Source: Gemmatimonadota bacterium
GTDB taxonomy: Bacteria; Gemmatimonadota; Gemmatimonadetes; Gemmatimonadales; Gemmatimonadaceae
DNA length: 64,000 nt
Assembly: GCA_040389905.1 (NCBI GenBank)
Contig: JAZJZK010000008.1
Coordinates: forward strand, 32,001 to 96,000
Direction of reading: 5' to 3'
Below, piece by piece: positions 1 through 64,000 of the stretch. Both the position numbers and the translations under genes were made by a program. Under the pieces are notes generated by a model that did no database searches, was not told the origin of the DNA, and worked only from the letters and a program-made list of their open reading frames with translations. The first letter of the stretch is position 1. Every line of letters starts with the position of its first letter.

Positions 1-2
1 AT

Positions 3-632
3 TCAGTCGGTGAATTCTTCATGCCGCTCCAACCGGGGAGCTATATGGTGGCAGTCCAGATGGAAGGGATGGAATCGAAGATCGTGGGAGTGAACATCCC
101 GAGTGACAGCGGCCGACGGATTTCCGTCTTCCTTCAGCCGCCCTCCGCGCCGCGTCCGGTGCGCGAAGCGTTCAACATTGAAGATCTCACTCAACGACTC
201 GGCGCGCGTAACAAGCAGCTCACCGCGGTTTACTCACGCGAAGAGCTCCAGAAGCTCGGCATCGAGTGGGTGATCGGGGCCGTGAACATGGGCGGGATGG
301 ACTGGTACAGTGAAGACTGTGCTGTCATCATCAACGGGGGGCCGAGGACCGCGAGGCTCGGTAATCTCACGGTTGATGAGATTGAAAGTGTCGAGGTCTA
401 CGGAGGCCGACGTGACATCGCCGCGCTCGTCGCCACGTCCATGGCAAACACGAAGGCGGGTGCCGGCAGCGGAAAGAAAGGCGTCGCGACCAAGGGAGCG
501 CCTGGGATGAAGGTCCCACCGCTCGAAGAGCTGGACCGAATGAGCGCGATGTCCAACATCGACGAAGCACTTCGTCGGAATGCGGGGGTGGCGGCTATTT
601 GCCCGGGAGCGGCGTATGTGTGGATGCGATAA
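3..632 (+). CDS. C-terminal part of a protein ending in a TonB-plug-like domain (5' truncated by window edge)
   Basis: Frame is open from position 3. Contains plug-like motif LGNLTVDEIESVEVY and ends CPGAAYVWMR with no beta-barrel after it. Confidence 0.55.
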   Translation, partial: SVGEFFMPLQPGSYMVAVQMEGMESKIVGVNIPSDSGRRISVFLQPPSAPRPVREAFNIEDLTQRLGARNKQLTAVYSREELQKLGIEWVIGAVNMGGMDWYSEDCAVIINGGPRTARLGNLTVDEIESVEVYGGRRDIAALVATSMANTKAGAGSGKKGVATKGAPGMKVPPLEELDRMSAMSNIDEALRRNAGVAAICPGAAYVWMR

Positions 633-635
633 GCC

Positions 636-663
636 TTGACTTGTCCGCAGTCGCGGCCATATT
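636..663 (+). promoter_or_regulatory. Putative sigma-70 promoter for the leader peptide/ATP-grasp operon
   Basis: TTGACT (636-641), 16-nt spacer, CATATT (658-663). Predicted start site falls at or near the ATG at 670. Confidence 0.55.
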
Positions 664-669
664 CGTCTT

Positions 670-756
670 ATGACTTCACGAGCCGCGCAGTGTATGTGTC
701 CCGTTTGTATGCCCATGTCGCGTATGCGACAGGGGATCGGTGACGCGCACTCGTAA
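670..756 (+). CDS. Cys/Met-rich leader peptide (28 aa, MTSRAAQCMCPVCMPMSRMRQGIGDAHS), putative attenuator peptide
   Basis: Translated by hand; below the ORF-track cutoff. 3 Cys (all TGT) and 4 internal Met fall in codons 8-19. An intrinsic terminator follows. Confidence 0.7.
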   Translation: MTSRAAQCMCPVCMPMSRMRQGIGDAHS

Positions 757-783
757 GTCTCGACGTTAGCACACGTCGCCGAC

Positions 784-822
784 GCGCCCCGATCCCACGC
801 GGATCGGGGCGCTCTCTTTTTC
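784..822 (+). terminator. Intrinsic terminator (attenuator) in the operon leader
   Basis: Perfect 12-bp stem GCGCCCCGATCC (784-795) / GGATCGGGGCGC (801-812), loop CACGC, then TCTCTTTTT. Confidence 0.85.
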
Positions 823-896
823 TGGGCAACTTGGGATTCGCGAACGGATCGAGGTGCGGAGCGACACACCGTTCCCCTCTCCAAGGATGCCCAGCA

Positions 897-1868
897 ATGC
901 GACCGATCGCCGTCTACCACGAGCACCCCGACTGGTTCAAGCCACTCTTCGCCGAGCTCGAGCGACGCGGACTTCCGTACGTCCGCCTCGATGCCTCATC
1001 GCACCGGTACGACCCCGCCGAGCGGACGTCGCCCTATTCGCTTGTGGTCAACCGCGCGAGTCCGTCGGCGTATCTGCGCGGGCATGCCGCCTCTACCTTC
1101 CACACGTTGCACTGGCTCCGCCACCTCGAGCGCGTCGGCACGCCCGTCATCAACGGCAGCAAGACGTACGGTTACGAGCTCTCCAAGGCGTCACAGGCCG
1201 ATGCACTTGCGGAACTCGGCATTCCCGTACCGCGATCGGTGGTCATCAACAATCCCGATCAAGCCGTACGCGCAGCGATCGATCTGCGCTATCCCGTTCT
1301 GGTCAAGGCAAACATCGGTGGCAGTGGCGCCGGCATCACCAAATACGAGACGGCCGCTGCGCTCGAAGCCGCCGTCGCACGCGGTGACGTGAACCTCGGC
1401 GTCGACGGCGTGGCGCTGGTGCAGGAAGCCGCACCACTTCGCGACGGTCACATCACCCGCGTCGAGACACTCGACGGCAACTATCTCTATGCCATCAACG
1501 TGTATCCAGCCATCGGCTCGTTCGATCTCTGTCCTGCCGACGCCTGCCAGACGACAACTGGCGTCGAGTTGGTGGGCGCCGCCTGCGCGGTCGATGCCGT
1601 GAAGAGCGGTCTTCGCGTCGAGGGGTACACGCCTCCGACGGAGATCATCGAGCAGGTCGAGCGTATCTCACGCTTTACGGGGCTCGATATCGGCGGCATC
1701 GAATACTTGATCGATGACCGCGACGGCAAGCCCTACTTCTACGACGTCAACGCCCTTTCCAACTTCGTCGCCGACGCACCGAACGTCATCGGCTTCGATC
1801 CGTGGGTGAACTTCGTGGACTACATCGAGGCCCGCATCGCGGATGCGCGCACCGAGGTCGCGGCATGA
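897..1868 (+). CDS. RimK/glutathione-synthase-like ATP-grasp ligase
   Basis: YPVLVKANIGGSGAGI, LVQE, GGIEY and YDVNALSNF ATP-grasp motifs. Start moved to ATG 897 behind AAGGA. Confidence 0.8.
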   Translation: MRPIAVYHEHPDWFKPLFAELERRGLPYVRLDASSHRYDPAERTSPYSLVVNRASPSAYLRGHAASTFHTLHWLRHLERVGTPVINGSKTYGYELSKASQADALAELGIPVPRSVVINNPDQAVRAAIDLRYPVLVKANIGGSGAGITKYETAAALEAAVARGDVNLGVDGVALVQEAAPLRDGHITRVETLDGNYLYAINVYPAIGSFDLCPADACQTTTGVELVGAACAVDAVKSGLRVEGYTPPTEIIEQVERISRFTGLDIGGIEYLIDDRDGKPYFYDVNALSNFVADAPNVIGFDPWVNFVDYIEARIADARTEVAA

Positions 1869-2953
1869 GTGCAACCATTGCTCCCGAGCGCCGATCAGCG
1901 AGTCCAGGCGCCGAAGCCCCCAGTCGCATGCGCTTCGGCTACTGGCTTCCCGTGTTCGGTGGCTGGCTGCGCAACGTCGACGACGAACGCATGGACGCGA
2001 GTTGGAGCTACACTCGGCGGCTGGCGCAGCGCAGTGAGGAGATCGGCTTCGATCTTACACTGATTGCGGAATTGTTTCTCAACGACATCAAAGGTGCGGA
2101 CGCACCTGCGCTGGACGCATGGAGTACGGCAGCCGCGCTCGCCGCGGTCACGGAACGACTCGAGCTCATGGTGGCCGTCCGGCCGCAATACCATCCCCCC
2201 GCGCAGCTCGCCAAGCAGGCAGCGAACATCGATCAGATCTCCAACGGGCGCCTGGCGCTGAATGTCGTGAGCGCGTGGTGGGCCGACGAAGCACGTCGGT
2301 ACGGCGTGCATTTCGACAAGCACGACGACCGCTACGCGCGCACTGCCGAGTGGCTGGATGTGGTGAGTGGCGCATGGCGCGAATCGCGACTGACGCACAA
2401 GGGCAGCTACTACACGGTCGACGACCTCATCGTCGAGCCAAAGCCCGTCCGTCGTCCCGGACCGACGATCTACGCCGGTGGAGAATCGGAAACCGCAAAG
2501 AATCTCATCGCCAGCAAGTGCGACGCGTACGTCATGCACGGTGATCCCGTCGAACGGATCGCACCGAAGGTGACCGACATGCGCACACGGCGCGAGACCG
2601 CTGGTGGGCCCGCCATGGAGTTCGGCATGGCGGCATACGTCATCGTCAGGGAGAGCGAGGCGGACGCGGAACGCGAACGCGCGCGCATCACCAACGTGAC
2701 GGTGGGGTCACCCGGCTATCACAACTATCAGGATTGGCTGGCGAACACCCAACTCGAGCAGCGCGTCTCACTCGAGGACTACTCGGTCTCGAATCGCGGG
2801 CTGCGCGCGGGTCTCGTCGGCACGGCGGAACAGGTCGCCGATCAGATCCGCGGTTTTCAGGACGCGGGCATTGGCTTGCTGCTCCTGCAATGCAGCCCGC
2901 AACTCGAAGAGATGGAACGCTTCGCGGAGGAGGTCATGCCGTTGGTGAACTAG
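1865..2953 (+). CDS. LLM-class flavin-dependent monooxygenase (SsuD/SfnG-like, putative organosulfur utilisation)
   Basis: RFGYWLPVFGGW, LDAWSTAAALAAVTERLELMVAVRP, IDQISNGRLALNVV, IYAGGES, LVGTAEQVADQI. ATGA overlap with the upstream stop. Confidence 0.85.
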   Translation: MSATIAPERRSASPGAEAPSRMRFGYWLPVFGGWLRNVDDERMDASWSYTRRLAQRSEEIGFDLTLIAELFLNDIKGADAPALDAWSTAAALAAVTERLELMVAVRPQYHPPAQLAKQAANIDQISNGRLALNVVSAWWADEARRYGVHFDKHDDRYARTAEWLDVVSGAWRESRLTHKGSYYTVDDLIVEPKPVRRPGPTIYAGGESETAKNLIASKCDAYVMHGDPVERIAPKVTDMRTRRETAGGPAMEFGMAAYVIVRESEADAERERARITNVTVGSPGYHNYQDWLANTQLEQRVSLEDYSVSNRGLRAGLVGTAEQVADQIRGFQDAGIGLLLLQCSPQLEEMERFAEEVMPLVN

Positions 2954-2994
2954 GCCGCGAACCATCCGAGCGGAGGAGGAGTTAATCTTTCCTC

Positions 2995-4803
2995 ATGCGA
3001 ACTCTCCTCCGCTATCTCAAGCCGTACTGGCCGCTGGTCGTCCTGGCGCTCGTTCTCGCCACGATCAATCAGGTCTTTTCGCTGCTCGATCCGGCCATCC
3101 TGCGGCACATCGTCGACGACTACGCCTCCCAACGTGACAAGTACACGAAGGAGGAGTTCATCACGGGCATCGCGAAGTTGCTCGGCATGGCCGTCGGCGT
3201 GGCGTTCGTCAGCCGAGTGGCGAAGAACTTCCAGGATTATTTCCTGAATGTGGTAGTACAGCGAGTGGGCGCTGACCTGTATTCGGACGGCATCCGCCAC
3301 TCGCTCGCACTCCCCTTCCAGACCTTCGAGGATCAACGAAGCGGCGAGACGCTGGGCAAGCTCCAGAAAGTCCGCTCCGACACCGAGCGCTTCATCAACC
3401 AGTTCGTGAACTTCGTGTTCACCACCATCGTCGGCGTGGTGTTCGTGATGGTGTACTCATTCTCCGTGCACTGGTCCATCGGGCCGGCGTTCGTTCTGAC
3501 CGTTCCCGTGCTGGCGTTCATCAGCAACACCCTCAGCAAACGCGTCAAGGCGATTCAGAAGACCATCGTGAAGGAAACGACGGCCCTCGCCGGCGCCACC
3601 ACGGAATCGCTGCGCAACATCGAGTTGGTGAAGAGTCTTGGCCTCGCGAAACAGGAGGAGCTTCGCCTGAACGCCACGACGAACAAGATCCTTCAGCTCG
3701 AGCTGAAGAAGGTCCGATACATCCGATCCATCAGCTTCATCCAGGGCACGGCGGTGAACTTCATCCGCACCTGCATTCTCTTCCTCATGTTGTTCCTGAT
3801 CTTTCAGGGGAAGATGTCGGTGGGGCAGTACTTCTCGTTGATGATCTACAGCTTCTTCATTTTCGGACCGATGCAGGAGCTGGGCAACGTCGTCAACACG
3901 TTCCGCGAGACGGAGGCGTCGCTCGAGAACTTCGAGGCGATCTTCCGTATTCCCGTCGACCCGAAACCGGTCAACCCGGTTCCGATCGACGACCTCCATA
4001 CGTTCTCGTTCACGGATGTGAGCTTCACGCATGCGACGGCCACCGGCCCTGCGCTCGCCGATGTGTCGTTCGAGGCGCACAGGGGACAGACGCTCGCGTT
4101 CGTCGGACCGTCCGGCGCGGGGAAGACCACGCTCGTGAAGCTGCTCGTCGGACTCTATCGGCCGAGTCACGGGCAGATCCTGTATAACGGCATTTCGAGC
4201 GAGCGCATCGACCTGGACCGATTCCGTGAACGTATCGGCTTCGTGACGCAGGATGCGCAGCTCTTCAGCGGAACGATCCGCGAAAACCTGCTCTTCGTGC
4301 GACCGGACGCGACTGATGAGCAGTGTCTCGCGGTGATGAAGCGCGCGGCGGCGAACTCGCTGCTCAATCGGGCCGACAAGGGGCTCGACACCGTGATCGG
4401 CGAGGGCGGGATGAAGATTTCCGGCGGTGAGAAGCAACGCCTGTCGATTGCCCGTGCGCTCCTCCGCGACCCGCAACTCCTCGTCTTCGACGAGGCGACG
4501 AGCTCGCTCGACTCCCTCACCGAAGAGGAGATCAGTCGGACGATGCGCGACGTCTCCGAAACATCCGACGTGATCACGGTGCTGATTGCACACCGCCTGA
4601 GCACCGTTCTGCATGCCGATCAGATCTTCGTCCTGGAGCGTGGCCGAGTGATCGAGCAAGGACGCCACGACGAGTTGCTCGAGCGGAAGGGACTCTACTA
4701 CGCCATGTGGCGCCAGCAAGTCGGGGAGCGTCGGACGATTACCGCCACGGGACCTGCCGTCGCCGGAAAACCGCCGCTCTCGTCGGGCGCGATCGCCGGT
4801 TGA
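2995..4803 (+). CDS. ABC exporter, fused permease/ATP-binding protein
   Basis: N-terminal TM helices, Walker A GPSGAGKT, signature ISGGEKQR, Walker B LVFDEATS, H-loop IAHRLST. Confidence 0.92.
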   Translation: MRTLLRYLKPYWPLVVLALVLATINQVFSLLDPAILRHIVDDYASQRDKYTKEEFITGIAKLLGMAVGVAFVSRVAKNFQDYFLNVVVQRVGADLYSDGIRHSLALPFQTFEDQRSGETLGKLQKVRSDTERFINQFVNFVFTTIVGVVFVMVYSFSVHWSIGPAFVLTVPVLAFISNTLSKRVKAIQKTIVKETTALAGATTESLRNIELVKSLGLAKQEELRLNATTNKILQLELKKVRYIRSISFIQGTAVNFIRTCILFLMLFLIFQGKMSVGQYFSLMIYSFFIFGPMQELGNVVNTFRETEASLENFEAIFRIPVDPKPVNPVPIDDLHTFSFTDVSFTHATATGPALADVSFEAHRGQTLAFVGPSGAGKTTLVKLLVGLYRPSHGQILYNGISSERIDLDRFRERIGFVTQDAQLFSGTIRENLLFVRPDATDEQCLAVMKRAAANSLLNRADKGLDTVIGEGGMKISGGEKQRLSIARALLRDPQLLVFDEATSSLDSLTEEEISRTMRDVSETSDVITVLIAHRLSTVLHADQIFVLERGRVIEQGRHDELLERKGLYYAMWRQQVGERRTITATGPAVAGKPPLSSGAIAG

Positions 4804-5014
4804 CCGCCGGCAATCAGGACATTTCGGCCGATTTGTATCGGTGACACCGCGCACTGGCAGCGCGACGATCTGGTTCTTTGGTGATTCAACGCACAAGCAC
4901 CCTTCGTGCAGAATGAGCCATTTGCCGCAGACCGCCCTGCCTTGATCTACTCGCCGATGCGTCGAGCTCGGCGCAAGTAGATGTGGGACAGCAGCTTGCG
5001 AGTGATCTGCATTC

Positions 5015-5030
5015 TGGCACATGGATCGCT
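5015..5030 (+). promoter_or_regulatory. Putative sigma-54 promoter of the diguanylate cyclase
   Basis: TGGCACATGGATCGCT fits GG-N10-GC with TGGCAC at -24. It overlaps the track ATG at 5021, so the real start is probably downstream. Confidence 0.5.
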
Positions 5031-5071
5031 TCACTGCACATATTGTGAACGCTATTACTCCTGGTCCCCAA

Positions 5072-6406
5072 GTGGCAGTCAAGGTGACCGAGGAGGCGAT
5101 GGTTGGCTCATCAGAGTCCGACCGAGTCGCCCCCGAGGAGCGTCGCGCCATCGCGGCAGCCTCTGTCTTGCGGGCTCAGCTGCCAACGCGACTGACCGTC
5201 GGCGTCGTCGTCAGCGTTGTCCAGCTTTTCATGTTGGCCTGGACGACGGGATGGGAGAGGGCAACGGATGTCGCCGCAACGGTCGCCGTCATCCTTGCGG
5301 CATACTGCGCTGGACTCGCACTGATTCACGCGACGCGCGTCAAGTCGATGGCAATTCCAGCCTGCGTGACCTGCGTGCTCGCCCTGGACCTCGCCTTCGT
5401 GTTCGCGATGACTGGCGCAACGTCCGCGCCGGCACACTATGATCGCGCGCTCCTGGGCATGATCATCATCGTCCACGTGGCGAACTACTTCTTTGGCGGT
5501 CAGCATGCGTGGCGCGCCCTGCAGATGGGGTTCGCTGCGCATCTGGCACTCATCTACTACGCGAAGGTACGACATTTCCCGATCGACGTCCCTGAAGAGC
5601 TCTGGACGCTGGCGCTCTGTGCGGCCGGTATCTCCGTCATCGTAATCCACTCGACGGACGTCCGGCGACGGCTTCGTTCCCTGGTCGGACTCTTCGAGCA
5701 CGCCGAGGAAGGCGACTTTACGCGAGCGTACGATGTGGCCGCCGATAGCAGGCCGGATGGCATCACACGGGTTGGCCAGGCCTACAACCGCGTGCGCACG
5801 CAGCTCTCGAGCATGGTGCTCACCGATCCGCTGACCGGTTGCCTCAATCGGCGCGGTTTCGATCAGGCGCTCGCGCGCGAGGCAGCACGCGCGACACGTG
5901 CCGGCGGCGAGTTCGGCCTGATCGCCATCGATCTCGATCACTTCAAGTCGGTGAACGACACGTATGGTCACCTCGCCGGAGATGTCGTTCTCCGCGACGT
6001 GGGCGCACTCCTGCTCGCATCGGGGCGCGCGGGTGACGTGGTGGCGCGGGTGGGTGGGGAAGAGTTCGCGATTCTGCTCCCCGATACCGGGGTACCAGGC
6101 GCGTACCTGTTTGCCGCTCGGCTCTGCGAGTGCGTCCGATCGCACCGCTTCGTCGTCGACGCGTCCGCCGCCGTCGTTTCGCTCACGACGAGTGTAGGTG
6201 TCGCCGTGGGATCACCGCGCGGCGAGCCAAACTTCCCCGCAGTGCTCTGGTCGCGCGCCGACAGCGCGCTGTATGCGGCCAAGCGTGCGGATCGGGACTG
6301 CGTGCGCGCGTGGGGTGAGGATACTGAACACTCGGGAGAACACGAGGTGATCGCGTCGCCTGGGTCAGGGCTCGAAGCGACGGCTCGTCGAGAGGACTCG
6401 CTTTAA
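5072..6406 (+). CDS. Membrane-bound diguanylate cyclase (GGDEF); start uncertain (5021/5072/5084/5099)
   Basis: Several TM segments, TDPLTGCLNRR, DLDHFKSVNDTYGH, active site GGEEF, I-site RAGD. Confidence 0.88.
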   Translation: MAVKVTEEAMVGSSESDRVAPEERRAIAAASVLRAQLPTRLTVGVVVSVVQLFMLAWTTGWERATDVAATVAVILAAYCAGLALIHATRVKSMAIPACVTCVLALDLAFVFAMTGATSAPAHYDRALLGMIIIVHVANYFFGGQHAWRALQMGFAAHLALIYYAKVRHFPIDVPEELWTLALCAAGISVIVIHSTDVRRRLRSLVGLFEHAEEGDFTRAYDVAADSRPDGITRVGQAYNRVRTQLSSMVLTDPLTGCLNRRGFDQALAREAARATRAGGEFGLIAIDLDHFKSVNDTYGHLAGDVVLRDVGALLLASGRAGDVVARVGGEEFAILLPDTGVPGAYLFAARLCECVRSHRFVVDASAAVVSLTTSVGVAVGSPRGEPNFPAVLWSRADSALYAAKRADRDCVRAWGEDTEHSGEHEVIASPGSGLEATARREDSL

Positions 6407-6462
6407 TCGCGCTCAACACCTGACAATCTGTTGGGTGGCGCCGAACAATCGAACGGCGAGAG

Positions 6463-7572
6463 TCAATCCAAAAGCGCGTCAAACACCGCGTCGCACGCGC
6501 CGAGGCACCGCTCCAGCCCCTCGAGCGTGTGATCCCCCATGTGCCCGATTCGCACTGACGTCTCCTTGTTCTTCCCGTACCCGCTGCCAATCGTAAATCC
6601 TCGCTCCGCCACCGCACGCAACACCGTCGATGACGTCAGCGACGGGGGAAGCACGATACTCGTGACACTTGGCGAGCGATGCCCCGGCCCAGCCGCGATG
6701 CTCAGTGCTCCTTCATGACGCGCTGACGACGCGTCCACCCACGCGTACGTTCGCTCCGCCATCGCCTTATGTCGCGCCCAGCGAACCGGCATCGTCTCTT
6801 CCGCGATCGCGGCGAGCTGCACATCCGCGGCGTAAAAGAGCGGAAGAGCCGGTGTGTTCGGTGTCTGATGCTTGACGGCGTAGGCGTCGAACTCCACGAC
6901 ATCGAAGTACAGGCCGCGGCGGTCCTGCGAACGCGCACTGTCGATGAACGCCGGCGTGGCCGCGGCGAACGCGAGACCGGGCGGCAGGGCGAGTGCCTTC
7001 TGTGAACCGGTGAGCGCGAAGTCGAGCTGCCAATCATCGAATCGAAGTTCTGCGGCACCGATGCCCGTCACAGAATCGACGAGGCACACCGCACCGTGCT
7101 CGTGTGCGAGCCGCGTGACGGCGCGGACGTCAGTCAGCGCGCCGGTTGACGTCTCCGAATGCGCGACGGTTACGGCCGCATACTCGCGCGCGCTGAGGCG
7201 AATGGTCAACTCATCCAGGTCGACCGTGCTCCCCCAGGGAATGTCGATCACGACGGTCTCGCGACCACACGCGGTCGCGATCGCCGCGAAGCGTGCGGAA
7301 AACGCACCATTGACGATGGAGAGCACGCGACCAGCGGGCGCGCAGCGAATGGCGGATTCCATCAGCCCGGTCGCCGATGAACTGCTGACATACACCGGGC
7401 GCGCCGTCCCGAAGATATGTTGGAGGGATGTCTGGATTCGTGCATACATCGACTCGAACGCAGGACCGCGGTGCGCGATCATCGGCTGTGTCATTGCATC
7501 GAGCACGACCTGTCGCACTTCGGTGGGACCAGGGAAGAAAAACGTGCCCTGCGTAAGGAGTGGCATGGTCAT
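6463..7572 (-). CDS. Class V PLP aminotransferase (serine-pyruvate/alanine-glyoxylate type; likely phosphoserine aminotransferase role)
   Basis: PGPT, HSETSTG, LVDSVTG, TGSQKAL (PLP lysine), RIGHMG. Last gene of the serA operon. Confidence 0.85.
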   Translation of the reverse strand: MTMPLLTQGTFFFPGPTEVRQVVLDAMTQPMIAHRGPAFESMYARIQTSLQHIFGTARPVYVSSSSATGLMESAIRCAPAGRVLSIVNGAFSARFAAIATACGRETVVIDIPWGSTVDLDELTIRLSAREYAAVTVAHSETSTGALTDVRAVTRLAHEHGAVCLVDSVTGIGAAELRFDDWQLDFALTGSQKALALPPGLAFAAATPAFIDSARSQDRRGLYFDVVEFDAYAVKHQTPNTPALPLFYAADVQLAAIAEETMPVRWARHKAMAERTYAWVDASSARHEGALSIAAGPGHRSPSVTSIVLPPSLTSSTVLRAVAERGFTIGSGYGKNKETSVRIGHMGDHTLEGLERCLGACDAVFDALLD

Positions 7573-8219
7573 GCGAGAACGAGCTCCACGAGCTGATCGA
7601 ACGATTCAAGGACCACATCGGCCAGTTCCACGACCTGGTCACGATGCACGAAGCCGGTAAAGGCGGCAAAAGCGTCAACAGCGGGTCGCATCGCAAGGTC
7701 GGTGACACCATCACCCATCGCAAGCACGCGCGGCGGCAGGCCGATCGACTCCGCGACGGCGCGCTTGCCCGTGGCGGTTGCGAGGGGTGAGTCTGACTCG
7801 AAGCCGATGAACTCCCCCAGCTCGTCGAACCGTGTCGAGACGGCATAGACATCGCGCCGCGGTATGCCGAGCCGAAGCGCGACCGGCAGGATCGCCTCGC
7901 GAATGCCGCCGCTCACCAGCACGACGCGACGCTCCGCTGCCACCAGCCTCCGCACGGCGTCTTCCGCACCAGGCGCCAACGTCTCTGCATACGCGTTGGC
8001 CAGCGCTGCGATATCGTCCCACGTGGGATGCACGAGCGCCAGCCGCTCCGCATAAACGTTCTCGAGCGCGATCTCTCCCCGCATTGCGCGATCGGTCAGT
8101 TTCGCAACGTGATCACACACCTCCGCACCACGACGACGCGCGAGCCAATCGATGCCTTCCACGCGACACAGCGTGGAATCGACGTCGAGGATGACACTCG
8201 CGAACCCGTTGAGGCTCAC
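7569..8219 (-). CDS. serB: Phosphoserine phosphatase, HAD-IB family
   Basis: HAD motif I DVDST, LVSGG, K, GDGVTD. Co-operonic with serA. Confidence 0.8.
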   Translation of the reverse strand: MSLNGFASVILDVDSTLCRVEGIDWLARRRGAEVCDHVAKLTDRAMRGEIALENVYAERLALVHPTWDDIAALANAYAETLAPGAEDAVRRLVAAERRVVLVSGGIREAILPVALRLGIPRRDVYAVSTRFDELGEFIGFESDSPLATATGKRAVAESIGLPPRVLAMGDGVTDLAMRPAVDAFAAFTGFVHRDQVVELADVVLESFDQLVELVLA

Positions 8220-9598
8220 AGCACGTTACCTGGCGCGAGAATGCCCGTCGGATCGAGTTCCCGTTTCATGGCACTCATGGCGCGCATCTGCAGCGGCGAC
8301 ATCTGGAGGGGAAGCCATTTGCGCTTGATCTTCCCGATGCCGTGCTCCGCGGCGACTGTTCCACCCAATGCGATGACCTCACGCAGGGTGGCCTCGACAA
8401 CCCGTTCGATTCGCGCGAGCGCGACGGCGTCGTCGGCAATGAAGTTCTGGTGCGGGTGGCCATTGCCGGCATGCCCGTAGATGACGGCCTGTTCGATCCC
8501 TGCGTCTGTCGCAAGCGAACGCGCACGACCAATCGCTCGGCCAAGCTGGGCATATGGCACGGCCCAGTCGGTCGACACCTTCCGTCCACCGTGCGCACGC
8601 CGCGCCCCTCCACGCTCATTCATGTGCGCGGGTACGGCGTGCCGGACCCGGCGCGCCTCGCGAAGCGCCGCTTCTCCCTCATAGACGCGAACGTCGTCGA
8701 CGATCGCGCCGTGCGCCTGGGCGAGCGAGAGCCACTCGTCCAGGGCAGGCTCCGCTCCACGAGAAGGCACCTCCTCAACGTACACGAACGCTGCTGCTCC
8801 GAGCGCCCATTCCGGCGTCCCCTCGGCATCGCGCGCGATGCCCAACGCGAGAATGTCGAAGTACTCGAGGCATCTCGGATGAACGCCGGCTCCCCGCCGC
8901 GCTGCGACGACGAATTCCAGGGCGGCATGCTCCGTTGCGAAGGGGATCGAAAGGCCGACCACATGGTCCGGCAGCGGCAGGAGTCCGAGCTCGGCTTCAA
9001 CGATGACACCGAGCGTTCCCTCGCTGCCGATGAACCAATCCACAGGATCATGTGCAAACGCGTAGCCGACGGTGTTCTTTTCCAGCGCGGTCCGCCGCAG
9101 ATCGACGAACGACCCATCGGCGAGTGCGACCTTGAGCGCGCGCACGTGCGGACGTGTTGCGCCGTAACGCAACGACCGTGCGCCGGATGCATTGCAGGCG
9201 ATCGCGCCGCCAATCGTGCACTCATCTTCGCTCGTTGGATCGGGGGCGAAGAGCAGATCGTGCTCCGCGCACAAACGCTTCATGTCGCCGACGAGGACTC
9301 CCGGCTCGACGCGGATCGTTCGTGCGCGCGGATCGATGTCGATCACGCGCTGCATCGCGCGCGTCGACATGAGGAGGCCGACGTCGGTGATGGACGCCCC
9401 GGTCGTACTCGTCTGCCCGCCCGCAGGCGTGACGGGTGTGTTCGACGCATGAGCTTCCGCCAGCAACGCGGAGACTTCACCCGCAGACGCAGGTCTCGCC
9501 ACGCCTTCGGGAACGAGCACCAATCCCGAGACGTCCGACGCGTACGCGCGGCGAACCTCTTCGTCGCGCGCGATAGAAGGAATACCGAGGTGTGTCAC
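8216..9598 (-). CDS. FAD-binding oxidoreductase, GlcD/D-2-hydroxyacid dehydrogenase family
   Basis: PAGGQTS, CTIGGAIACNASG, FIGSEGTLG, GHAGNGHPH, AEHGIG. Start placed at GTG 9598 because the longer track N-terminus runs through a repeat element. Confidence 0.85.
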   Translation of the reverse strand: MTHLGIPSIARDEEVRRAYASDVSGLVLVPEGVARPASAGEVSALLAEAHASNTPVTPAGGQTSTTGASITDVGLLMSTRAMQRVIDIDPRARTIRVEPGVLVGDMKRLCAEHDLLFAPDPTSEDECTIGGAIACNASGARSLRYGATRPHVRALKVALADGSFVDLRRTALEKNTVGYAFAHDPVDWFIGSEGTLGVIVEAELGLLPLPDHVVGLSIPFATEHAALEFVVAARRGAGVHPRCLEYFDILALGIARDAEGTPEWALGAAAFVYVEEVPSRGAEPALDEWLSLAQAHGAIVDDVRVYEGEAALREARRVRHAVPAHMNERGGARRAHGGRKVSTDWAVPYAQLGRAIGRARSLATDAGIEQAVIYGHAGNGHPHQNFIADDAVALARIERVVEATLREVIALGGTVAAEHGIGKIKRKWLPLQMSPLQMRAMSAMKRELDPTGILAPGNVL

Positions 9599-9603
9599 GA
9601 CGC

Positions 9604-9757
9604 TGTCATCCCGAGCGAGCGCAGCAGCCTGCCCTCGAGGAGCGCGAGCGACGAAGGGAGGGATCTGCACCTGCCGTTACGCTCCTTTTGTCGCCTGCCT
9701 GCCCTCGAGGAGCGCAAGCGACGAAGGGAGCGAAGCGAAGGGCCTGCACCTGCTGTT
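9604..9757. repeat. Two tandem REP-like elements, each carrying a nested 34-bp element
   Basis: GCCTGCCCTCGAGGAGCGC(G/A)AGCGACGAAGGGAG at 9627-9660 and 9697-9730 (1 mismatch). Both units end in CTGCACCTGCYGTT. Confidence 0.8.
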
Positions 9758-9775
9758 GCCCAGTTGGATGTGGCA

Positions 9776-11380
9776 TCACGCGCGGAAGTGAACGACCGTT
9801 GCCGACAGGATATCAGGCAACTTGAGGAGCGCGTCGCGAACGCCGCTGCCGACGCTCCCATCCACGCTGATTGCCGCGAGCGCCTCCCCACCCTGCGCGA
9901 GCCGCGCCTGGTGATACTCGGCGATGTTGACGCCGGCGTCGCCGAGGAGCGTGCCGACGCGGCCGATGACCCCTGGGACGTCGTGGTTCGTGAGAATGAC
10001 GAGCGTATCACGCGGCGCAACGTCCACATGAAATCCGCCGATTCTCGTGAGGCGACCCGCCGATCCCTCGGGGGCCACGCCGGCCACCGCAAGCTCCTGC
10101 ATGCCTCCACTGAGGCTGACTTGGACGCCGAAGGGGCCAAGGGACTCGCTCTTCGAGCACGAGAGCTCCATGCCGCGTGCCTCGGCGAGCGAGCGGGCAT
10201 TGATGAGGTTGAGCCGCTCCACCTCGATGGCGCCCTCGAGCACGCCGGCCGCCGCCGCCGCCAGGAGCGCCGCCGATGCACTCGCGATCTCCGAGCCGCA
10301 CCGCAGCGACACGCGCTGCACGACCCGCGCTCCGCGGTCCGCGAGGATCGCTCGCGCCACGGCGGCCGCGCGTCGCGTGACGAGAAGCGCGGACTGGAGT
10401 TCCCGCCAGTCACCGATTCCAGCCCCTGCGACATTGATCGATCGCGAGAGCTCATCGTGCAGCAATGCGTCGCGCACCGCGGCGCAGGCATCGACGGCGA
10501 CGTTGCGCTGCGCTTCCGCGCTCGACGCACCGATGTGCGGTGTCAGCAGCGTGTTCGGCGCGCGGCGCAGCGGGTGGTCGGCCGCCAGCGGTTCCTTGCT
10601 GAAGGCATCGACGATTGCGCCACGGAGTTGGCCACTCTCGAGCGCGCTGACCAGCGCCGCCTCCTCAATGATCCCACCACGCGCCATGTTGACCGCGATG
10701 GCGCCACCCTTGAGTCGCGCTAGCTCGCGCTTGCCGATCATGCCATGTGTTTCTTCCGTCAGCGGCGTGTGCACCGTGAGAAAATCTGCGACGTCGAGCC
10801 CCTCTTCCAGCGTGGCGAGCTTCCGGATGCGCAATGCGTGAAAGCGCTCATCGGCGATGTAGGGATCGAAGCCGGCGACATCCATGCCGAACGCGAGTGC
10901 GCGTGTTGCAATCTCTCCGCCGATGCGACCGACTCCGACGATGACGAGCGTCTTGCCCTTGAGCTCCGTACCGAGGAGTTGCGAACGATCCCAGCGGCCG
11001 TCGCGCATCGAGCTAGCTGCCTGCGGCAGGTGTCGCAGCAGGCCGATGACCGCACCGAAGAACAATTCGACCACGGCGATCGTATTGCCCGCGGGCGCAT
11101 TGATGACCGCAATGCCGAGTGCCGTTGCCGCTTCGATGGCGATGTTGTCCACGCCGACGCCGGCGCGGCCGACGACTCGGAGTCGCTTTGCGCGAGCGAG
11201 AAGTTCCGCCGTGATGCGAGTGGCGCTGCGCCCCACAAACGCGTCATAGTCGCCGATGCGCTCGAGGAGTTCAGCGGGTGGCAGCGTTGGAAGCTCGTCG
11301 ACGACGAACGACGGTTCGGCGGTGAGCAGGGCGACGCCATCGGCGTCGATGTCATCCGTAACGAGTATTCTGTAAGACAA
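9776..11380 (-). CDS. serA: D-3-phosphoglycerate dehydrogenase (long type I, C-terminal ACT domain)
   Basis: GRAGVGVDNI, GVGRIG, VNMARGGI, TPHIGAS, and ACT domain NHDVPGVIGRVGTLLG. Confidence 0.95.
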   Translation of the reverse strand: MSYRILVTDDIDADGVALLTAEPSFVVDELPTLPPAELLERIGDYDAFVGRSATRITAELLARAKRLRVVGRAGVGVDNIAIEAATALGIAVINAPAGNTIAVVELFFGAVIGLLRHLPQAASSMRDGRWDRSQLLGTELKGKTLVIVGVGRIGGEIATRALAFGMDVAGFDPYIADERFHALRIRKLATLEEGLDVADFLTVHTPLTEETHGMIGKRELARLKGGAIAVNMARGGIIEEAALVSALESGQLRGAIVDAFSKEPLAADHPLRRAPNTLLTPHIGASSAEAQRNVAVDACAAVRDALLHDELSRSINVAGAGIGDWRELQSALLVTRRAAAVARAILADRGARVVQRVSLRCGSEIASASAALLAAAAAGVLEGAIEVERLNLINARSLAEARGMELSCSKSESLGPFGVQVSLSGGMQELAVAGVAPEGSAGRLTRIGGFHVDVAPRDTLVILTNHDVPGVIGRVGTLLGDAGVNIAEYHQARLAQGGEALAAISVDGSVGSGVRDALLKLPDILSATVVHFRA

Positions 11381-11474
11381 GCGGCGCGGGGGTGCGGGTC
11401 ATCGCAAGCTGGTGGCTCGACAATCGTCGGGCAACCCATAGGCGACGGGGTGTTCGAAGGGCATATTCAGTTCC

Positions 11475-11756
11475 ATGGCGACCGTCTCACGTCAGGCTCG
11501 GCTGATCGATCTCGCGGCACTCGTGTGCATCATTGTCGGTGCGGGCCTCTGCCTCGTGTCGAACGACCGTTTGCAGGCATTGACGAAATTGTCGTACCAG
11601 CATCCCGGCCCCCGGAGCCAATCCGCACTCGCGGCCGCAGATCGCGCCCGCTACATCGCCTACGGCGGCGTCGCCTTTATCGTCCTCGGCTGCGTGGTGG
11701 GCGCCGGCGGTGCGATCGCGATGGCGCGCCGCAAGCGCCTCGCAGCCGCCCCATAG
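11475..11756 (+). CDS. Small two-TM hypothetical membrane protein
   Basis: Two hydrophobic helices and a basic tail. Fills the gap between serA and phzF. Confidence 0.65.
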   Translation: MATVSRQARLIDLAALVCIIVGAGLCLVSNDRLQALTKLSYQHPGPRSQSALAAADRARYIAYGGVAFIVLGCVVGAGGAIAMARRKRLAAAP

Positions 11757-11772
11757 CTGGTCCGAACGCTCG

Positions 11773-11809
11773 TTTTGTCGCCCTGAGCGCAGCGAGAGGG
11801 CCCGCACCT
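11773..11809. repeat. REP-like palindromic element (uninterrupted copy)
   Basis: TTTTGTCGCCCTGAGCGCAGCGAGAGGGCCCGCACCT with GCCCT/AGGGC stem. Matches the flanks of the interrupted unit at 9686-9751. Confidence 0.65.
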
Positions 11810-11815
11810 TCGCCC

Positions 11816-12730
11816 TTATGCAATCTCCATCAACCCTTCGCTCATCATCACCGACCCGCCGCCAACGCGAACGGCAGTGACGCGGCCCGCCGTCACGTCC
11901 GCCTCCGCTTCGATGATGCTCGGCCGCCCCATCTCGAACCCCTGTTCCACGCGCCAGTGCAGCGTTCCGTCACGACGCGAATCGCGGACGGCGAGATAGC
12001 CCGCGAGCGCGGCGCAGGCGCTGCCGGTCGCAGGATCCTCCGGGATATTCAGTGCGGGAGCAAACATGCGAGCATGAATGTCGGAGCCCTCGCGTTCACC
12101 ACCCTCGGCAAACAGAAAGATCTCGGCGGCCCACGCATCCTTGAGGGTGCGTTCCCAGGTGTCCATGCTGAGTCGCGCGCGCGCAACCGAGGCGATGTCG
12201 CGGAGCGGGACGAAGAGCAATGGAAGCCCGCACGATACCGACTGCGGCATCCACGGGTCGGCTCGCAGGTCGTCCACGCCAACGCCGATCAGTCGCGCCA
12301 CGGTCTCGCGATCGGGAGGAGGAGGGCCGACCTCAGGCAGCTTCGCCGCGGTGAGCTCAACAAACACCGGAACGCCGTCGCGTGCGCGAATCGAAATGGG
12401 AACGGGGCCGACACCTTCCTCGAACACGATGCGCGTCACATCGCCATCCAGCGCGATGTCACCAATCGCGGCCAGTACATGGGCGGTTCCAACCGTCGGA
12501 TGCCCCGCAAAGGGCAACTCGGCACCGGGCGTAAAGATCCGCACTCGCCGTGTGTTCGCTGGGTCGACCGCGGGATACACGAACGTGGTTTCGGAGTAGT
12601 TGAACTCGCGACAGACGTCCTGGAGACGCGCCTCGGGGATGCCGCGCGCGTCCGGGAACACCGCCAGTTGATTGCCTCCAAAGGGCGTATCGGTGAAGAC
12701 GTCGACGGTGAGATACCGGAATTTTGCCAT
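11816..12730 (-). CDS. PhzF family epimerase/isomerase
   Basis: VDVFTDTPFGGNQLAV, NYSET, ELPFAGHPTVG, EDPATGSA, QGFEMGRPS. Start at ATG 12730. Confidence 0.92.
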   Translation of the reverse strand: MAKFRYLTVDVFTDTPFGGNQLAVFPDARGIPEARLQDVCREFNYSETTFVYPAVDPANTRRVRIFTPGAELPFAGHPTVGTAHVLAAIGDIALDGDVTRIVFEEGVGPVPISIRARDGVPVFVELTAAKLPEVGPPPPDRETVARLIGVGVDDLRADPWMPQSVSCGLPLLFVPLRDIASVARARLSMDTWERTLKDAWAAEIFLFAEGGEREGSDIHARMFAPALNIPEDPATGSACAALAGYLAVRDSRRDGTLHWRVEQGFEMGRPSIIEAEADVTAGRVTAVRVGGGSVMMSEGLMEIA

Positions 12731-12738
12731 GGCCGCCG

Positions 12739-14463
12739 CTACTTCTCGTCCATGAATGGATACCGGTAGTCGGTCGGCGGTGAGAACGTTTCCTTCATGC
12801 TGCGCGCGCTCACCCAGCGCACGAGATTCAACTTCGACCCTGCCTTGTCGTTCGTGCCGGACGCACGTGCCCCGCCGAACGGTTGCTGTCCGACCACCGC
12901 ACCGGTGGGCTTGTCGTTGACGTAGAAGTTTCCGGCGGCGTTGCGCAGCGCGAACATTGCCTCGCGCACCGCGCGGCGGTCGTTCGCGAAGACCGCGCCC
13001 GTGAGCGCATAGGGCGACGTGGTGTCCACGATCCGCAACGTCTCGTGCCACTTGGCGTCGTCGTAGACATGCACCGTCACGACTGGGCCGAAGATTTCCT
13101 CGCAGAGGAGACGGTAACCCGGGTCCTGTGTCTCGACCAGCGTTGGATGAATGAAATAGCCGTCTTTCCCGTCGACCGTGCCTCCCGCGATGACCGTTGC
13201 GTTCCGCTTCGCATCATCGATGTACTCCGAAATCTTCGTAAACGCCTTCTTGTCGATGACGGCGCCCATGAAATTCCTGAAGTCGGTAATGTCACCGACC
13301 TTCAGCTCCTCGATGATCGCCACCGTGCGCTCGCGCACGTCCTTCCAGATGGAGCGCGGTACATAAACGCGGCTGGCGGCGGAGCACTTCTGCCCCTGAT
13401 ACTCAAAACCGCCGCGCGCGATCGCGACCGCCAGTGCTTGTGGATCGGCTGACGCGTGCGCCACGATGAAGTCCTTTCCGCCCGTTTCACCCACGATGCG
13501 CGGGTAGCTCGCATACCGTGACATATCGGAGCCGATCGTCTGCCACATCGAATTGAACACACCGGTGCTGCCCGTGAAGTGCACGCCGGCGAGGCTCCGG
13601 TCCGCGAGCGCGATGTTCGAGATCGACACCGCGTCTCCGGGAACGAGATTGATCACGCCGGGCGGGAGGCCAGCGGCTTCGAGCAGCTTCATGATGTAGT
13701 ACGACGACAACATCGACGTCCCGGCTGGCTTCCAGACCACCGTGTTGCCCATCAACGCCGGTGCCGTCGGGAGGTTTCCGGCAATGGACGTGAAGTTGAA
13801 GGGCGTGACCGCATACACGAAGCCCTCGAGCGCCCGGTAGTCGAGCTGATTCCACATCATGTTGTTGCTGAGTGGCTGCTCGCTGTAGAGCTCCTGTGCG
13901 TACGCCGGATTGAAGCGCCAGAAGTCGATCAGCTCACAGGCGGAATCGATCTCCGCCTGAAAAGCAGTTTTCGATTGTCCGAGCATCGTGGATGCGTTGA
14001 TCGTCTGCCGCCACGTGGTCGTGAGGAGCTCTGCCGCGCGCAGGAACACCGCGGCACGGTCTTCCCACGCCCAGTTCGACCATTCCGCGCTGGCAGCCTT
14101 GGCCGCCGCGATCGCCCGGTGCACGACCTCCGGGGACGCGCGATGCCAATCCGCCAGCACGTGACGATGGTCGTGCGGCATGACGCTCTGCGCCAGGTCT
14201 CCCGTCCGAATCTCTTGACCCCCGATGATGATCGGAATGTCGATGTGTTCCTTCGCCATGCTCGCGAGTCGCGACTTGAGCGCGGCGCGTTCCGGGGTGC
14301 CGGGCGCGTAGCTCTTGACCGGCTCGTTGACCGGAGGTGGAACGCGTCGCGTTCCAGAAAAAGCCGCAAGCGCGCTGCGCGGTGACATCGCCTCGGCGGA
14401 CTGTTGCGATTCGGCGGCGCCTTGAGCGGGCGCAGAGCTCGTGGGCAGGGCAGTGTCAGCCAT
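12739..14463 (-). CDS. pruA: L-glutamate gamma-semialdehyde (P5C) dehydrogenase
   Basis: NEPVKSYAPG, PFNFTSIAGNL, FTGST, GETGGKDF, EYQGQKCSA, EEIFGP, NDKPTGAVVGQQPFGG. Confidence 0.93.
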   Translation of the reverse strand: MADTALPTSSAPAQGAAESQQSAEAMSPRSALAAFSGTRRVPPPVNEPVKSYAPGTPERAALKSRLASMAKEHIDIPIIIGGQEIRTGDLAQSVMPHDHRHVLADWHRASPEVVHRAIAAAKAASAEWSNWAWEDRAAVFLRAAELLTTTWRQTINASTMLGQSKTAFQAEIDSACELIDFWRFNPAYAQELYSEQPLSNNMMWNQLDYRALEGFVYAVTPFNFTSIAGNLPTAPALMGNTVVWKPAGTSMLSSYYIMKLLEAAGLPPGVINLVPGDAVSISNIALADRSLAGVHFTGSTGVFNSMWQTIGSDMSRYASYPRIVGETGGKDFIVAHASADPQALAVAIARGGFEYQGQKCSAASRVYVPRSIWKDVRERTVAIIEELKVGDITDFRNFMGAVIDKKAFTKISEYIDDAKRNATVIAGGTVDGKDGYFIHPTLVETQDPGYRLLCEEIFGPVVTVHVYDDAKWHETLRIVDTTSPYALTGAVFANDRRAVREAMFALRNAAGNFYVNDKPTGAVVGQQPFGGARASGTNDKAGSKLNLVRWVSARSMKETFSPPTDYRYPFMDEK

Positions 14464-14576
14464 GGTCGAACGGGTTGAGTGGCGGAGGGGGCGGTGACAG
14501 CCAAGAAAGATAATCCGGAGGTGCGGACGAGCGCGCGTCGCTGTCGCAGCGTGGACGCAGGGACTATCCTCCGCCA

Positions 14577-15374
14577 ATGATCGCGCCCCGAGGCCCTCTC
14601 GCAGTCCGGACTCTCCTCATCCTCGCGCTGGCGGGGTGCGACACGCCTCCGGTTGCGTGGTCCGCCGTTCGCTCGCTCCCGGCGAGTAGTGGCATCGTCC
14701 GGCTCACCGGCAACGGGGACATCGTAGCAGATTCACTCGTTGCGATCAACGTCGAAACACACCTCCCAGCGCCAGCCTGTCCGGGATCGATCCGGTATGC
14801 GAGAGACGGAGCGTCGCTCGTCGCCGTGTGGTGGTCGCCGCGCCCCGATAGCAGTGCATCCCTGGTCTTCTCGCGGAAGCGTTACGGAGCGGAATGGGGC
14901 GTCGTCGTGCCTGTTGACACGACGGATCGCGGCGTGACAGGGTGCCGGCGCTCACCGCCCGCTGTGACGGCAGACTCGGCGACACGCTACATCCATGTCA
15001 GCTATGGGCTGGTCGGTGTGGAAGGGCCCGGCATCTTCTTTTCGCACTCGATGGACGCGGGCGCGCTCTTTCATTCTCCCGTGTCCATCGTCTACGGGGA
15101 GCACATCGGTGCGACGAGTGTGGCGTCCGACGGCGATCGCGTGGCCGTGGCCTTCGAGGATCCAAATGGTGGCGCGGCGCGAATCGGGCTCGCGTTGTCT
15201 CGAACGATGGGCCACATTTTCGAAGACCGTATTCTTCCTGTTTCCGCAGACAACGGTTCGGCGACGCAGCCGCTCGTGGCCATTCGAGGCCGCACCATTG
15301 CCGTTGCGTGGCAGGAACGCGCGGGGTCAGCCGGCATCGCAGCGTTTCGTGTCCGCACTGGCAGTCTTCACTGA
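14577..15374 (+). CDS. Hypothetical lipoprotein, sialidase/BNR-like beta-propeller fragment
   Basis: Lipobox LAGC and Asp-box-like SHSMDAGALF and SRTMGHIF. Confidence 0.6.
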   Translation: MIAPRGPLAVRTLLILALAGCDTPPVAWSAVRSLPASSGIVRLTGNGDIVADSLVAINVETHLPAPACPGSIRYARDGASLVAVWWSPRPDSSASLVFSRKRYGAEWGVVVPVDTTDRGVTGCRRSPPAVTADSATRYIHVSYGLVGVEGPGIFFSHSMDAGALFHSPVSIVYGEHIGATSVASDGDRVAVAFEDPNGGAARIGLALSRTMGHIFEDRILPVSADNGSATQPLVAIRGRTIAVAWQERAGSAGIAAFRVRTGSLH

Positions 15375-15393
15375 CACACACCCGCGCCAAGAC

Positions 15394-16077
15394 ATGCGCG
15401 TACTCTTCGCCGACGACGATGCAATGGCCCGAACGCTGATGGCCGCGGTCCTTGCCGACCTCGACCATGAAGCGTCAATGGCGGAAGACGGCGTCCAGGC
15501 TTGGGAGCAGTTCCAGCGCGCGCCCGCTCCGCTGGTCATCCTTGACATCAACATGCCTGGGCTCGACGGGCTCGAGGTGTGCCGCCGAATTCGAGCGCAC
15601 GACACCGGCCGCGACGTCTTCGTCCTGATTGTCACCGCACGCGATGGCCGGGACGACCTCGCCAACGTGCTCGAGGCGGGGGCCGACGACTATGTGACCA
15701 AGCCAAGCTCGCCCGAGAATCTTCGCGCTCGACTGGAAATCGCGAAGCGGCGCATCGCGCAGGACGACGCGCGCCGTCGCACGGAAGCCGAGCTCGCCAG
15801 GTCGCGTTGGCTTGCTGGAATCGGCGAAACGACGATTGCGTTGGAACACGAGATCAACAACCCCCTCTCCGCGCTACTGGGCCACGCCGAGTTGCTGCTC
15901 ATGGACAAGGAGCTGTCGCCCGACCAACTCGATCAACTGCGCATCATTCAGGAGCAGGCTTCGCGCATCGCACAGGTCGTGCGGCGTCTCGCGAAACTCA
16001 AGAATCCGCAGTCGGTGGAGTATCTGGCCGGATCGTTGATGCTGGATCTGTCGTCGCGCACGAGTCGGCCGGAATAA
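15394..16077 (+). CDS. Response regulator with C-terminal HisKA domain, no ATPase domain
   Basis: MRVLFADDD, LDINMPGLDG, GADDYVTKP, then HEINNPL. Ends about 65 aa after the His. Confidence 0.85.
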   Translation: MRVLFADDDAMARTLMAAVLADLDHEASMAEDGVQAWEQFQRAPAPLVILDINMPGLDGLEVCRRIRAHDTGRDVFVLIVTARDGRDDLANVLEAGADDYVTKPSSPENLRARLEIAKRRIAQDDARRRTEAELARSRWLAGIGETTIALEHEINNPLSALLGHAELLLMDKELSPDQLDQLRIIQEQASRIAQVVRRLAKLKNPQSVEYLAGSLMLDLSSRTSRPE

Positions 16078-16147
16078 TCTCTTGGCGGTGCGCGTTGGAG
16101 CGTTCAGGTCGACGAGACTGGCCAAAACGACCCAGGGTCCTGGGAGC

Positions 16148-16179
16148 AGATTCGACGGATTCAACGGATTTGACGGATT
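16148..16179. repeat. Imperfect 9-bp tandem repeat
   Basis: AGATTCGAC GGATTCAAC GGATTTGAC GGATT, flanked by small palindromes CCCAGG-GT-CCTGGG and CTCCGA-G-TCGGAG. Confidence 0.65.
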
Positions 16180-16251
16180 GCCTCCGAGTCGGAGACGCTG
16201 TGGGTGCCGAATTGGGGTCGAACTGTCTTCGCTACTCACTTAGGAGTCTCA

Positions 16252-17142
16252 GTGACCCACTATTTCGGATCCCACACCGTCCCCAATGGCGGCATTCACA
16301 TGGCCGCGCGCCGCGCGCACAACGCGGGTCTCACCGCGCTCCAGATCTTCACCGCCATTCCGAAGTACTACAACGACAAGGTATCGATCAAGCCGGACCG
16401 TGTTGCGCGCTTTCGCGACGTGCTCGCCACGACGAACATCGCGCCCGCGCGCGTCGTGGTGCATGCGGCCTACGTGCTGAACACTGCGACGCCGGAGGAG
16501 GACAAGTGGATCCGCGCCCGCGATGGACTCGCCAAGGAGTTGGAGCGCTCGACGATGCTGGGCGTGGGGGCAGTCTGCTGGCATCCGGGCGCAGCGACGG
16601 ACGACAATCGCGAGGCGGCCGCCGAGCGCATTGCGGCGGCGATCGTGTTCGCCCTCGAGCGCGTGCAGGGCGCGACGCGCTTGCTCGTCGAGAACACGGC
16701 GGGTGCGGGACGCACGATGGGGCGCACGCCCGCCGAAGTCGGCAGCATTCTCCGTCACGTTCCTGCGCATCTTCGCGCCCGAACGGGATACGGTCTGGAT
16801 ACGTGTCACTTGTTCGCGAGCGGTTTCGACCTGCGTGAATCGCCGCTGGCGGCGAGCGCGATCCTCGATGCCTTCGAGGCAGAAACCGGCGAAGCACCGG
16901 GCTTCTTCCATCTCAACGACAGCGAGGGCGCGCTCGGCTCCAACCGCGACCGGCACATGCTGATCGGCGAGGGGCTCATCGGCGACGAGGCGTTCGGATG
17001 GCTGCTGGCCGACCGGCGAACGCGAAACATCCCGCTCATACTCGAAACGCCGCAGCTGAACAACGAGATCGCCGACGATGATGAGACGGCGGATCCGTAC
17101 GATCTGCGAATGGCTGAGTTGCTTGGTCGCTTGGCAAGGTAG
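16252..17142 (+). CDS. nfo: Endonuclease IV (deoxyribonuclease IV)
   Basis: VHAAYVLN, WHPG, VENTAG, LDTCHLF, HLNDS, DRH, LETP zinc-ligand motifs. GTG start behind AGGAG. Confidence 0.93.
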   Translation: MTHYFGSHTVPNGGIHMAARRAHNAGLTALQIFTAIPKYYNDKVSIKPDRVARFRDVLATTNIAPARVVVHAAYVLNTATPEEDKWIRARDGLAKELERSTMLGVGAVCWHPGAATDDNREAAAERIAAAIVFALERVQGATRLLVENTAGAGRTMGRTPAEVGSILRHVPAHLRARTGYGLDTCHLFASGFDLRESPLAASAILDAFEAETGEAPGFFHLNDSEGALGSNRDRHMLIGEGLIGDEAFGWLLADRRTRNIPLILETPQLNNEIADDDETADPYDLRMAELLGRLAR

Positions 17143-17146
17143 GCTC

Positions 17147-17188
17147 TTGACTATTGTCTACTTAGCTAATTAGCTTATCAGCTAAGTA
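17147..17188 (+). promoter_or_regulatory. Promoter with overlapping ArsR-type operator
   Basis: TTGACT at 17147-17152. Inverted repeat TACTTAGCT (17159-17167) / AGCTAAGTA (17180-17188) plus an overlapping palindrome AGCTAATTAGCT, directly against the ATG. Confidence 0.75.
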
Positions 17189-17460
17189 TGGACAACGCCT
17201 TCAGAGCACTCGCCGATCCCACCAGACGGGACATTCTTCGCCTCCTCCGCGACGGGCCGCTCACGTCCGGCGAAATCGCGCAGCACTTCGACGCCGCGTG
17301 GCCCACGGTCTCGCGCCACCTCGCCGTGCTGCGCGAAGCGCAACTCGTGCTCTCCACCCGCGTTGGACAACAGATCGTCTATGAGCTCAACACGAGCGTC
17401 TTTCAGGACGTCGTCGAACATCTCTGGTCATGGATGCGCCCAGGAGGGCGTGATGTCTAG
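17188..17460 (+). CDS. ArsR/SmtB family repressor, SdpR-like
   Basis: FRALADPTRRDIL, SRHLAVLREAQLV, YELNTSVFQD. Sits upstream of an SdpI-like gene. Confidence 0.9.
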   Translation: MDNAFRALADPTRRDILRLLRDGPLTSGEIAQHFDAAWPTVSRHLAVLREAQLVLSTRVGQQIVYELNTSVFQDVVEHLWSWMRPGGRDV

Positions 17461-18103
17461 CCACCTCAAACGTACCTATCCCCTCGCGCTGGTCATCGTT
17501 GGCGTCGCGCTCTCGCTTGTTGTCTTCGACAGGCTCCCCGCACAGATGCCCGTGCACTGGGCCATGGATGGCCAGCCGAATGGCTGGATGCCCCGTGTGA
17601 TCGGAGCCTTCGTCGCCCCGTTGGGCATGATCGCCATCTGGGTGGTACTCCGCGTCGTTCCGGTCATCGACCCACGCCGAGAGAACTACGCAAAGTTCGA
17701 ACGCGCCTACGACATCACCATTGCCGCCGCCCTCACGTTGCTCTTCGCGATTCACGTCATCACGATTGCCTGGTCGCTTGGGCTTCCCGTGCCGATCGCG
17801 CGTGCGGCGCCCGTCCTCTCGGGGGTACTCTTTCTCGTCATCGGGAATGTCATGCCGCTCGCACGCTCGAACTTCATGTTCGGTGTGCGCACACCGTGGA
17901 CGCTCTCGAATGAACGCGTCTGGGCGCGCACGCATCGGCTCGCGGGATACACGATGACCGCGGCAGGGCTCTTCATGATCATCGGCGGCCTTCTGCTGCC
18001 GCAGGACGCCGCGATGGCCGTCATCGTCGGTTCCGTTGGCGCTGCCGTCATCGCGCCTGTCGTGTACTCGTACCTCACCTGGAAGCGGGAGATGTCCCAA
18101 TGA
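17453..18103 (+). CDS. SdpI family membrane immunity protein (DUF1648-like N-terminus)
   Basis: LPAQMPVHW...PNGW, IDPRRENY, GNVMP...NFMFGVRTPWTLSNERVWARTHR. Confidence 0.88.
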   Translation: MSSHLKRTYPLALVIVGVALSLVVFDRLPAQMPVHWAMDGQPNGWMPRVIGAFVAPLGMIAIWVVLRVVPVIDPRRENYAKFERAYDITIAAALTLLFAIHVITIAWSLGLPVPIARAAPVLSGVLFLVIGNVMPLARSNFMFGVRTPWTLSNERVWARTHRLAGYTMTAAGLFMIIGGLLLPQDAAMAVIVGSVGAAVIAPVVYSYLTWKREMSQ

Positions 18104-19686
18104 ACGCCACCAAGCTCCTGTGCTGCGCGATCGTCGCGTGCACCGCGAGTTCCTCGATCAGTTCAGCGCAGTCCTCCGAACGCGCCGTCTTCGTCGTCCG
18201 CATTGGCAACGACACGTTGGCGGTCGAGAATGCCATGTTCTCCTCGACGCGCATTGACGCCGTGCTGCTCCTGAAATCACCGATGGGTCGCATCACGCAA
18301 AAGCTCGAGCTCACGCCAACCGGTTCGGTAGCACGATCGGCGATCGCGTTCGGCCGTGGCGTGCAGGGGGACAGCGCCATGCAGAGCACCGCGCTGAGTG
18401 TCACGGGCGACTCCGCAGCGGTTCACGTCGAAATGGGGCCCATGAAGGCGGACAACCGCATTGGCATTCCGAAACGCACGGTACCATTCACGAATCTTTC
18501 CGGAACGTCGCTCGAGCTCATCCTCCGCATGTCGCGTGCAATCGGCGGCGACACCGCTCAGGTTCCCATCATCGTCGGCCCTGGCCAGCTGCTGACCGCC
18601 ACCGTCATTGCCGTCGGGTCCGACTCGGCGGTCGTCGTCATAGGTGGTGTGCCGCTGCGCACGCGTACGGACAAGGCAGGGCACTTCCTTGGCGCTACAG
18701 TGCCCTCGCAGCGCCTCAACATCGACCGTCGCGATGGTGATTCACCCGCTGGCGCATGGACGCCAGCGCCCACGAGCTACGCAGCGCCAGCAGGCGCGCC
18801 GTACACAGCGCGCGACATCACGCTCCGCGCGCCAGCAGGCAACGTGCTCGCTGGTACGCTTACGCAACCGACGAACGCGGGCGCCACGAGTGTTCCTGCC
18901 GTCGTGCTGATCACCGGATCCGGTGCCCAGGATCGAGACGAAGCGCTCATCACCATCGGTGAGATCCGTGCGTTTCGCGAGATCGCTGACACCCTCTCGC
19001 GCAGGGGTATCGCCGTCCTTCGGCTCGACGATCGCGGCGTCGGCGGATCGGACGGCGGGGCCGCTGGCGCCACATCGGCAGACTTCGCCGACGACATCCG
19101 GGCTGGCGTCGAGTGGCTGCGCACGCAAAAGGGAATCGACCCGGTTCGCATCGGGCTGGTCGGGCACAGCGAAGGCGGAATGATCGCGCCGATGATCGCA
19201 GCATCGGACCCGCGCATTCGTGCGATCGCGCTCATCGCCGGTCCCGCAAAGAGCGGTCGCGAGATCTCCGCGTTCCAGCGACGCCAGGCGATCGATCAGC
19301 TCCCGCGTCTCACGGCGCGACAGAAGGATTCACTGTTCGCCGAGAGCACGCGACAGACGGATTCGGCGTTCGCGCTGCCGGGCTGGTGGCATTTCTTCTC
19401 CACCTACGACCCGCTCGCCACGGCGAAGAAGGTACGTACGCCCACGCTCATCCTGCAGGGAGAAACGGACCGTCAGGTGACACCGGAGCAGGCGGGAGTG
19501 CTCGCTGACGCGATGAGAAAAGCAGGCAACACGCGAGTGACCGTACGCCTGTTTCCTCGCTTGAATCACATCATGCTCGATGATCCGTCTGGCGATCCCA
19601 GCGGCTATGCTGCCCTCCGTCCGCAGCGTGTCCGCAAGGATATTCTCGGCGTCCTCGCCGACTGGTTGGTGACGAATCTCAAGTGA
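18100..19686 (+). CDS. Secreted alpha/beta-fold hydrolase
   Basis: Signal peptide, ITGSGAQDRD, DDRGVGGS, nucleophile GHSEG, QGETDRQV, LNH. ATGA overlap with the SdpI-like gene. Confidence 0.87.
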   Translation: MNATKLLCCAIVACTASSSISSAQSSERAVFVVRIGNDTLAVENAMFSSTRIDAVLLLKSPMGRITQKLELTPTGSVARSAIAFGRGVQGDSAMQSTALSVTGDSAAVHVEMGPMKADNRIGIPKRTVPFTNLSGTSLELILRMSRAIGGDTAQVPIIVGPGQLLTATVIAVGSDSAVVVIGGVPLRTRTDKAGHFLGATVPSQRLNIDRRDGDSPAGAWTPAPTSYAAPAGAPYTARDITLRAPAGNVLAGTLTQPTNAGATSVPAVVLITGSGAQDRDEALITIGEIRAFREIADTLSRRGIAVLRLDDRGVGGSDGGAAGATSADFADDIRAGVEWLRTQKGIDPVRIGLVGHSEGGMIAPMIAASDPRIRAIALIAGPAKSGREISAFQRRQAIDQLPRLTARQKDSLFAESTRQTDSAFALPGWWHFFSTYDPLATAKKVRTPTLILQGETDRQVTPEQAGVLADAMRKAGNTRVTVRLFPRLNHIMLDDPSGDPSGYAALRPQRVRKDILGVLADWLVTNLK

Positions 19687-19857
19687 GAATTCGCACGCCC
19701 AGAGGAGAAAACACGCGATTTCCCAGTGGAAATATCGATTCTCATAGGGAAAATCGTCATCCTCCCTATTGCGCGACCCTCAAGTCATTGTATCTTCCGC
19801 CGCGCAGTAGAGTGTTTCGCTCACAGCGAGAACCAGTTCTTTTTCCGGGAGACGAGC

Positions 19858-20256
19858 ATGGCCGCGAAGAAAGGTGGAGCGAAGAAAGCAGCAAAGAAGG
19901 GCGCTGCGAAGAAAGCACCAGCAAAGAAGGCTGCGGCGAAGAAGGGCGGCGCCAAGAAGGCGGCGAAGCCCGCGAAGAAGGCTGCCAAGAAGTCTGGCGC
20001 CAAGCGTACGCCGAATGCCGCATTCATGAAGGCGATGACTCCCAGCGCGGCGCTGTCGACCGTCGTTGGCAGCACGCCGCTTCCGCGCACGGAAGTCACG
20101 AAGAAGCTGTGGGCCTATATCAAGAAGAAGGGCCTCCAGGATGCCAAGAACCGCCGCAACATCAACGCCGACGACAACCTCAAGCCCGTCTTCGGTGGCA
20201 AGAGCCAGGTGTCAATGTTCGAAATGACGAAGCTCGTCAACAAGCACCTCAAGTAA
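19858..20256 (+). CDS. SWIB/MDM2 domain protein with histone H1-like Lys/Ala-rich N-terminus
   Basis: About 48-aa AAKK-repeat tail, then LPRTEVTKKLWAYIKKKGLQD...VSMFEMTKLVNKHL. Confidence 0.92.
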   Translation: MAAKKGGAKKAAKKGAAKKAPAKKAAAKKGGAKKAAKPAKKAAKKSGAKRTPNAAFMKAMTPSAALSTVVGSTPLPRTEVTKKLWAYIKKKGLQDAKNRRNINADDNLKPVFGGKSQVSMFEMTKLVNKHLK

Positions 20257-20283
20257 GTCGAGCCTCGCTGTTTCACGTCGTAT

Positions 20284-20326
20284 CGAGGGGGCGTGCCGAT
20301 TCGTCGGCACGCCCCCTCGCGCTTTT
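20284..20326 (+). terminator. Intrinsic terminator after the SWIB gene
   Basis: Perfect 16-bp stem CGAGGGGGCGTGCCGA / TCGGCACGCCCCCTCG, TTCG loop, then CGCTTTT. Confidence 0.85.
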
Positions 20327-20403
20327 GTCCGTATGAACCCTTGCCCAGCGCCGATACGTAGGGAGATTTCATTGTCTCCCCTTCTTACTCCCCTCAGTCG
20401 TCC

Positions 20404-21183
20404 ATGGCATCAAACCCCGTCGCCAACGCTCGCCGCGGAAAGGCAGCGAAGGCTCCGTTGATCACTACCGTCTGGGAAAACATCAAGTCGCTCGCAGGAG
20501 CGATCCTGATCTATCTCGTCATCAACACCCTGCTCATCGCCGCCTATCGCATTCCCTCCGGCTCGATGGTGCCCACATTGCTCATCGGCGATTGGCTGTT
20601 CGTGAACAAGGCGGTGTATGGACCGCACATTCCCTTCACCAACTCGCATCTGCCCTCCTTCAGTGAGCCGAAGCGCGGTGAGGTCATTGTCTTCGTATCG
20701 CCGTACCAGGCGGACAATGCGCCGGATTTCACGCCGACGCTCGTGAAGCGCATGGTTGGCATGCCCGGTGACACGCTCTACATGCGCAACGGGCTCTTGT
20801 ATCTGAATGGGCTCCCCCAGCGTCAGGGATATGGGATCGTGAGCATCCCGAGGCCGGGTGGCTCGCAGCCCACGGACATCGCACCGAATTTCGAGTGGCA
20901 GCACAAGATCGAAGTCAAGCAGTCGCGGTTCGGCCCCGCGCCTGCACAGCCGCAGCTCGACAACTGGGGCCCGCTGCTCATTCCCGCCGGCCACTATTTC
21001 ATGATGGGCGACGCGCGCTATGAGTCCAAGGACAGCCGCTACTGGGGCGTCGTTCCTCGCGAGAACATTCGTGGCCGCCCGAGTTTCGTCTACTACTCGT
21101 ACCGCAGTGGCGACGAAACGGATCGCCCCCTCTCGTTCATCACGGACATCAGGTGGGGACGCATCGGGACGAGGATTCACTGA
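20404..21183 (+). CDS. lepB: Signal peptidase I
   Basis: IPSGSMVPTL (Ser), VKRMVGMPGD (Lys), MMGD...SKDSRYWG. Confidence 0.95.
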   Translation: MASNPVANARRGKAAKAPLITTVWENIKSLAGAILIYLVINTLLIAAYRIPSGSMVPTLLIGDWLFVNKAVYGPHIPFTNSHLPSFSEPKRGEVIVFVSPYQADNAPDFTPTLVKRMVGMPGDTLYMRNGLLYLNGLPQRQGYGIVSIPRPGGSQPTDIAPNFEWQHKIEVKQSRFGPAPAQPQLDNWGPLLIPAGHYFMMGDARYESKDSRYWGVVPRENIRGRPSFVYYSYRSGDETDRPLSFITDIRWGRIGTRIH

Positions 21184-21203
21184 GCCGCTGACGTGATCTC
21201 TCC

Positions 21204-23705
21204 ATGAGGACGGCGTCGCTCGCTCCTGCCACGCTCATTTCACGGTTGATCGCGTGCTCGCAGCTCGCGTGCGTCGTCCTGTTTGGCGTGTTGCTGCTGG
21301 GTCCGTGGCAAGCCACAGCCCCACCACTTGGCGCCGCATTCGTCCTGGCCTGCGTCGCGTTCGCGATCGCCTCGGGCGTCATCGTGTGGTCGTCGCGCGG
21401 CATCGTGCGCGTCGTGTTTGGATCGTTCGCGTTGCTGGCCACATTGCTCGGTGTCGGCGAATTGTGGTTACTCCTTTCGCCGGCGTCCACGGTGTTGCTG
21501 GGCCTTCAGGAGGCGAGCAGTCTCGAGCTTGCCGTTGCCATGGCTGCGCTCAATGGCCTGCTGGCGTTGTATGGCAGCTTTGCCCTGTCGCAGGAACGTG
21601 TTGCCGCCGAGAATCTTCAAGTCCGGATCAGTGCCGAGCAGGTGCTCAAGGAAACGCTCGAGCAGCGCGTGGCGCAACGAACCCTCGAACTGGATGACGC
21701 ACAGCGCGTCCTGCACCGGATGTGGTGGCTCGGCCAGCAGATCACGTTGGAGCTCGATCCGCGGCGCGTGCTCGACCGCTTTCTCGAAGCGGCTGCCGAC
21801 GTCGCGCAAGCCGATGGCGCGGCACTTGGCCTCATTGCCGATGATGGTATGCTGGAACTCGTGGCGTCGAGCGGCTCGCTTCAGACCGCCGCGACCGTAA
21901 AGATCCCGCTCGCCGGTTCGGCCATGGGGCGCGTCATTCGCTCTGGCGGCACATGGAGTGTTGCCGACGTCCTCGAGCATCCCACACAGGTGAATCGCAG
22001 CTGGCTCGACACGCTGGCCGCGCCGGTGCGCGGAATGGCGGTTGTTCCCGTACACCGCCGCGGTGAGCGCATCGGTGCGGTTGGCATCGTGTCCAAAGTC
22101 GTGCATACCTTCTCGCCGCTCGAGCTCGAGCGCGTCGAGGCCATGGCGGACCTCCTCTCCGTCGCACTGGCGAACGCGGAACTGTTCCAGACGATGAAGC
22201 AGGCGGAGTGGCGATTCCGCACGCTGTTCCGCGCGGCACCTGATGCCGTGCTCACCGTGCTGCACGGCACCGGTCGCATCAGGGAAGCGAACGACGCCGT
22301 GCGCGATGTTTTTGGTATCGAACCGCATCAGGTCATTGGGCGCAGCCTCGTGGACTTGCTGCTGCCTGTGGACCGAGCAGCCCTCGAGGGGGCACTCGCT
22401 GCGGCGTTCGATGGCAGTCCGGCGCGCGTCGAGGTCCAGGTGACGCTCAACGGCGGCGCAACGCGCGTGGTCGCCTTGGCGGCGAGCCGCTTGCCCGAGG
22501 CCGACCCACCGAGCGTGCTGCTCATCGGCCGCGACATGACGCAGGAGCGAGAGCTCCGGGTTCGCTTGATGGAGTCGGATCGTCTGGCGGCCGTCGGCGA
22601 ACTCGTTGCCGGAGTCGCGCACGAAGTCAACAATCCGCTCAGCAGCATCAGCGCATTTGCGCAGCTCCTGTTGCGAGAGACGACACTCAATCCATCGCAA
22701 CGCGAGTCCATCGAGGTCATTCGCGCCGAAACGATGCGCGCGAGCCAGGTGGTGAAGGACCTTCTTGCCTTCGCGAGGCGCAGCGATCAACAGCGCGCGC
22801 CACTCGACCTGAATGGCGTTGTCGCCCGCACGGTGCGGATGCGGCAGTACCAGTTCACCGAGGCGAACGTTCGCGTCGAAACGGAGCTCGCCGAGGAGTT
22901 GCCATCCGTCATGGGCGACGCGCGCCAGTTGCAGCAGGTCTGCCTGAACCTGCTCACCAATGCCGTTCAAGCGATGGTTCCCCTCGGCGGCGGCGCGCTG
23001 CGGGTGCGCACATACACGGCGGATGGAGCGGTGCGGCTCGAGGTCAAGGACAGTGGTCCCGGAATCGCCCCGAGCGTGAAAGCGCACATCTTCGAGCCCT
23101 TCTTCACCACCAAGAAGGAGGGTGAAGGAACGGGCCTCGGCCTCAGCGTGAGCTATGGCATCATTACGGCGCATGGCGGCAGCATCGAGGTCGTCGACAC
23201 GGGCGCCGAGGGCACGACATTCCGCGTCACGCTGCCTGCGGTCGCGGCAGAGCCGCGGGATGCCGAAGGTCCCGGAGACGCGGTGACGTTCACGCTTCGC
23301 TCGCCGCTGGCCGGCATCCGGTTGTTGTTCGTCGATGACGAACCGGCCCTCAGGAATGGGATGGAGGCGTTCGGTGCGATGCGTGGCTTCAGCGTGGTTG
23401 TCGCAGCGAACGGCGCGGCCGCGCTCGAGGCAGCACGAACCGGCGGCGTGGACGCGATCGTGTGCGACCTGCGCATGCCGGGGATGGACGGTTACGCCTT
23501 TCACGAGCGCCTTCGCGTCGAGCGACCAGGACTCGCCGCCCGCACGGTCTTCATCACCGGTGACGTGGTGACGTCGGCATCGCGCGGATCGGTTTCGCGG
23601 CAGCCGGTGTTGACCAAGCCGTTTTCATTCGACCGCATCGAAGAAGCGTTGATCGCGGTCATGCGCGGAACCCCGTACACGCCGGGCGACCGCGCCCTGC
23701 GCTGA
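21204..23705 (+). CDS. Membrane hybrid sensor histidine kinase (TM-GAF-PAS-HisKA-HATPase-REC)
   Basis: AHEVNNPL, NLLTNA, DSGPGI, FFTTK, GTGLGL, and C-terminal VDDE...CDLRMP...KP. Confidence 0.92.
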   Translation: MRTASLAPATLISRLIACSQLACVVLFGVLLLGPWQATAPPLGAAFVLACVAFAIASGVIVWSSRGIVRVVFGSFALLATLLGVGELWLLLSPASTVLLGLQEASSLELAVAMAALNGLLALYGSFALSQERVAAENLQVRISAEQVLKETLEQRVAQRTLELDDAQRVLHRMWWLGQQITLELDPRRVLDRFLEAAADVAQADGAALGLIADDGMLELVASSGSLQTAATVKIPLAGSAMGRVIRSGGTWSVADVLEHPTQVNRSWLDTLAAPVRGMAVVPVHRRGERIGAVGIVSKVVHTFSPLELERVEAMADLLSVALANAELFQTMKQAEWRFRTLFRAAPDAVLTVLHGTGRIREANDAVRDVFGIEPHQVIGRSLVDLLLPVDRAALEGALAAAFDGSPARVEVQVTLNGGATRVVALAASRLPEADPPSVLLIGRDMTQERELRVRLMESDRLAAVGELVAGVAHEVNNPLSSISAFAQLLLRETTLNPSQRESIEVIRAETMRASQVVKDLLAFARRSDQQRAPLDLNGVVARTVRMRQYQFTEANVRVETELAEELPSVMGDARQLQQVCLNLLTNAVQAMVPLGGGALRVRTYTADGAVRLEVKDSGPGIAPSVKAHIFEPFFTTKKEGEGTGLGLSVSYGIITAHGGSIEVVDTGAEGTTFRVTLPAVAAEPRDAEGPGDAVTFTLRSPLAGIRLLFVDDEPALRNGMEAFGAMRGFSVVVAANGAAALEAARTGGVDAIVCDLRMPGMDGYAFHERLRVERPGLAARTVFITGDVVTSASRGSVSRQPVLTKPFSFDRIEEALIAVMRGTPYTPGDRALR

Positions 23706-23802
23706 CCGGATACGCAACGATCGGATCCGCCGTGCTGTCCAAGAGTCGTGGCACAAGCACGTCGCCTTGCCGCGGTCACCTTCCCGTGCGACCTTGAGCG
23801 CG

Positions 23803-24336
23803 ATGCCTTCCTTCTTTCCGCGAAGCACCATCGAATGGCATGTCGAGGAGCCTCCCGCCTTCCGGCGGCTCTCGCTTTCGCTGGTGGAGATGGCGCTCCT
23901 CACGGGCATCGTATTGCGCCTCATCCGCGCGTTTGCATTCACCTACGGCCACGCGAGCTGGCTCTACTACGGCCTCGTATTCGTCGTGGGAACGCTGATC
24001 GTGCTGGGGATGACCACAGCGCACCTCGCGAACTTTCCGGTGCGTGCATGGGGCTGGAGAGCGCCCGTGTTCGCCCTTGTGGAAGTGGCTGGCGAGATGG
24101 GCACGAGTCTGCTGCTCATCGCGCTGCGCCGCGAGCCGGAAGGCACGGCGCGCGCGGATTTTCACGATTGGCCGAGCATGTCGGTGCGCGCGCTGCTGCA
24201 AAGCGAGCTGTCCATCTGCCTCTGGGCGCTCCTGCTCGCCGCGGTCATCGTCTTCGTGCGGCGGAGCGGCATGGCGAAGGACGTGGATGCTGATCCGCTC
24301 GACCCTGCACTGCCGGCGCCGCCGCCGCCCGTCTGA
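23803..24336 (+). CDS. Hypothetical membrane protein (about 4 TM)
   Basis: Hydrophobic ORF with a Pro-rich tail; family not recognised. Confidence 0.7.
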   Translation: MPSFFPRSTIEWHVEEPPAFRRLSLSLVEMALLTGIVLRLIRAFAFTYGHASWLYYGLVFVVGTLIVLGMTTAHLANFPVRAWGWRAPVFALVEVAGEMGTSLLLIALRREPEGTARADFHDWPSMSVRALLQSELSICLWALLLAAVIVFVRRSGMAKDVDADPLDPALPAPPPPV

Positions 24337-24340
24337 CTGA

Positions 24341-24537
24341 GCGTCCGCGGGCTGGCGTCACAGCTGCCGTGGTAGGTACAGAGGGTCGTCTTTGAGGAAC
24401 GGATTCTACCGATGCGCCTGAAACGGCCAGATCAGGCCGAGCGCACGATTCCGAGCTCGTGATCCGGTTGCTCCCGTTGCATTCGTCGAATCCGTTCCTT
24501 AGTCGCTCGGCGGCTGAGTGTGAGGTGGCCGCGACGC
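24341..24537 (+). ncRNA. Candidate structured RNA or degenerate long palindrome (rod-like hairpin)
   Basis: Nested stems in one register: 24395-24406/24488-24499 (12 bp perfect), 24411-24416/24478-24483, 24425-24434/24460-24469. Outer stems 24361-24369/24508-24516 and 24341-24350/24529-24537. G-U pairs favour the + strand. Confidence 0.4.
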
Positions 24538-24554
24538 AACCGCCTTCCCTGCAA

Positions 24555-24596
24555 ACGAAAAAGGTCCCGGGCGTTTTCGCCCGGGACCTTTTTCGT
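24555..24596. terminator. Bidirectional intrinsic terminator
   Basis: ACGAAAAAGGTCCCGGGCG-TTTT-CGCCCGGGACCTTTTTCGT, with A and T tracts on both sides. Confidence 0.92.
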
Positions 24597-24610
24597 CGAG
24601 TCAGACCGAC

Positions 24611-25300
24611 TCACATCTTGTTGAGTCGCTTCCGGCGGATGCGGACCGCAGCAAGTCCGACGAGGCCTGTTCCGACCAGCAGCAGCGACGCGGGTTCCGG
24701 CGTGGGTGTTTCGCTGTTCGGGTTGGTGGGCAAGCTCGGATCCCACACGATGAATTCCTGCACCGTACCGTCATGGACATTGCCGTTCGCGTTCTTGTCC
24801 GTGATGACGTAGAACTTGCTGAGGTCGATACCGGCCTGCGCGACCTGTGCGGCCGAGATCGCTGCCGCCTGCGCCGCATCCGGCGTGAATGCGCCGCCAG
24901 GAGCGTTGCCAAACAGGTTCCACAGGGCGGACTGCGTGGCGTTCACGTTCGAACCGCTGTAGTTCGCCACGAGCTGTGCGGCCAACTTGTAGTCGCTGAA
25001 CGACGACGGGTTGCGAGTCTTCGAAAGATCAGGCGTACCGCCGAGATTGGTGATATAGGCGTCCCACTCCTCATCCCACGTGACGTGGTGGAAGAAGTCG
25101 ATGCAATTCACGGAGATCTGGGTCTCCGCGCTCGTATTGGGGTCGCGGAGCGCGTAAAAGACCCCAACGTACTGCCCGCCGTACTGTGCGCCGTTCACGT
25201 CGTAGAAGCTGAAGTGAACAGTCGCCTGCGCCTGAAGCTGAATCGGAGCGGCAGACAGCACCGACGCCGTCAATAAGAGAGCTGCGAGACGTGAACGCAT
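24611..25300 (-). CDS. PEP-CTERM sorting domain protein with thioester-domain-like motifs
   Basis: Signal peptide, NCIDF, TQSALW, QEFI, and C-terminal TPEPASLLLVGTGLVGLAAVRIRRKR. Confidence 0.9.
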   Translation of the reverse strand: MRSRLAALLLTASVLSAAPIQLQAQATVHFSFYDVNGAQYGGQYVGVFYALRDPNTSAETQISVNCIDFFHHVTWDEEWDAYITNLGGTPDLSKTRNPSSFSDYKLAAQLVANYSGSNVNATQSALWNLFGNAPGGAFTPDAAQAAAISAAQVAQAGIDLSKFYVITDKNANGNVHDGTVQEFIVWDPSLPTNPNSETPTPEPASLLLVGTGLVGLAAVRIRRKRLNKM

Positions 25301-25369
25301 GAGGGGAACCGGTGACGTTTTAGTGTAGTTCGGAGCGCCTGAACAAGCGACCCTTCGGACCTGAGACAA

Positions 25370-25529
25370 AGCACGAATCATTCCCACGTGCCGCAGCCGA
25401 GCTCAGGCCGGAAAATGTAGCTATCTTGTTTATTTACAACAACTTACAAAGTGTTTAAATACTAATCACCGGCGGCGAGATCGGGAAAAAGAAGTAATTG
25501 TGCCACAATCATGTGGCGGTTACACCACA
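25370..25529 (-). promoter_or_regulatory. Putative sigma-54 promoter, IHF-like site and upstream activator sites for the PEP-CTERM gene
   Basis: GGGAATGATTCGTGCT (- strand, 25370-25385, GG-N10-GC), AT-rich box 25427-25445, TGTGGCGGTTACACCACA at 25512-25529 with a half site 22 bp away. Confidence 0.6.
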
Positions 25530-25573
25530 CGTCGACAGCCCGCCAATCGCGAAAAATCGGCCGAAAACAAGCC

Positions 25574-26047
25574 TCAGCGCCGCCCCTGCGCCGGCTTGAC
25601 CGGCTGGCCAATTGGCGCCTCCGGGCGACCCGCATACCCGATGACAGCGAACGTGAGCGCGCCAATGAGCAGCTTTGCCGTGGCCGTAATGCTGGCGAGC
25701 TTGGCGGAACGCTTGAACGCCGGGTTGAGCGTCCCGCGCGCCTGGAGCGCATCGAGCAGGAAGACAATCGCAGCCACGACCAGCAGCATCGCGACAGCCC
25801 ATGTCAGAATCCGCATGATGAAGAGCAAACGCGTATGCGACAGGTTCATCGCAGCGAAGAACGCGATGAGCAGGCCCAGCGCCGGAAGCAGGAGCGCATT
25901 GCTCAGCAGGCCGATCGCGCCGAAGCGCCAGGCGCTGCTTCCCGGATGCAACGGCACCACGGACATCAGGTTGTCCACCATCGGAATCACGAGAAACAGC
26001 ACGGCGAGAAGGTATGCGGCCGGTGCAAGTCGTTTGAAGTTGTTCAT
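25574..26047 (-). CDS. Hypothetical membrane protein (4 TM)
   Basis: Four hydrophobic segments; downstream of the kinase on the same strand. Confidence 0.75.
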   Translation of the reverse strand: MNNFKRLAPAAYLLAVLFLVIPMVDNLMSVVPLHPGSSAWRFGAIGLLSNALLLPALGLLIAFFAAMNLSHTRLLFIMRILTWAVAMLLVVAAIVFLLDALQARGTLNPAFKRSAKLASITATAKLLIGALTFAVIGYAGRPEAPIGQPVKPAQGRR

Positions 26048-26101
26048 TCGTCGAGGAGGGACGGAATGGAGGAAGGAATTGCGGAGAAGTTCGCGGGTGC
26101 T

Positions 26102-27175
26102 CTATGCCCTTCGTAGATCGATCTCGAACGAGAAGCGTGTACCGGTCTCCGGGGTCGAGTCCACCTGCAGCGTCGATCCCATCGATCCCAGAAAGTCCTG
26201 ACAGATAGCGAGCCCCAGACCGGCATTCGAAAAGCGAATGCCCGAGGCGCTTGGCCGAAAACCGTCGAACAGCATGCCCATGACGCTGGGAGGAATGCCC
26301 TGGCCGGTATCCGACACCCAGAAGGACATGCGCGTCTCGCTCAGCTCCGTCGCGCCGATAGTGACTGAACCCTCATTCGTGTACTTGAGGGCATTCGTCA
26401 TGAGATTGAGCAACACTCGCCCGAGCGCTCCCGGGTAGCCGATCCGGCCATCGACTGCCGGCAAAATGTGCGTGATCGGCAGCCCCTTTTCCTCACTGAT
26501 CGGCCGGACGGTGTCGCAGACGCCGAGCATGACTTCGGCAACGGAGAAGGGAATCGGTCGGCCGTCGACGAGCCGCTGACCGCCCCGGACTGCGTCGATG
26601 ACGTCGCACGCGAGCGTATTGAGGCCGAGCGCCGCGCCGTAGATCAATCCGAGTTGACGTTCCTGTACCGTGGTGACAGGCCCGCTCCGGCCGCGGCGGA
26701 GCGTTTCAACGAGGAAGAGAATCGAGGTCAGCGGCGATCGCATGTCGTGCGCGATCTCGACGACCGCGTTGACCGACTGCGAGCTCGAGAGATGGCGCGT
26801 GAACTCGTTGGGTCGATCGTTGCCGTGCGGTGATTCCACCGCGTCAAGCGCGGTGATGAGTGCGGCGAGCTCAGCAGCGCCAACCGCTCCACCTTCTTGA
26901 ATAACGACGCTCAACAGGGCACGGCGCAGGGCTGCCGCATAGTGACGCGGGACGGCGGGGCGAGACATCGCTTGTGTCTCGCCGAAGTCCATGCTCGACA
27001 ACTCCCCGGTGACTGCCAGGCCGAGGAGCACGAGCCGGGTCAACTGTTCCCGTACGTCCGGCAGCGGAGTCCCATCGGTGCTCGATAGCTCCGCCGTCGC
27101 GCGGTCTGCCGCGAGATGGAGCAAGTCGTGCAGCGACGGGCTGACGATGTCGGCCGCGATATGCGTAGAAGGCAA
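26102..27175 (-). CDS. Soluble histidine kinase (HisKA-HATPase)
   Basis: AHDMRSPL, NLMTNALKY, DTGQGI, AGLGLAI. No obvious TM segment. Confidence 0.88.
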   Translation of the reverse strand: MPSTHIAADIVSPSLHDLLHLAADRATAELSSTDGTPLPDVREQLTRLVLLGLAVTGELSSMDFGETQAMSRPAVPRHYAAALRRALLSVVIQEGGAVGAAELAALITALDAVESPHGNDRPNEFTRHLSSSQSVNAVVEIAHDMRSPLTSILFLVETLRRGRSGPVTTVQERQLGLIYGAALGLNTLACDVIDAVRGGQRLVDGRPIPFSVAEVMLGVCDTVRPISEEKGLPITHILPAVDGRIGYPGALGRVLLNLMTNALKYTNEGSVTIGATELSETRMSFWVSDTGQGIPPSVMGMLFDGFRPSASGIRFSNAGLGLAICQDFLGSMGSTLQVDSTPETGTRFSFEIDLRRA

Positions 27176-27291
27176 CCGCTTTCGGATGCGTGACAGGTAG
27201 GATTCTGCTGCCTTTGGGCCATCCGTCGAGAACGTATCGGAGGGGCCGAAGGGATTGAACTTGGGAAGGCTATAACGTACTGCGCGAGGAG

Positions 27292-28866
27292 CTAGAGCGT
27301 GAGCGTTTCATTCGCGTCACGCCTGAACCCATGCCGCTCGAGCAGGCGGTACAGCGTTGTCCGATCGACGCTCGCCAGCCGCGCGGCGCGCGACATGTTT
27401 CCTGCGGCACGCGACACGAGACGCGTCACGTACTCCTTCTCGAAGGACGCAAGAACCTGCTCCTTCGCAACGTGATAGGCGTCGTGCATCGGCACGCCGA
27501 CGGTGATGGATGGGTCGCTGAACGAATCATCCTGCCCCATGGGAATGTCCTCCGGGACGATCAGGCTCCCGGGGGCGGTGAGGACGACGAGGTGCTCCAC
27601 CACATTCTGCAGTTCGCGCACATTGCCGCGCCACGACCTGCCCTGGAGAAACTCGATCGCTTCCGGGCTGAAGGTGGGCAACTCGTCGCGCGAGGTATGA
27701 TGCCGCTTCCAGAAATGCGCGAGGAAGTGGTTCGCGAGGATCGCAATATCCTCAATGCGTGAGCGAAGAGGCGGGAGCGCAATCGACACCACGTTCAGGC
27801 GGTAATACAGATCCTCACGCAGGTGCTTGCTCTGAATCGCCAGGCGCGGATCCCGATTGGTGGCGGAGATGAAGCGGATGTCCACCTGGGCATCCTGCTG
27901 CTCGCTGCCGACACGCCGCACCACCCCATCCTGAACGACGCGCAACAGCTTCGCCTGAAGCGGCAGCGCCATCTCGGTGAGCTCGTCGAGGAAGAATGTG
28001 CCTCCATGTGCCGCCTCGAGGAGGCCGGTCTTCTCGCGATCGGCACCCGTAAACGCGCCCTTGCGATGACCGAACATTTCCGACTCGAGGAGATGCTCCG
28101 GCATGGCCGCGCAGTTGATCGGGACCAGTGCCTCCCCGGAGCGCCGGCTGTGCCGGTGAATGAACTGCGCGAACATTTCCTTGCCCGTTCCGCTCTCGCC
28201 CACGAGCATCACGGAGGCGTTCGTCGCCGCCACCTTGCGCGCGAGCTCGACCGCCGTCCGAAAGGCGGGAGAGACGCCGAGCAACGTGATCTGATCGCTG
28301 TTGCCGTGCGCCGGAACGAGATCCGACGCGGACTCCGTCGCAGCGCGATTGGTGAGCACCGCGTGGGCCGCGCGACCGAACATGAGGTGCAGGTGCGTCC
28401 CCGAAAAGGGCTTGGGCAGATAGTCCCAGGCTCCGATGCGCATGGCCTCGAGGCTGGACGCGACGCTGGGATTGCCGGTCATCACGATGACGATCGTGTT
28501 CGGCTGCGCCTCCAGGACGGCCTTGAGGATCTCGATCCCGGGGACGGGCGTCATGTAGAGATCGACCAGCACAATATCGAAACGAGAGCGACGGAAGAGC
28601 TCGATCGCTTCATCGCCGCGTCCACTCGAGGCGACATTGTACCCCTCGACCTGCAGGACGCTCGCGCACCCCTCTCGCAGGATCCTGTCGTCGTCCACGA
28701 CGAGCACCCGAATTGACGCCCGGGCTTCCATCGGAACCATTGCGGTATCCGGAATCTGTGTCTCACCAACTGGGACGCGGAGCGAGACCGCTGAGTCCGT
28801 CAAACGTGAGACGACATCCACCTCGCTACTCCGGAGGGGCCCGGAACTGCTATTACTGATCGGCAT
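27292..28866 (-). CDS. Sigma-54-dependent response regulator (NtrC/AtoC/PrsR-like; REC-AAA+-Fis HTH); start uncertain
   Basis: VLVVDDD, VDLYM, GESGTGKE, GAFTGA, FLDE, REDLYYRLNV, GNVREL, HTH AARLASVDRTTLYR. Confidence 0.93.
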   Translation of the reverse strand: MPISNSSSGPLRSSEVDVVSRLTDSAVSLRVPVGETQIPDTAMVPMEARASIRVLVVDDDRILREGCASVLQVEGYNVASSGRGDEAIELFRRSRFDIVLVDLYMTPVPGIEILKAVLEAQPNTIVIVMTGNPSVASSLEAMRIGAWDYLPKPFSGTHLHLMFGRAAHAVLTNRAATESASDLVPAHGNSDQITLLGVSPAFRTAVELARKVAATNASVMLVGESGTGKEMFAQFIHRHSRRSGEALVPINCAAMPEHLLESEMFGHRKGAFTGADREKTGLLEAAHGGTFFLDELTEMALPLQAKLLRVVQDGVVRRVGSEQQDAQVDIRFISATNRDPRLAIQSKHLREDLYYRLNVVSIALPPLRSRIEDIAILANHFLAHFWKRHHTSRDELPTFSPEAIEFLQGRSWRGNVRELQNVVEHLVVLTAPGSLIVPEDIPMGQDDSFSDPSITVGVPMHDAYHVAKEQVLASFEKEYVTRLVSRAAGNMSRAARLASVDRTTLYRLLERHGFRRDANETLTL

Positions 28867-29077
28867 TTCGTGTCCCGACGTCGGGGGGAATGCGGTGCGA
28901 GCCGTGTGAGCGCCAGTGTTGCTTGTCCACAACAACAATAGTAGGTGTCGCGCGTCACCAACGTCCCATGCCAGAGCCAAAATGTCAAGGAAATCCCCTG
29001 AATTGGCCTAAATCTACAAAAAAAGTCCGCGACCAAGTGATTGATCGCGGACCACGCGACTAGCATCAGGACGACTC

Positions 29078-29095
29078 TGTTGCGATGCCGCAACA
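29078..29095. promoter_or_regulatory. Perfect inverted repeat, putative activator binding site upstream of the sigma-54 regulator
   Basis: TGTTGCG-ATGC-CGCAACA (TGT-N12-ACA). Confidence 0.6.
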
Positions 29096-29105
29096 GCTGG
29101 CCTGA

Positions 29106-30044
29106 TCAGCTCACGGGCAACTCGCTGAAGCTGAAGGCACCACTCGAGCGCTTTCCCTCCATCTGTTTCTGCGTGTGGGTCAGGGCGGCCTTGGCCCGGC
29201 GAACCACCTCATTGGCATCGACCCCTGCCGCGCTGAAATCAGGTACCGCGTAGTATCCCGCGTGCAGTCCGGCATACGGCTGCTCCATTTCGAGATTCGA
29301 CGAGGTCTTCGTCACCGCACGCGTGAGCCTGTCGACGAACAGTCGCGCGCCTTGCTCATCCGTATCGGGCGCCAGGATCGCGAAACGGCTCTCTCCGACG
29401 TATCCGATGACGTCCGACTTGCGGCTCTGTGCCCGACAGACGTCCGCCATGTACGTCAACTCGGCGCTCGCGGGCTTGTTGGTGTACCCGTCCGCCACGG
29501 CATTCGAGGTGACGGCGACACACGCGAACGGTTCATGCTTCCGCGATGCCCGTGCACCAAGCTGCTCCGCCCACTGTTGAAGCCCGTACACGCTGTACAG
29601 GCCGGTCAACGGATCGATCAGCGAGGACGCTTGGACATCCTCCAACCGCCGCCGAGCGCGTACGTAGGTGCTCATCTTGAGCAGCAGCGTTTCGATATCG
29701 AGTGGCTGGCTACAGAAGTCCCACGCTCCCGCCTCGTAGGCGGCGAGACGGACGCGGTTCGACGCCGGCGCGGGCGAGGTGACGATTACCGGGATGGAAT
29801 GATCGAAAAGTGGGTCGTCCCGCAGCGCACGACACACCTCGACGCCGCCCATTTCGGAGAGCGAATCATCGAGGAGGATGGCGTCTGGATTGACGCGTCT
29901 CGCGAGGTCGAGTGCGCGGCGGCCACCCGCCACACGCAGGACCGTGAATCCGTTCAACTCGAGCACACTCTCGACGGAACGGCCGACCCATTCGCCATGG
30001 CTGGCGATGAGTACGAGCATTGGGCGCTTGGAAAGTTCAACCAT
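29106..30044 (-). CDS. Atypical response regulator with degenerate GGDEF domain
   Basis: REC-like N-terminus lacking the acidic pair and conserved Lys (LIASHG; CSQP). IDPLTGL, RKSD I-site, and GESRF in place of GGDEF. Confidence 0.82.
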   Translation of the reverse strand: MVELSKRPMLVLIASHGEWVGRSVESVLELNGFTVLRVAGGRRALDLARRVNPDAILLDDSLSEMGGVEVCRALRDDPLFDHSIPVIVTSPAPASNRVRLAAYEAGAWDFCSQPLDIETLLLKMSTYVRARRRLEDVQASSLIDPLTGLYSVYGLQQWAEQLGARASRKHEPFACVAVTSNAVADGYTNKPASAELTYMADVCRAQSRKSDVIGYVGESRFAILAPDTDEQGARLFVDRLTRAVTKTSSNLEMEQPYAGLHAGYYAVPDFSAAGVDANEVVRRAKAALTHTQKQMEGKRSSGAFSFSELPVS

Positions 30045-30095
30045 GGTCGGACACGTTGAGACAGGTGGTGACGATGACTACCAACGAACGAAGTA

Positions 30096-31169
30096 CTAAT
30101 GAGGTGCCGTGACGAGTGATTCCGACGACAGATACTGCGTCGCGTACCAATGCAACGCTTCGCGCAGGCCATCCGCCGTCGAGCGAAGCGGTTCGTACCC
30201 AAGGGAATGGCGCGCCTTGCTGATGTCCGCCACGGACCGGCGAATGTCACCGAGGCGCTCCGGTGCATAGGACGGCGTTGCGTTGGCGACCACAGGATGT
30301 ACGGCCGCGAGTCCGTCGCGGATGATGTAGAACAGCTCGTTGAGCGTGGTTTCCGCGCCACAGGCGATGTTGTATGCCTGCGACGTGACCACTGGGTCCG
30401 GCGCCGTTGCCGCCAACACATTCGCCTGCACGACGTTGGCGACGTAACAGAAATCTCGGCTCGCACCACCATCGCCGAATACTTCGCAGGGTTGCTCGCT
30501 GAGCAGCTTCGCGGTCCAGCGCGGAATCACGGCGGCATAAGCGCCCTCCGGATCCTGCCGGCGACCGAAAATGTTGTAGTAGCGAAGACCCACCGTTTCG
30601 AGTCCGTAGCTCCGCTGGAAGGCGGCCGCATAGAGCTCATTCGCCGCCTTCGACGCCGCATATGGCGACAAGACCATTCCGGTGTCGTGCTCGACCTGCG
30701 GGACGGTCGCCGCGTCACCATAGACGGCGCTGGAGGATGCATACACCACACGTTGCGCTGACGCATCACGTGCGGCGAGCATCACGTTGAGAAATCCGTC
30801 CACGTTCACCTGGCAGCTCGTCAACGGATCGACCAGAGACTCCGGCACGGACGCAAGCGCCGCATGGTGTAGTACGTAGTCCACACCGTCCGCCGCCTTC
30901 CGGCAGATCGCCGTGTCGCGAATGTCACCCTCGACAAAGGAAAACACGCCGGACGCGCCTGCGGTCGCGGCGACTACGTCATCCAGATTGGCGCGATGGC
31001 CCGTGGAGAAGTTGTCGAGACCGACCACGCGCTGACCGAGCGCGACGAGCTCCTCAACCAGATTCGACCCAATGAAGCCCGCAGCACCCGTCACCAGCCA
31101 GACCTTCGGCGAGGCGATGAGCTCGCTACGCACAAGGTCGTATCGAGTTGGATTGGGTGGCTGACTCAT
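30096..31169 (-). CDS. NAD-dependent UDP-hexosamine 4-epimerase (WbpP/TviC-like)
   Basis: WLVTGAAGFIGSNL, YASSSAVYGD, PYAASK, LRYYNIFGRRQDPEGAYAAVIP. Confidence 0.9.
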   Translation of the reverse strand: MSQPPNPTRYDLVRSELIASPKVWLVTGAAGFIGSNLVEELVALGQRVVGLDNFSTGHRANLDDVVAATAGASGVFSFVEGDIRDTAICRKAADGVDYVLHHAALASVPESLVDPLTSCQVNVDGFLNVMLAARDASAQRVVYASSSAVYGDAATVPQVEHDTGMVLSPYAASKAANELYAAAFQRSYGLETVGLRYYNIFGRRQDPEGAYAAVIPRWTAKLLSEQPCEVFGDGGASRDFCYVANVVQANVLAATAPDPVVTSQAYNIACGAETTLNELFYIIRDGLAAVHPVVANATPSYAPERLGDIRRSVADISKARHSLGYEPLRSTADGLREALHWYATQYLSSESLVTAPH

Positions 31170-31209
31170 GGTTGGTCGCTGGAAGATGCAAATTGCCAAC
31201 ACCGCATCG

Positions 31210-31361
31210 GGCATCTTCCATTCCCCACGAGTGCCCTTGATGACAAAGCGGCTAACATGTTGACAAATAACAACTTGCGAAATATTGCGTCCGCTCACTC
31301 CCGTGAGCCATGTCACAGAAGTGTCGCAGCTATCCCGCACATTTGTCGCCTAGATGCCGCA
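31210..31361 (-). promoter_or_regulatory. Putative sigma-54 promoter, IHF-like site and tandem activator sites for the epimerase
   Basis: GGGAATGGAAGATGCC (- strand, 31210-31225), AT-rich box 31258-31276, TGTCGC-N6-SCCGCA at 31322 and 31344 (22 bp apart). Confidence 0.6.
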
Positions 31362-31507
31362 AATAGCCACTGTGGGCCAGAGCGGGGCCCAAGCTTCAAC
31401 TTCACCGTTCAAGTGGTTGCCCGAGCCCCGTGGCCAGGGGCACCAGGTTCGCCGTCGGCGGCTCGACGCAACAAACAGTCGCTCAATCCGCGTTCATTAA
31501 ACAGCGC

Positions 31508-34500
31508 TTACGGTGTTAGGGAGAGCTGAAACCCAACACTCCGAGACCGGGGAAGCTGTCCAAGCTCTGCCCCGCGATACGTCGACGTGCTGAGGATCGT
31601 TTCCGGGTCGATGTTCGCAGCCGGCGTCCACATCGCCAGATTACGGCCGATAAAGGAGAGTCGAATACTCTGCGCCCGTAGCGCCTCGAAGAATCGCAAC
31701 GGGAGCGCATAGCTCAACCGGAACTCACGCAGCTTTACGAAGCTCGCGTCGTAAATCCACCGCTCCGAGATGCTCCCGAGGGCATGGTAGTAATCCTCGG
31801 TCGTGGCGTGGGTTGTGTTGGGCCGTCCCGTCACCACGTCGAGCCCCACGATCAGCAGCCCCGTGTCGGGGCGAAAGGCCGTTTCCTCCAGCACACCTGA
31901 GTAGGCGCCGGCGCGGTTACTGGCACTATAAATCTTCCCGCCGTGATGCGCATCGAGGAGCAGGCTCACCTCCGCCCCCTTGAAGCGAAGCGATGACGAG
32001 AGGCCCCCAATCCATGACGGTACGCCCTGTCCAAGGAAGACGGCCCCGGAGACGGAATCCGGCTGCGGCACTCCGTTCCGCAGCAGCAGGTTCCCCGCGC
32101 CGTCGCGCAGGTACTGGGTTCCGAAGAGCGCCCCGAGCGAGTAGCCTGGCCGCGCTACAATGGAGAGCATGTCGATCGACGGTCCCAGCGCGATCGTCCC
32201 GTTCGTGCCGGAGAGTCCGCCCACGGTATTGCTGTTCATCCCGAACGTCAGTCCTGCTCGCCACTCCAACCCGTTGTCCAGACGGAGCGGCACGAATGCC
32301 ACCGTGGTCTCGATTCCATTGTTGCTCATCGAGCCAGTCCGCAGGTAGCCCGTTTCCGCCGGGAGCAGCAGATCATTGCTCCCTTCCCGATAGTACGTGA
32401 GATCGAACGCGACGCGATCGTTCCAGAGTGCCGCCGACACGCCGGCCTCCAACGCGTTGGTCGTCTCCGGTGTCCCCAACGTCGGGCCGGTCACCGCTGG
32501 GTCAATAAGCCCAAGTCGCTGAAGCGTCGCCGCAGTGGCGTCGTTGCCAGCGCGGGACCACCCGCCACGAACGACGAGCGACTGAAGCGTCCGCGTGCTC
32601 CCAAGCGAGTCGGGGCGAATGACGCCGTACGACAATTGGACCGATGGGTAGATCGTGCCAACATGCGCCGCGGGCGACGGCGCAGCAGACTCGTAGCGCA
32701 CGCCTGCCGAAAGTGCCGCGCGCTCACGGAACGTGGCGTCGATGCCGCCGAAGGCCAGGTCACTGCTCGAAGAACCGTTCCAGCTGGCGCTTGGCAGCGC
32801 CTCCGCGGCGACCAGACGGTCGGTCGCCTGGATATAGAGATCGAGCGACTCGTTGCGGTGTCCCAGCCCGGCCGATGCCGACACCGCCAGCTCTCCCCGG
32901 CGCGCGCTCGTGGTCTGCAGCATGGCGTCGTAGTTCAGCGCCGCGCGACGGATATTGGTGTTCTGCGAGCCACCGGTGGAGAAGTCGCCGCGCCCCTTGA
33001 AGTACGGAAACCCACCCATCCATCCGCCGGCCACCGAGAAGATGCGGTCGTCGGATGACCGGTCCGCGCCAATCGTGGCACTCCCAGTCAGCCAGCTCGT
33101 GAGGCTGACCGAGGTGGTCACGCCGAGGAGCGCCCGAAGCCGGTTGTCATGATTGTCGTTCTGGAGCGCAGCCCAGTACGGATTGTTCCGGCCATTGTAG
33201 TTCCAGCTCAGCTGCGCCGCCTTGAAGTCCCGCTGCAGTGTTTGATACGTCTGGACGTCGACCTGCCGGCCCATGTGGGAGAAGCCCGAAACCGGATTGC
33301 TCTCGTCGAACCCCGTGCCTGGGCGGTCCTGGGCCACCTCGTTGTAGATATGGAAGCTGCCGTCGACGGCGATACGGCTGGTCGCCTGCACGCCGCCGGA
33401 GAAGACCGCGTCGCGCCGCGTGAGTGTGCTCTGCGGCGTGATCCCGCTGGAGAAGCGGTTGCTGACCGCCGCACGAAAATGCCCTTGGTCATCGCCACCG
33501 AGCACGGCAACGTTTGTCGCGCGCGTCGATCCCCCCACGAAATAGCTGCTCACGTTGTCGGGTCGAGCGACCCACTGCCGTACATCCGGACGCCCCGCTT
33601 CGACCAGACTTGCCTGCAGCACCGCCGAGCCATCGAGCGCCGGGCCCCAACTCTGATCGGTCGCGTCGTTGACGCCGCCACCCTTTCCGTCGAAGAACGC
33701 GAAGGCGCCGCGGAGTCCCTGCCCATACGCGTTCTGATAGGAAGGCAGCCGGACGGCCGCCTCGCGCGTGATCTGCTGGTTCGCAGAAACGGCGAATCCG
33801 CGCAGCCCACGAGCGCTCTTCGTCGTGATGACGATGGCGCCATTCGCGCCTCGTCCCCCGAAACGCCGAGAGGCGGCTGGGCCGCGGACGACTTCGAGCG
33901 TGGCGATATCGTCGAGGTTGAGGTCGCCGATCGTCGTACCATAGTCGAAGCCGCCTTGCCCGACGCGCTGCAACGTTTCCGAGACGTTACTGTTGTCGGC
34001 GAGCACGCCGTCGACGACCACGAGCGGCTGCGTCAGTCCGATGATGGAGCGCGGTCCACGCACGATGAGCGAGCTCGCTCCGCCAAAGGTCGCCGCGGTT
34101 TGCACCTCGACGCCGGCCAGCCGGCCGGCGAGCGCGCTGGCGAGATCGGTCGAGCCGGCAACGTCGCCAAACACGAGGCTGTCGAGGATCGACGAGTGAA
34201 GGAGCGGCGCCGCACGTCCGGCTACTTCGACGGCCGCGACGTCTGGCGCCGTCGTTGCCGGCGTGGCTTCCGGAACACCAGTCGCCGGCGTCGTCCTGGG
34301 CGGATCCGTCCTTGGCGGTGTTCGTGCCGGCGGGGCGGTATTGATGTCGAAGTCGATATTCAGCGCGCCTCCGACCAACTGGATCGGAACATTCTGTGGT
34401 GGGAAGCGAAGGTACGATGCCGTGAGCTGGACCGTTTGACCGCGCACGCGAATGGACGGCACGATGAAGCTGTACCGCCCCTCGTCATTCGATGTGGAGC

Positions 34501-34666
34501 CCAGGTTCAGCGAATCGATGCGAATCTTGGCTCCGCGAACCGGAAGACCGGCAGAGGACACGTGTCCGGTGATGGTGACGGCTTCCTGAGCGGCGGAGCT
34601 CAGCGACACGAGAGTCAGAAGCAGCAGGGAGCAGATGCCGGGACCGCAGATGCGGCGCGTGATCAC
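31508..34666 (-). CDS. SusC/RagA-like TonB-dependent outer membrane receptor
   Basis: Signal peptide, carboxypeptidase-regulatory-like N-domain, Pro/Thr linker, plug (QPLVVVDGV, DLNLDDIATLEVVRG, GANGAIVITTK), YDASFVKLRE, C-terminal beta strand. Start uncertain. Confidence 0.88.
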   Translation of the reverse strand: MITRRICGPGICSLLLLTLVSLSSAAQEAVTITGHVSSAGLPVRGAKIRIDSLNLGSTSNDEGRYSFIVPSIRVRGQTVQLTASYLRFPPQNVPIQLVGGALNIDFDINTAPPARTPPRTDPPRTTPATGVPEATPATTAPDVAAVEVAGRAAPLLHSSILDSLVFGDVAGSTDLASALAGRLAGVEVQTAATFGGASSLIVRGPRSIIGLTQPLVVVDGVLADNSNVSETLQRVGQGGFDYGTTIGDLNLDDIATLEVVRGPAASRRFGGRGANGAIVITTKSARGLRGFAVSANQQITREAAVRLPSYQNAYGQGLRGAFAFFDGKGGGVNDATDQSWGPALDGSAVLQASLVEAGRPDVRQWVARPDNVSSYFVGGSTRATNVAVLGGDDQGHFRAAVSNRFSSGITPQSTLTRRDAVFSGGVQATSRIAVDGSFHIYNEVAQDRPGTGFDESNPVSGFSHMGRQVDVQTYQTLQRDFKAAQLSWNYNGRNNPYWAALQNDNHDNRLRALLGVTTSVSLTSWLTGSATIGADRSSDDRIFSVAGGWMGGFPYFKGRGDFSTGGSQNTNIRRAALNYDAMLQTTSARRGELAVSASAGLGHRNESLDLYIQATDRLVAAEALPSASWNGSSSSDLAFGGIDATFRERAALSAGVRYESAAPSPAAHVGTIYPSVQLSYGVIRPDSLGSTRTLQSLVVRGGWSRAGNDATAATLQRLGLIDPAVTGPTLGTPETTNALEAGVSAALWNDRVAFDLTYYREGSNDLLLPAETGYLRTGSMSNNGIETTVAFVPLRLDNGLEWRAGLTFGMNSNTVGGLSGTNGTIALGPSIDMLSIVARPGYSLGALFGTQYLRDGAGNLLLRNGVPQPDSVSGAVFLGQGVPSWIGGLSSSLRFKGAEVSLLLDAHHGGKIYSASNRAGAYSGVLEETAFRPDTGLLIVGLDVVTGRPNTTHATTEDYYHALGSISERWIYDASFVKLREFRLSYALPLRFFEALRAQSIRLSFIGRNLAMWTPAANIDPETILSTSTYRGAELGQLPRSRSVGFQLSLTP

Positions 34667-34776
34667 CGAATGGGACCTCGTAAAAAGACGCGAAGGGCTA
34701 GCCGGTCGAGACAATGATCGGCACTCGTGAAAAAGTAGGCACCGGGACACGCCGGTGAAGGATGCCGCGTGAGAAG

Positions 34777-36849
34777 TCAGGGTGTCACGGACTTGACGAT
34801 GAGCTTCGGCGTCAGCCGCGCGGCGATGGTGCTGTCCGCCGCGAGCTCGCCCACGTTATTGAGCCCCCAGCACGCGGCGGCGCCGTCGGTCGTGAGACCG
34901 CACGTGTGTCCTAACCCCGCACTAAGTGTCTTGAACTTGAGCGGAGTGGAAACCAGGGTGGGATTCGGGCGCTCGACCACGGAACTGTCACCGACCTGGC
35001 CGCCCGTGTTGTTACCCCAACAGTATGCTGTCCCATCGGCAGTCAGTCCGCACGCATGGAAACCGCCGGCGGTGATCGACGTGAAGTCCGGAGCGGTGGG
35101 GTACGTCCGCGGGCTGAGCACGGCTGTGGACCCGGTTCCGAGATTCCCCCAGCAATACACGCGTCCGACCGCCGTGAGCCCGCAAGTGAAGCTTGCGCCA
35201 GCCGAGAGCGACTTGAAGGTCAGGACCCCGGACACAGCGGTTGGCGACGTCTTGCTCGCCGTCGTGCCATCACCCAATTGTCCGTTGCCGTTGATGCCCC
35301 AGCAGAAGATCGAGCCCTCGAGTGAGAGGCCGCACGTGTGCGCGGCACCTGACGACACTTGCGCGAACTTGAAGCCTCCGGACACCACCCCCGGCGCCAA
35401 GCGGATCTTCGTCGAACGATCACCAAGCTGCCCCTGAGAATTGTCACCCCAGCAATACGCGAGCTGATCGGCCGCAATCGCGCAGGTGTGCGCCTGTCCG
35501 GGCGCCACGCTGGTCCACGCGAGTGAGCTCGATACCTTCGACGGCACCGGCGCCGTGGTGAGCTTCGTACCGGTGGTCGTGTCGGGGAAAGAGTTTGGCC
35601 CCCAGCAATACAGGAACTGGTCGACGGCGATGCCGCAGAAGTGGCTGGGGTTGGTGGGACCCGTCGCGATATTGATGAACTTGATGCCGCCGGAAGTGGG
35701 TGTTGGCACGTACTTGTTGACGGCGCTGCTATCCCCCACCGCGGGCTCCAGCCCCCAGCAACTCGCCGAGCCGTCGACCTCGAGGGCACACGTGCCGAAG
35801 CCACCAGCCACGATCTCGGTGGGCGTATAGAATACGGGGGTGCCGGTGGCGGTCGCCGTCAACGTCACGGTCGCCAGCTCCACCTTGGCAACGAGCATCT
35901 GTACCCCGGGCGTCTCGCCGAGCGTCCAGACACCTGGCGAAGCGGTGCCGTCAGCTCCGGTCGAGACGACTTGAGCGGCAACCTTACCGCCCCCGGTGAC
36001 CGCAAAGGTGACGGGCACTCCCAATCTCGGCTTGCCGAGTGAATCGACGAGACGAACGGACGGGGGCGTTGGTAGCCCGGAGAGCACAACACCGGTTTGG
36101 CCGTCGCCCTCGACAGCCGTGAGCGCGGCGTACGTTCGAAGGGCGAACGTTGCAACGCTCGATGACACGGAGGTCAACGGATGGTCCTCTTCGCCGAGCA
36201 GCGTGGCGGTGGCCGTATTCAGATCAGCCGTGGGGCCGAGTTTCCACTCTGCCGCGGCGACGCCGTTGCGATCGGTCGTCGCGATCGCCGGCGAAATGGT
36301 GCCGCCGCCGCGGGTGACCGCAAAGGCCACGCGAACCGGCACGGTCAGCGGCTTGCCAAGCGCGTCACTCACGAGGACATGGATGGAGTCCGCGGTCGCG
36401 CCCGGATTGACCGCTGTTGGCGGTGTAAACAGGTACGCGTCGATCTTGTCGGCCCCAACGTGCACGACGCGAATCGCTACAGGGGCCGAAATCACGTTGA
36501 GCGCGCTGGCGACGATGGTGGTGGTACCGGTGTCGATCGCGGTGAGGCGGCCGTTGATGTCGATCGTCGCGACGTTCTCCGCGAGGCTGCGCCAGGCGAG
36601 GGGAATGTTCGTGAGCGTCACACCCTGCTTGTTTCTGACGGTGGCGGCCATCGTGAGGTGAAAGCCTTTCTCGACCGTCACGTTCCCATTGGTGATGGCG
36701 ATCTGGCCGATGTCGATGGGCGGTTCTGTGATGGGCGTCACATCCTTCGTGCACGCCGTCGCCACGATTGAGCAAAGCACGGCGAGGAGGGCGTGACGGC
36801 GGGCGTGGACAGCGAGCACGGCAGGCGCTGCCGGCGAAACGAGCGACAT
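34777..36849 (-). CDS. Lipoprotein with Ig-like domains and RCC1 repeats
   Basis: Lipobox VATAC, Big_2-like WRSLAENVATID, and repeated HTCGL...YCWG.N..GQLGD. Confidence 0.88.
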   Translation of the reverse strand: MSLVSPAAPAVLAVHARRHALLAVLCSIVATACTKDVTPITEPPIDIGQIAITNGNVTVEKGFHLTMAATVRNKQGVTLTNIPLAWRSLAENVATIDINGRLTAIDTGTTTIVASALNVISAPVAIRVVHVGADKIDAYLFTPPTAVNPGATADSIHVLVSDALGKPLTVPVRVAFAVTRGGGTISPAIATTDRNGVAAAEWKLGPTADLNTATATLLGEEDHPLTSVSSSVATFALRTYAALTAVEGDGQTGVVLSGLPTPPSVRLVDSLGKPRLGVPVTFAVTGGGKVAAQVVSTGADGTASPGVWTLGETPGVQMLVAKVELATVTLTATATGTPVFYTPTEIVAGGFGTCALEVDGSASCWGLEPAVGDSSAVNKYVPTPTSGGIKFINIATGPTNPSHFCGIAVDQFLYCWGPNSFPDTTTGTKLTTAPVPSKVSSSLAWTSVAPGQAHTCAIAADQLAYCWGDNSQGQLGDRSTKIRLAPGVVSGGFKFAQVSSGAAHTCGLSLEGSIFCWGINGNGQLGDGTTASKTSPTAVSGVLTFKSLSAGASFTCGLTAVGRVYCWGNLGTGSTAVLSPRTYPTAPDFTSITAGGFHACGLTADGTAYCWGNNTGGQVGDSSVVERPNPTLVSTPLKFKTLSAGLGHTCGLTTDGAAACWGLNNVGELAADSTIAARLTPKLIVKSVTP

Positions 36850-37135
36850 GAATGGTTTCACGTGTTGCGCGAGAGGGAAACGGCGGCCAAGTCGTGGGTG
36901 GAACGAGGGAACTTGCGCCGTTGGTGGACCGGCAGTCTTCATTCGGTGTAGAAATCCGGAAACCAATTGCGCTTTGTACCGTAAAGTAACTTGTTCTTTC
37001 CAATGTGCCCTTTCGACAGCGCGCCTCGTCCTGAATTCGTACACTTCAGACGCGGGCCTGATCCGACGGTCACAGCTTGGACTAGCGGCTGAAGCAAGAT
37101 TGCCGCGCGCTAATCCGCATGCAATTAGAGAGTAG

Positions 37136-37906
37136 ATGATTTTTCGCCGACTGCGCTGGTTTGTTTCGTCCGTATCACTCGTACTGTGTGGCGCCGCTGC
37201 CACGGTTGGGGGGCAACAGCCTCTCGTACCGGACGCCGGCGCCGGACTGGAGCTTCGTGCAACGCTCGAAGCGGAAGCGGTCAAAGCCGAGTCGCTCCAT
37301 CGGAACGCGGAGGCATTCCTCCTGCGAACGCGGCTGATTCGAGGCGACTTTCAGGAGGGTGACCGCGTGGTGGTGCAGTTGCTCGGATCGGTGCAGGCGC
37401 CGGCGGGCACGAACGACACCGTCACGATTCGGGCGGGGAAGCTTCTGCCCATGGGCGCGCAATTCGGGGATGTTCCGCTCGAGGGCGTGTTACGGTCCGA
37501 GATCACCGAAAAGGTGTCGGCCCACCTTGGCCGCTTCCTGCAGAACTCGGCGGTGAAGGTCACCACCTTGCTGCGGCTGTCCGTGCAGGGGATGGTGCGG
37601 GGCCCAGGGTATTATTATGTGGCGCCGGATGTGCTGCTGAGTGACGTGATCATGAAAGCTGGCGGCCCCGCGACCAACACGGAGTTCGGACCGATGACGA
37701 TCCGCCGGAGTGGAGAACTCTTCTGGAGTGCCGATGATACAAAAACGGCGCTGACGGAGGGAATGTCTCTCGATAGACTTCATCTCAAGTCGGGCGATGA
37801 GCTTCTCATCGAGCCGCCGTCCGGCTTCGGCTGGCAGTCCGTGCTGTCGGTGTTCGGTGCCGTATCGGGGCTCATTTACACCTTGCAGCGCTTCTTGCTC
37901 CGATGA
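37136..37906 (+). CDS. Polysaccharide export protein, SLBB domain (Wza/OPX-like)
   Basis: FQEGDRVVV, SVQGMVRGPGYY, LSDVIMKAGG, LKSGDEL. Directly upstream of the Wzc-like gene. Confidence 0.8.
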   Translation: MIFRRLRWFVSSVSLVLCGAAATVGGQQPLVPDAGAGLELRATLEAEAVKAESLHRNAEAFLLRTRLIRGDFQEGDRVVVQLLGSVQAPAGTNDTVTIRAGKLLPMGAQFGDVPLEGVLRSEITEKVSAHLGRFLQNSAVKVTTLLRLSVQGMVRGPGYYYVAPDVLLSDVIMKAGGPATNTEFGPMTIRRSGELFWSADDTKTALTEGMSLDRLHLKSGDELLIEPPSGFGWQSVLSVFGAVSGLIYTLQRFLLR

Positions 37907-37972
37907 CCGCAACCGGAGCCGTGCCGTTCACGTCCGCAGAGTTTTCAAGGCAATTCGCAGAGATCGTCCATT

Positions 37973-40357
37973 ATGGCTGAGGATGCAATTCCATATCAGT
38001 TGGCGTCGGGCGTCCACATCCCGTCGGACGGGGGTGGATGGGGCGACACGCCAACCATCGCGCCCCGGTCGTTCCTGGAGCGCCCGCTCGCTGCACTGCG
38101 CCGCTACAAGTGGTTGGCGCTGGCGCTGTTCCTGCTCGCACTGACCGGTGGCATCGTCGCGCTACGTTACATCAGGGCCGAGTACGAGGTCCGCGCGACG
38201 ATTTCGATTCAGTCCGAGACGCCGATGCAGGATCGCAGCGGCCCGATGCGATCGCGCGAGCTGCTCAATTCCGGCGCGTGGGTCGAACTGCTCAAGAGCT
38301 ACCGAATCTCCGACGCCGTCGTCCGCAAGCTTGCGCTGTACGTCAAAGCGGACAAGGATGCCGATTCGACTGTGCTCCGCAATTTCTCTGCGGGGAGCAT
38401 GTTCATTCCTGGCACTTATACGTTGAAGGTCGACAAGAAGCGCACGCGCTGGAATCTTGCGCTCGAGGATGCTCCGGTCACGGACAGTGGTGCCGTCGGC
38501 GATTCCATCGGGCGGCGCCTCGGCTTCCAGTGGTTGCCGACCCCCGCCGTCCTTTCGAAGATCGCGGGCAAGGAGATGAAGTTCACGGTATCGACGCCGC
38601 GTGAAACGTCGATCCAGCTCATCAAGCGGCTGAATTCGAAGCTCACGATGGGGAGCAACTTCATGTGGCTGTCGCTGCAGGATCCCAATCCGCAGCTGGC
38701 GGCGCGTACGATGAACACGTGGGTAACGGAATACGTTGGTGTCGCCGCGGAACTGAAGCGCAAGAACCTCACGGACTTTGCGAGCATTCTTGGCGGCCAG
38801 CTGCAGTTTGCGGAAGCGTCGTTGCACGAGGCAGAAGCGGCGCTCGAGAACTTCCGCGTCCATACGATCACACTGCCAGCGGAAGGTGCCCCAGTGGCCG
38901 CCGGTCTCGAGATGACGCGCGATCCGGCCATGCGGAGCTTCTTCGAGAAGAAGATCGAGTACGACAATCTGCGACACGATCGCGAGCAGCTCGAGAAAAC
39001 GATTGCGGGCGCGGCGGCGGGCACGACTCCATATCAGTCGCTGTTGCTGATCCCGAGCGTGGTGCAGAGCCCCGTGAGCAAGGAGCTGCAGCAAAGCTTC
39101 GAACTGATGATCAAGTATCAAGCGGATATCAATTCCGCCCTGCAGATCTACAAGGCGGACTACCCGCCCGTGAAGGACCTCCAGAACGCGCTCAACACGC
39201 TCAAGACCAAGACCGTGCCCGCGCAGGCAGAGGTGATCCTCGGCCAGATGCGCGAGCGCGAGAAGGATCTGGAAGGGCGTATCGGCAACCAGTCGAACGA
39301 CCTCGAGGCCATTCCGACGCGGACGATCGAGGAAATGCGTCTCCGCCGTCAGGTTGCTGTTGCGGAAGGTCTGTTCACCACGCTCAAGAGCAGACACGCC
39401 GAGGCGAAGCTGGCCGAGGCGAGCGCGAGTCCCGACGTGGACATCCTTGATTCCGCGGTTGCGCCACTCAAGCCGACGAAAAACACCGCGCCCTTCATTC
39501 TCGGCGTCGCGGTGCTGGGCGGACTTGCCGTGGCAATCGGCATGGCGCTCCTGCTCGACAAGATGGACAAGCGCATTCGCTACCCGGAGCAGTCGCAGAA
39601 CGACCTGGGCCTGCCGATCAATGGAACGGTGCCGCAGCTGCCGAAGGGTGGCGCGGACAACCAGACGCCTGAGCAGATCTCGCAGCTCGTCGAATCGTTC
39701 CGAACGCTGCGCATGAACGTGATGAATACCGGCGGTCGCCAGATTGCGCTCGCGGTGTCGAGTCCATCGCCGGGCGATGGCAAGTCATTCATCACGTCGA
39801 ATCTGGCGATGTCGTTTGCCGACGCAGGGTTCCGCACGCTGCTCGTCGATGGCGATACGCGTCGCGGTACGTTGCACGACCTGTTCGGCGTTCCGCGGGC
39901 CCTGGGGCTCACGGATTACCTGTCGGGCGCAGCGGACCAGAGCTCGATCGTGCACGCCACGGGATACGAGAATCTGATGTTCGTTCCCACGGGAACGCTG
40001 CATCGCCGGAGCCCGGAGCTGCTGACGTCACCGGCGTTGGCGAAACTCGTGGCCGAACTTCGCGGGCGGTACGACGTCGTGTTGTTCGACACGCCGCCGC
40101 TTGCGGCCGGCGTCGATGCCTATGCGATTGCGGCAGCGACGGGTAGCCTGCTGGTCGTGCTGCGTATCGGGCAGACGGAGCGCCGAATGGCGGCCACGAA
40201 GCTGGCGTTGGTCGACCGGTTGCCGATCACGGTGATCGGCTCGGTGTTGAACGCCGCTCCGACGGATGGGGAGTACGAGTACTATGGATACGTTGCCGGG
40301 TATGGGACGGAGGAGTTCAACCAGTCCGGCAAACAGGTTGCGCAAATCGAAGGATAA
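37973..40357 (+). CDS. Polysaccharide co-polymerase / BY tyrosine kinase (Wzc/GumC)
   Basis: Two TMs around a coiled coil, ESFRTLR, Walker A SPGDGKS, A' LVDGD, B FDTPP, Tyr cluster EYEYYGY. Confidence 0.93.
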   Translation: MAEDAIPYQLASGVHIPSDGGGWGDTPTIAPRSFLERPLAALRRYKWLALALFLLALTGGIVALRYIRAEYEVRATISIQSETPMQDRSGPMRSRELLNSGAWVELLKSYRISDAVVRKLALYVKADKDADSTVLRNFSAGSMFIPGTYTLKVDKKRTRWNLALEDAPVTDSGAVGDSIGRRLGFQWLPTPAVLSKIAGKEMKFTVSTPRETSIQLIKRLNSKLTMGSNFMWLSLQDPNPQLAARTMNTWVTEYVGVAAELKRKNLTDFASILGGQLQFAEASLHEAEAALENFRVHTITLPAEGAPVAAGLEMTRDPAMRSFFEKKIEYDNLRHDREQLEKTIAGAAAGTTPYQSLLLIPSVVQSPVSKELQQSFELMIKYQADINSALQIYKADYPPVKDLQNALNTLKTKTVPAQAEVILGQMREREKDLEGRIGNQSNDLEAIPTRTIEEMRLRRQVAVAEGLFTTLKSRHAEAKLAEASASPDVDILDSAVAPLKPTKNTAPFILGVAVLGGLAVAIGMALLLDKMDKRIRYPEQSQNDLGLPINGTVPQLPKGGADNQTPEQISQLVESFRTLRMNVMNTGGRQIALAVSSPSPGDGKSFITSNLAMSFADAGFRTLLVDGDTRRGTLHDLFGVPRALGLTDYLSGAADQSSIVHATGYENLMFVPTGTLHRRSPELLTSPALAKLVAELRGRYDVVLFDTPPLAAGVDAYAIAAATGSLLVVLRIGQTERRMAATKLALVDRLPITVIGSVLNAAPTDGEYEYYGYVAGYGTEEFNQSGKQVAQIEG

Positions 40358-40371
40358 TCGTCTTTTTGGTG

Positions 40372-40523
40372 TGTAGCGCACGCGCCTTTATTCTGTGGCG
40401 CCGACGCTACACACCATTGACTGATCAGGTTGTTTCTCCTGCCAGACTGATCATCCCAAGTTATTACCACGTAAGAAGTTACGCCGATTGTCGGTGACTG
40501 CTCTCGCGAGCACGCCTAGTGCA
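40372..40523 (+). promoter_or_regulatory. Putative activator sites, IHF-like site and sigma-54-like promoter for the sugar transferase/exosortase operon
   Basis: TGTGGCGCCGACGCTACA (40394-40411) with a half site at 40372, AAGTTATT box 40458-40476, GAGCACGCCTAGTGCA (40508-40523; AG instead of GG). Confidence 0.55.
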
Positions 40524-40600
40524 GATGCTGTGTGCAACAACATCATGATATTTCGCGGCGACACGCCGTGCTGAACGGTTCGACGGGGGGCCATTCCAGG

Positions 40601-41422
40601 ATGCAGGGTGCTGTTTCGGTAGTTATCGAACTACCAGCAACGATACGCCGTCGCGGCGAGCGAACTGACCGGGGTGCAAACGGTGGGTTGGCGGGCGCGA
40701 GCGAAATCGCCGTCGAGCGGCCGCGCATCTCGCTCGAGGCAGACGCTGGCCGCTTGGTCATCGACGATGTGATTCCGCGTGAGCGGTCACAGCTGCTCAG
40801 CAGAATCCTGAACGTCTCGGTGGCGCTCTTGGCGACGTTGATCCTGTCGCCACTCCTCACGCTCATTGCGTTAGCGGTCAAGCTCACCTCGAACGGTCCG
40901 GTGTTCTATTCGCAGGTTCGTGTGGGCGTCGACCGGCGATATCGCCAGAATGCAGCGTTCGACCGTCGCGGATATGACCACGGTGGAAAGCCATTCATGA
41001 TGTTCAAGTTCCGCACGATGAAGGTGGATGCGGAGAAGGACGGCAAGGCGGTATGGGCGGTTCGGAAGGACCCGCGAGTCACGGTGATTGGAAATCTCCT
41101 GCGCAAGACGCGTCTGGATGAGCTGCCGCAGCTGCTCAACGTCATACGGGGCGACATGAACGTCGTCGGCCCGCGTCCGGAGCGGCCGACCATTTTCGCC
41201 GACCTGCGCCGTACGATTCCCGAGTACTCGTTCCGCCAACGCGTGAAGCCCGGGATCACCGGGTGGGCACAGATCAACCAGGCGTATGACGCGTGTCTCG
41301 ACGACGTGCGCCGAAAGGTTCAGCTGGATATCGAGTACATTCGCCGGCAGAGCCTCACGCACGATATCCGGATCATGGCCATGACGCTCCCGGTCATGAT
41401 ATTCCGTCGGGGTGCCAACTGA
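40601..41422 (+). CDS. Priming (phosphoglycosyl) sugar transferase
   Basis: GPVFYSQVRVG, FKFRTM, DPRVT, LDELPQL, VGPRPE, KPGITGWAQ. Confidence 0.92.
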   Translation: MQGAVSVVIELPATIRRRGERTDRGANGGLAGASEIAVERPRISLEADAGRLVIDDVIPRERSQLLSRILNVSVALLATLILSPLLTLIALAVKLTSNGPVFYSQVRVGVDRRYRQNAAFDRRGYDHGGKPFMMFKFRTMKVDAEKDGKAVWAVRKDPRVTVIGNLLRKTRLDELPQLLNVIRGDMNVVGPRPERPTIFADLRRTIPEYSFRQRVKPGITGWAQINQAYDACLDDVRRKVQLDIEYIRRQSLTHDIRIMAMTLPVMIFRRGAN

Positions 41423-42359
41423 CACGCCCAGAGTTGAGCGTATGACCGCGGCACACTTTCAGGCAGAACTCAAGCGAGTCACCGGCCGCGCCTTCGACGC
41501 GGACGGGGCTGCGGACTACAAAGTGCTGATCCCATTCGCCGCCACCTGTATTGCCTTCCTGCTGCTTTTCGGCGGCACCTTCGCCTCGCTCGCGCGCGAC
41601 TGGTGGGTGAACCCGGAAGCGGGGCACGGATTGTTGCTCGCCCCGGTGGCTGTGTGGTGGGCGTGGCGTGCGGGCATTCGCGAGGGAGCCGCTCCCGAAC
41701 ACAAACTCGGAATCGCGATTTTGATCTTCGCGGTCCTGGTGCGGTGCGCCGCTGGATTGGCCGCCGAATTGTTCACGATGCGCTCGTCGATCGTTCTGGC
41801 GCTCGTCGGGTTGACCGTCTTCCACTTCGGCGTCCGACAGGTGTTGTACTGGTGGCTGCCGTTCGTCGTTGGCGCGTTGTCCGTACCGCTACCGGAACTG
41901 GTCACACAGGCGCTGGCGCTTCCACTTCAGTTTCAGGCATCTGAAATGGGCGCCGCGATGCTCAAGATGCGCGACGTTCCAGTGCTGCTGACCGGTAATG
42001 TCATCCGCTTGCCGGGGCACGAGCTGTTCGTGACGGAGGCGTGCAGCGGGCTGCGATCGCTGACCGCGCTGATCAGTCTCTCCGTGTTGCTGGGAGCCTT
42101 GATGCTGCGGACGCCCATCGCGCGGGTGCTGCTGATCCTGATTGCGATTCCAATCGCCGTCGTCATCAACGGCGTGCGTGTCTTCATGACGGGCTTTCTG
42201 GTGTACTTCGTCGACCCGAAACTGGGTCAGGGATTCATGCACATCACCGAGGGTTGGCTCCTGTTTCTCGTCTCGTTGAGCTGCCTTGCTATCGTCGTGA
42301 AGCTGATGACGCTGGTCGAAGGGTGGTTGGATCGGAAGGCGGAGGTGGAAAGTGATTAA
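41412..42359 (+). CDS. Exosortase (EpsH family)
   Basis: Multi-TM protein with the triad motifs EACSGLRS (Cys), NGVRV (Arg) and MHITEG (His). Followed by EpsI. Confidence 0.93.
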   Translation: MPTDTPRVERMTAAHFQAELKRVTGRAFDADGAADYKVLIPFAATCIAFLLLFGGTFASLARDWWVNPEAGHGLLLAPVAVWWAWRAGIREGAAPEHKLGIAILIFAVLVRCAAGLAAELFTMRSSIVLALVGLTVFHFGVRQVLYWWLPFVVGALSVPLPELVTQALALPLQFQASEMGAAMLKMRDVPVLLTGNVIRLPGHELFVTEACSGLRSLTALISLSVLLGALMLRTPIARVLLILIAIPIAVVINGVRVFMTGFLVYFVDPKLGQGFMHITEGWLLFLVSLSCLAIVVKLMTLVEGWLDRKAEVESD

Positions 42360-43077
42360 GGTGTCTCAGTTCGTGCCGGCCGTCATCCTCTTCATCGGTG
42401 CCGGCTTCATGCTCCGCACGCGCGGCCAGTCGGCGGTGCCGCTCGCGGCGTCGCTCGACACCGTGCTCGAGTCCGTGGACGGATTCAGCACGATCAACCA
42501 GACGATCAGTGCGGAGGCACAGCGTGTTGCTGGCATGACCAACTGGGTCGCGCGTGCGTACAAGAAGGATTCGGTCATCGCGTTCACCGCACTGGTTTCA
42601 TACTACGAGCGCCAAACGCAGGGCAAGACGATTCACTCGCCGAAGAACTGTTTGCCTGGCGCCGGATGGGAAATCATGAAGGCCGATGCGACGACGCTCG
42701 CCGTCGGGGGCGCGTTGTATCCGGTCAACCACTACATCCTCAAGAACGGCAAGGCCACGGCGGTCGTGTACTACTGGTACCAGGGCCGTGGCCGAGTCGT
42801 CGCCAATGAGTATCAGGTCAAGTGGAACTTGCTGCGTGATGCCGCGGTTGCCGGTCACACGGAGGAAGCACTGGTACGCGTGGTCGCGTATGTCCCAAGA
42901 AACCTGCATGCGAGCGACCTCACGAAGACCGCCGAGTTCCAGTCGGCGGACTCGCTCGGGCGCGCGATTTCGCAGCGTCTGGTGACCGAGGTGAATCGGG
43001 TATTGCCGGCGCGTGGGGCCGTCGCCACCGCACAGGCGGCGCGCACCGCTTCCAGAGTGGCGCTGTCGTCTCGCTGA
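42352..43077 (+). CDS. EpsI family exosortase-associated protein
   Basis: YYERQTQGKTIHSPKNCLPGAGW, YYWYQGRGR, ALVRV. Confidence 0.9.
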   Translation: MIKVSQFVPAVILFIGAGFMLRTRGQSAVPLAASLDTVLESVDGFSTINQTISAEAQRVAGMTNWVARAYKKDSVIAFTALVSYYERQTQGKTIHSPKNCLPGAGWEIMKADATTLAVGGALYPVNHYILKNGKATAVVYYWYQGRGRVVANEYQVKWNLLRDAAVAGHTEEALVRVVAYVPRNLHASDLTKTAEFQSADSLGRAISQRLVTEVNRVLPARGAVATAQAARTASRVALSSR

Positions 43078-43087
43078 GCGTAACCGC

Positions 43088-43948
43088 ATGAACGATTCCG
43101 AAGTGCGCCACCACTTCACGGTGGACGTGGAGGAGTCGTTTCAGGTGTCCGCCATGGAGCCGTTCGTCTCGCGTTCGACGTGGGACGACTTTCCCAGCCG
43201 GGTCGATCGGGGGACGCGGCAGCTGCTCGAGCTTCTCGCTCGACACCACGCACGCGGCACCTTCTTCGTACTGGGGTGGATCGCAAAGCGTCATGCGCCG
43301 CTGGTGCGTGAAATCGCGGCGGCGGGTCATGAGATCGCGTCGCACGGCTGGGGGCACGAGCGCGTGACGACTCTTACGCCCGCAGAATTCCGCGAATCGG
43401 TGGTGAGTTCCAAGGACACGCTGGAAGAAATCGTTGGCGCGCCGGTACTCGGCTATCGCGCTCCGAGCTTTTCCATCGTACGCGGGGGGGAATGGGCGCT
43501 CGACATCCTCCTCGAAGCGGGCTACCGCTACGATTCCTCGCTCTACCCGGTGGAGCGCACGGGCTATGGATACGCTGGCGGGTCGCGCGATCCGTATGAT
43601 GTTATCCGTGACGCCGGAGTGCTGCGCGAGTATCCGCCGGCCACTGTGAGCGCCGTGGGGAAGACGCTGCCCGCAGGGGGAGGCGCATATTTCCGGCACC
43701 TGCCGTACCGCTTCGTCGAGGCGGCATTCGCCCAGGCGGCGCGGCGCGGAATGCCCGCCACGTTCTATATCCATCCATGGGAGCTGGATACGGACCAGCC
43801 ACGAATCGTGGTGCCCTTCAAGACACGGCTGCGCCACTACGGTGGCATCTCGCGCACCGCTCCACGTTTGGCGCGCTTGCTGTCGACGTTCCGCTTTCAG
43901 TCGATTGCCGAAACGCTCAGGGGTTCGCTCGTTGAGCAATGCAGGTAA
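43088..43948 (+). CDS. Polysaccharide deacetylase, exosortase-system type (DUF3473-like C-terminus)
   Basis: TVDVEE, TFFVLGW, HEIASHGWGH, GYRAPSFSI, YDSS, GGGAYFR, FYIHPWE. Confidence 0.92.
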   Translation: MNDSEVRHHFTVDVEESFQVSAMEPFVSRSTWDDFPSRVDRGTRQLLELLARHHARGTFFVLGWIAKRHAPLVREIAAAGHEIASHGWGHERVTTLTPAEFRESVVSSKDTLEEIVGAPVLGYRAPSFSIVRGGEWALDILLEAGYRYDSSLYPVERTGYGYAGGSRDPYDVIRDAGVLREYPPATVSAVGKTLPAGGGAYFRHLPYRFVEAAFAQAARRGMPATFYIHPWELDTDQPRIVVPFKTRLRHYGGISRTAPRLARLLSTFRFQSIAETLRGSLVEQCR

Positions 43949-44958
43949 CGCTCGCCTCCGAGCTGACGGAGTGGGACGATTTTGTCGCTCGCTCGCAGGA
44001 TAGCACGTTCGCCCACCTGGCCGGATGGCGTAACATCATGCGAGACGTGCTGCGTCATCGCTGCCTGTACCTGATAGCACGCGACGACCACCAACGCATC
44101 GCCGGCGTGCTGCCGCTCGTGCAGGTGAAGGGCCTCGCCGGACACTTTCTGGTGTCCGTCCCATTCGTGAATGACGGCGGGCCGATCGGAACGGCCGGTG
44201 CGCGAACGGCGTTAACGGAGTTTGCTGTCGCGGAGGCACAGCGCATCGGTGCGGGACTGCTCGAACTTCGCAACCGAACGGAGGTCGTTGGGCCGGTCCA
44301 GCACTCCTTCAGAAAGGTCGCGGTGCACCTTCCGCTTCCGCCCTCGCTCGAGGAGCTCTGGTCGACGACATTCAAGGCGAAGCTGCGGAGCCAAATCCGA
44401 CGTCCCGCCAAGGAAGGAATGACGGCGACGGTCGGATCCGACCAACTGGACGCCTTCTATCGCGTCTTCTCACGCAACATGCGTGACTTGGGCACGCCCG
44501 TTCTTCCACGCGCGTTCTTCAGCGGACTTCTCTCGGCTTTCGGTGATCGCGTGATGTTCGTCACCGTATACACGGCGGATGGTCGGCCGGCGGCGGCATC
44601 CTGCAGCCTTCAATGGCGCGAGGAGCTCGAAGTCACGTGGGCATCGTCGCTCCGTGAGTACAACAAGCTGTCGCCGAACATGTTGCTGTACGGGACAATG
44701 ATGGAGCAGGCGATCAGTCGTGGCGCGCGAGTGTTCAACTTCGGCCGTTCGTCGCCGGGAAGTGCCACACACAAGTTCAAGCAGCAATGGGGTGGGCACG
44801 ACGTTCAGCTGCCATGGGCGTTCTGGTCGCGCAGCGCCGAGGTGGGCACACCGTCGGCGGACAGCCGAGCGTTTCAGTTGGCCCAGGCGGCATGGAAGCG
44901 CATGCCCCTCGCGGTGGCGAATCTGCTGGGTCCATTCCTCTCGCGGCAACTGCCGTGA
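43939..44958 (+). CDS. FemAB-related protein, PEP-CTERM system-associated
   Basis: WDDFV, GVLPL, LVSVPFVNDGG, KLRSQIRR, NMRDLGTPV, PNMLLY, FNFGRS, KFKQQWG. Confidence 0.9.
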   Translation: MQVTLASELTEWDDFVARSQDSTFAHLAGWRNIMRDVLRHRCLYLIARDDHQRIAGVLPLVQVKGLAGHFLVSVPFVNDGGPIGTAGARTALTEFAVAEAQRIGAGLLELRNRTEVVGPVQHSFRKVAVHLPLPPSLEELWSTTFKAKLRSQIRRPAKEGMTATVGSDQLDAFYRVFSRNMRDLGTPVLPRAFFSGLLSAFGDRVMFVTVYTADGRPAAASCSLQWREELEVTWASSLREYNKLSPNMLLYGTMMEQAISRGARVFNFGRSSPGSATHKFKQQWGGHDVQLPWAFWSRSAEVGTPSADSRAFQLAQAAWKRMPLAVANLLGPFLSRQLP

Positions 44959-44980
44959 GCGGCATGCACGCCGCACTGCC

Positions 44981-46159
44981 ATGAAGCTGAGGCACCAACT
45001 CGCGGCGTTTTCGCCAATTCGCGCGGGTGCGATCGTGACCGGAGCCGTGGCGGCTGCTGGCCTCGCCGGTGACCCGCGGGCGCGGCTGAGTGCGATCCTG
45101 GTCGACAGATTTTCCGCGACCAGTTGCGAGCTGTGTGGAAGCGGAACGCAGGCGCTCCAGCGCGCCATCACGATGATGGCGTCCGACACGCGTGACGGAT
45201 TCATCGCGATGCCGGCGTTCAATTGCTACGACATGGCGTCCGCGGCGATCGGCGCGGGCGTACGCGTGGCGCTCTATGACATCGATCCATTGACCCTCGG
45301 GCCGGACCTTTCATCGTTCGAGCGCGTTCTTGCGGCGGGGGCTGCGGTTGCCGTCGTCGCGCCGCTGTACGGTGTGCCGATCGACTGGAACGGCGTCAGC
45401 GCGATCGCTGCGCAATTCGGAATTCCGCTCATCGAGGACGCCGCACAAGGCCACGGGGCCGCCTGGAATGGCGTGCCACTCGGTTCACTCGGTGATGTCA
45501 GCACGCTGAGCTTCGGCCGCGGCAAGGGGTGGACCGGTGGCAATGGGGGGGCAGTACTCGGGCGGATCGGAGGCGCGTCGGAGGCTACGGGCGTCGCGAC
45601 GAGCGGGCTGGCGACCGAGGTCAAGGTTGGCCTTGGGTTGCTCGCGCAGTGGACGCTCGGCCGCCCTGCCATCTATGGCCTTCCACGTTCCGTGCCGGCG
45701 CTCGCACTTGGCGAGACGGTGTATCAATCCCCGCGCGCCCCGGCCGACATCACGCGTGGCGCGGCAGCAAGTGTCATCGCGAACGCGCGTGCAGCGGACG
45801 CGGAGGCCGTGGAACGCCGACGCAATGGGAACGCCTTCCTGACGCGCGTCGCGCGAAGTCGCGCACACACGATCGACGTGCCCACCGGAGGAGTCGCGGG
45901 GTACATCAGGTTCCCGATCCGCATCGCCGGCGGCCTCGGCGCGCTGCCCGGCGCGAACCGGGCCGCGGAATTGGGGATCGCCGCGAGCTACCCGCAAACA
46001 CTCGCTACGCTCGCGCCCTTTCAGGGTTCGCTCGTGCCTATCGAGCGGCGCTGGCCGGGCGCTGACAGTCTCGTCGTCGAGCTCATCACGCTTCCCACGC
46101 ACTCGCTCGTATCGACGCACGAGCGCGAAGCGATCGTTCGCGCGGTCAGGAGCGTTTAG
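44981..46159 (+). CDS. DegT/DnrJ/EryC1/StrS-like PLP aminotransferase
   Basis: SGTQAL, IEDAAQGHG, SFGRGKG, ITLPTH. Confidence 0.82.
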   Translation: MKLRHQLAAFSPIRAGAIVTGAVAAAGLAGDPRARLSAILVDRFSATSCELCGSGTQALQRAITMMASDTRDGFIAMPAFNCYDMASAAIGAGVRVALYDIDPLTLGPDLSSFERVLAAGAAVAVVAPLYGVPIDWNGVSAIAAQFGIPLIEDAAQGHGAAWNGVPLGSLGDVSTLSFGRGKGWTGGNGGAVLGRIGGASEATGVATSGLATEVKVGLGLLAQWTLGRPAIYGLPRSVPALALGETVYQSPRAPADITRGAAASVIANARAADAEAVERRRNGNAFLTRVARSRAHTIDVPTGGVAGYIRFPIRIAGGLGALPGANRAAELGIAASYPQTLATLAPFQGSLVPIERRWPGADSLVVELITLPTHSLVSTHEREAIVRAVRSV

Positions 46160-47322
46160 CGGACGACCGAACGATAGACGTCTGCGTACTGTTCCTCGAC
46201 CACCGCAACGTCGTGTTGCCGCACGATCGTGTTCCGCAGCGTTTCGCCGAACCGGACTCGCTTCGCAGAATCCGCGACGAGCGTTTCCAGGCCAGACACG
46301 AGGGCGTCCCTGTCTCCCATCTTCACCAGGATTCCGTTTTCTCCGGTTCGGATGAGGTCCGCGATGCCGCCGGAATCGGTGCACACAACGGCGCGGCCGA
46401 GGAGGCCCGCTTCGAGGAGCGACATCGGTAACCCTTCGCCCGGACCGGAGGGCATGCAGAAGATGTCCATCTCCTGGACCCAATCGAGCACCCGTTCCTG
46501 GTGGGGCACGAGCATCGGATCGGTGCCTGGAATCTGGCGTCTCCACTGCGACGCGAGGTCGTCGCGCAGAGGCCCATCGCCAAGGATGACGAGGACGCAG
46601 TGGATACCGCGGCGCGCCAGCTCGGCGTAGGCGTCGATGAGAAGTGTGTGATTCTTCATCGGGACAAGGCGCCCCGCTGACCCGATGACGACCGGACGCG
46701 GCTCCGCGGCGCCGGCACCGAATTCCGCGGGCATCACGTTCGCGAGAAATGTCGTCAGCGGTTTGTCGCCGGTGAGCGCGAGCTCCGTTTCTATCCCGTT
46801 CGGGATCGTGCGAATCGCGATGCGGGGTGATGCGCGATTGAGATACCGCTCCATCGCGTCGGAGACGGCAACGACTGCATCGGCGCGCGTGAGCATCCAC
46901 ACGTCAAGATGCTCGTAGAGCTTCTCCTTGAGCGATGGCGCTGTGAGCGAGTAGCCGTGGGCGGTGACGACCAGCGGCACGTCATGCATGCCGAGTAGTC
47001 GAGTGATCTGGTGAAACACTGTGGGCTTGTATCCGTGCGAATGCACGACATCCGGGCGAAGCGTCGCGATGAGCTGGGCGTACGCGCGAAGCGACGAGAT
47101 CGATATGCCCCGCGTCGTCGAGAGACGCATCACCGGCGCGCTCGTGCGGCGGACGCGGGCGCCGAGTTCGCTCTCGTCCTGCCCAACGTCGACGAAATCG
47201 ATGAGTGTCGGAGCAACGACGCCGCGTACGGCTTGCCGGCCCATGAGGTCGAGCACCACGCGCTCCGCGCCATAGAAGCCACCGCTGTGTATGGTGTGCA
47301 CAGCGCGGAGTGGAGTCGTCAT
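46156..47322 (-). CDS. Glycosyltransferase family 4
   Basis: YGAERVV, VVHSHGYK, IPNGI, AGRLVPMKN, EGLPMSLLEA. Confidence 0.9.
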   Translation of the reverse strand: MTTPLRAVHTIHSGGFYGAERVVLDLMGRQAVRGVVAPTLIDFVDVGQDESELGARVRRTSAPVMRLSTTRGISISSLRAYAQLIATLRPDVVHSHGYKPTVFHQITRLLGMHDVPLVVTAHGYSLTAPSLKEKLYEHLDVWMLTRADAVVAVSDAMERYLNRASPRIAIRTIPNGIETELALTGDKPLTTFLANVMPAEFGAGAAEPRPVVIGSAGRLVPMKNHTLLIDAYAELARRGIHCVLVILGDGPLRDDLASQWRRQIPGTDPMLVPHQERVLDWVQEMDIFCMPSGPGEGLPMSLLEAGLLGRAVVCTDSGGIADLIRTGENGILVKMGDRDALVSGLETLVADSAKRVRFGETLRNTIVRQHDVAVVEEQYADVYRSVVR

Positions 47323-47344
47323 GGCCGTGCGAGTCTCGAACCCG

Positions 47345-48160
47345 TCAGCCGACGACACGCTTTCGCGACAGCGTGAGGTAGCCTTCACCGAGCGCGCCGA
47401 GCCACGAGCGGGAGAGCCCTTCCATGCGCTGTCCAATGCTGGTGCTCACTCCGGGCAAGAGCTTGTCGAATGGACGGGGAAGTGGCAGGAAGAAGAAGTA
47501 CAGGGAGTCGTCGAGCGCGAATCCGGCCTGCGCGAGCGCATCGCGTAACGCACCCGGCCGGTGTCGTCGCACGTGAAAATGGCGCGGCAGGACGGGAGGA
47601 TGTCCCAGACGCATCCATACGGCATTGAAGGCGCGCAGAAACGACGGGCGCCGCTTGAGGTACTCGACCGCAAAGTCGAGGTAATCGACCGGGGAGAGCA
47701 GGTTGGTGACGGGGTAGAGCAGGTGGCCACCGGGCCGAAGGACGCGGTGCATTTCCTGAAGCACGAGCCGGTCACTCTCGAGATACTCGACCACGCCGGC
47801 CGTGCACACGAGATCGAATGACTCCGCTGCGAATGGCAGGGACTCGATGCTCCCGAGTTCGAGTGCGAAGGTGCGCTCCGGCGCGGTCACGCGAAGGCGT
47901 TCCTTGCTCATTCGGAGCATCTCGGGCGCCGCGTCGAGTCCGGAGACATCGAATCCGCGCTGGGCAAGCGCCGACAGCATGTACCCAGGCCCACATCCCG
48001 CGTCGAGAACCTTCGCACCTGCCGGAAGACGGAGGCCGTCCACGAACTCGAGCATGCGGCGCTGTCGGACCGTCATGAACGTGCGCGCACCAGGCGAATA
48101 GTGCTTCGCATCGTAGTCGGCGACGTTCTCGTCGAAAAACTGCGCGACGCGATTGCTCAC
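47345..48160 (-). CDS. Class I SAM-dependent methyltransferase
   Basis: VLDAGCGPG, LPFAAESFDLV, RVLRPGG. Confidence 0.9.
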   Translation of the reverse strand: MSNRVAQFFDENVADYDAKHYSPGARTFMTVRQRRMLEFVDGLRLPAGAKVLDAGCGPGYMLSALAQRGFDVSGLDAAPEMLRMSKERLRVTAPERTFALELGSIESLPFAAESFDLVCTAGVVEYLESDRLVLQEMHRVLRPGGHLLYPVTNLLSPVDYLDFAVEYLKRRPSFLRAFNAVWMRLGHPPVLPRHFHVRRHRPGALRDALAQAGFALDDSLYFFFLPLPRPFDKLLPGVSTSIGQRMEGLSRSWLGALGEGYLTLSRKRVVG

Positions 48161-49440
48161 GCTGAACGCGCTCCGCTCGTGAGGAGCGTTCGATAGTGGG
48201 CGAGCATGTCCACGCCAATGACTTCCCAGTCGTACACGCGTTCGGCAGTGCGGCGTGCGGACCGGCCGATCCGCTGGCGTAACTCGGCGCCAGCGAGCAG
48301 TTCGATGACCGCCTGCGCGAAATCCGCTGGAGTATCGCGAATCACGATGTTGTCGCCGTCACGGGCATCGAGTCCCTCGCATCCAACCGTGGTGCTGACC
48401 AGTGCCTTTCCCATCGCCCAGGCATCGAGGATCTTGAGGCGCGTTCCGCCACCGGCGCGAAGCGGTGCAATGTAGCAGGCCGCCTGATGGACGAAGGGAC
48501 GAATGTCGTCCACGTACCCGGTGAGGCGCACACTGTATCGCTCGAGATACTCCCGCTTCGCCTCTTCACTCGCGCTCCCGACCCAGGTGACCGGCGGGTT
48601 GACGCCGCGTTGGCGAATGATGGGCAGGATTTCCTCGCAAAAATACGCCATCGCGTCGCGGTTCGGTTGCCAGGAATGGCCGCCGACGAACACGAGGCCA
48701 CCACTCTCGCCGGCATCGCTCCCCGGCGTGAACGCTTGCGTATCGACGCCATTTGGAATGACGACGACCCGACTACTGGGCGCGAGCCGGCGGATTGCTT
48801 CGGCGTCATCGCGCGAAACGGCGATGTTCAGGTCGATGCTCGGGATGAAGCGTTTTTCCTCGTTTTCGGTGAGGTGTGCTTGATAGGTGAGGTACGCGCG
48901 TGCCGGTGCCCGAAACGTTTGAGCCCGGCTTCGCAACAGCGCAGACTCCACGTTGTGATGCACGCAGACGACGGGCAGATCGCGTAGCAGTGGCACGTAG
49001 CCCGCGAGGTCGAGGCTGTCCATGTGCACGAGATCGAATCGTTTCTCAGCGAGAAGCTGCACGAGTCGACTGCGGAAGGGCGCGGAATCGTATGCCGTCA
49101 CCGTGTAGGCGCGCCCCGAGAGGACGCTGCGCAGGTGATCCATGAGCAGGCGCCGCTTGCTGTGCTCTTGCGGGATCGGGAACTCCTGAATGTCGCCAAG
49201 CCGTCCAAGCTCGCGAACGCTCTTGGCGACGCGCTCGGCCGTAGGGAGGAGCCCGGTGCGGTAGAAGCACAGTGCCGTAACGTCGAAGTCGCGTGCGAGC
49301 AGGCGCAGTACGTTGTAGGTGCGGATCTGAACGCCGCCATCCGGCGGATACGGCAATGTCTGGCAGAGGAAGAGCAACCGCGGACGCGCTACCGCAGAAT
49401 CCGCTGCTACGTGCGAGTCGACGCGTTCAGGAGCGCTCAT
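48157..49440 (-). CDS. Glycosyltransferase family 4 (PEP-CTERM-associated sugar transferase type)
   Basis: LPYPPDGG, HNVES, IPNGVD, PLRAGGGTRLKILDAWAMG. Confidence 0.9.
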   Translation of the reverse strand: MSAPERVDSHVAADSAVARPRLLFLCQTLPYPPDGGVQIRTYNVLRLLARDFDVTALCFYRTGLLPTAERVAKSVRELGRLGDIQEFPIPQEHSKRRLLMDHLRSVLSGRAYTVTAYDSAPFRSRLVQLLAEKRFDLVHMDSLDLAGYVPLLRDLPVVCVHHNVESALLRSRAQTFRAPARAYLTYQAHLTENEEKRFIPSIDLNIAVSRDDAEAIRRLAPSSRVVVIPNGVDTQAFTPGSDAGESGGLVFVGGHSWQPNRDAMAYFCEEILPIIRQRGVNPPVTWVGSASEEAKREYLERYSVRLTGYVDDIRPFVHQAACYIAPLRAGGGTRLKILDAWAMGKALVSTTVGCEGLDARDGDNIVIRDTPADFAQAVIELLAGAELRQRIGRSARRTAERVYDWEVIGVDMLAHYRTLLTSGARSA

Positions 49441-49736
49441 GATGACGACAATATGGGAGATTGTGCTGCGTTGCGCCGTGCTGTGCCGTGCGAAGGGGAG
49501 TCGGCGGCTTCCGCTCGGGAGATGACCGTTGTGCGATGTCTCACAGATTCGGCGCCTGTTCGTGTGAAACTGACGGTGATTTTCACTGCGACGACGGCAC
49601 CTTTCTGGCGCTTGATCGTCTAATAGAGAGCGTGGACGACACTACAAAGAAATCCTAGCGGGAGCACCTGCTTTTGGACTTGCACCACCTCGACAAGGGC
49701 AGAATATTGCCCCTCTGTTTTGCCCCCTCCCTGAAC

Positions 49737-52073
49737 ATGCGACCAGCCGGCCGATTGATGACCTGTACCATCCTGGCTCTGCTCGCGGGTTCGCTGTCCT
49801 GTGCAGACGCAGCACCAAGCGGATCCCAACCGACGGTCGAAAGCGTGACAATTTCTGCCGATGCCACGACGCTTGTGGTAGGGCAGAGCGCCCAGGCGCG
49901 CGCGGTCGCGCGCGATGCCGGGGGGAATTCACTTGTTGACCAGACGATCTCGTGGAAGTCGAGCGATGCGTCGATCGTCTCGGTGTCGTCTGGTGGTATG
50001 CTCACGGGCACGGCTCCAGGCGATGCCGTCATCACGGCGACCGCGGCGTCACGCGCCGCGACCCTGCCGCTGACCGTTCGACCCAAGCCGGTTATCCGCG
50101 TCAGCGTTACGCTCGCGGCGTCCTCGATCACCGTTGGTCAAACGACGACCGCCGTGGCGGCTGCGCTCGACGCTGACAACGCCGTCCTGGGCAACCGGGT
50201 CATTATCTGGGATTCGAGCAACAATGCCATCGCGCGCGTCTCGACCAGCGGTGTCGTCACGGGAGTGTCGACAGGCACCGTCACCATCTCCGCGCTGAGC
50301 GAAGGGGTTCGCGGTAGCGCGACACTCGTGGTGGTCGCACTCCCGGTCGCGACGAGTCTCAGTCTGACGACCGCGGCTCCAGCGTCCGTGGTGGACGGTG
50401 TGCCCTTCACGCAACAGCCGATCGTTCGACTCATGGGCAGCAACGGGAGCCCCGTGAACCTCGCCGGCGTGAACGTGACGGCCGCTATTGCCTCGGGCGG
50501 CGGCACGTTGAACGGAACGACGACGGTGACCACGGACGCCAGTGGTGTCGCGCGCTTCACCGACCTGTCGATCTCCGGTGCCGTGGGCACCCGGACGCTC
50601 GTGTTCACCGCTCCGTCGCTCACGGCGGCGACCACGGGCTCGATCAGCGTCACGCAGAACCCGCTCACTCGCCTGATGGTCGTGACGCAACCATCATACA
50701 CGACGGCGAGCGGCGTTCCGTTTCCGCAGCAGCCGGCGATTCAGTTGCGCGACGAATCAGGCGGCGCACTCAATCAGGCCGGCGTGGTCATTTCGGCGAG
50801 TCTCGCGTCCACGAATGCCGTGCTCGGAGGGACGACGACGGCGACCACCAACAGCAGTGGAATCGCGTCGTTCACGAACCTGAAAATCAGCGGCACCATC
50901 GGCATGCGCGTGTTGAGCTTTTCCGCGCCCAATTTCGGCACGACCAATTCCTCGGTCGTGGGCATCACCGCCGGTGCGGCGGCGAAACTCGCCGTCAGCG
51001 TGCAGCCGTCGAGTGCGGCCGCGAGCGGCGACGCGTTGACCGTGCAACCCGTGGTGGCGCTGACGGATGAGTGGGGAAATCCCGTGTTCCAGGCGGGACT
51101 GCCCGTGACCGTGGCGCTCGCATCGGGTACCGGCACCCTTTCCGGTGCAGCGAGCGCAATGACGAATGCGAGCGGTGCGGCGTTCTTTTCGGGGCTGACG
51201 CTCACGGGAAGCGGCGTACATACGCTGAAGTTCTCATCGGGCGCGCTGACGCTTGCGACTTCAGCAGGCATTGCCCTCGTCTCGCCGATCAAGAATATCA
51301 ACTTCGACGGATACACGAGCACCGCGCAGATGATCGCGGATTGCGTCACGTTTCGGTGTTCGGAGCAGAACCTGACGGACAGTGCAGGCGTGAAGGGCTT
51401 CGTGGCGGGGGAGATCTCGCTCGACCAGTCGACGGGTCCGCCGGGCAACACGAAGTCGATGCGCTATCACTACCTACATCCCGGTGATGGCTGCAACTCG
51501 ATTACGCTCCGCCGCAGCGTCCTGCTCAAGCCCGTCGTGCAAGAGGTGTGGGGGGAGTTCAGGGTCAAGTGGAGCTCGAACTTTACCGTGTCGAACAAGC
51601 TCTGCTCGCCCAACGGCCACAAGTTCATCTTTGGCGACACGGAGTCCGACTTCAACTATCGGTGGGCGTTCTACGTCGGGGCAGATGAACCTGGCCAACA
51701 CGCGCTGCGGGAGGAGCTACCATCGCGGCCCGGTATTCCGGGGGGTAACTACTGGCTAAACCGAAACCCTCGCGGCACGCCCGGCGAGACGCGTCCGGAG
51801 CAGCTCTGGGACGGCAACTGGCATACGATTCGGCTTCACATGCGCGCGTCCTCGACGCCAACGAGCGCGGATGGCCGCTGGCAGATCTGGGTTGATGGTA
51901 AGCTGCTGCACGATGATGGCGGTTTCAGCACGTACCGAAACGACGGTACGAATGCGCCGGATATGATCGAGGGCTTTTCCTTCGCGCATAACAAGGATGA
52001 CGGACCACCGGGCATCGATATGTACGTCTGGTGGGGAACGATCCGAGTATTTACGGGGAATCCTGGATGGTGA
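49737..52073 (+). CDS. Lipoprotein with tandem Ig-like domains and a C-terminal beta-sandwich (polysaccharide-lyase-like) domain
   Basis: Lipobox SLSC, Big_2-like WKSSDASIVSV and WDSSNNAIARV, three QQP/VQP-type Ig repeats, aromatic-rich C-domain (WHTIRLHM, DGRWQIWVDG). Confidence 0.75.
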   Translation: MRPAGRLMTCTILALLAGSLSCADAAPSGSQPTVESVTISADATTLVVGQSAQARAVARDAGGNSLVDQTISWKSSDASIVSVSSGGMLTGTAPGDAVITATAASRAATLPLTVRPKPVIRVSVTLAASSITVGQTTTAVAAALDADNAVLGNRVIIWDSSNNAIARVSTSGVVTGVSTGTVTISALSEGVRGSATLVVVALPVATSLSLTTAAPASVVDGVPFTQQPIVRLMGSNGSPVNLAGVNVTAAIASGGGTLNGTTTVTTDASGVARFTDLSISGAVGTRTLVFTAPSLTAATTGSISVTQNPLTRLMVVTQPSYTTASGVPFPQQPAIQLRDESGGALNQAGVVISASLASTNAVLGGTTTATTNSSGIASFTNLKISGTIGMRVLSFSAPNFGTTNSSVVGITAGAAAKLAVSVQPSSAAASGDALTVQPVVALTDEWGNPVFQAGLPVTVALASGTGTLSGAASAMTNASGAAFFSGLTLTGSGVHTLKFSSGALTLATSAGIALVSPIKNINFDGYTSTAQMIADCVTFRCSEQNLTDSAGVKGFVAGEISLDQSTGPPGNTKSMRYHYLHPGDGCNSITLRRSVLLKPVVQEVWGEFRVKWSSNFTVSNKLCSPNGHKFIFGDTESDFNYRWAFYVGADEPGQHALREELPSRPGIPGGNYWLNRNPRGTPGETRPEQLWDGNWHTIRLHMRASSTPTSADGRWQIWVDGKLLHDDGGFSTYRNDGTNAPDMIEGFSFAHNKDDGPPGIDMYVWWGTIRVFTGNPGW

Positions 52074-53257
52074 GATCAGCAGCGGACGACGCAGCCCGCT
52101 TGGTATCCAGGAGCAAGGAGGGTAAGCAGCCAAACCTGCTTTTGATCTTTCCAGGGCCGGTCCACGATATCGCGGACCACTTCAAGGACCGACTCGAGCG
52201 GCTCTCTGCGCATTACGGCGGAGTTCTGCTCGTATCCGCGAACGACGATCAACGGTTGACGCTTGGCAACTTCGATGTGATCGCTGTTCGCGAACGCAAG
52301 ACCGAGAAGCTCGGGTCGTTTCTCGTGCTGCTTGCACGCGCTCGTGCAGCTGCGCACGAGCGTGCCCTTCGCGGTGAAGGCTTCGACGCCGTGGTCTCCT
52401 ACGACCCCCTTCGCAGTGGGCTCATCGGGTGGCTCGTTGCGCGCGAATACGGTGTGCCGTTGATGACCGAGATCAACGGCGACTACGCAGCCGCAGAGAA
52501 CTACGCCGATATCCCCAACGCCCTCATGCGGCGCGTCAAGCAGACAATCTTCGTGCAATTGGCACGATTCGTCCTGCGGCGCGCGAAGGGAATCAAGCTG
52601 CTCAACGACAGCCAGATCACACCATTCCGAACCGTCCTGCGTGATCCTGTCATCCGAACATTCCCCAACTACGTCGACCTGGTCCCGTACAAGAACCTCG
52701 GTGATTCGCCGGAAGTCCTGTTCATCGGCCACCCATTCCACCGGAAGGGCGTCGACATCCTGATCCGGGCGTTCAAGCTCGTGAGTGATGACTATCCCGA
52801 TTGGCGACTCACGATCATCGGATGGTTTCCTGATCCAACGTTGCTCAGCGCCGCGATTGCCGGGCATCCGCGAATCGAGGCGCGCCCCCCGGTGTTCCAC
52901 CGCGATATCCCCATGTATCTCGGACGCTGCGGGATCTTCGTCCTGCCGTCTCGGTCAGAGGCGATGGGTCGCGTGCTCATCGAGGCCATGGCGTGTGGCA
53001 AAGCACGCATTGGCTCGAACGTAGGCGGAATACCGACGGTGATCGATCACGCGGTGGACGGTCTTCTGGTTCGTCCTGGCGATGTCGAGGACCTCGCCGG
53101 TGCGCTTCGGTGTCTGATGCACGACGAAGCGCTCCGGCTGCGGCTTGGCCGCAACGGCGAGTTGCGGGCCCGCGAGCGGCTTTCACCCGCAGTCTATTTC
53201 GATCGGGTTCGGGACCTGTATGACACGGTGCTCGAGCGGTCGCGGGTGGCGCACTAA
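52067..53257 (+). CDS. Glycosyltransferase family 4
   Basis: RKGVDILI, FVLPSRSEAMGRVLIEAMACG, SNVGGIP. Confidence 0.9.
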   Translation: MVRSAADDAARLVSRSKEGKQPNLLLIFPGPVHDIADHFKDRLERLSAHYGGVLLVSANDDQRLTLGNFDVIAVRERKTEKLGSFLVLLARARAAAHERALRGEGFDAVVSYDPLRSGLIGWLVAREYGVPLMTEINGDYAAAENYADIPNALMRRVKQTIFVQLARFVLRRAKGIKLLNDSQITPFRTVLRDPVIRTFPNYVDLVPYKNLGDSPEVLFIGHPFHRKGVDILIRAFKLVSDDYPDWRLTIIGWFPDPTLLSAAIAGHPRIEARPPVFHRDIPMYLGRCGIFVLPSRSEAMGRVLIEAMACGKARIGSNVGGIPTVIDHAVDGLLVRPGDVEDLAGALRCLMHDEALRLRLGRNGELRARERLSPAVYFDRVRDLYDTVLERSRVAH

Positions 53258-53265
53258 CGCGGCAT

Positions 53266-55083
53266 CTATCCTCGAGTCGAAACCGGCGCAGCAGGGATGT
53301 CCAGCTCGAAGTGCGCGACGAGCTCATTCATCGAGGCCAGCGTCCAGACCGCCTCCAGGTGCTGCGTGGAGTCGAGCGCGCCGATAATCGACTCACCGAG
53401 CAGGGCGTCCATCGGATTCGAACCAGACTGCATCGCCGTCACTCTGGCGGCCAGTTCGTTCTGCACCCAGCGCTCCGTCGGCGTGGGAAAGCCGAGTTTG
53501 GGTGCGTAGACGAGGTCTTCAGGGAAGAAGCGACCCGCCAGCGTCTTGAGCACGGGCTTCGCGCCGCGCTCATCCGACTTGTGCTCGGAGGGAAGTTCGA
53601 GGCCCAACTCGAACAACTCCGTCGAGAGAAATGGTGTCAGGACATCGATTCCTCGGGGCGCGAAGAGACGATCCACGCACTCCATGTGACACACGACGTC
53701 CGTTGCCAGAGCAAACGCCTGGTATCGCTCGGAGATTGCTATCTCGTCGCGGAGGAAAAAGTCTTTGACCACCGCGTTCGGCTCATCATCTACGCCCAAG
53801 TCGCGCAACCGGTCGACGAGGAAATCCGGTAAGGAAAGCTCACCCATCTTGCGGATCAACTCCGACGGCTCGACATCCACGAGTCGGCGAAGATTTCGTA
53901 CCCGTTCGGTCTGGGGGAGAAGCGCGGTGACGCTGTTCACCGCTCCGCTGACGCGCCGCAACCGGCTCCACTTTCGCTCGAAGCGCTGGACGTACAGACT
54001 ACCGAATGGCCCGAACATCGTGTCTGCCGCCTCGCCGTAGACGACCGCATCGAACCCTGAAAGTTCGGGAAGCAACGCGGCGAGGGTGAGCGCATGAAAA
54101 TTCCGCGACGGTTGCTCCAGTCGGGAAAGGACATACGGAAAAAGGGTACTCACCATCGCCTGATCCAATTCAATGACGCGATGCTCCAGCCCGATCAACC
54201 GTGCAAAGGCACGAGCGCGCGGGAGTTCGGGATCGTCAAAATCGCGCCACGTCGGCGTGACCAGCACAGCGTCCTTGGCGTACTGCGACACATAGTGGCC
54301 AATCAGCGACGAGTCCGTGCCGCCGCTGAGGAGCACGGCCGTCCTCGCCCGAGGGCCAATCATGCGGCGACAATAGGCGTGGAGCGCTTCGTCCGCCCGG
54401 TCCGCCCAGTCGGAAAGCGAGGCGGCGGGCGCCGCCGGATGGAATTCAGGGCGCCAATAGCGGCGCGGTCGTGGCCGGGCATCGGACGCCGTAAGGACCG
54501 TGTAGCTGGCGGTCAACACCTGCTCGATACCCTCGAAGAGCGTGCGATCGCCAACGATCCACCGGTAGTGCATCGATTCGCCAAAACCCGCCAGGTCGAG
54601 CTTCCGGAGTGCAACGAGCGGCAAGAGTGACCTGCACTCCGACGCCCAGGCCCAGCCGTCCCGCGTTTGCGCCACAAACAGCGGACGACTCCCGAACTTG
54701 TCACGCACGAGATAGATGCGTTGCGCTGCGTGGTCGATCAGGGTCAGGGAAAAGGCGCCCTCGAGCCGCGCGAACAACGCCTCGCCCTCGTGCGCAAACA
54801 GGAGGGAAAGTGCCTGCGCGACTGGCATCGCATCGATCGCTACGCGTGACTGCTCCGCGATCGCCGCGATATTTTCCACGCGACCGTCCAGGTATACGCT
54901 GACCGAAGTCGTCTCCGCAAACTGCTGCTCCGCCGCGCCGCGAAACGCCACGCGCACGCCGGGGGCCACGTACTCGCGTTCGGGCGCCGCGGAACGCTCG
55001 CGAAGCAAATCACGCGACTCGTCCCACCGGTCCGGAACAATGGCCTCCGGGAGTGCGGCGAGGAATCCGACAATTGCGGCCAT
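53266..55083 (-). CDS. Asparagine synthase-like amidotransferase lacking the N-terminal catalytic Cys
   Basis: LEGAFS, RDKFGSRPLF, WASE, PP-loop LSGGTDS, GEAADTMFG, PFL, KLGFPTP. Begins MAAIVG rather than MCGI. Confidence 0.85.
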   Translation of the reverse strand: MAAIVGFLAALPEAIVPDRWDESRDLLRERSAAPEREYVAPGVRVAFRGAAEQQFAETTSVSVYLDGRVENIAAIAEQSRVAIDAMPVAQALSLLFAHEGEALFARLEGAFSLTLIDHAAQRIYLVRDKFGSRPLFVAQTRDGWAWASECRSLLPLVALRKLDLAGFGESMHYRWIVGDRTLFEGIEQVLTASYTVLTASDARPRPRRYWRPEFHPAAPAASLSDWADRADEALHAYCRRMIGPRARTAVLLSGGTDSSLIGHYVSQYAKDAVLVTPTWRDFDDPELPRARAFARLIGLEHRVIELDQAMVSTLFPYVLSRLEQPSRNFHALTLAALLPELSGFDAVVYGEAADTMFGPFGSLYVQRFERKWSRLRRVSGAVNSVTALLPQTERVRNLRRLVDVEPSELIRKMGELSLPDFLVDRLRDLGVDDEPNAVVKDFFLRDEIAISERYQAFALATDVVCHMECVDRLFAPRGIDVLTPFLSTELFELGLELPSEHKSDERGAKPVLKTLAGRFFPEDLVYAPKLGFPTPTERWVQNELAARVTAMQSGSNPMDALLGESIIGALDSTQHLEAVWTLASMNELVAHFELDIPAAPVSTRG

Positions 55084-55101
55084 TGCCTTGGAGCGGGAGG
55101 A

Positions 55102-56349
55102 TCAGGAGGGCGGGCGTGCGTGCTTTCTCAGGCCAAGCAAATTGGCTACGACGTTGCGCACATGCAGTGCGAGGCGCAACAGTACGAAAAACGCGGGCAG
55201 GGGATCGTTCCAGGCAAATAGGGCCGCGCCACGGATCCGCACGAGGGATCGCAACCACTCGGCGACGGTCAACTCACCGGCCTGATAGTATGATAGCGCC
55301 GCGATGAGGTCCCGGTACTCGTCGATCCAACGTACCCCGTACCGCACCTCTGCCGATGACGCTACGGGCTCGTCGCCCATGAGGTCATGGTACCATAACG
55401 CGGGAAGGTTGAGACCGGCGATCATTCCGAGGTAGTGCGGGTACCACGTGCGCCCGATGGTCGCTTCGAGCACCCGAAATGACCCATCGCGCGGGTCACG
55501 TTTGAACTCCACACTCGCATAACCCCGGTATCCGTGAGGAGCGAGGAGCCGATGCGTGTATTCGATCGTCTCCGGCGCGACCGCCGTTTCGGCGAGCGTC
55601 GATGTGCCGAAGTGAATCGGCGCCTGTCGGATCTTATGTCCGCTCCAGGCGCCGAGGACGGCGCCGGCGGCGCCATAGTACACATGGCTGAAGAACAGCT
55701 CCGAGTCCGGACCAGGGATGATCTCCTGCGCGACCAGCGCTGCCCCCGCTCGCTGTGCATCGGCATGCGTGCTGTCGAACTCCTCGAGATCTCGCGCGAC
55801 GAGCCCTTTCCTCGGGGCGAACAGGGTGTCCCAGCGATCGTCGCGCAGCTCCGGCTTCACGATACACGGGAAGCGCACCTCGCGGCGTGCGAGCGCGAGT
55901 TGCTCGGGTGTCTGCAGTGGAAACGTAGCTGGCACCGGCACACCAACACTCGCCGCAAAGTCGTGGAATCCCGTCTTCTCGATCATCAACCGGATGACAT
56001 CGTCGGCCGGCAGATGGAACCGGTACCACGTGCGAAGCAGCTGCTCATGTGTCGCCAGAAACAACACGTCTGCGTCGCCACTGGGCAGGATGGGAGCGGG
56101 GCCAGGCAGCGTTGGACCAAGCTCGACGAGGGCGGCGAGCAGCGCGTCATCGGTAGCGCCGGTTGGAAGGATGATCTTCCGGCAGAGACGTGTGCGGAGG
56201 CTCATCCAGGTGTGCGCCTCCTCGGGGCCACTCGGCTGCCTCTCGATGGCGATAACCGGGATCCCTGCAGCTGCCAGCGACCGCACCGTTCCGAGCGCGT
56301 TGGGATTCAAGCCGAGCACGATCGCCGGCACTGGCGATCGCATCGTCAC
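55102..56349 (-). CDS. ATP-grasp carboxylate-amine ligase (D-aspartate ligase-like)
   Basis: NALGTVRSL, FPCIVKP, AQEIIPGPD, KIRQAPIHFG, VEFKRDPRDG, WNDPLP. Confidence 0.85.
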   Translation of the reverse strand: MTMRSPVPAIVLGLNPNALGTVRSLAAAGIPVIAIERQPSGPEEAHTWMSLRTRLCRKIILPTGATDDALLAALVELGPTLPGPAPILPSGDADVLFLATHEQLLRTWYRFHLPADDVIRLMIEKTGFHDFAASVGVPVPATFPLQTPEQLALARREVRFPCIVKPELRDDRWDTLFAPRKGLVARDLEEFDSTHADAQRAGAALVAQEIIPGPDSELFFSHVYYGAAGAVLGAWSGHKIRQAPIHFGTSTLAETAVAPETIEYTHRLLAPHGYRGYASVEFKRDPRDGSFRVLEATIGRTWYPHYLGMIAGLNLPALWYHDLMGDEPVASSAEVRYGVRWIDEYRDLIAALSYYQAGELTVAEWLRSLVRIRGAALFAWNDPLPAFFVLLRLALHVRNVVANLLGLRKHARPPS

Positions 56350-57407
56350 CGCCAGTTCCAGTTGCGAACGTAGTCCTTGGCGCGTTCGATACCGGACGCA
56401 ATCTGCACGAGGTCCTCGTGCCGATCGGGGAACGGATACCGCCGAACGCGGTAGCGCGACACTGAATCAACGACGGAAAAATCGCGTGCCTCGGCGTACC
56501 CTGCGGTGGCCGTGAATGCTGCCGTGAATCCCTCGCGTTTCAGGATATCCATTTCGCGCGCGGTGAAGTCGACCTCACGGCCATTCGGATAGCAGAAAAT
56601 CGGCACGGCAGCCGTCGTCTCGTCCTTCAGCCGTCTCCACGATTCCCGAATCTCCATGGCGGACTGCGCATCGGACACGCGCGAAAGGATGGGATGCGTA
56701 ACCGTGTGCGGGCCGAATGTGATGCCCTTCTGCGCCAAGGACCGCACATTATCCCAACTCAGTGGAGCATAGGACGGTGGCGCACCGTGGGGCACTTCGA
56801 CCGAGGATTGCGAAGTGATCTGCTCCAGGGCCGCCAGGCGATCCTCTTCCAGCAAGAGCTTGAGGTGCTCGACGATGTTGCCGCGCACCCGCACGCGTGA
56901 TTCCTCGTCCGCCCAGGTGAGCGTCATGGAGAGCTGGGCGATCGTGAGATCGCAGCGGCGACGCGTGTTGTGCTTCAGCGCAAAGTCGATGCGATCCCAC
57001 CAGAACCACATCGTGCGATCGATGAATCCCGTGGTCAGGAAAACAGTCGCGGGAACGTCGAACTCCGCGAGAATCGGTTGACCGAACCGTGCAAAGCCGG
57101 CATAACCATCGTCGACCGTGATGGCCACCGCACGGCCGATTTCGTCGGGACTTTCGGTCAATTCGCGGACGAGATCGGCGAGCGAGAGAAACCGGAAGCC
57201 ATGCTCCCGAAGCCAACCGAGATGACGACGGACCAGCTCCTGGGAATGTCCCACGACGCCGAGCGCCCGATCCTCGAAGCGGTGCAGCATGAAGACCGGA
57301 ACCGCGCCCTTCATGAAATAGCGAAAGAGCCACGGCACCGGGCCGTTGGTCACAACCGCGCGTGCGCGGTGCTTGAGTCGGGACGCGATCGCTCGGCTGT
57401 TACGCAT
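56346..57407 (-). CDS. Polysaccharide deacetylase (NodB/CE4)
   Basis: MLHR, ITVDDGY, ATVFL, FGPHTVTHPIL, FCYPNG. Confidence 0.9.
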   Translation of the reverse strand: MRNSRAIASRLKHRARAVVTNGPVPWLFRYFMKGAVPVFMLHRFEDRALGVVGHSQELVRRHLGWLREHGFRFLSLADLVRELTESPDEIGRAVAITVDDGYAGFARFGQPILAEFDVPATVFLTTGFIDRTMWFWWDRIDFALKHNTRRRCDLTIAQLSMTLTWADEESRVRVRGNIVEHLKLLLEEDRLAALEQITSQSSVEVPHGAPPSYAPLSWDNVRSLAQKGITFGPHTVTHPILSRVSDAQSAMEIRESWRRLKDETTAAVPIFCYPNGREVDFTAREMDILKREGFTAAFTATAGYAEARDFSVVDSVSRYRVRRYPFPDRHEDLVQIASGIERAKDYVRNWNWR

Positions 57408-58935
57408 TCGCGGCGGCCCTCGCGCGAGTCCCGGGCATGCTGCCGCGAACTACCTGAACCATCGATCGCACCTCGGAACGATGGAGGAGGAAGAGCGCAG
57501 CGGCGTACGCGATCATGCCGGCGAGCACTTCCACGACGAGTCGAACAAAGCCACGCGTGGCCGGATCGAGCTCCATCTGCACGAGGAGCACCACCGGTAC
57601 CATTACCAGGGTGCTGCTCATTGCAGGCCAGAGCGCACTCGCATATTCCCCGACACGCATCTCGATGCGGCGGAAGACAGCAAAGAACAGGGGCAAGGTG
57701 AGCAGTGGATAGACAATGATCCATGCCGTCGCAACGCCCGGTGTACCCCAATGCGTTCCGATGAGAAATGCGACGGGCAACACAATGGCGCACATGATCT
57801 GATTCCGCATCACGGAGCGCACGAGTCCAACTGCTGTACCTGCTTGAACGATGGTCGGAACCAGGGCGCGAAACGCGGCAAAGAATGCGAGAATCTGGAG
57901 AGGCCGAGTGGCATTGAGCCACTTGTGCCCTAGCACCACGGGCACAAAGTCTCCCGCCACCAGAGCAAGCCCGACACCTGCTGGAAACGACAGAAGCGCC
58001 ACGCCGCCGGCGAGTCGCGAAAGATAGCGGCGCAGGGACGGAAAATCGTCTTGAACGGCGCTGAAGATCGGTGGGGCGACCTTCCCAACGAGCGACGTCA
58101 CCTTCTCTACAGGGACGCTGGCGAACGACCAGCCCCAACTGTAGCTCCCCACCGCGCCCTGGCCGAGGACGCGGCCGATGACGAAAAAATCGGCGTACGT
58201 GTACAGATACCAACCGATCCGCGATCCCATCTGGTGGCTGCCGAACACAACGGCCTCCCGGATGTCGGGCATCCTCGGCCACGCCATTCTGTGCGGCCGT
58301 TGCACGCAGGCCAGTGCTGAGGTTGTCAGGTTCGCGAGGAGAAAGCCAGCCACCAACGCCCAGTGCCGAAAGCCGAGATAGGCGAGCAGGACGAGTCCCA
58401 CAGTTTGAACGATCGCACCAAGGCCTTCGTTGATCGCGGATCGCCGGAACTCGAAATCCCTGGCGAGCAACGCCATCGGGACGGACCGAAAGCTCGTGAT
58501 GAAGAAGTTCACGCTGAGCGCCATCACGATCAGTTGAACGGCCGGTGTTCGGTTGAACAGTGCCAGTGGATACGCGAGCGCGGCGCTGAGCGCAAACGCC
58601 GCACACCCGAAGAGCATCGACAGGCCGTAGATCTGCGCGATCTGGTCTTCCGAAAGTGAGCGCTTGTTGACGATGGCAGTGCCGAGCCCGAATTCATTGA
58701 CGATCTGCACGAAGGCGACGTACACGGAGCCCATTGCCACGAGTCCATAGTCGTCGGGCGAGAGGATGCGTGCGACGATCACCGTGGCGGGCCAGGTCAT
58801 CAACTGGCTGAGCCATTTCACGCCAGCCGTCCACGCAACGCCGCGGACGAGGGAATCGTCGAGGCGCTTCGCTGCGACTTCCAGTTCCGGCTCTCCGCTC
58901 GCCGAATCCGGCAGGTTCGTGACTGGGCCGGTCAC
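57400..58935 (-). CDS. Wzx-type oligosaccharide flippase (WzxC-like)
   Basis: RGVAWT, ARILSPDDYGL, EFGLGTAIV, DFFVIGRVLG, and about 12-14 TM segments. Confidence 0.9.
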   Translation of the reverse strand: MTGPVTNLPDSASGEPELEVAAKRLDDSLVRGVAWTAGVKWLSQLMTWPATVIVARILSPDDYGLVAMGSVYVAFVQIVNEFGLGTAIVNKRSLSEDQIAQIYGLSMLFGCAAFALSAALAYPLALFNRTPAVQLIVMALSVNFFITSFRSVPMALLARDFEFRRSAINEGLGAIVQTVGLVLLAYLGFRHWALVAGFLLANLTTSALACVQRPHRMAWPRMPDIREAVVFGSHQMGSRIGWYLYTYADFFVIGRVLGQGAVGSYSWGWSFASVPVEKVTSLVGKVAPPIFSAVQDDFPSLRRYLSRLAGGVALLSFPAGVGLALVAGDFVPVVLGHKWLNATRPLQILAFFAAFRALVPTIVQAGTAVGLVRSVMRNQIMCAIVLPVAFLIGTHWGTPGVATAWIIVYPLLTLPLFFAVFRRIEMRVGEYASALWPAMSSTLVMVPVVLLVQMELDPATRGFVRLVVEVLAGMIAYAAALFLLHRSEVRSMVQVVRGSMPGTRARAAANA

Positions 58936-59091
58936 GTCCGATTCGCCACGCGAATGTGCTCCGCGCCAGAACCACCGCCGTGGCCGGATTTGCCCGAGCC
59001 TGAGCGGACCTCTATTCTTGCCGCCGAGGACCGGGCAGTCGCGGCCTCGATCACCTGCAGCGACTGCGAACTGTGCTCCTCGTTTCGCATC

Positions 59092-60396
59092 ATGATCAAG
59101 AGTTCGTCCGCATCCGGTTCATCGTTCGGGCATGTGGGTCGCCCCGTATTGATTGTTGGAGCTCTCGCGATCGCGCTCGCCACGCTGGCACCATCGGACC
59201 AGCCCGATACGGCAGAATCCATGTGCATCGTGTGCGGCCAGTTCGGCGGCGTCGATGCGTTTGTCAATGTACTGCTCTATATGCCACTCGGGGCAGGGTT
59301 GGCGTTGCTTGGACGGAAACGCGTGCCGTCGATGCTCGGCATGGTCGCACTGACCGTCGTCATCGAGTTGCTTCAGCGGTATCTCATCCCGGGACGCAAC
59401 GGAGCGATTGGTGATGTAATTACGAACAGCGTGGGCGGTGCGCTGGGGTATTTCGTCGGCTCCCACCTGGGTCAGTTGCTGCTGCCGGCGCGGAGAACGG
59501 CGACTTGGCTTTCAGGTGGAGGTCTATCGGTGTGGGCGCTGGCGCACCTGATCGGCGGGTACGCGCTCGTGCCGAGTCCGACCGAGAAGCGCTACTTCGG
59601 GCAGCTCGCGCACCAACTCGGACAGGACTCCGCGTACGACGGAAGGATCCTCTCCGCATCCCTGGGCGGTCGCCCGTTTCCAGACGGCGAGTTTCCCAAT
59701 GCGAACTGGGTTGCGAATTCGCTGCGCGCGCCGAGGGGAGCTGCCGTCGACGTGATCGCCGAAATTCGAGCGTTGCCCCGTCGTCAGGCGGCAATCGCTC
59801 GTTTGGTCGATATCGACGAGGAGGAAATCGTCCTGCTCGCCGCGGAAGGTGAAGACATCCTGTTTGGTATTCGGACGCATGCCGCCGACCTGGGTTTACG
59901 GAGCCCGAGTTACCGATTGAAAGGAGGGCATCCCGGACCAAGCGTCGCAGGCCGCCAGTCCACGCTCCTGCGGGCTCGCTATGCGCTTCCGTCGGTTGAA
60001 CTGAGCACCGTGAGCGAACGAGCGCGAAGGGAAACGAGCATGCGCCTCAGCACCTCCAACGCATGGAGATTCATGGCGCTTGCCCCCATTCGTGTGGACG
60101 GTGGCCGCACGGACATGGTGCTCGACGCACTCTGGCTCTGCGTGCTACTCGTACCAGCAGGCTACTGGGGGCAGTTCATGGTTCTCCATCGTCGCACCCG
60201 TGGCGCGCGCGTTTCGCTAGGGCTCGCCCTGCTGATACCGGTGGGCGTCGGCTTTGCGGTCGGCCCGGCCATTTTCGGCCTTGCCCCACCGCAGCTGTCG
60301 GATATCGGGGGCGCCTCGGTGGGGCTGATCCTCGGCGCTCTCGTCGCCCTTTGGATGTCTCGCGCCTACGGCGTTCCGGGCATCGCTGAGCGATAA
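59092..60396 (+). CDS. VanZ family membrane protein with extended periplasmic domain
   Basis: DAFVNVLLYMPLG, IELLQRYLIPGR, DVITNSVG. Confidence 0.8.
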   Translation: MIKSSSASGSSFGHVGRPVLIVGALAIALATLAPSDQPDTAESMCIVCGQFGGVDAFVNVLLYMPLGAGLALLGRKRVPSMLGMVALTVVIELLQRYLIPGRNGAIGDVITNSVGGALGYFVGSHLGQLLLPARRTATWLSGGGLSVWALAHLIGGYALVPSPTEKRYFGQLAHQLGQDSAYDGRILSASLGGRPFPDGEFPNANWVANSLRAPRGAAVDVIAEIRALPRRQAAIARLVDIDEEEIVLLAAEGEDILFGIRTHAADLGLRSPSYRLKGGHPGPSVAGRQSTLLRARYALPSVELSTVSERARRETSMRLSTSNAWRFMALAPIRVDGGRTDMVLDALWLCVLLVPAGYWGQFMVLHRRTRGARVSLGLALLIPVGVGFAVGPAIFGLAPPQLSDIGGASVGLILGALVALWMSRAYGVPGIAER

Positions 60397-61523
60397 AGGC
60401 TCTCATGCGCCGCGATCATGGCGGCAAGGCTGAACTTCTCGACGACGCGTTGTCGCGCTGCGTTCCCGTCCTCGAGGAGTCGCGTTGGGTCGCGTAGCGC
60501 GTCCATCCACCCGTGTGCAATTTGCGCCGCATCAACCGGCCGGAGCCGGTGGCGAAGTGCTGCTCCGAGAACATCCGCGTTGCCGCCGACGTCGGTGACC
60601 ACGGGGCACCGCCCGCTGCTCATGGCCTCGAGGAGGCCAATGGACGTGCCTTCGCTGTGTGAGCTCATTGTGAACAGCGAAAAGGCGCGGAGCATCGAAC
60701 CCACGTCACTGCGCCACCCCAGGAGATGCGTCTGCCCGTCGAGGCCCAGGCGTTGGACCTGATTACGGAGCGCGTCGCGTTCGGGACCGTCGCCGCCAAT
60801 GACCAGCACCGGCGCATCGGTCCCCGGCCATTGGGCGCGAAGCACGGCGAAGGCGTCGATCATGACGTCGAAGCCCTTGATGCGGTCCAACCGGCCGATA
60901 CTGCCGATGATGGGGACGGAAGGCCCTATGCCAAGTTCCGCTCGCAGGACGCCGTCGTCGGGTCGCTGGCAGAACGTATCAGTGTCGACGCCATTGTGGA
61001 TGACGCGGACACGCTCAGGATGTGCAACGACGGTCGTCGCCAATTGCCGACCAAGTGGCTCGGACACGGCGATGACCACATCCGTCCGTCGAGAGGCAAG
61101 CCCATCGACGAAACGGTCGGCCCACGGATCTGGAGACTGCCGGCCGTGGTCGGAATGCACGAGAAAGGGTACCCCCGCCATTCGCGCGGCGAGCGACGCC
61201 TTGAACCAGACGCCACTATGCGTATGGACGATGTCCGGCGCGATCTCGGCGATCTCGTCGCGAATCCCCGAAGGATGCAGCATCGACCATCGCGAGTATT
61301 GCTTCGCAACGTGCAGGGTGGCGTAATCGTCCAATCCATGGGAGAGCTGGCCGAGGAAGCGCAGCGCCAGGACGTGGAGCTCGAACGCATCGGGGTCGAG
61401 CCCCCTGAGGAGGTCGCCGATCACGCGTTCGAGCCCTCCTTGGTGCAGGTTGAGGACGATATGAAGCACCCGAAGGCGTCGGCGAGCCGACGCGTTGCGC
61501 TCGCGGCGCGGGTAGATTGTCAT
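60366..61523 (-). CDS. Glycosyltransferase family 4
   Basis: GGLERV, IVHTH, IHNGVD, IGRLDRIKG, SEGTSIGLLEAM. Confidence 0.9.
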   Translation of the reverse strand: MTIYPRRERNASARRRLRVLHIVLNLHQGGLERVIGDLLRGLDPDAFELHVLALRFLGQLSHGLDDYATLHVAKQYSRWSMLHPSGIRDEIAEIAPDIVHTHSGVWFKASLAARMAGVPFLVHSDHGRQSPDPWADRFVDGLASRRTDVVIAVSEPLGRQLATTVVAHPERVRVIHNGVDTDTFCQRPDDGVLRAELGIGPSVPIIGSIGRLDRIKGFDVMIDAFAVLRAQWPGTDAPVLVIGGDGPERDALRNQVQRLGLDGQTHLLGWRSDVGSMLRAFSLFTMSSHSEGTSIGLLEAMSSGRCPVVTDVGGNADVLGAALRHRLRPVDAAQIAHGWMDALRDPTRLLEDGNAARQRVVEKFSLAAMIAAHESLYRSAMPGTP

Positions 61524-61585
61524 CGGGTATGGAGTTGCGGCATGCGCATGTATAGCGGGGAGAGCGTGGAACCACACGGATTGCG

Positions 61586-62968
61586 TTGATGACAGCCCCA
61601 GCGTTTGGTGCCTTCAACTCGACGGTGCAGCCGCTGCGCGGTCGGCGGGGACCGGCGGCCGGAGGCGCGCCCGCGCCCAAGGCCCGGCGTTTCGACTACC
61701 TCGTCGCGATGCTCATTCCCATTTACGTGTGGCGTATCCAGGACGCGGTCCCGCTTCTGGGCAAGCTGCAACTCCCGATCATTGTGTCGCTCGCGAGCAT
61801 TGCAATGTTCCTGTATGAGGGGCATGCGACGCGCGAAAAGTGGCGCTTCAAGCTGCCCAGCATCAAGGGTGCGCTTTTCGTCCTCGGATGGATGATCGTG
61901 TCGATCCCGACCAGCGTCTATCCGGGAAACAGCTTCCGCTTCGTATTCAACGACTTCATCAAGACGTTCCTGGTGATGCTCATGATCACGGCGAGCATTC
62001 GGCACATCAGCGACGTCGAGCGCATTGCGATGGTCAACCTCGCGTCGGCGGCCATTTATTGCCTGAAGATCGTCACGACCTTTCAGGTGAATGCTGATGG
62101 CCGCCTGGGTGCGGTGCTCTACTACGATGCGAATGATCTGGCCATGATGGTCGTGCTGACGATCCCGATCGCGGTCTATTTCCTTCGCAGCGGCGTCAAG
62201 CCGATGCAGCGGGTGGCTTCGTTAGGGTGCTTCGCGATCTTCGCCCTCGTCGTCGCTCGTACGGGCTCGCGCGGCGGCTTTCTCGGGCTCATCGCCGTCG
62301 TCGGGGTCCTGCTGGTCGGATTTCGTGCCATTCCGGTGCGAGTGCGCTTTGGTTCGGTGGCGGCCATCGGCTCGCTGCTGGTGATCTTCGCCGGCCCGAC
62401 CTACTGGGAAATGATGGGGACGATCCTGAACCCGAAGGAAGACTACAATGCCAACGTCGAGTCAGGGCGTGTCATGGTGTGGCAGCGTGGTATGGGGTAT
62501 CTCGCCGGCCATCCCATGACGGGTGTCGGTGTCGACGGATTTCCGATCGCCGAGGGAACGATTTCCGAGATGGCAGAACGCCAGTCGCGAGGGCAGGGCG
62601 TCAAGTGGTCGGCCGCACACAACTCCTTCGTGCAGGTCGCCGCTGAACTCGGCATTCCCGGCATCATCGGCTTCCTGATCTTTCTCTACCACCTCTTCAA
62701 GACATGCTGGGTCGTTGCGCGCTCCAAGCGACCGGACGACGCGGTCACTCTGCGGGAGCGAGCATTCGCCGAGGCCATGTTTGCCACGATGGTCGGTTAC
62801 GTCGTGGCTGGGTTCTTCCTGTCGCAAGCGTACGCCGCGTACCTCTATGCCAACTGCGGCATCATTTCCGGATTGGCGGCAATCGCGTTCAAGTCGGCCC
62901 AACCGGCGCTTCGCGCCGCGGCAGCGCAGCGCGGGCGGGCACCGTTGTCGTACCGGCGCGCCCAATGA
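61586..62968 (+). CDS. O-antigen ligase / Wzy polymerase family protein
   Basis: Multi-TM protein with DANDLA, TGSRGG, GRVMVW, HPMTGVG, AHNSFVQVAAELG. Confidence 0.88.
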   Translation: MMTAPAFGAFNSTVQPLRGRRGPAAGGAPAPKARRFDYLVAMLIPIYVWRIQDAVPLLGKLQLPIIVSLASIAMFLYEGHATREKWRFKLPSIKGALFVLGWMIVSIPTSVYPGNSFRFVFNDFIKTFLVMLMITASIRHISDVERIAMVNLASAAIYCLKIVTTFQVNADGRLGAVLYYDANDLAMMVVLTIPIAVYFLRSGVKPMQRVASLGCFAIFALVVARTGSRGGFLGLIAVVGVLLVGFRAIPVRVRFGSVAAIGSLLVIFAGPTYWEMMGTILNPKEDYNANVESGRVMVWQRGMGYLAGHPMTGVGVDGFPIAEGTISEMAERQSRGQGVKWSAAHNSFVQVAAELGIPGIIGFLIFLYHLFKTCWVVARSKRPDDAVTLRERAFAEAMFATMVGYVVAGFFLSQAYAAYLYANCGIISGLAAIAFKSAQPALRAAAAQRGRAPLSYRRAQ

Positions 62969-63017
62969 TCGCTCGCTCGATTGGCGTTCCCGCACGGCGA
63001 ATTGCCGGTAGCAAGCC

Positions 63018-64000
63018 ATGAGTATGATGGCATGGCTGCTCGTGTCACTGCCCATATTGGTGGGCGGCTACGCGTACCTGCTGTACCCAGCGATACTCTG
63101 GCTGATTTCGCGGGGAAGTTCCGCTCCCCAGGTGTTCCCGGTGCGCGAATGGCCACTCGTCACCGTCGCAATTCCCGCGTACAACGAGGAAGCCCAGATC
63201 GCCGGTTGCCTCGAGGCTGTCCTCGCGCAGGACTATCCGATCGACCGCCTGCAAATTCTCGTTCTCTCCGACGCGTCGTCCGACCGCACGGACGACATCG
63301 TGCGCGGGTTCCAGCACCAGGGCGTCGAACTGCTGCGCATGACGACACGGGCGGGGAAGACGGCTGCGGAAAACGCGTCGTGCTCGCTGATCCGCGGCAA
63401 CATTGTCGTGAATACCGACGCGTCGATCCGATTTCATCCGTCCACCGTGCGGAAGCTCGTCGAACAGATGCAGGACCCGAGCGTGGGCGTCGCGTCAACG
63501 CGCGACGTCAGCATCTCCGAGCGTGATGCGAGCGCCAACCAGGCGGAAGCCGGCTACGTCGGTTACGAGATGCTGGTACGCTCGCTCGAGACTCGTGTGG
63601 GCGGGATCATCGGTGCATCGGGCTCGGGCTATGCCATTCGAACCGACCTGCACAAGCTGCCGGTTCGCGATGACCTGAGCCGAGACTTCTCAGCGGCGCT
63701 GACGGCGCGGATGCATGGGTACCGCGCCGTATCGGTCGACGATGCGATCTGCTACGTCCCTCGAACGCACGGACTCGATCGCGAGTATCGCCGCAAGGTA
63801 CGAACGATCAGCCGCGGGATGGAAACGCTATACCACAACAGGCAGTTGCTCGATCCGACGCGCTACGGCGCGTTCGCATGGAAGCTGTTCAGCCACAAGA
63901 TCCTTCGGTGGTTCGTGCCCCATGCCGCGTTAGCGGGCGTCGTCGGTGTCGCGATGTTCGCGCCGACGCATTGGATCACCGGCGCGGTCCTGTTGACGGC
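63018..64000 (+). CDS. Glycosyltransferase family 2 (3' truncated by window edge; absent from the ORF track)
   Basis: Hand translation MSMMAWLLVSLPILVGGYAYLLYP...VTVAIPAYNEE...SDASSDRT...GKTAAEN...NTDAS; no stop seen before the window end. Confidence 0.88.
   Translation, partial: MSMMAWLLVSLPILVGGYAYLLYPAILWLISRGSSAPQVFPVREWPLVTVAIPAYNEEAQIAGCLEAVLAQDYPIDRLQILVLSDASSDRTDDIVRGFQHQGVELLRMTTRAGKTAAENASCSLIRGNIVVNTDASIRFHPSTVRKLVEQMQDPSVGVASTRDVSISERDASANQAEAGYVGYEMLVRSLETRVGGIIGASGSGYAIRTDLHKLPVRDDLSRDFSAALTARMHGYRAVSVDDAICYVPRTHGLDREYRRKVRTISRGMETLYHNRQLLDPTRYGAFAWKLFSHKILRWFVPHAALAGVVGVAMFAPTHWITGAVLLT

Follow-up and report, generated by a model that had tools for sequence, protein, structure and literature searches.

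A candidate leader upstream of an ATP-grasp gene

In the 64,000-nucleotide stretch of Gemmatimonadota DNA analysed here (the window), a short reading frame with a run of cysteine and methionine codons, followed by a hairpin and a U-rich tract, lies upstream of an operon for a RimK-like ATP-grasp protein and an LLM-class flavin monooxygenase. The locus raises the question of whether these parts form a regulatory leader, by what route such a leader would act and which amino acids it would sense. Judged from its sequence and from that of its relatives, the element is very probably a leaderless, ribosome-mediated transcription attenuator that senses Cys and probably Met. It is compact (190 nt), and its parts and those of the operon are as follows, in window coordinates.

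636..641, plus strand: -35 box TTGACT of the predicted leader promoter
658..663, plus strand: -10 box CATATT, separated from the -35 box by a 16-nt spacer; predicted transcription start at 670
670..756, plus strand: leader ORF of 28 codons, MTSRAAQCMCPVCMPMSRMRQGIGDAHS, with its ATG six bases past the -10 box
691..726, plus strand: Cys/Met sensor tract read from the sequence, codons 8-19, with 3 Cys and 4 Met
712..734, plus strand: conserved leader hairpin (1:2), identified by covariation; putative role
733..748, plus strand: region 2, the 5' strand of the antiterminator predicted by fold models; partner 784-796
757..783, plus strand: extra hairpin between stop codon and terminator, within the antiterminator loop (-8.7 kcal/mol)
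784..812, plus strand: intrinsic-terminator stem (3:4) of 12 bp (-26.1 kcal/mol), covarying
813..822, plus strand: U-rich tract TCTCTTTTTC, from the sequence
822..894, plus strand: long predicted stem over the ATP-grasp ribosome-binding site (Shine-Dalgarno sequence unpaired 0.21 in both states)
897..1868, plus strand: RimK-like ATP-grasp protein, first gene of the operon (RimK family 55.5 bits, cut-off 143.4)
1865..2953, plus strand: LLM-class flavin monooxygenase (PF00296, 200 bits; nearest named families SfnG/SsuD)

A preliminary description of this DNA had reported the TTGACT-N16-CATATT promoter match, the 28-aa Cys/Met reading frame and the 12-bp terminator with its U-tract, and each was present where it had been placed. 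No Shine-Dalgarno (SD) sequence precedes the ATG at 670 in the window, also as described. The complementarity between GGGATCGG at 733-740 and CCGATCCC at 789-796 is exact, and region 2 was found to run on to 748. A hairpin resembling that at 757-783 is also visible among same-genus relatives.

Taken by itself, the window sequence gave one promoter match against 0.4 in shuffles and one terminator match against 1.1 in shuffles, both at chance level. The fold of 670-830, one of the checks proposed in the preliminary description, was better than that of 200 out of 200 shuffles (z -3.9). An Rfam search of positions 500-1000 (E<=10) returned no meaningful match, the SAM-II aptamer (RF00521) included. 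On this sequence evidence, the above-chance standing of the element rests on its conservation in relatives.

Conservation of the element with the ATP-grasp gene

Two ATP-grasp protein searches yielded 106 loci, 85 of them non-redundant, and 84 were retained after one cut at the gene start was dropped; the relatives at these loci belong to the Gemmatimonadaceae/Gemmatimonadota. A Cys/Met-rich short ORF followed by a terminator was identified in 59 of the 84 upstream regions, the window included (53 by a fixed rule and 6 added by eye), these genomes being kin so that the counts do not represent independent events. The remaining 25 regions comprise 12 with a SAM-II-like motif instead of the leader, 3 that are truncated (the terminator still visible in 2), 5 in which the leader has been lost or replaced (L017, unpublished genome G012, among them), 3 in which an FMN-reductase gene comes first and the leader is placed before that gene, and 2 of other context. 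Within the genus, the leader is gone or has been swapped for repeat-like sequence upstream of the ATP-grasp gene in L003, L013, L044 and L067, with terminator remnants in L044 and L067.

In a draw of genomes across the phylum, the ATP-grasp gene was present in 82 of 351 (the unpublished G200 and G225 in the tally). Among 71 loci of this draw, a Cys/Met-rich short ORF was found by rule in 31 non-duplicates, a few of them doubtful, and a SAM-II-like pattern in 15; the short ORFs extend to other families of the class. An RNA model built from the alignment matched 14 of the 29 loci of the draw on which it was tested. Some short terminator-bearing leaders, in L176 and L185 (before an FMN-reductase gene), L197 and L233, fit neither the Cys/Met ORF rule nor the SAM-II pattern, and these possibly represent another type of regulator. 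At L032:1237-3150 the ATP-grasp frame is apparently joined to an unrelated N-terminal region, by fusion or misassembly.

Predicted leaderless start and reading frame

The promoter-like spacing seen in the window recurs in its relatives, with TTGAC 34-37 nt ahead of the start in 48 of 59 leaders (the starts were partly chosen by this motif) as against 0.37% of genomic ATGs. Only 1 of the 59 leaders contains an SD-like word, and positions -13 to -7 of the relatives' leaders are A/T-biased. Three of the 11 leaders lacking the TTGAC motif sit behind a SAM-II riboswitch. Promoter-defined starts were found for 44 of the 48 aligned leaders, and all 44 are in frame with the conserved hairpin; the start-to-hairpin distances fall into eight spacings of 33 to 54 nt, each a multiple of 3. 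This agreement of frame over eight spacings is the signature of an ORF that is translated and leaderless, and the leader mRNA of the window is predicted to start at 670 in the same manner.

RNA structure and the predicted antiterminator

Covariation was assessed on an alignment of 48 sequences, five divergent leaders being excluded. Both-side changes were found at 8 of the 9 pairs of the leader hairpin and at 6 of the 11 pairs of the terminator, in which 94.9% of cells are paired. Covariation as high as that of the hairpin and terminator was reached in 0 of 500 shuffles (which ignore kinship), and slid controls collapsed. Behind the terminator stem, 47 of 59 leaders have a stretch of 8 nt with at least 5 T, and the other 12 have 3-4 T.

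The pairing of region 2 with the 5' arm of the terminator was better than the shuffled mean in 51 of 53 leaders, and in 57 of 59 its complementarity also includes bases of the terminator loop. In the antiterminator columns, 81% of cells are paired, GAG/CTC and GGG/CCC were seen by eye to alternate between clades, and cognate pairing gave -21.6 kcal/mol as against -19.7 when swapped (a raw test that ignores kinship). Covariation of the antiterminator was not significant in sister pairs (12 better, 7 worse, 10 tied; p 0.36). The clade-level p values were 0.16 and 0.04, and a reversed control was just as stable; a Watson-Crick run test gave p 0.035 with two controls similar, and 2 sister pairs better and 7 worse; the column count was not above shuffles. 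The comparison of ATP-grasp upstream regions suggested in the preliminary description thus found the short ORF conserved and the terminator helix covarying, with no statistically established covariation of the antiterminator helix.

The dependence of the antiterminator on ribosome position was followed in fold models of the nascent RNA, in which the RNA ends at the terminator loop, so that the permissive window follows in part from geometry. With the ribosome on a Cys/Met codon, the antiterminator reached P>=0.5 in 57 of 59 leaders, and with the ribosome at the stop codon it stayed below 0.3 in all 59. In the window, its probability was 0.96-1.00 for a ribosome at any of codons 6-17 and had fallen to about 0 once codon 20 was reached. 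Once the RNA is complete, the window terminator forms with P=1.00 whatever the ribosome position; since the full terminator wins at equilibrium, the switch of an attenuator built in this way must be kinetic.

The hairpin at 712-734 had been proposed as a protector, and while covariation bears out the hairpin itself, the protector role is weak. Its overlap with the antiterminator amounts to only 2 nt, and its upper part persists alongside the antiterminator; without translation, the RNA folds so as to block the antiterminator in only 24 of the 59 leaders, and in the naked window RNA the antiterminator has P=0.85, with 0.02-0.14 when a ribosome stands on codon 2. The 712-734 hairpin is for these reasons not a reliable protector, and a function in pausing or timing is more likely than strict protection.

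SAM-II riboswitches and related leaders

The SAM-II riboswitch (RF00521) replaces the leader in the 12 regions mentioned above, 5 of them over the Rfam cut-off and the rest with the motif recognised by eye, and it passes the cut-off in one further, more distant locus. In L080, L081 and L085 it precedes the leader, in series. On a protein tree built by a quick method, the SAM label requires 7 changes, at least 4 of them forced by well-supported branches, and the two regulators have therefore been exchanged repeatedly. Such replacement of one sensing system by another is a known general phenomenon, according to the accessible text of PMC2965389.

A naive scan of the genome for further Cys/Met short ORFs returned mostly noise, while the RNA covariance model recovered a real paralogue in the same genome (G000:C66:3987-4129, 47 bits). 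It lies before a homoserine dehydrogenase gene and immediately follows a SAM-II-like motif (28.5 bits, under the cut-off), arranged as given here.

L112:1490-1810 (G000:C66 about 3975-4300), minus strand: tandem leader with promoter match, SAM-II-like motif and terminator, then leader ORF and terminator

The paralogue leader, which has no obvious SD behind the riboswitch, contains the run Met-x-Met-Cys-Met-Ser-Ile-Thr-Thr, and its predicted switch matches that of the window; its terminator is homologous to that of the window, and the tandem arrangement is conserved in the genus. The RNA model matches 18 of 19 homoserine dehydrogenase loci (Met/Thr/Ile leader), and many of these leaders have no Cys. 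A SAM-II-like motif was seen upstream by eye in 17 of the 19, and in 2 it is over the Rfam cut-off. A further SAM-II-like motif (22.8 bits, under the cut-off) lies directly before the methionine synthase gene at L117:1501-1573 (G000:C32:2251-2323, plus strand).

The phylum-wide search with the RNA model, in which 26 candidates were scored per genome (at least 37 of 141, plain terminators included), also matched Leu-rich leaders before leuA (three: L121, L125 and L143), a Phe/Tyr leader before DAHP synthase (L124), a Tyr-rich leader before phenylalanine hydroxylase (L130), which fits control by product, and a Met-rich leader before aspartate kinase (L122). Upstream of this last leader, SAM-II is over the cut-off (L165). 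The Leu-, Phe/Tyr- and Tyr-rich leaders before matching genes indicate that cognate attenuators are used in this phylum. On the whole, we lean towards the view that Gemmatimonadota attenuators read Met plus Cys on elongator Met codons and swap or stack with SAM-II as a two-input gate. Such a gate would combine low SAM with uncharged Met/Cys-tRNA, and would act on sulfur-scavenging and homoserine genes.

The downstream operon

The preliminary description had called the operon SsuD/SfnG-like. These are indeed the nearest named families of the monooxygenase, but against the NCBIfam equivalogs it scores below both cut-offs (SfnG 237.5 bits, cut-off 382.95; SsuD 175.8, cut-off 518.2). Among solved chains, 3RAO and 8VW6 are the nearest to it, and in the accessible text of PMC11588060 the former is named as the structure closest to SfnG. 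An FMN-reductase gene is co-located in certain relatives, with a Cys-rich leader before it where it comes first; no SsuE-like reductase over the cut-off was found in the genome of the window, which is 85% complete. A role of the operon in sulfur metabolism is probable, on the basis of family resemblance and of the regulators. For the ATP-grasp protein, homologue names are generic and PDB matches weak.

An orthologue of the ATP-grasp gene occurs on a Spirosoma plasmid (L168:6989-12221; NZ_CP089539.1) together with two amino-acid permeases and an LLM gene, a context hinting at an imported amino-acid-like substrate; its upstream region has no Rfam match. Elsewhere in the window (6463-11380, minus strand) there are genes which, from their translations, we take to be phosphoglycerate dehydrogenase-, FAD-linked oxidase-, phosphoserine phosphatase- and aminotransferase-like, and these read like a serine supply near the sulfur operon.

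Amino acids probably sensed by the leader

The 59 leaders contain 232 Cys and 209 internal Met codons (medians 3 and 4), compared with a genome background of 0.72% Cys and 1.99% Met codons. The preliminary description had noted that all Cys codons were TGT, and this is true of the three in the window; across the leaders, with 113 TGT and 119 TGC, it does not hold. As a feature of the leader the all-TGT pattern was rejected, since TGT at 49% of leader Cys codons as against 25% in the genome is a bias and not a rule. The number of Cys codons varies from 1 to 8 per leader, and their spacing is not fixed.

Cys sensing is the firmer of the two assignments, and an unlikely yet serious alternative is that the same attenuator senses Cys only, its Met codons having arisen without regulatory meaning by slippage in TG-rich repeats or from pairing in the hairpin. 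ATG and TGY do have TG in common, one Met codon position lies within the conserved hairpin (51 Met codons across the leaders), the distant leaders are richer in Cys than in Met and some have 0-1 internal Met, and the published relatives, tested or predicted, are Cys-only. However, the 678 codons upstream of the hairpin include 123 Met (18% vs 2%) beside 164 Cys, while the single-base neighbours Ile (8) and Val (13) are depleted, with Leu at 24. Met thus appears selected outside the hairpin, where pairing cannot explain its codons. Three leaders combine 1 Cys with 2-3 Met, the homoserine-dehydrogenase paralogue is often Met/Thr without Cys, and SAM-II, the alternative regulator, is a sensor of the Met pathway. 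The sensing of Met as well as Cys is consequently the reading we favour, with fair rather than full confidence.

Proposed mechanism and alternatives

The features found to be conserved are the ORF, with its frame and codon bias, the promoter-like distance to its start, both the hairpin and the terminator, and the complementarity between regions 2 and 3. The reading of the locus as a leaderless Cys/Met attenuator, already put forward in the preliminary description, is supported by the conservation of frame in 44 of 44 leaders, by the enrichment of Cys and Met codons, by the covarying hairpin and terminator, by the ribosome-position-dependent antiterminator models and by the occurrence of SAM-II at the same site. 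In the mechanism proposed, the first transcribed base would be the A of the ATG at 670, and ribosome loading would proceed without an SD. When Cys and Met are plentiful, the ribosome would pass codon 19 and cover 733-748, so that 784-812 folds and transcription terminates at the U tract. When they are short, it would stall at one of codons 8-16; the uncovered 733-748 would then pair with 784-796 as this emerges and ahead of synthesis of the 3' arm. The resulting antitermination would allow RNA polymerase to enter the ATP-grasp/monooxygenase operon, probably an FMNH2-dependent organosulfur-scavenging unit, and the trigger would be a shortage of charged tRNA-Cys and probably of elongator tRNA-Met too.

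A different route would be for the leader to control translation initiation of the ATP-grasp gene, or Rho-dependent termination, with the 784-812 stem as a relay and not an intrinsic terminator. The ATP-grasp SD does lie under a long stem, U tracts are weak in 12 of 59 leaders, and the 3' arm of the terminator can pair downstream (z<-2 in 12 of 40 regions, mostly of one clade). In the fold models, though, holding the 5' arm leaves the window SD at 0.21 both ways, and SD accessibility went up in 8 and down in 7 of 41 regions; the 47 leaders with at least 5 T in 8 nt and a stem that covaries like a terminator also argue against this route, which we regard as improbable. That a Cys-rich peptide adjoins an ATP-grasp enzyme, that ATP-grasp peptide maturases exist and that there is a weak TIGR04187 match could instead point to a trans-acting, metal-binding or modified peptide (a ligase substrate, for example) with an ordinary terminator behind it. 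Against such a peptide, Cys numbers range from 1 to 8 without fixed spacing, the ATP-grasp gene is kept where a SAM-II riboswitch replaces the ORF, and leaders of the same RNA architecture, with amino-acid runs that match the gene, are found before unrelated genes, leaving it very improbable. Finally, the upstream ORF (end 632) is on the same strand and has no terminator before 636, and the hairpin might be its terminator with the short ORF incidental. Yet promoter spacing and reading frame are conserved, and in L091-L094, whose upstream gene is divergent, the element still accompanies the ATP-grasp gene; it is therefore not the terminator of the upstream gene, an explanation to which we give almost no credence.

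A second, SD-unmasking layer acting through the terminator 3' arm was also considered beside the preferred attenuator and rejected for the window and overall. In L031, L069-L077, L083 and L103, the terminator 3' arm has a second downstream partner (z<-2 in most), and this pairing frees the SD in a few of the fold models. An extra translational layer is possible in this one clade according to these models.

Comparison with known systems

Genes for Met and Cys are usually described under repressors, SAM riboswitches or T-boxes. The tested Cys leader peptides act on translation, and in the family described here a predicted leaderless Cys/Met leader is followed by an intrinsic terminator. If the reading is right, elongator Met-tRNA would be added to the signals read by attenuation, and a phylum-wide attenuator family would alternate or stack with SAM-II on the same gene. 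The regulators would also assign an unannotated but widespread ATP-grasp and monooxygenase pair to sulfur metabolism.

Among titles and abstract openings, no relevant paper on a Gemmatimonad attenuator, leader peptide or uORF was found; with few subscription journals covered, these gave no report of a Gemmatimonadota Cys/Met attenuator family and no tested Met-codon terminator attenuator. Nor did titles and abstract openings yield a SAM-II and leader-peptide tandem. The supplementary motif tables of PMC8632094 and PMC2965389 could bear on the novelty of the family. The terms 'attenuat', 'uORF' and 'leader peptide' are absent from the accessible main text of a tandem-riboswitch review (PMC9481103), and Gemmatimonas is not mentioned in the accessible text of PMC8632094. 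The accessible part of PMC1262725 describes Cys leaders without terminators in Actinobacteria, with no structures found before methionine operons, and among the references of PMC4833913 is a 2014 paper about leader genes linked to sulfur.

Like the classical attenuators (trpL, hisL, leuL, thrL, pheL; summarised in PMC2965389 and PMC8079986), the window element has a short ORF in which regulatory codons are clustered, an alternative antiterminator (here predicted) with an intrinsic terminator, and downstream genes linked to the sensed amino acid (here probably, by family resemblance and regulators). It differs from them in being leaderless, in its predicted sensing of sulfur amino acids, in a 1:2 hairpin that only marginally excludes the antiterminator, in the extra hairpin of the antiterminator loop and in its target, a monooxygenase operon and not a standard biosynthetic one.

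The mycobacterial polycysteine sORFs of the Cys ribulon, as far as described in the accessible text of bioRxiv 10.1101/834739, are likewise leaderless, Cys-rich and first in their operons, with stalling predicted to turn on sulfur genes. According to the same text, Ms5788A acts translationally, by SD sequestration, and on Cys only, whereas the window has an intrinsic terminator with a predicted antiterminator, and its Met codons are enriched to a number similar to that of Cys. Unmasking of the SD by stalling, as in the mycobacterial type, was not seen in the fold model of the window (SD unchanged at 0.21).

The preliminary description knew of no dual Cys and Met attenuator with an intrinsic terminator in this lineage. 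A leaderless Cys/Met leader has been published for Streptomyces lividans, where metL, before metNIQ, has 29 aa, a mixed Cys/Met run and a methionine-related operon (PMC8079986, accessible text). In that text, metL is without a typical Rho-independent terminator and its mechanism is unclear; phylum and gene also differ from those of the window. uORFC-8-2, before cysS in the Rhodobacterales, likewise combines a predicted Cys-codon uORF with an intrinsic terminator, but as given in the accessible text of PMC8632094 it has two tandem Cys codons, no Met run and cysS as target, and is a prediction only.

Another related system is the SAM-II riboswitch (RF00521) with its terminator, which occupies the same site before the same gene in relatives and follows the same predicted logic, low flux through the sulfur/Met pathway turning the operon on. 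Where SAM-II binds a ligand, the window element is predicted to read tRNA charging via the ribosome.
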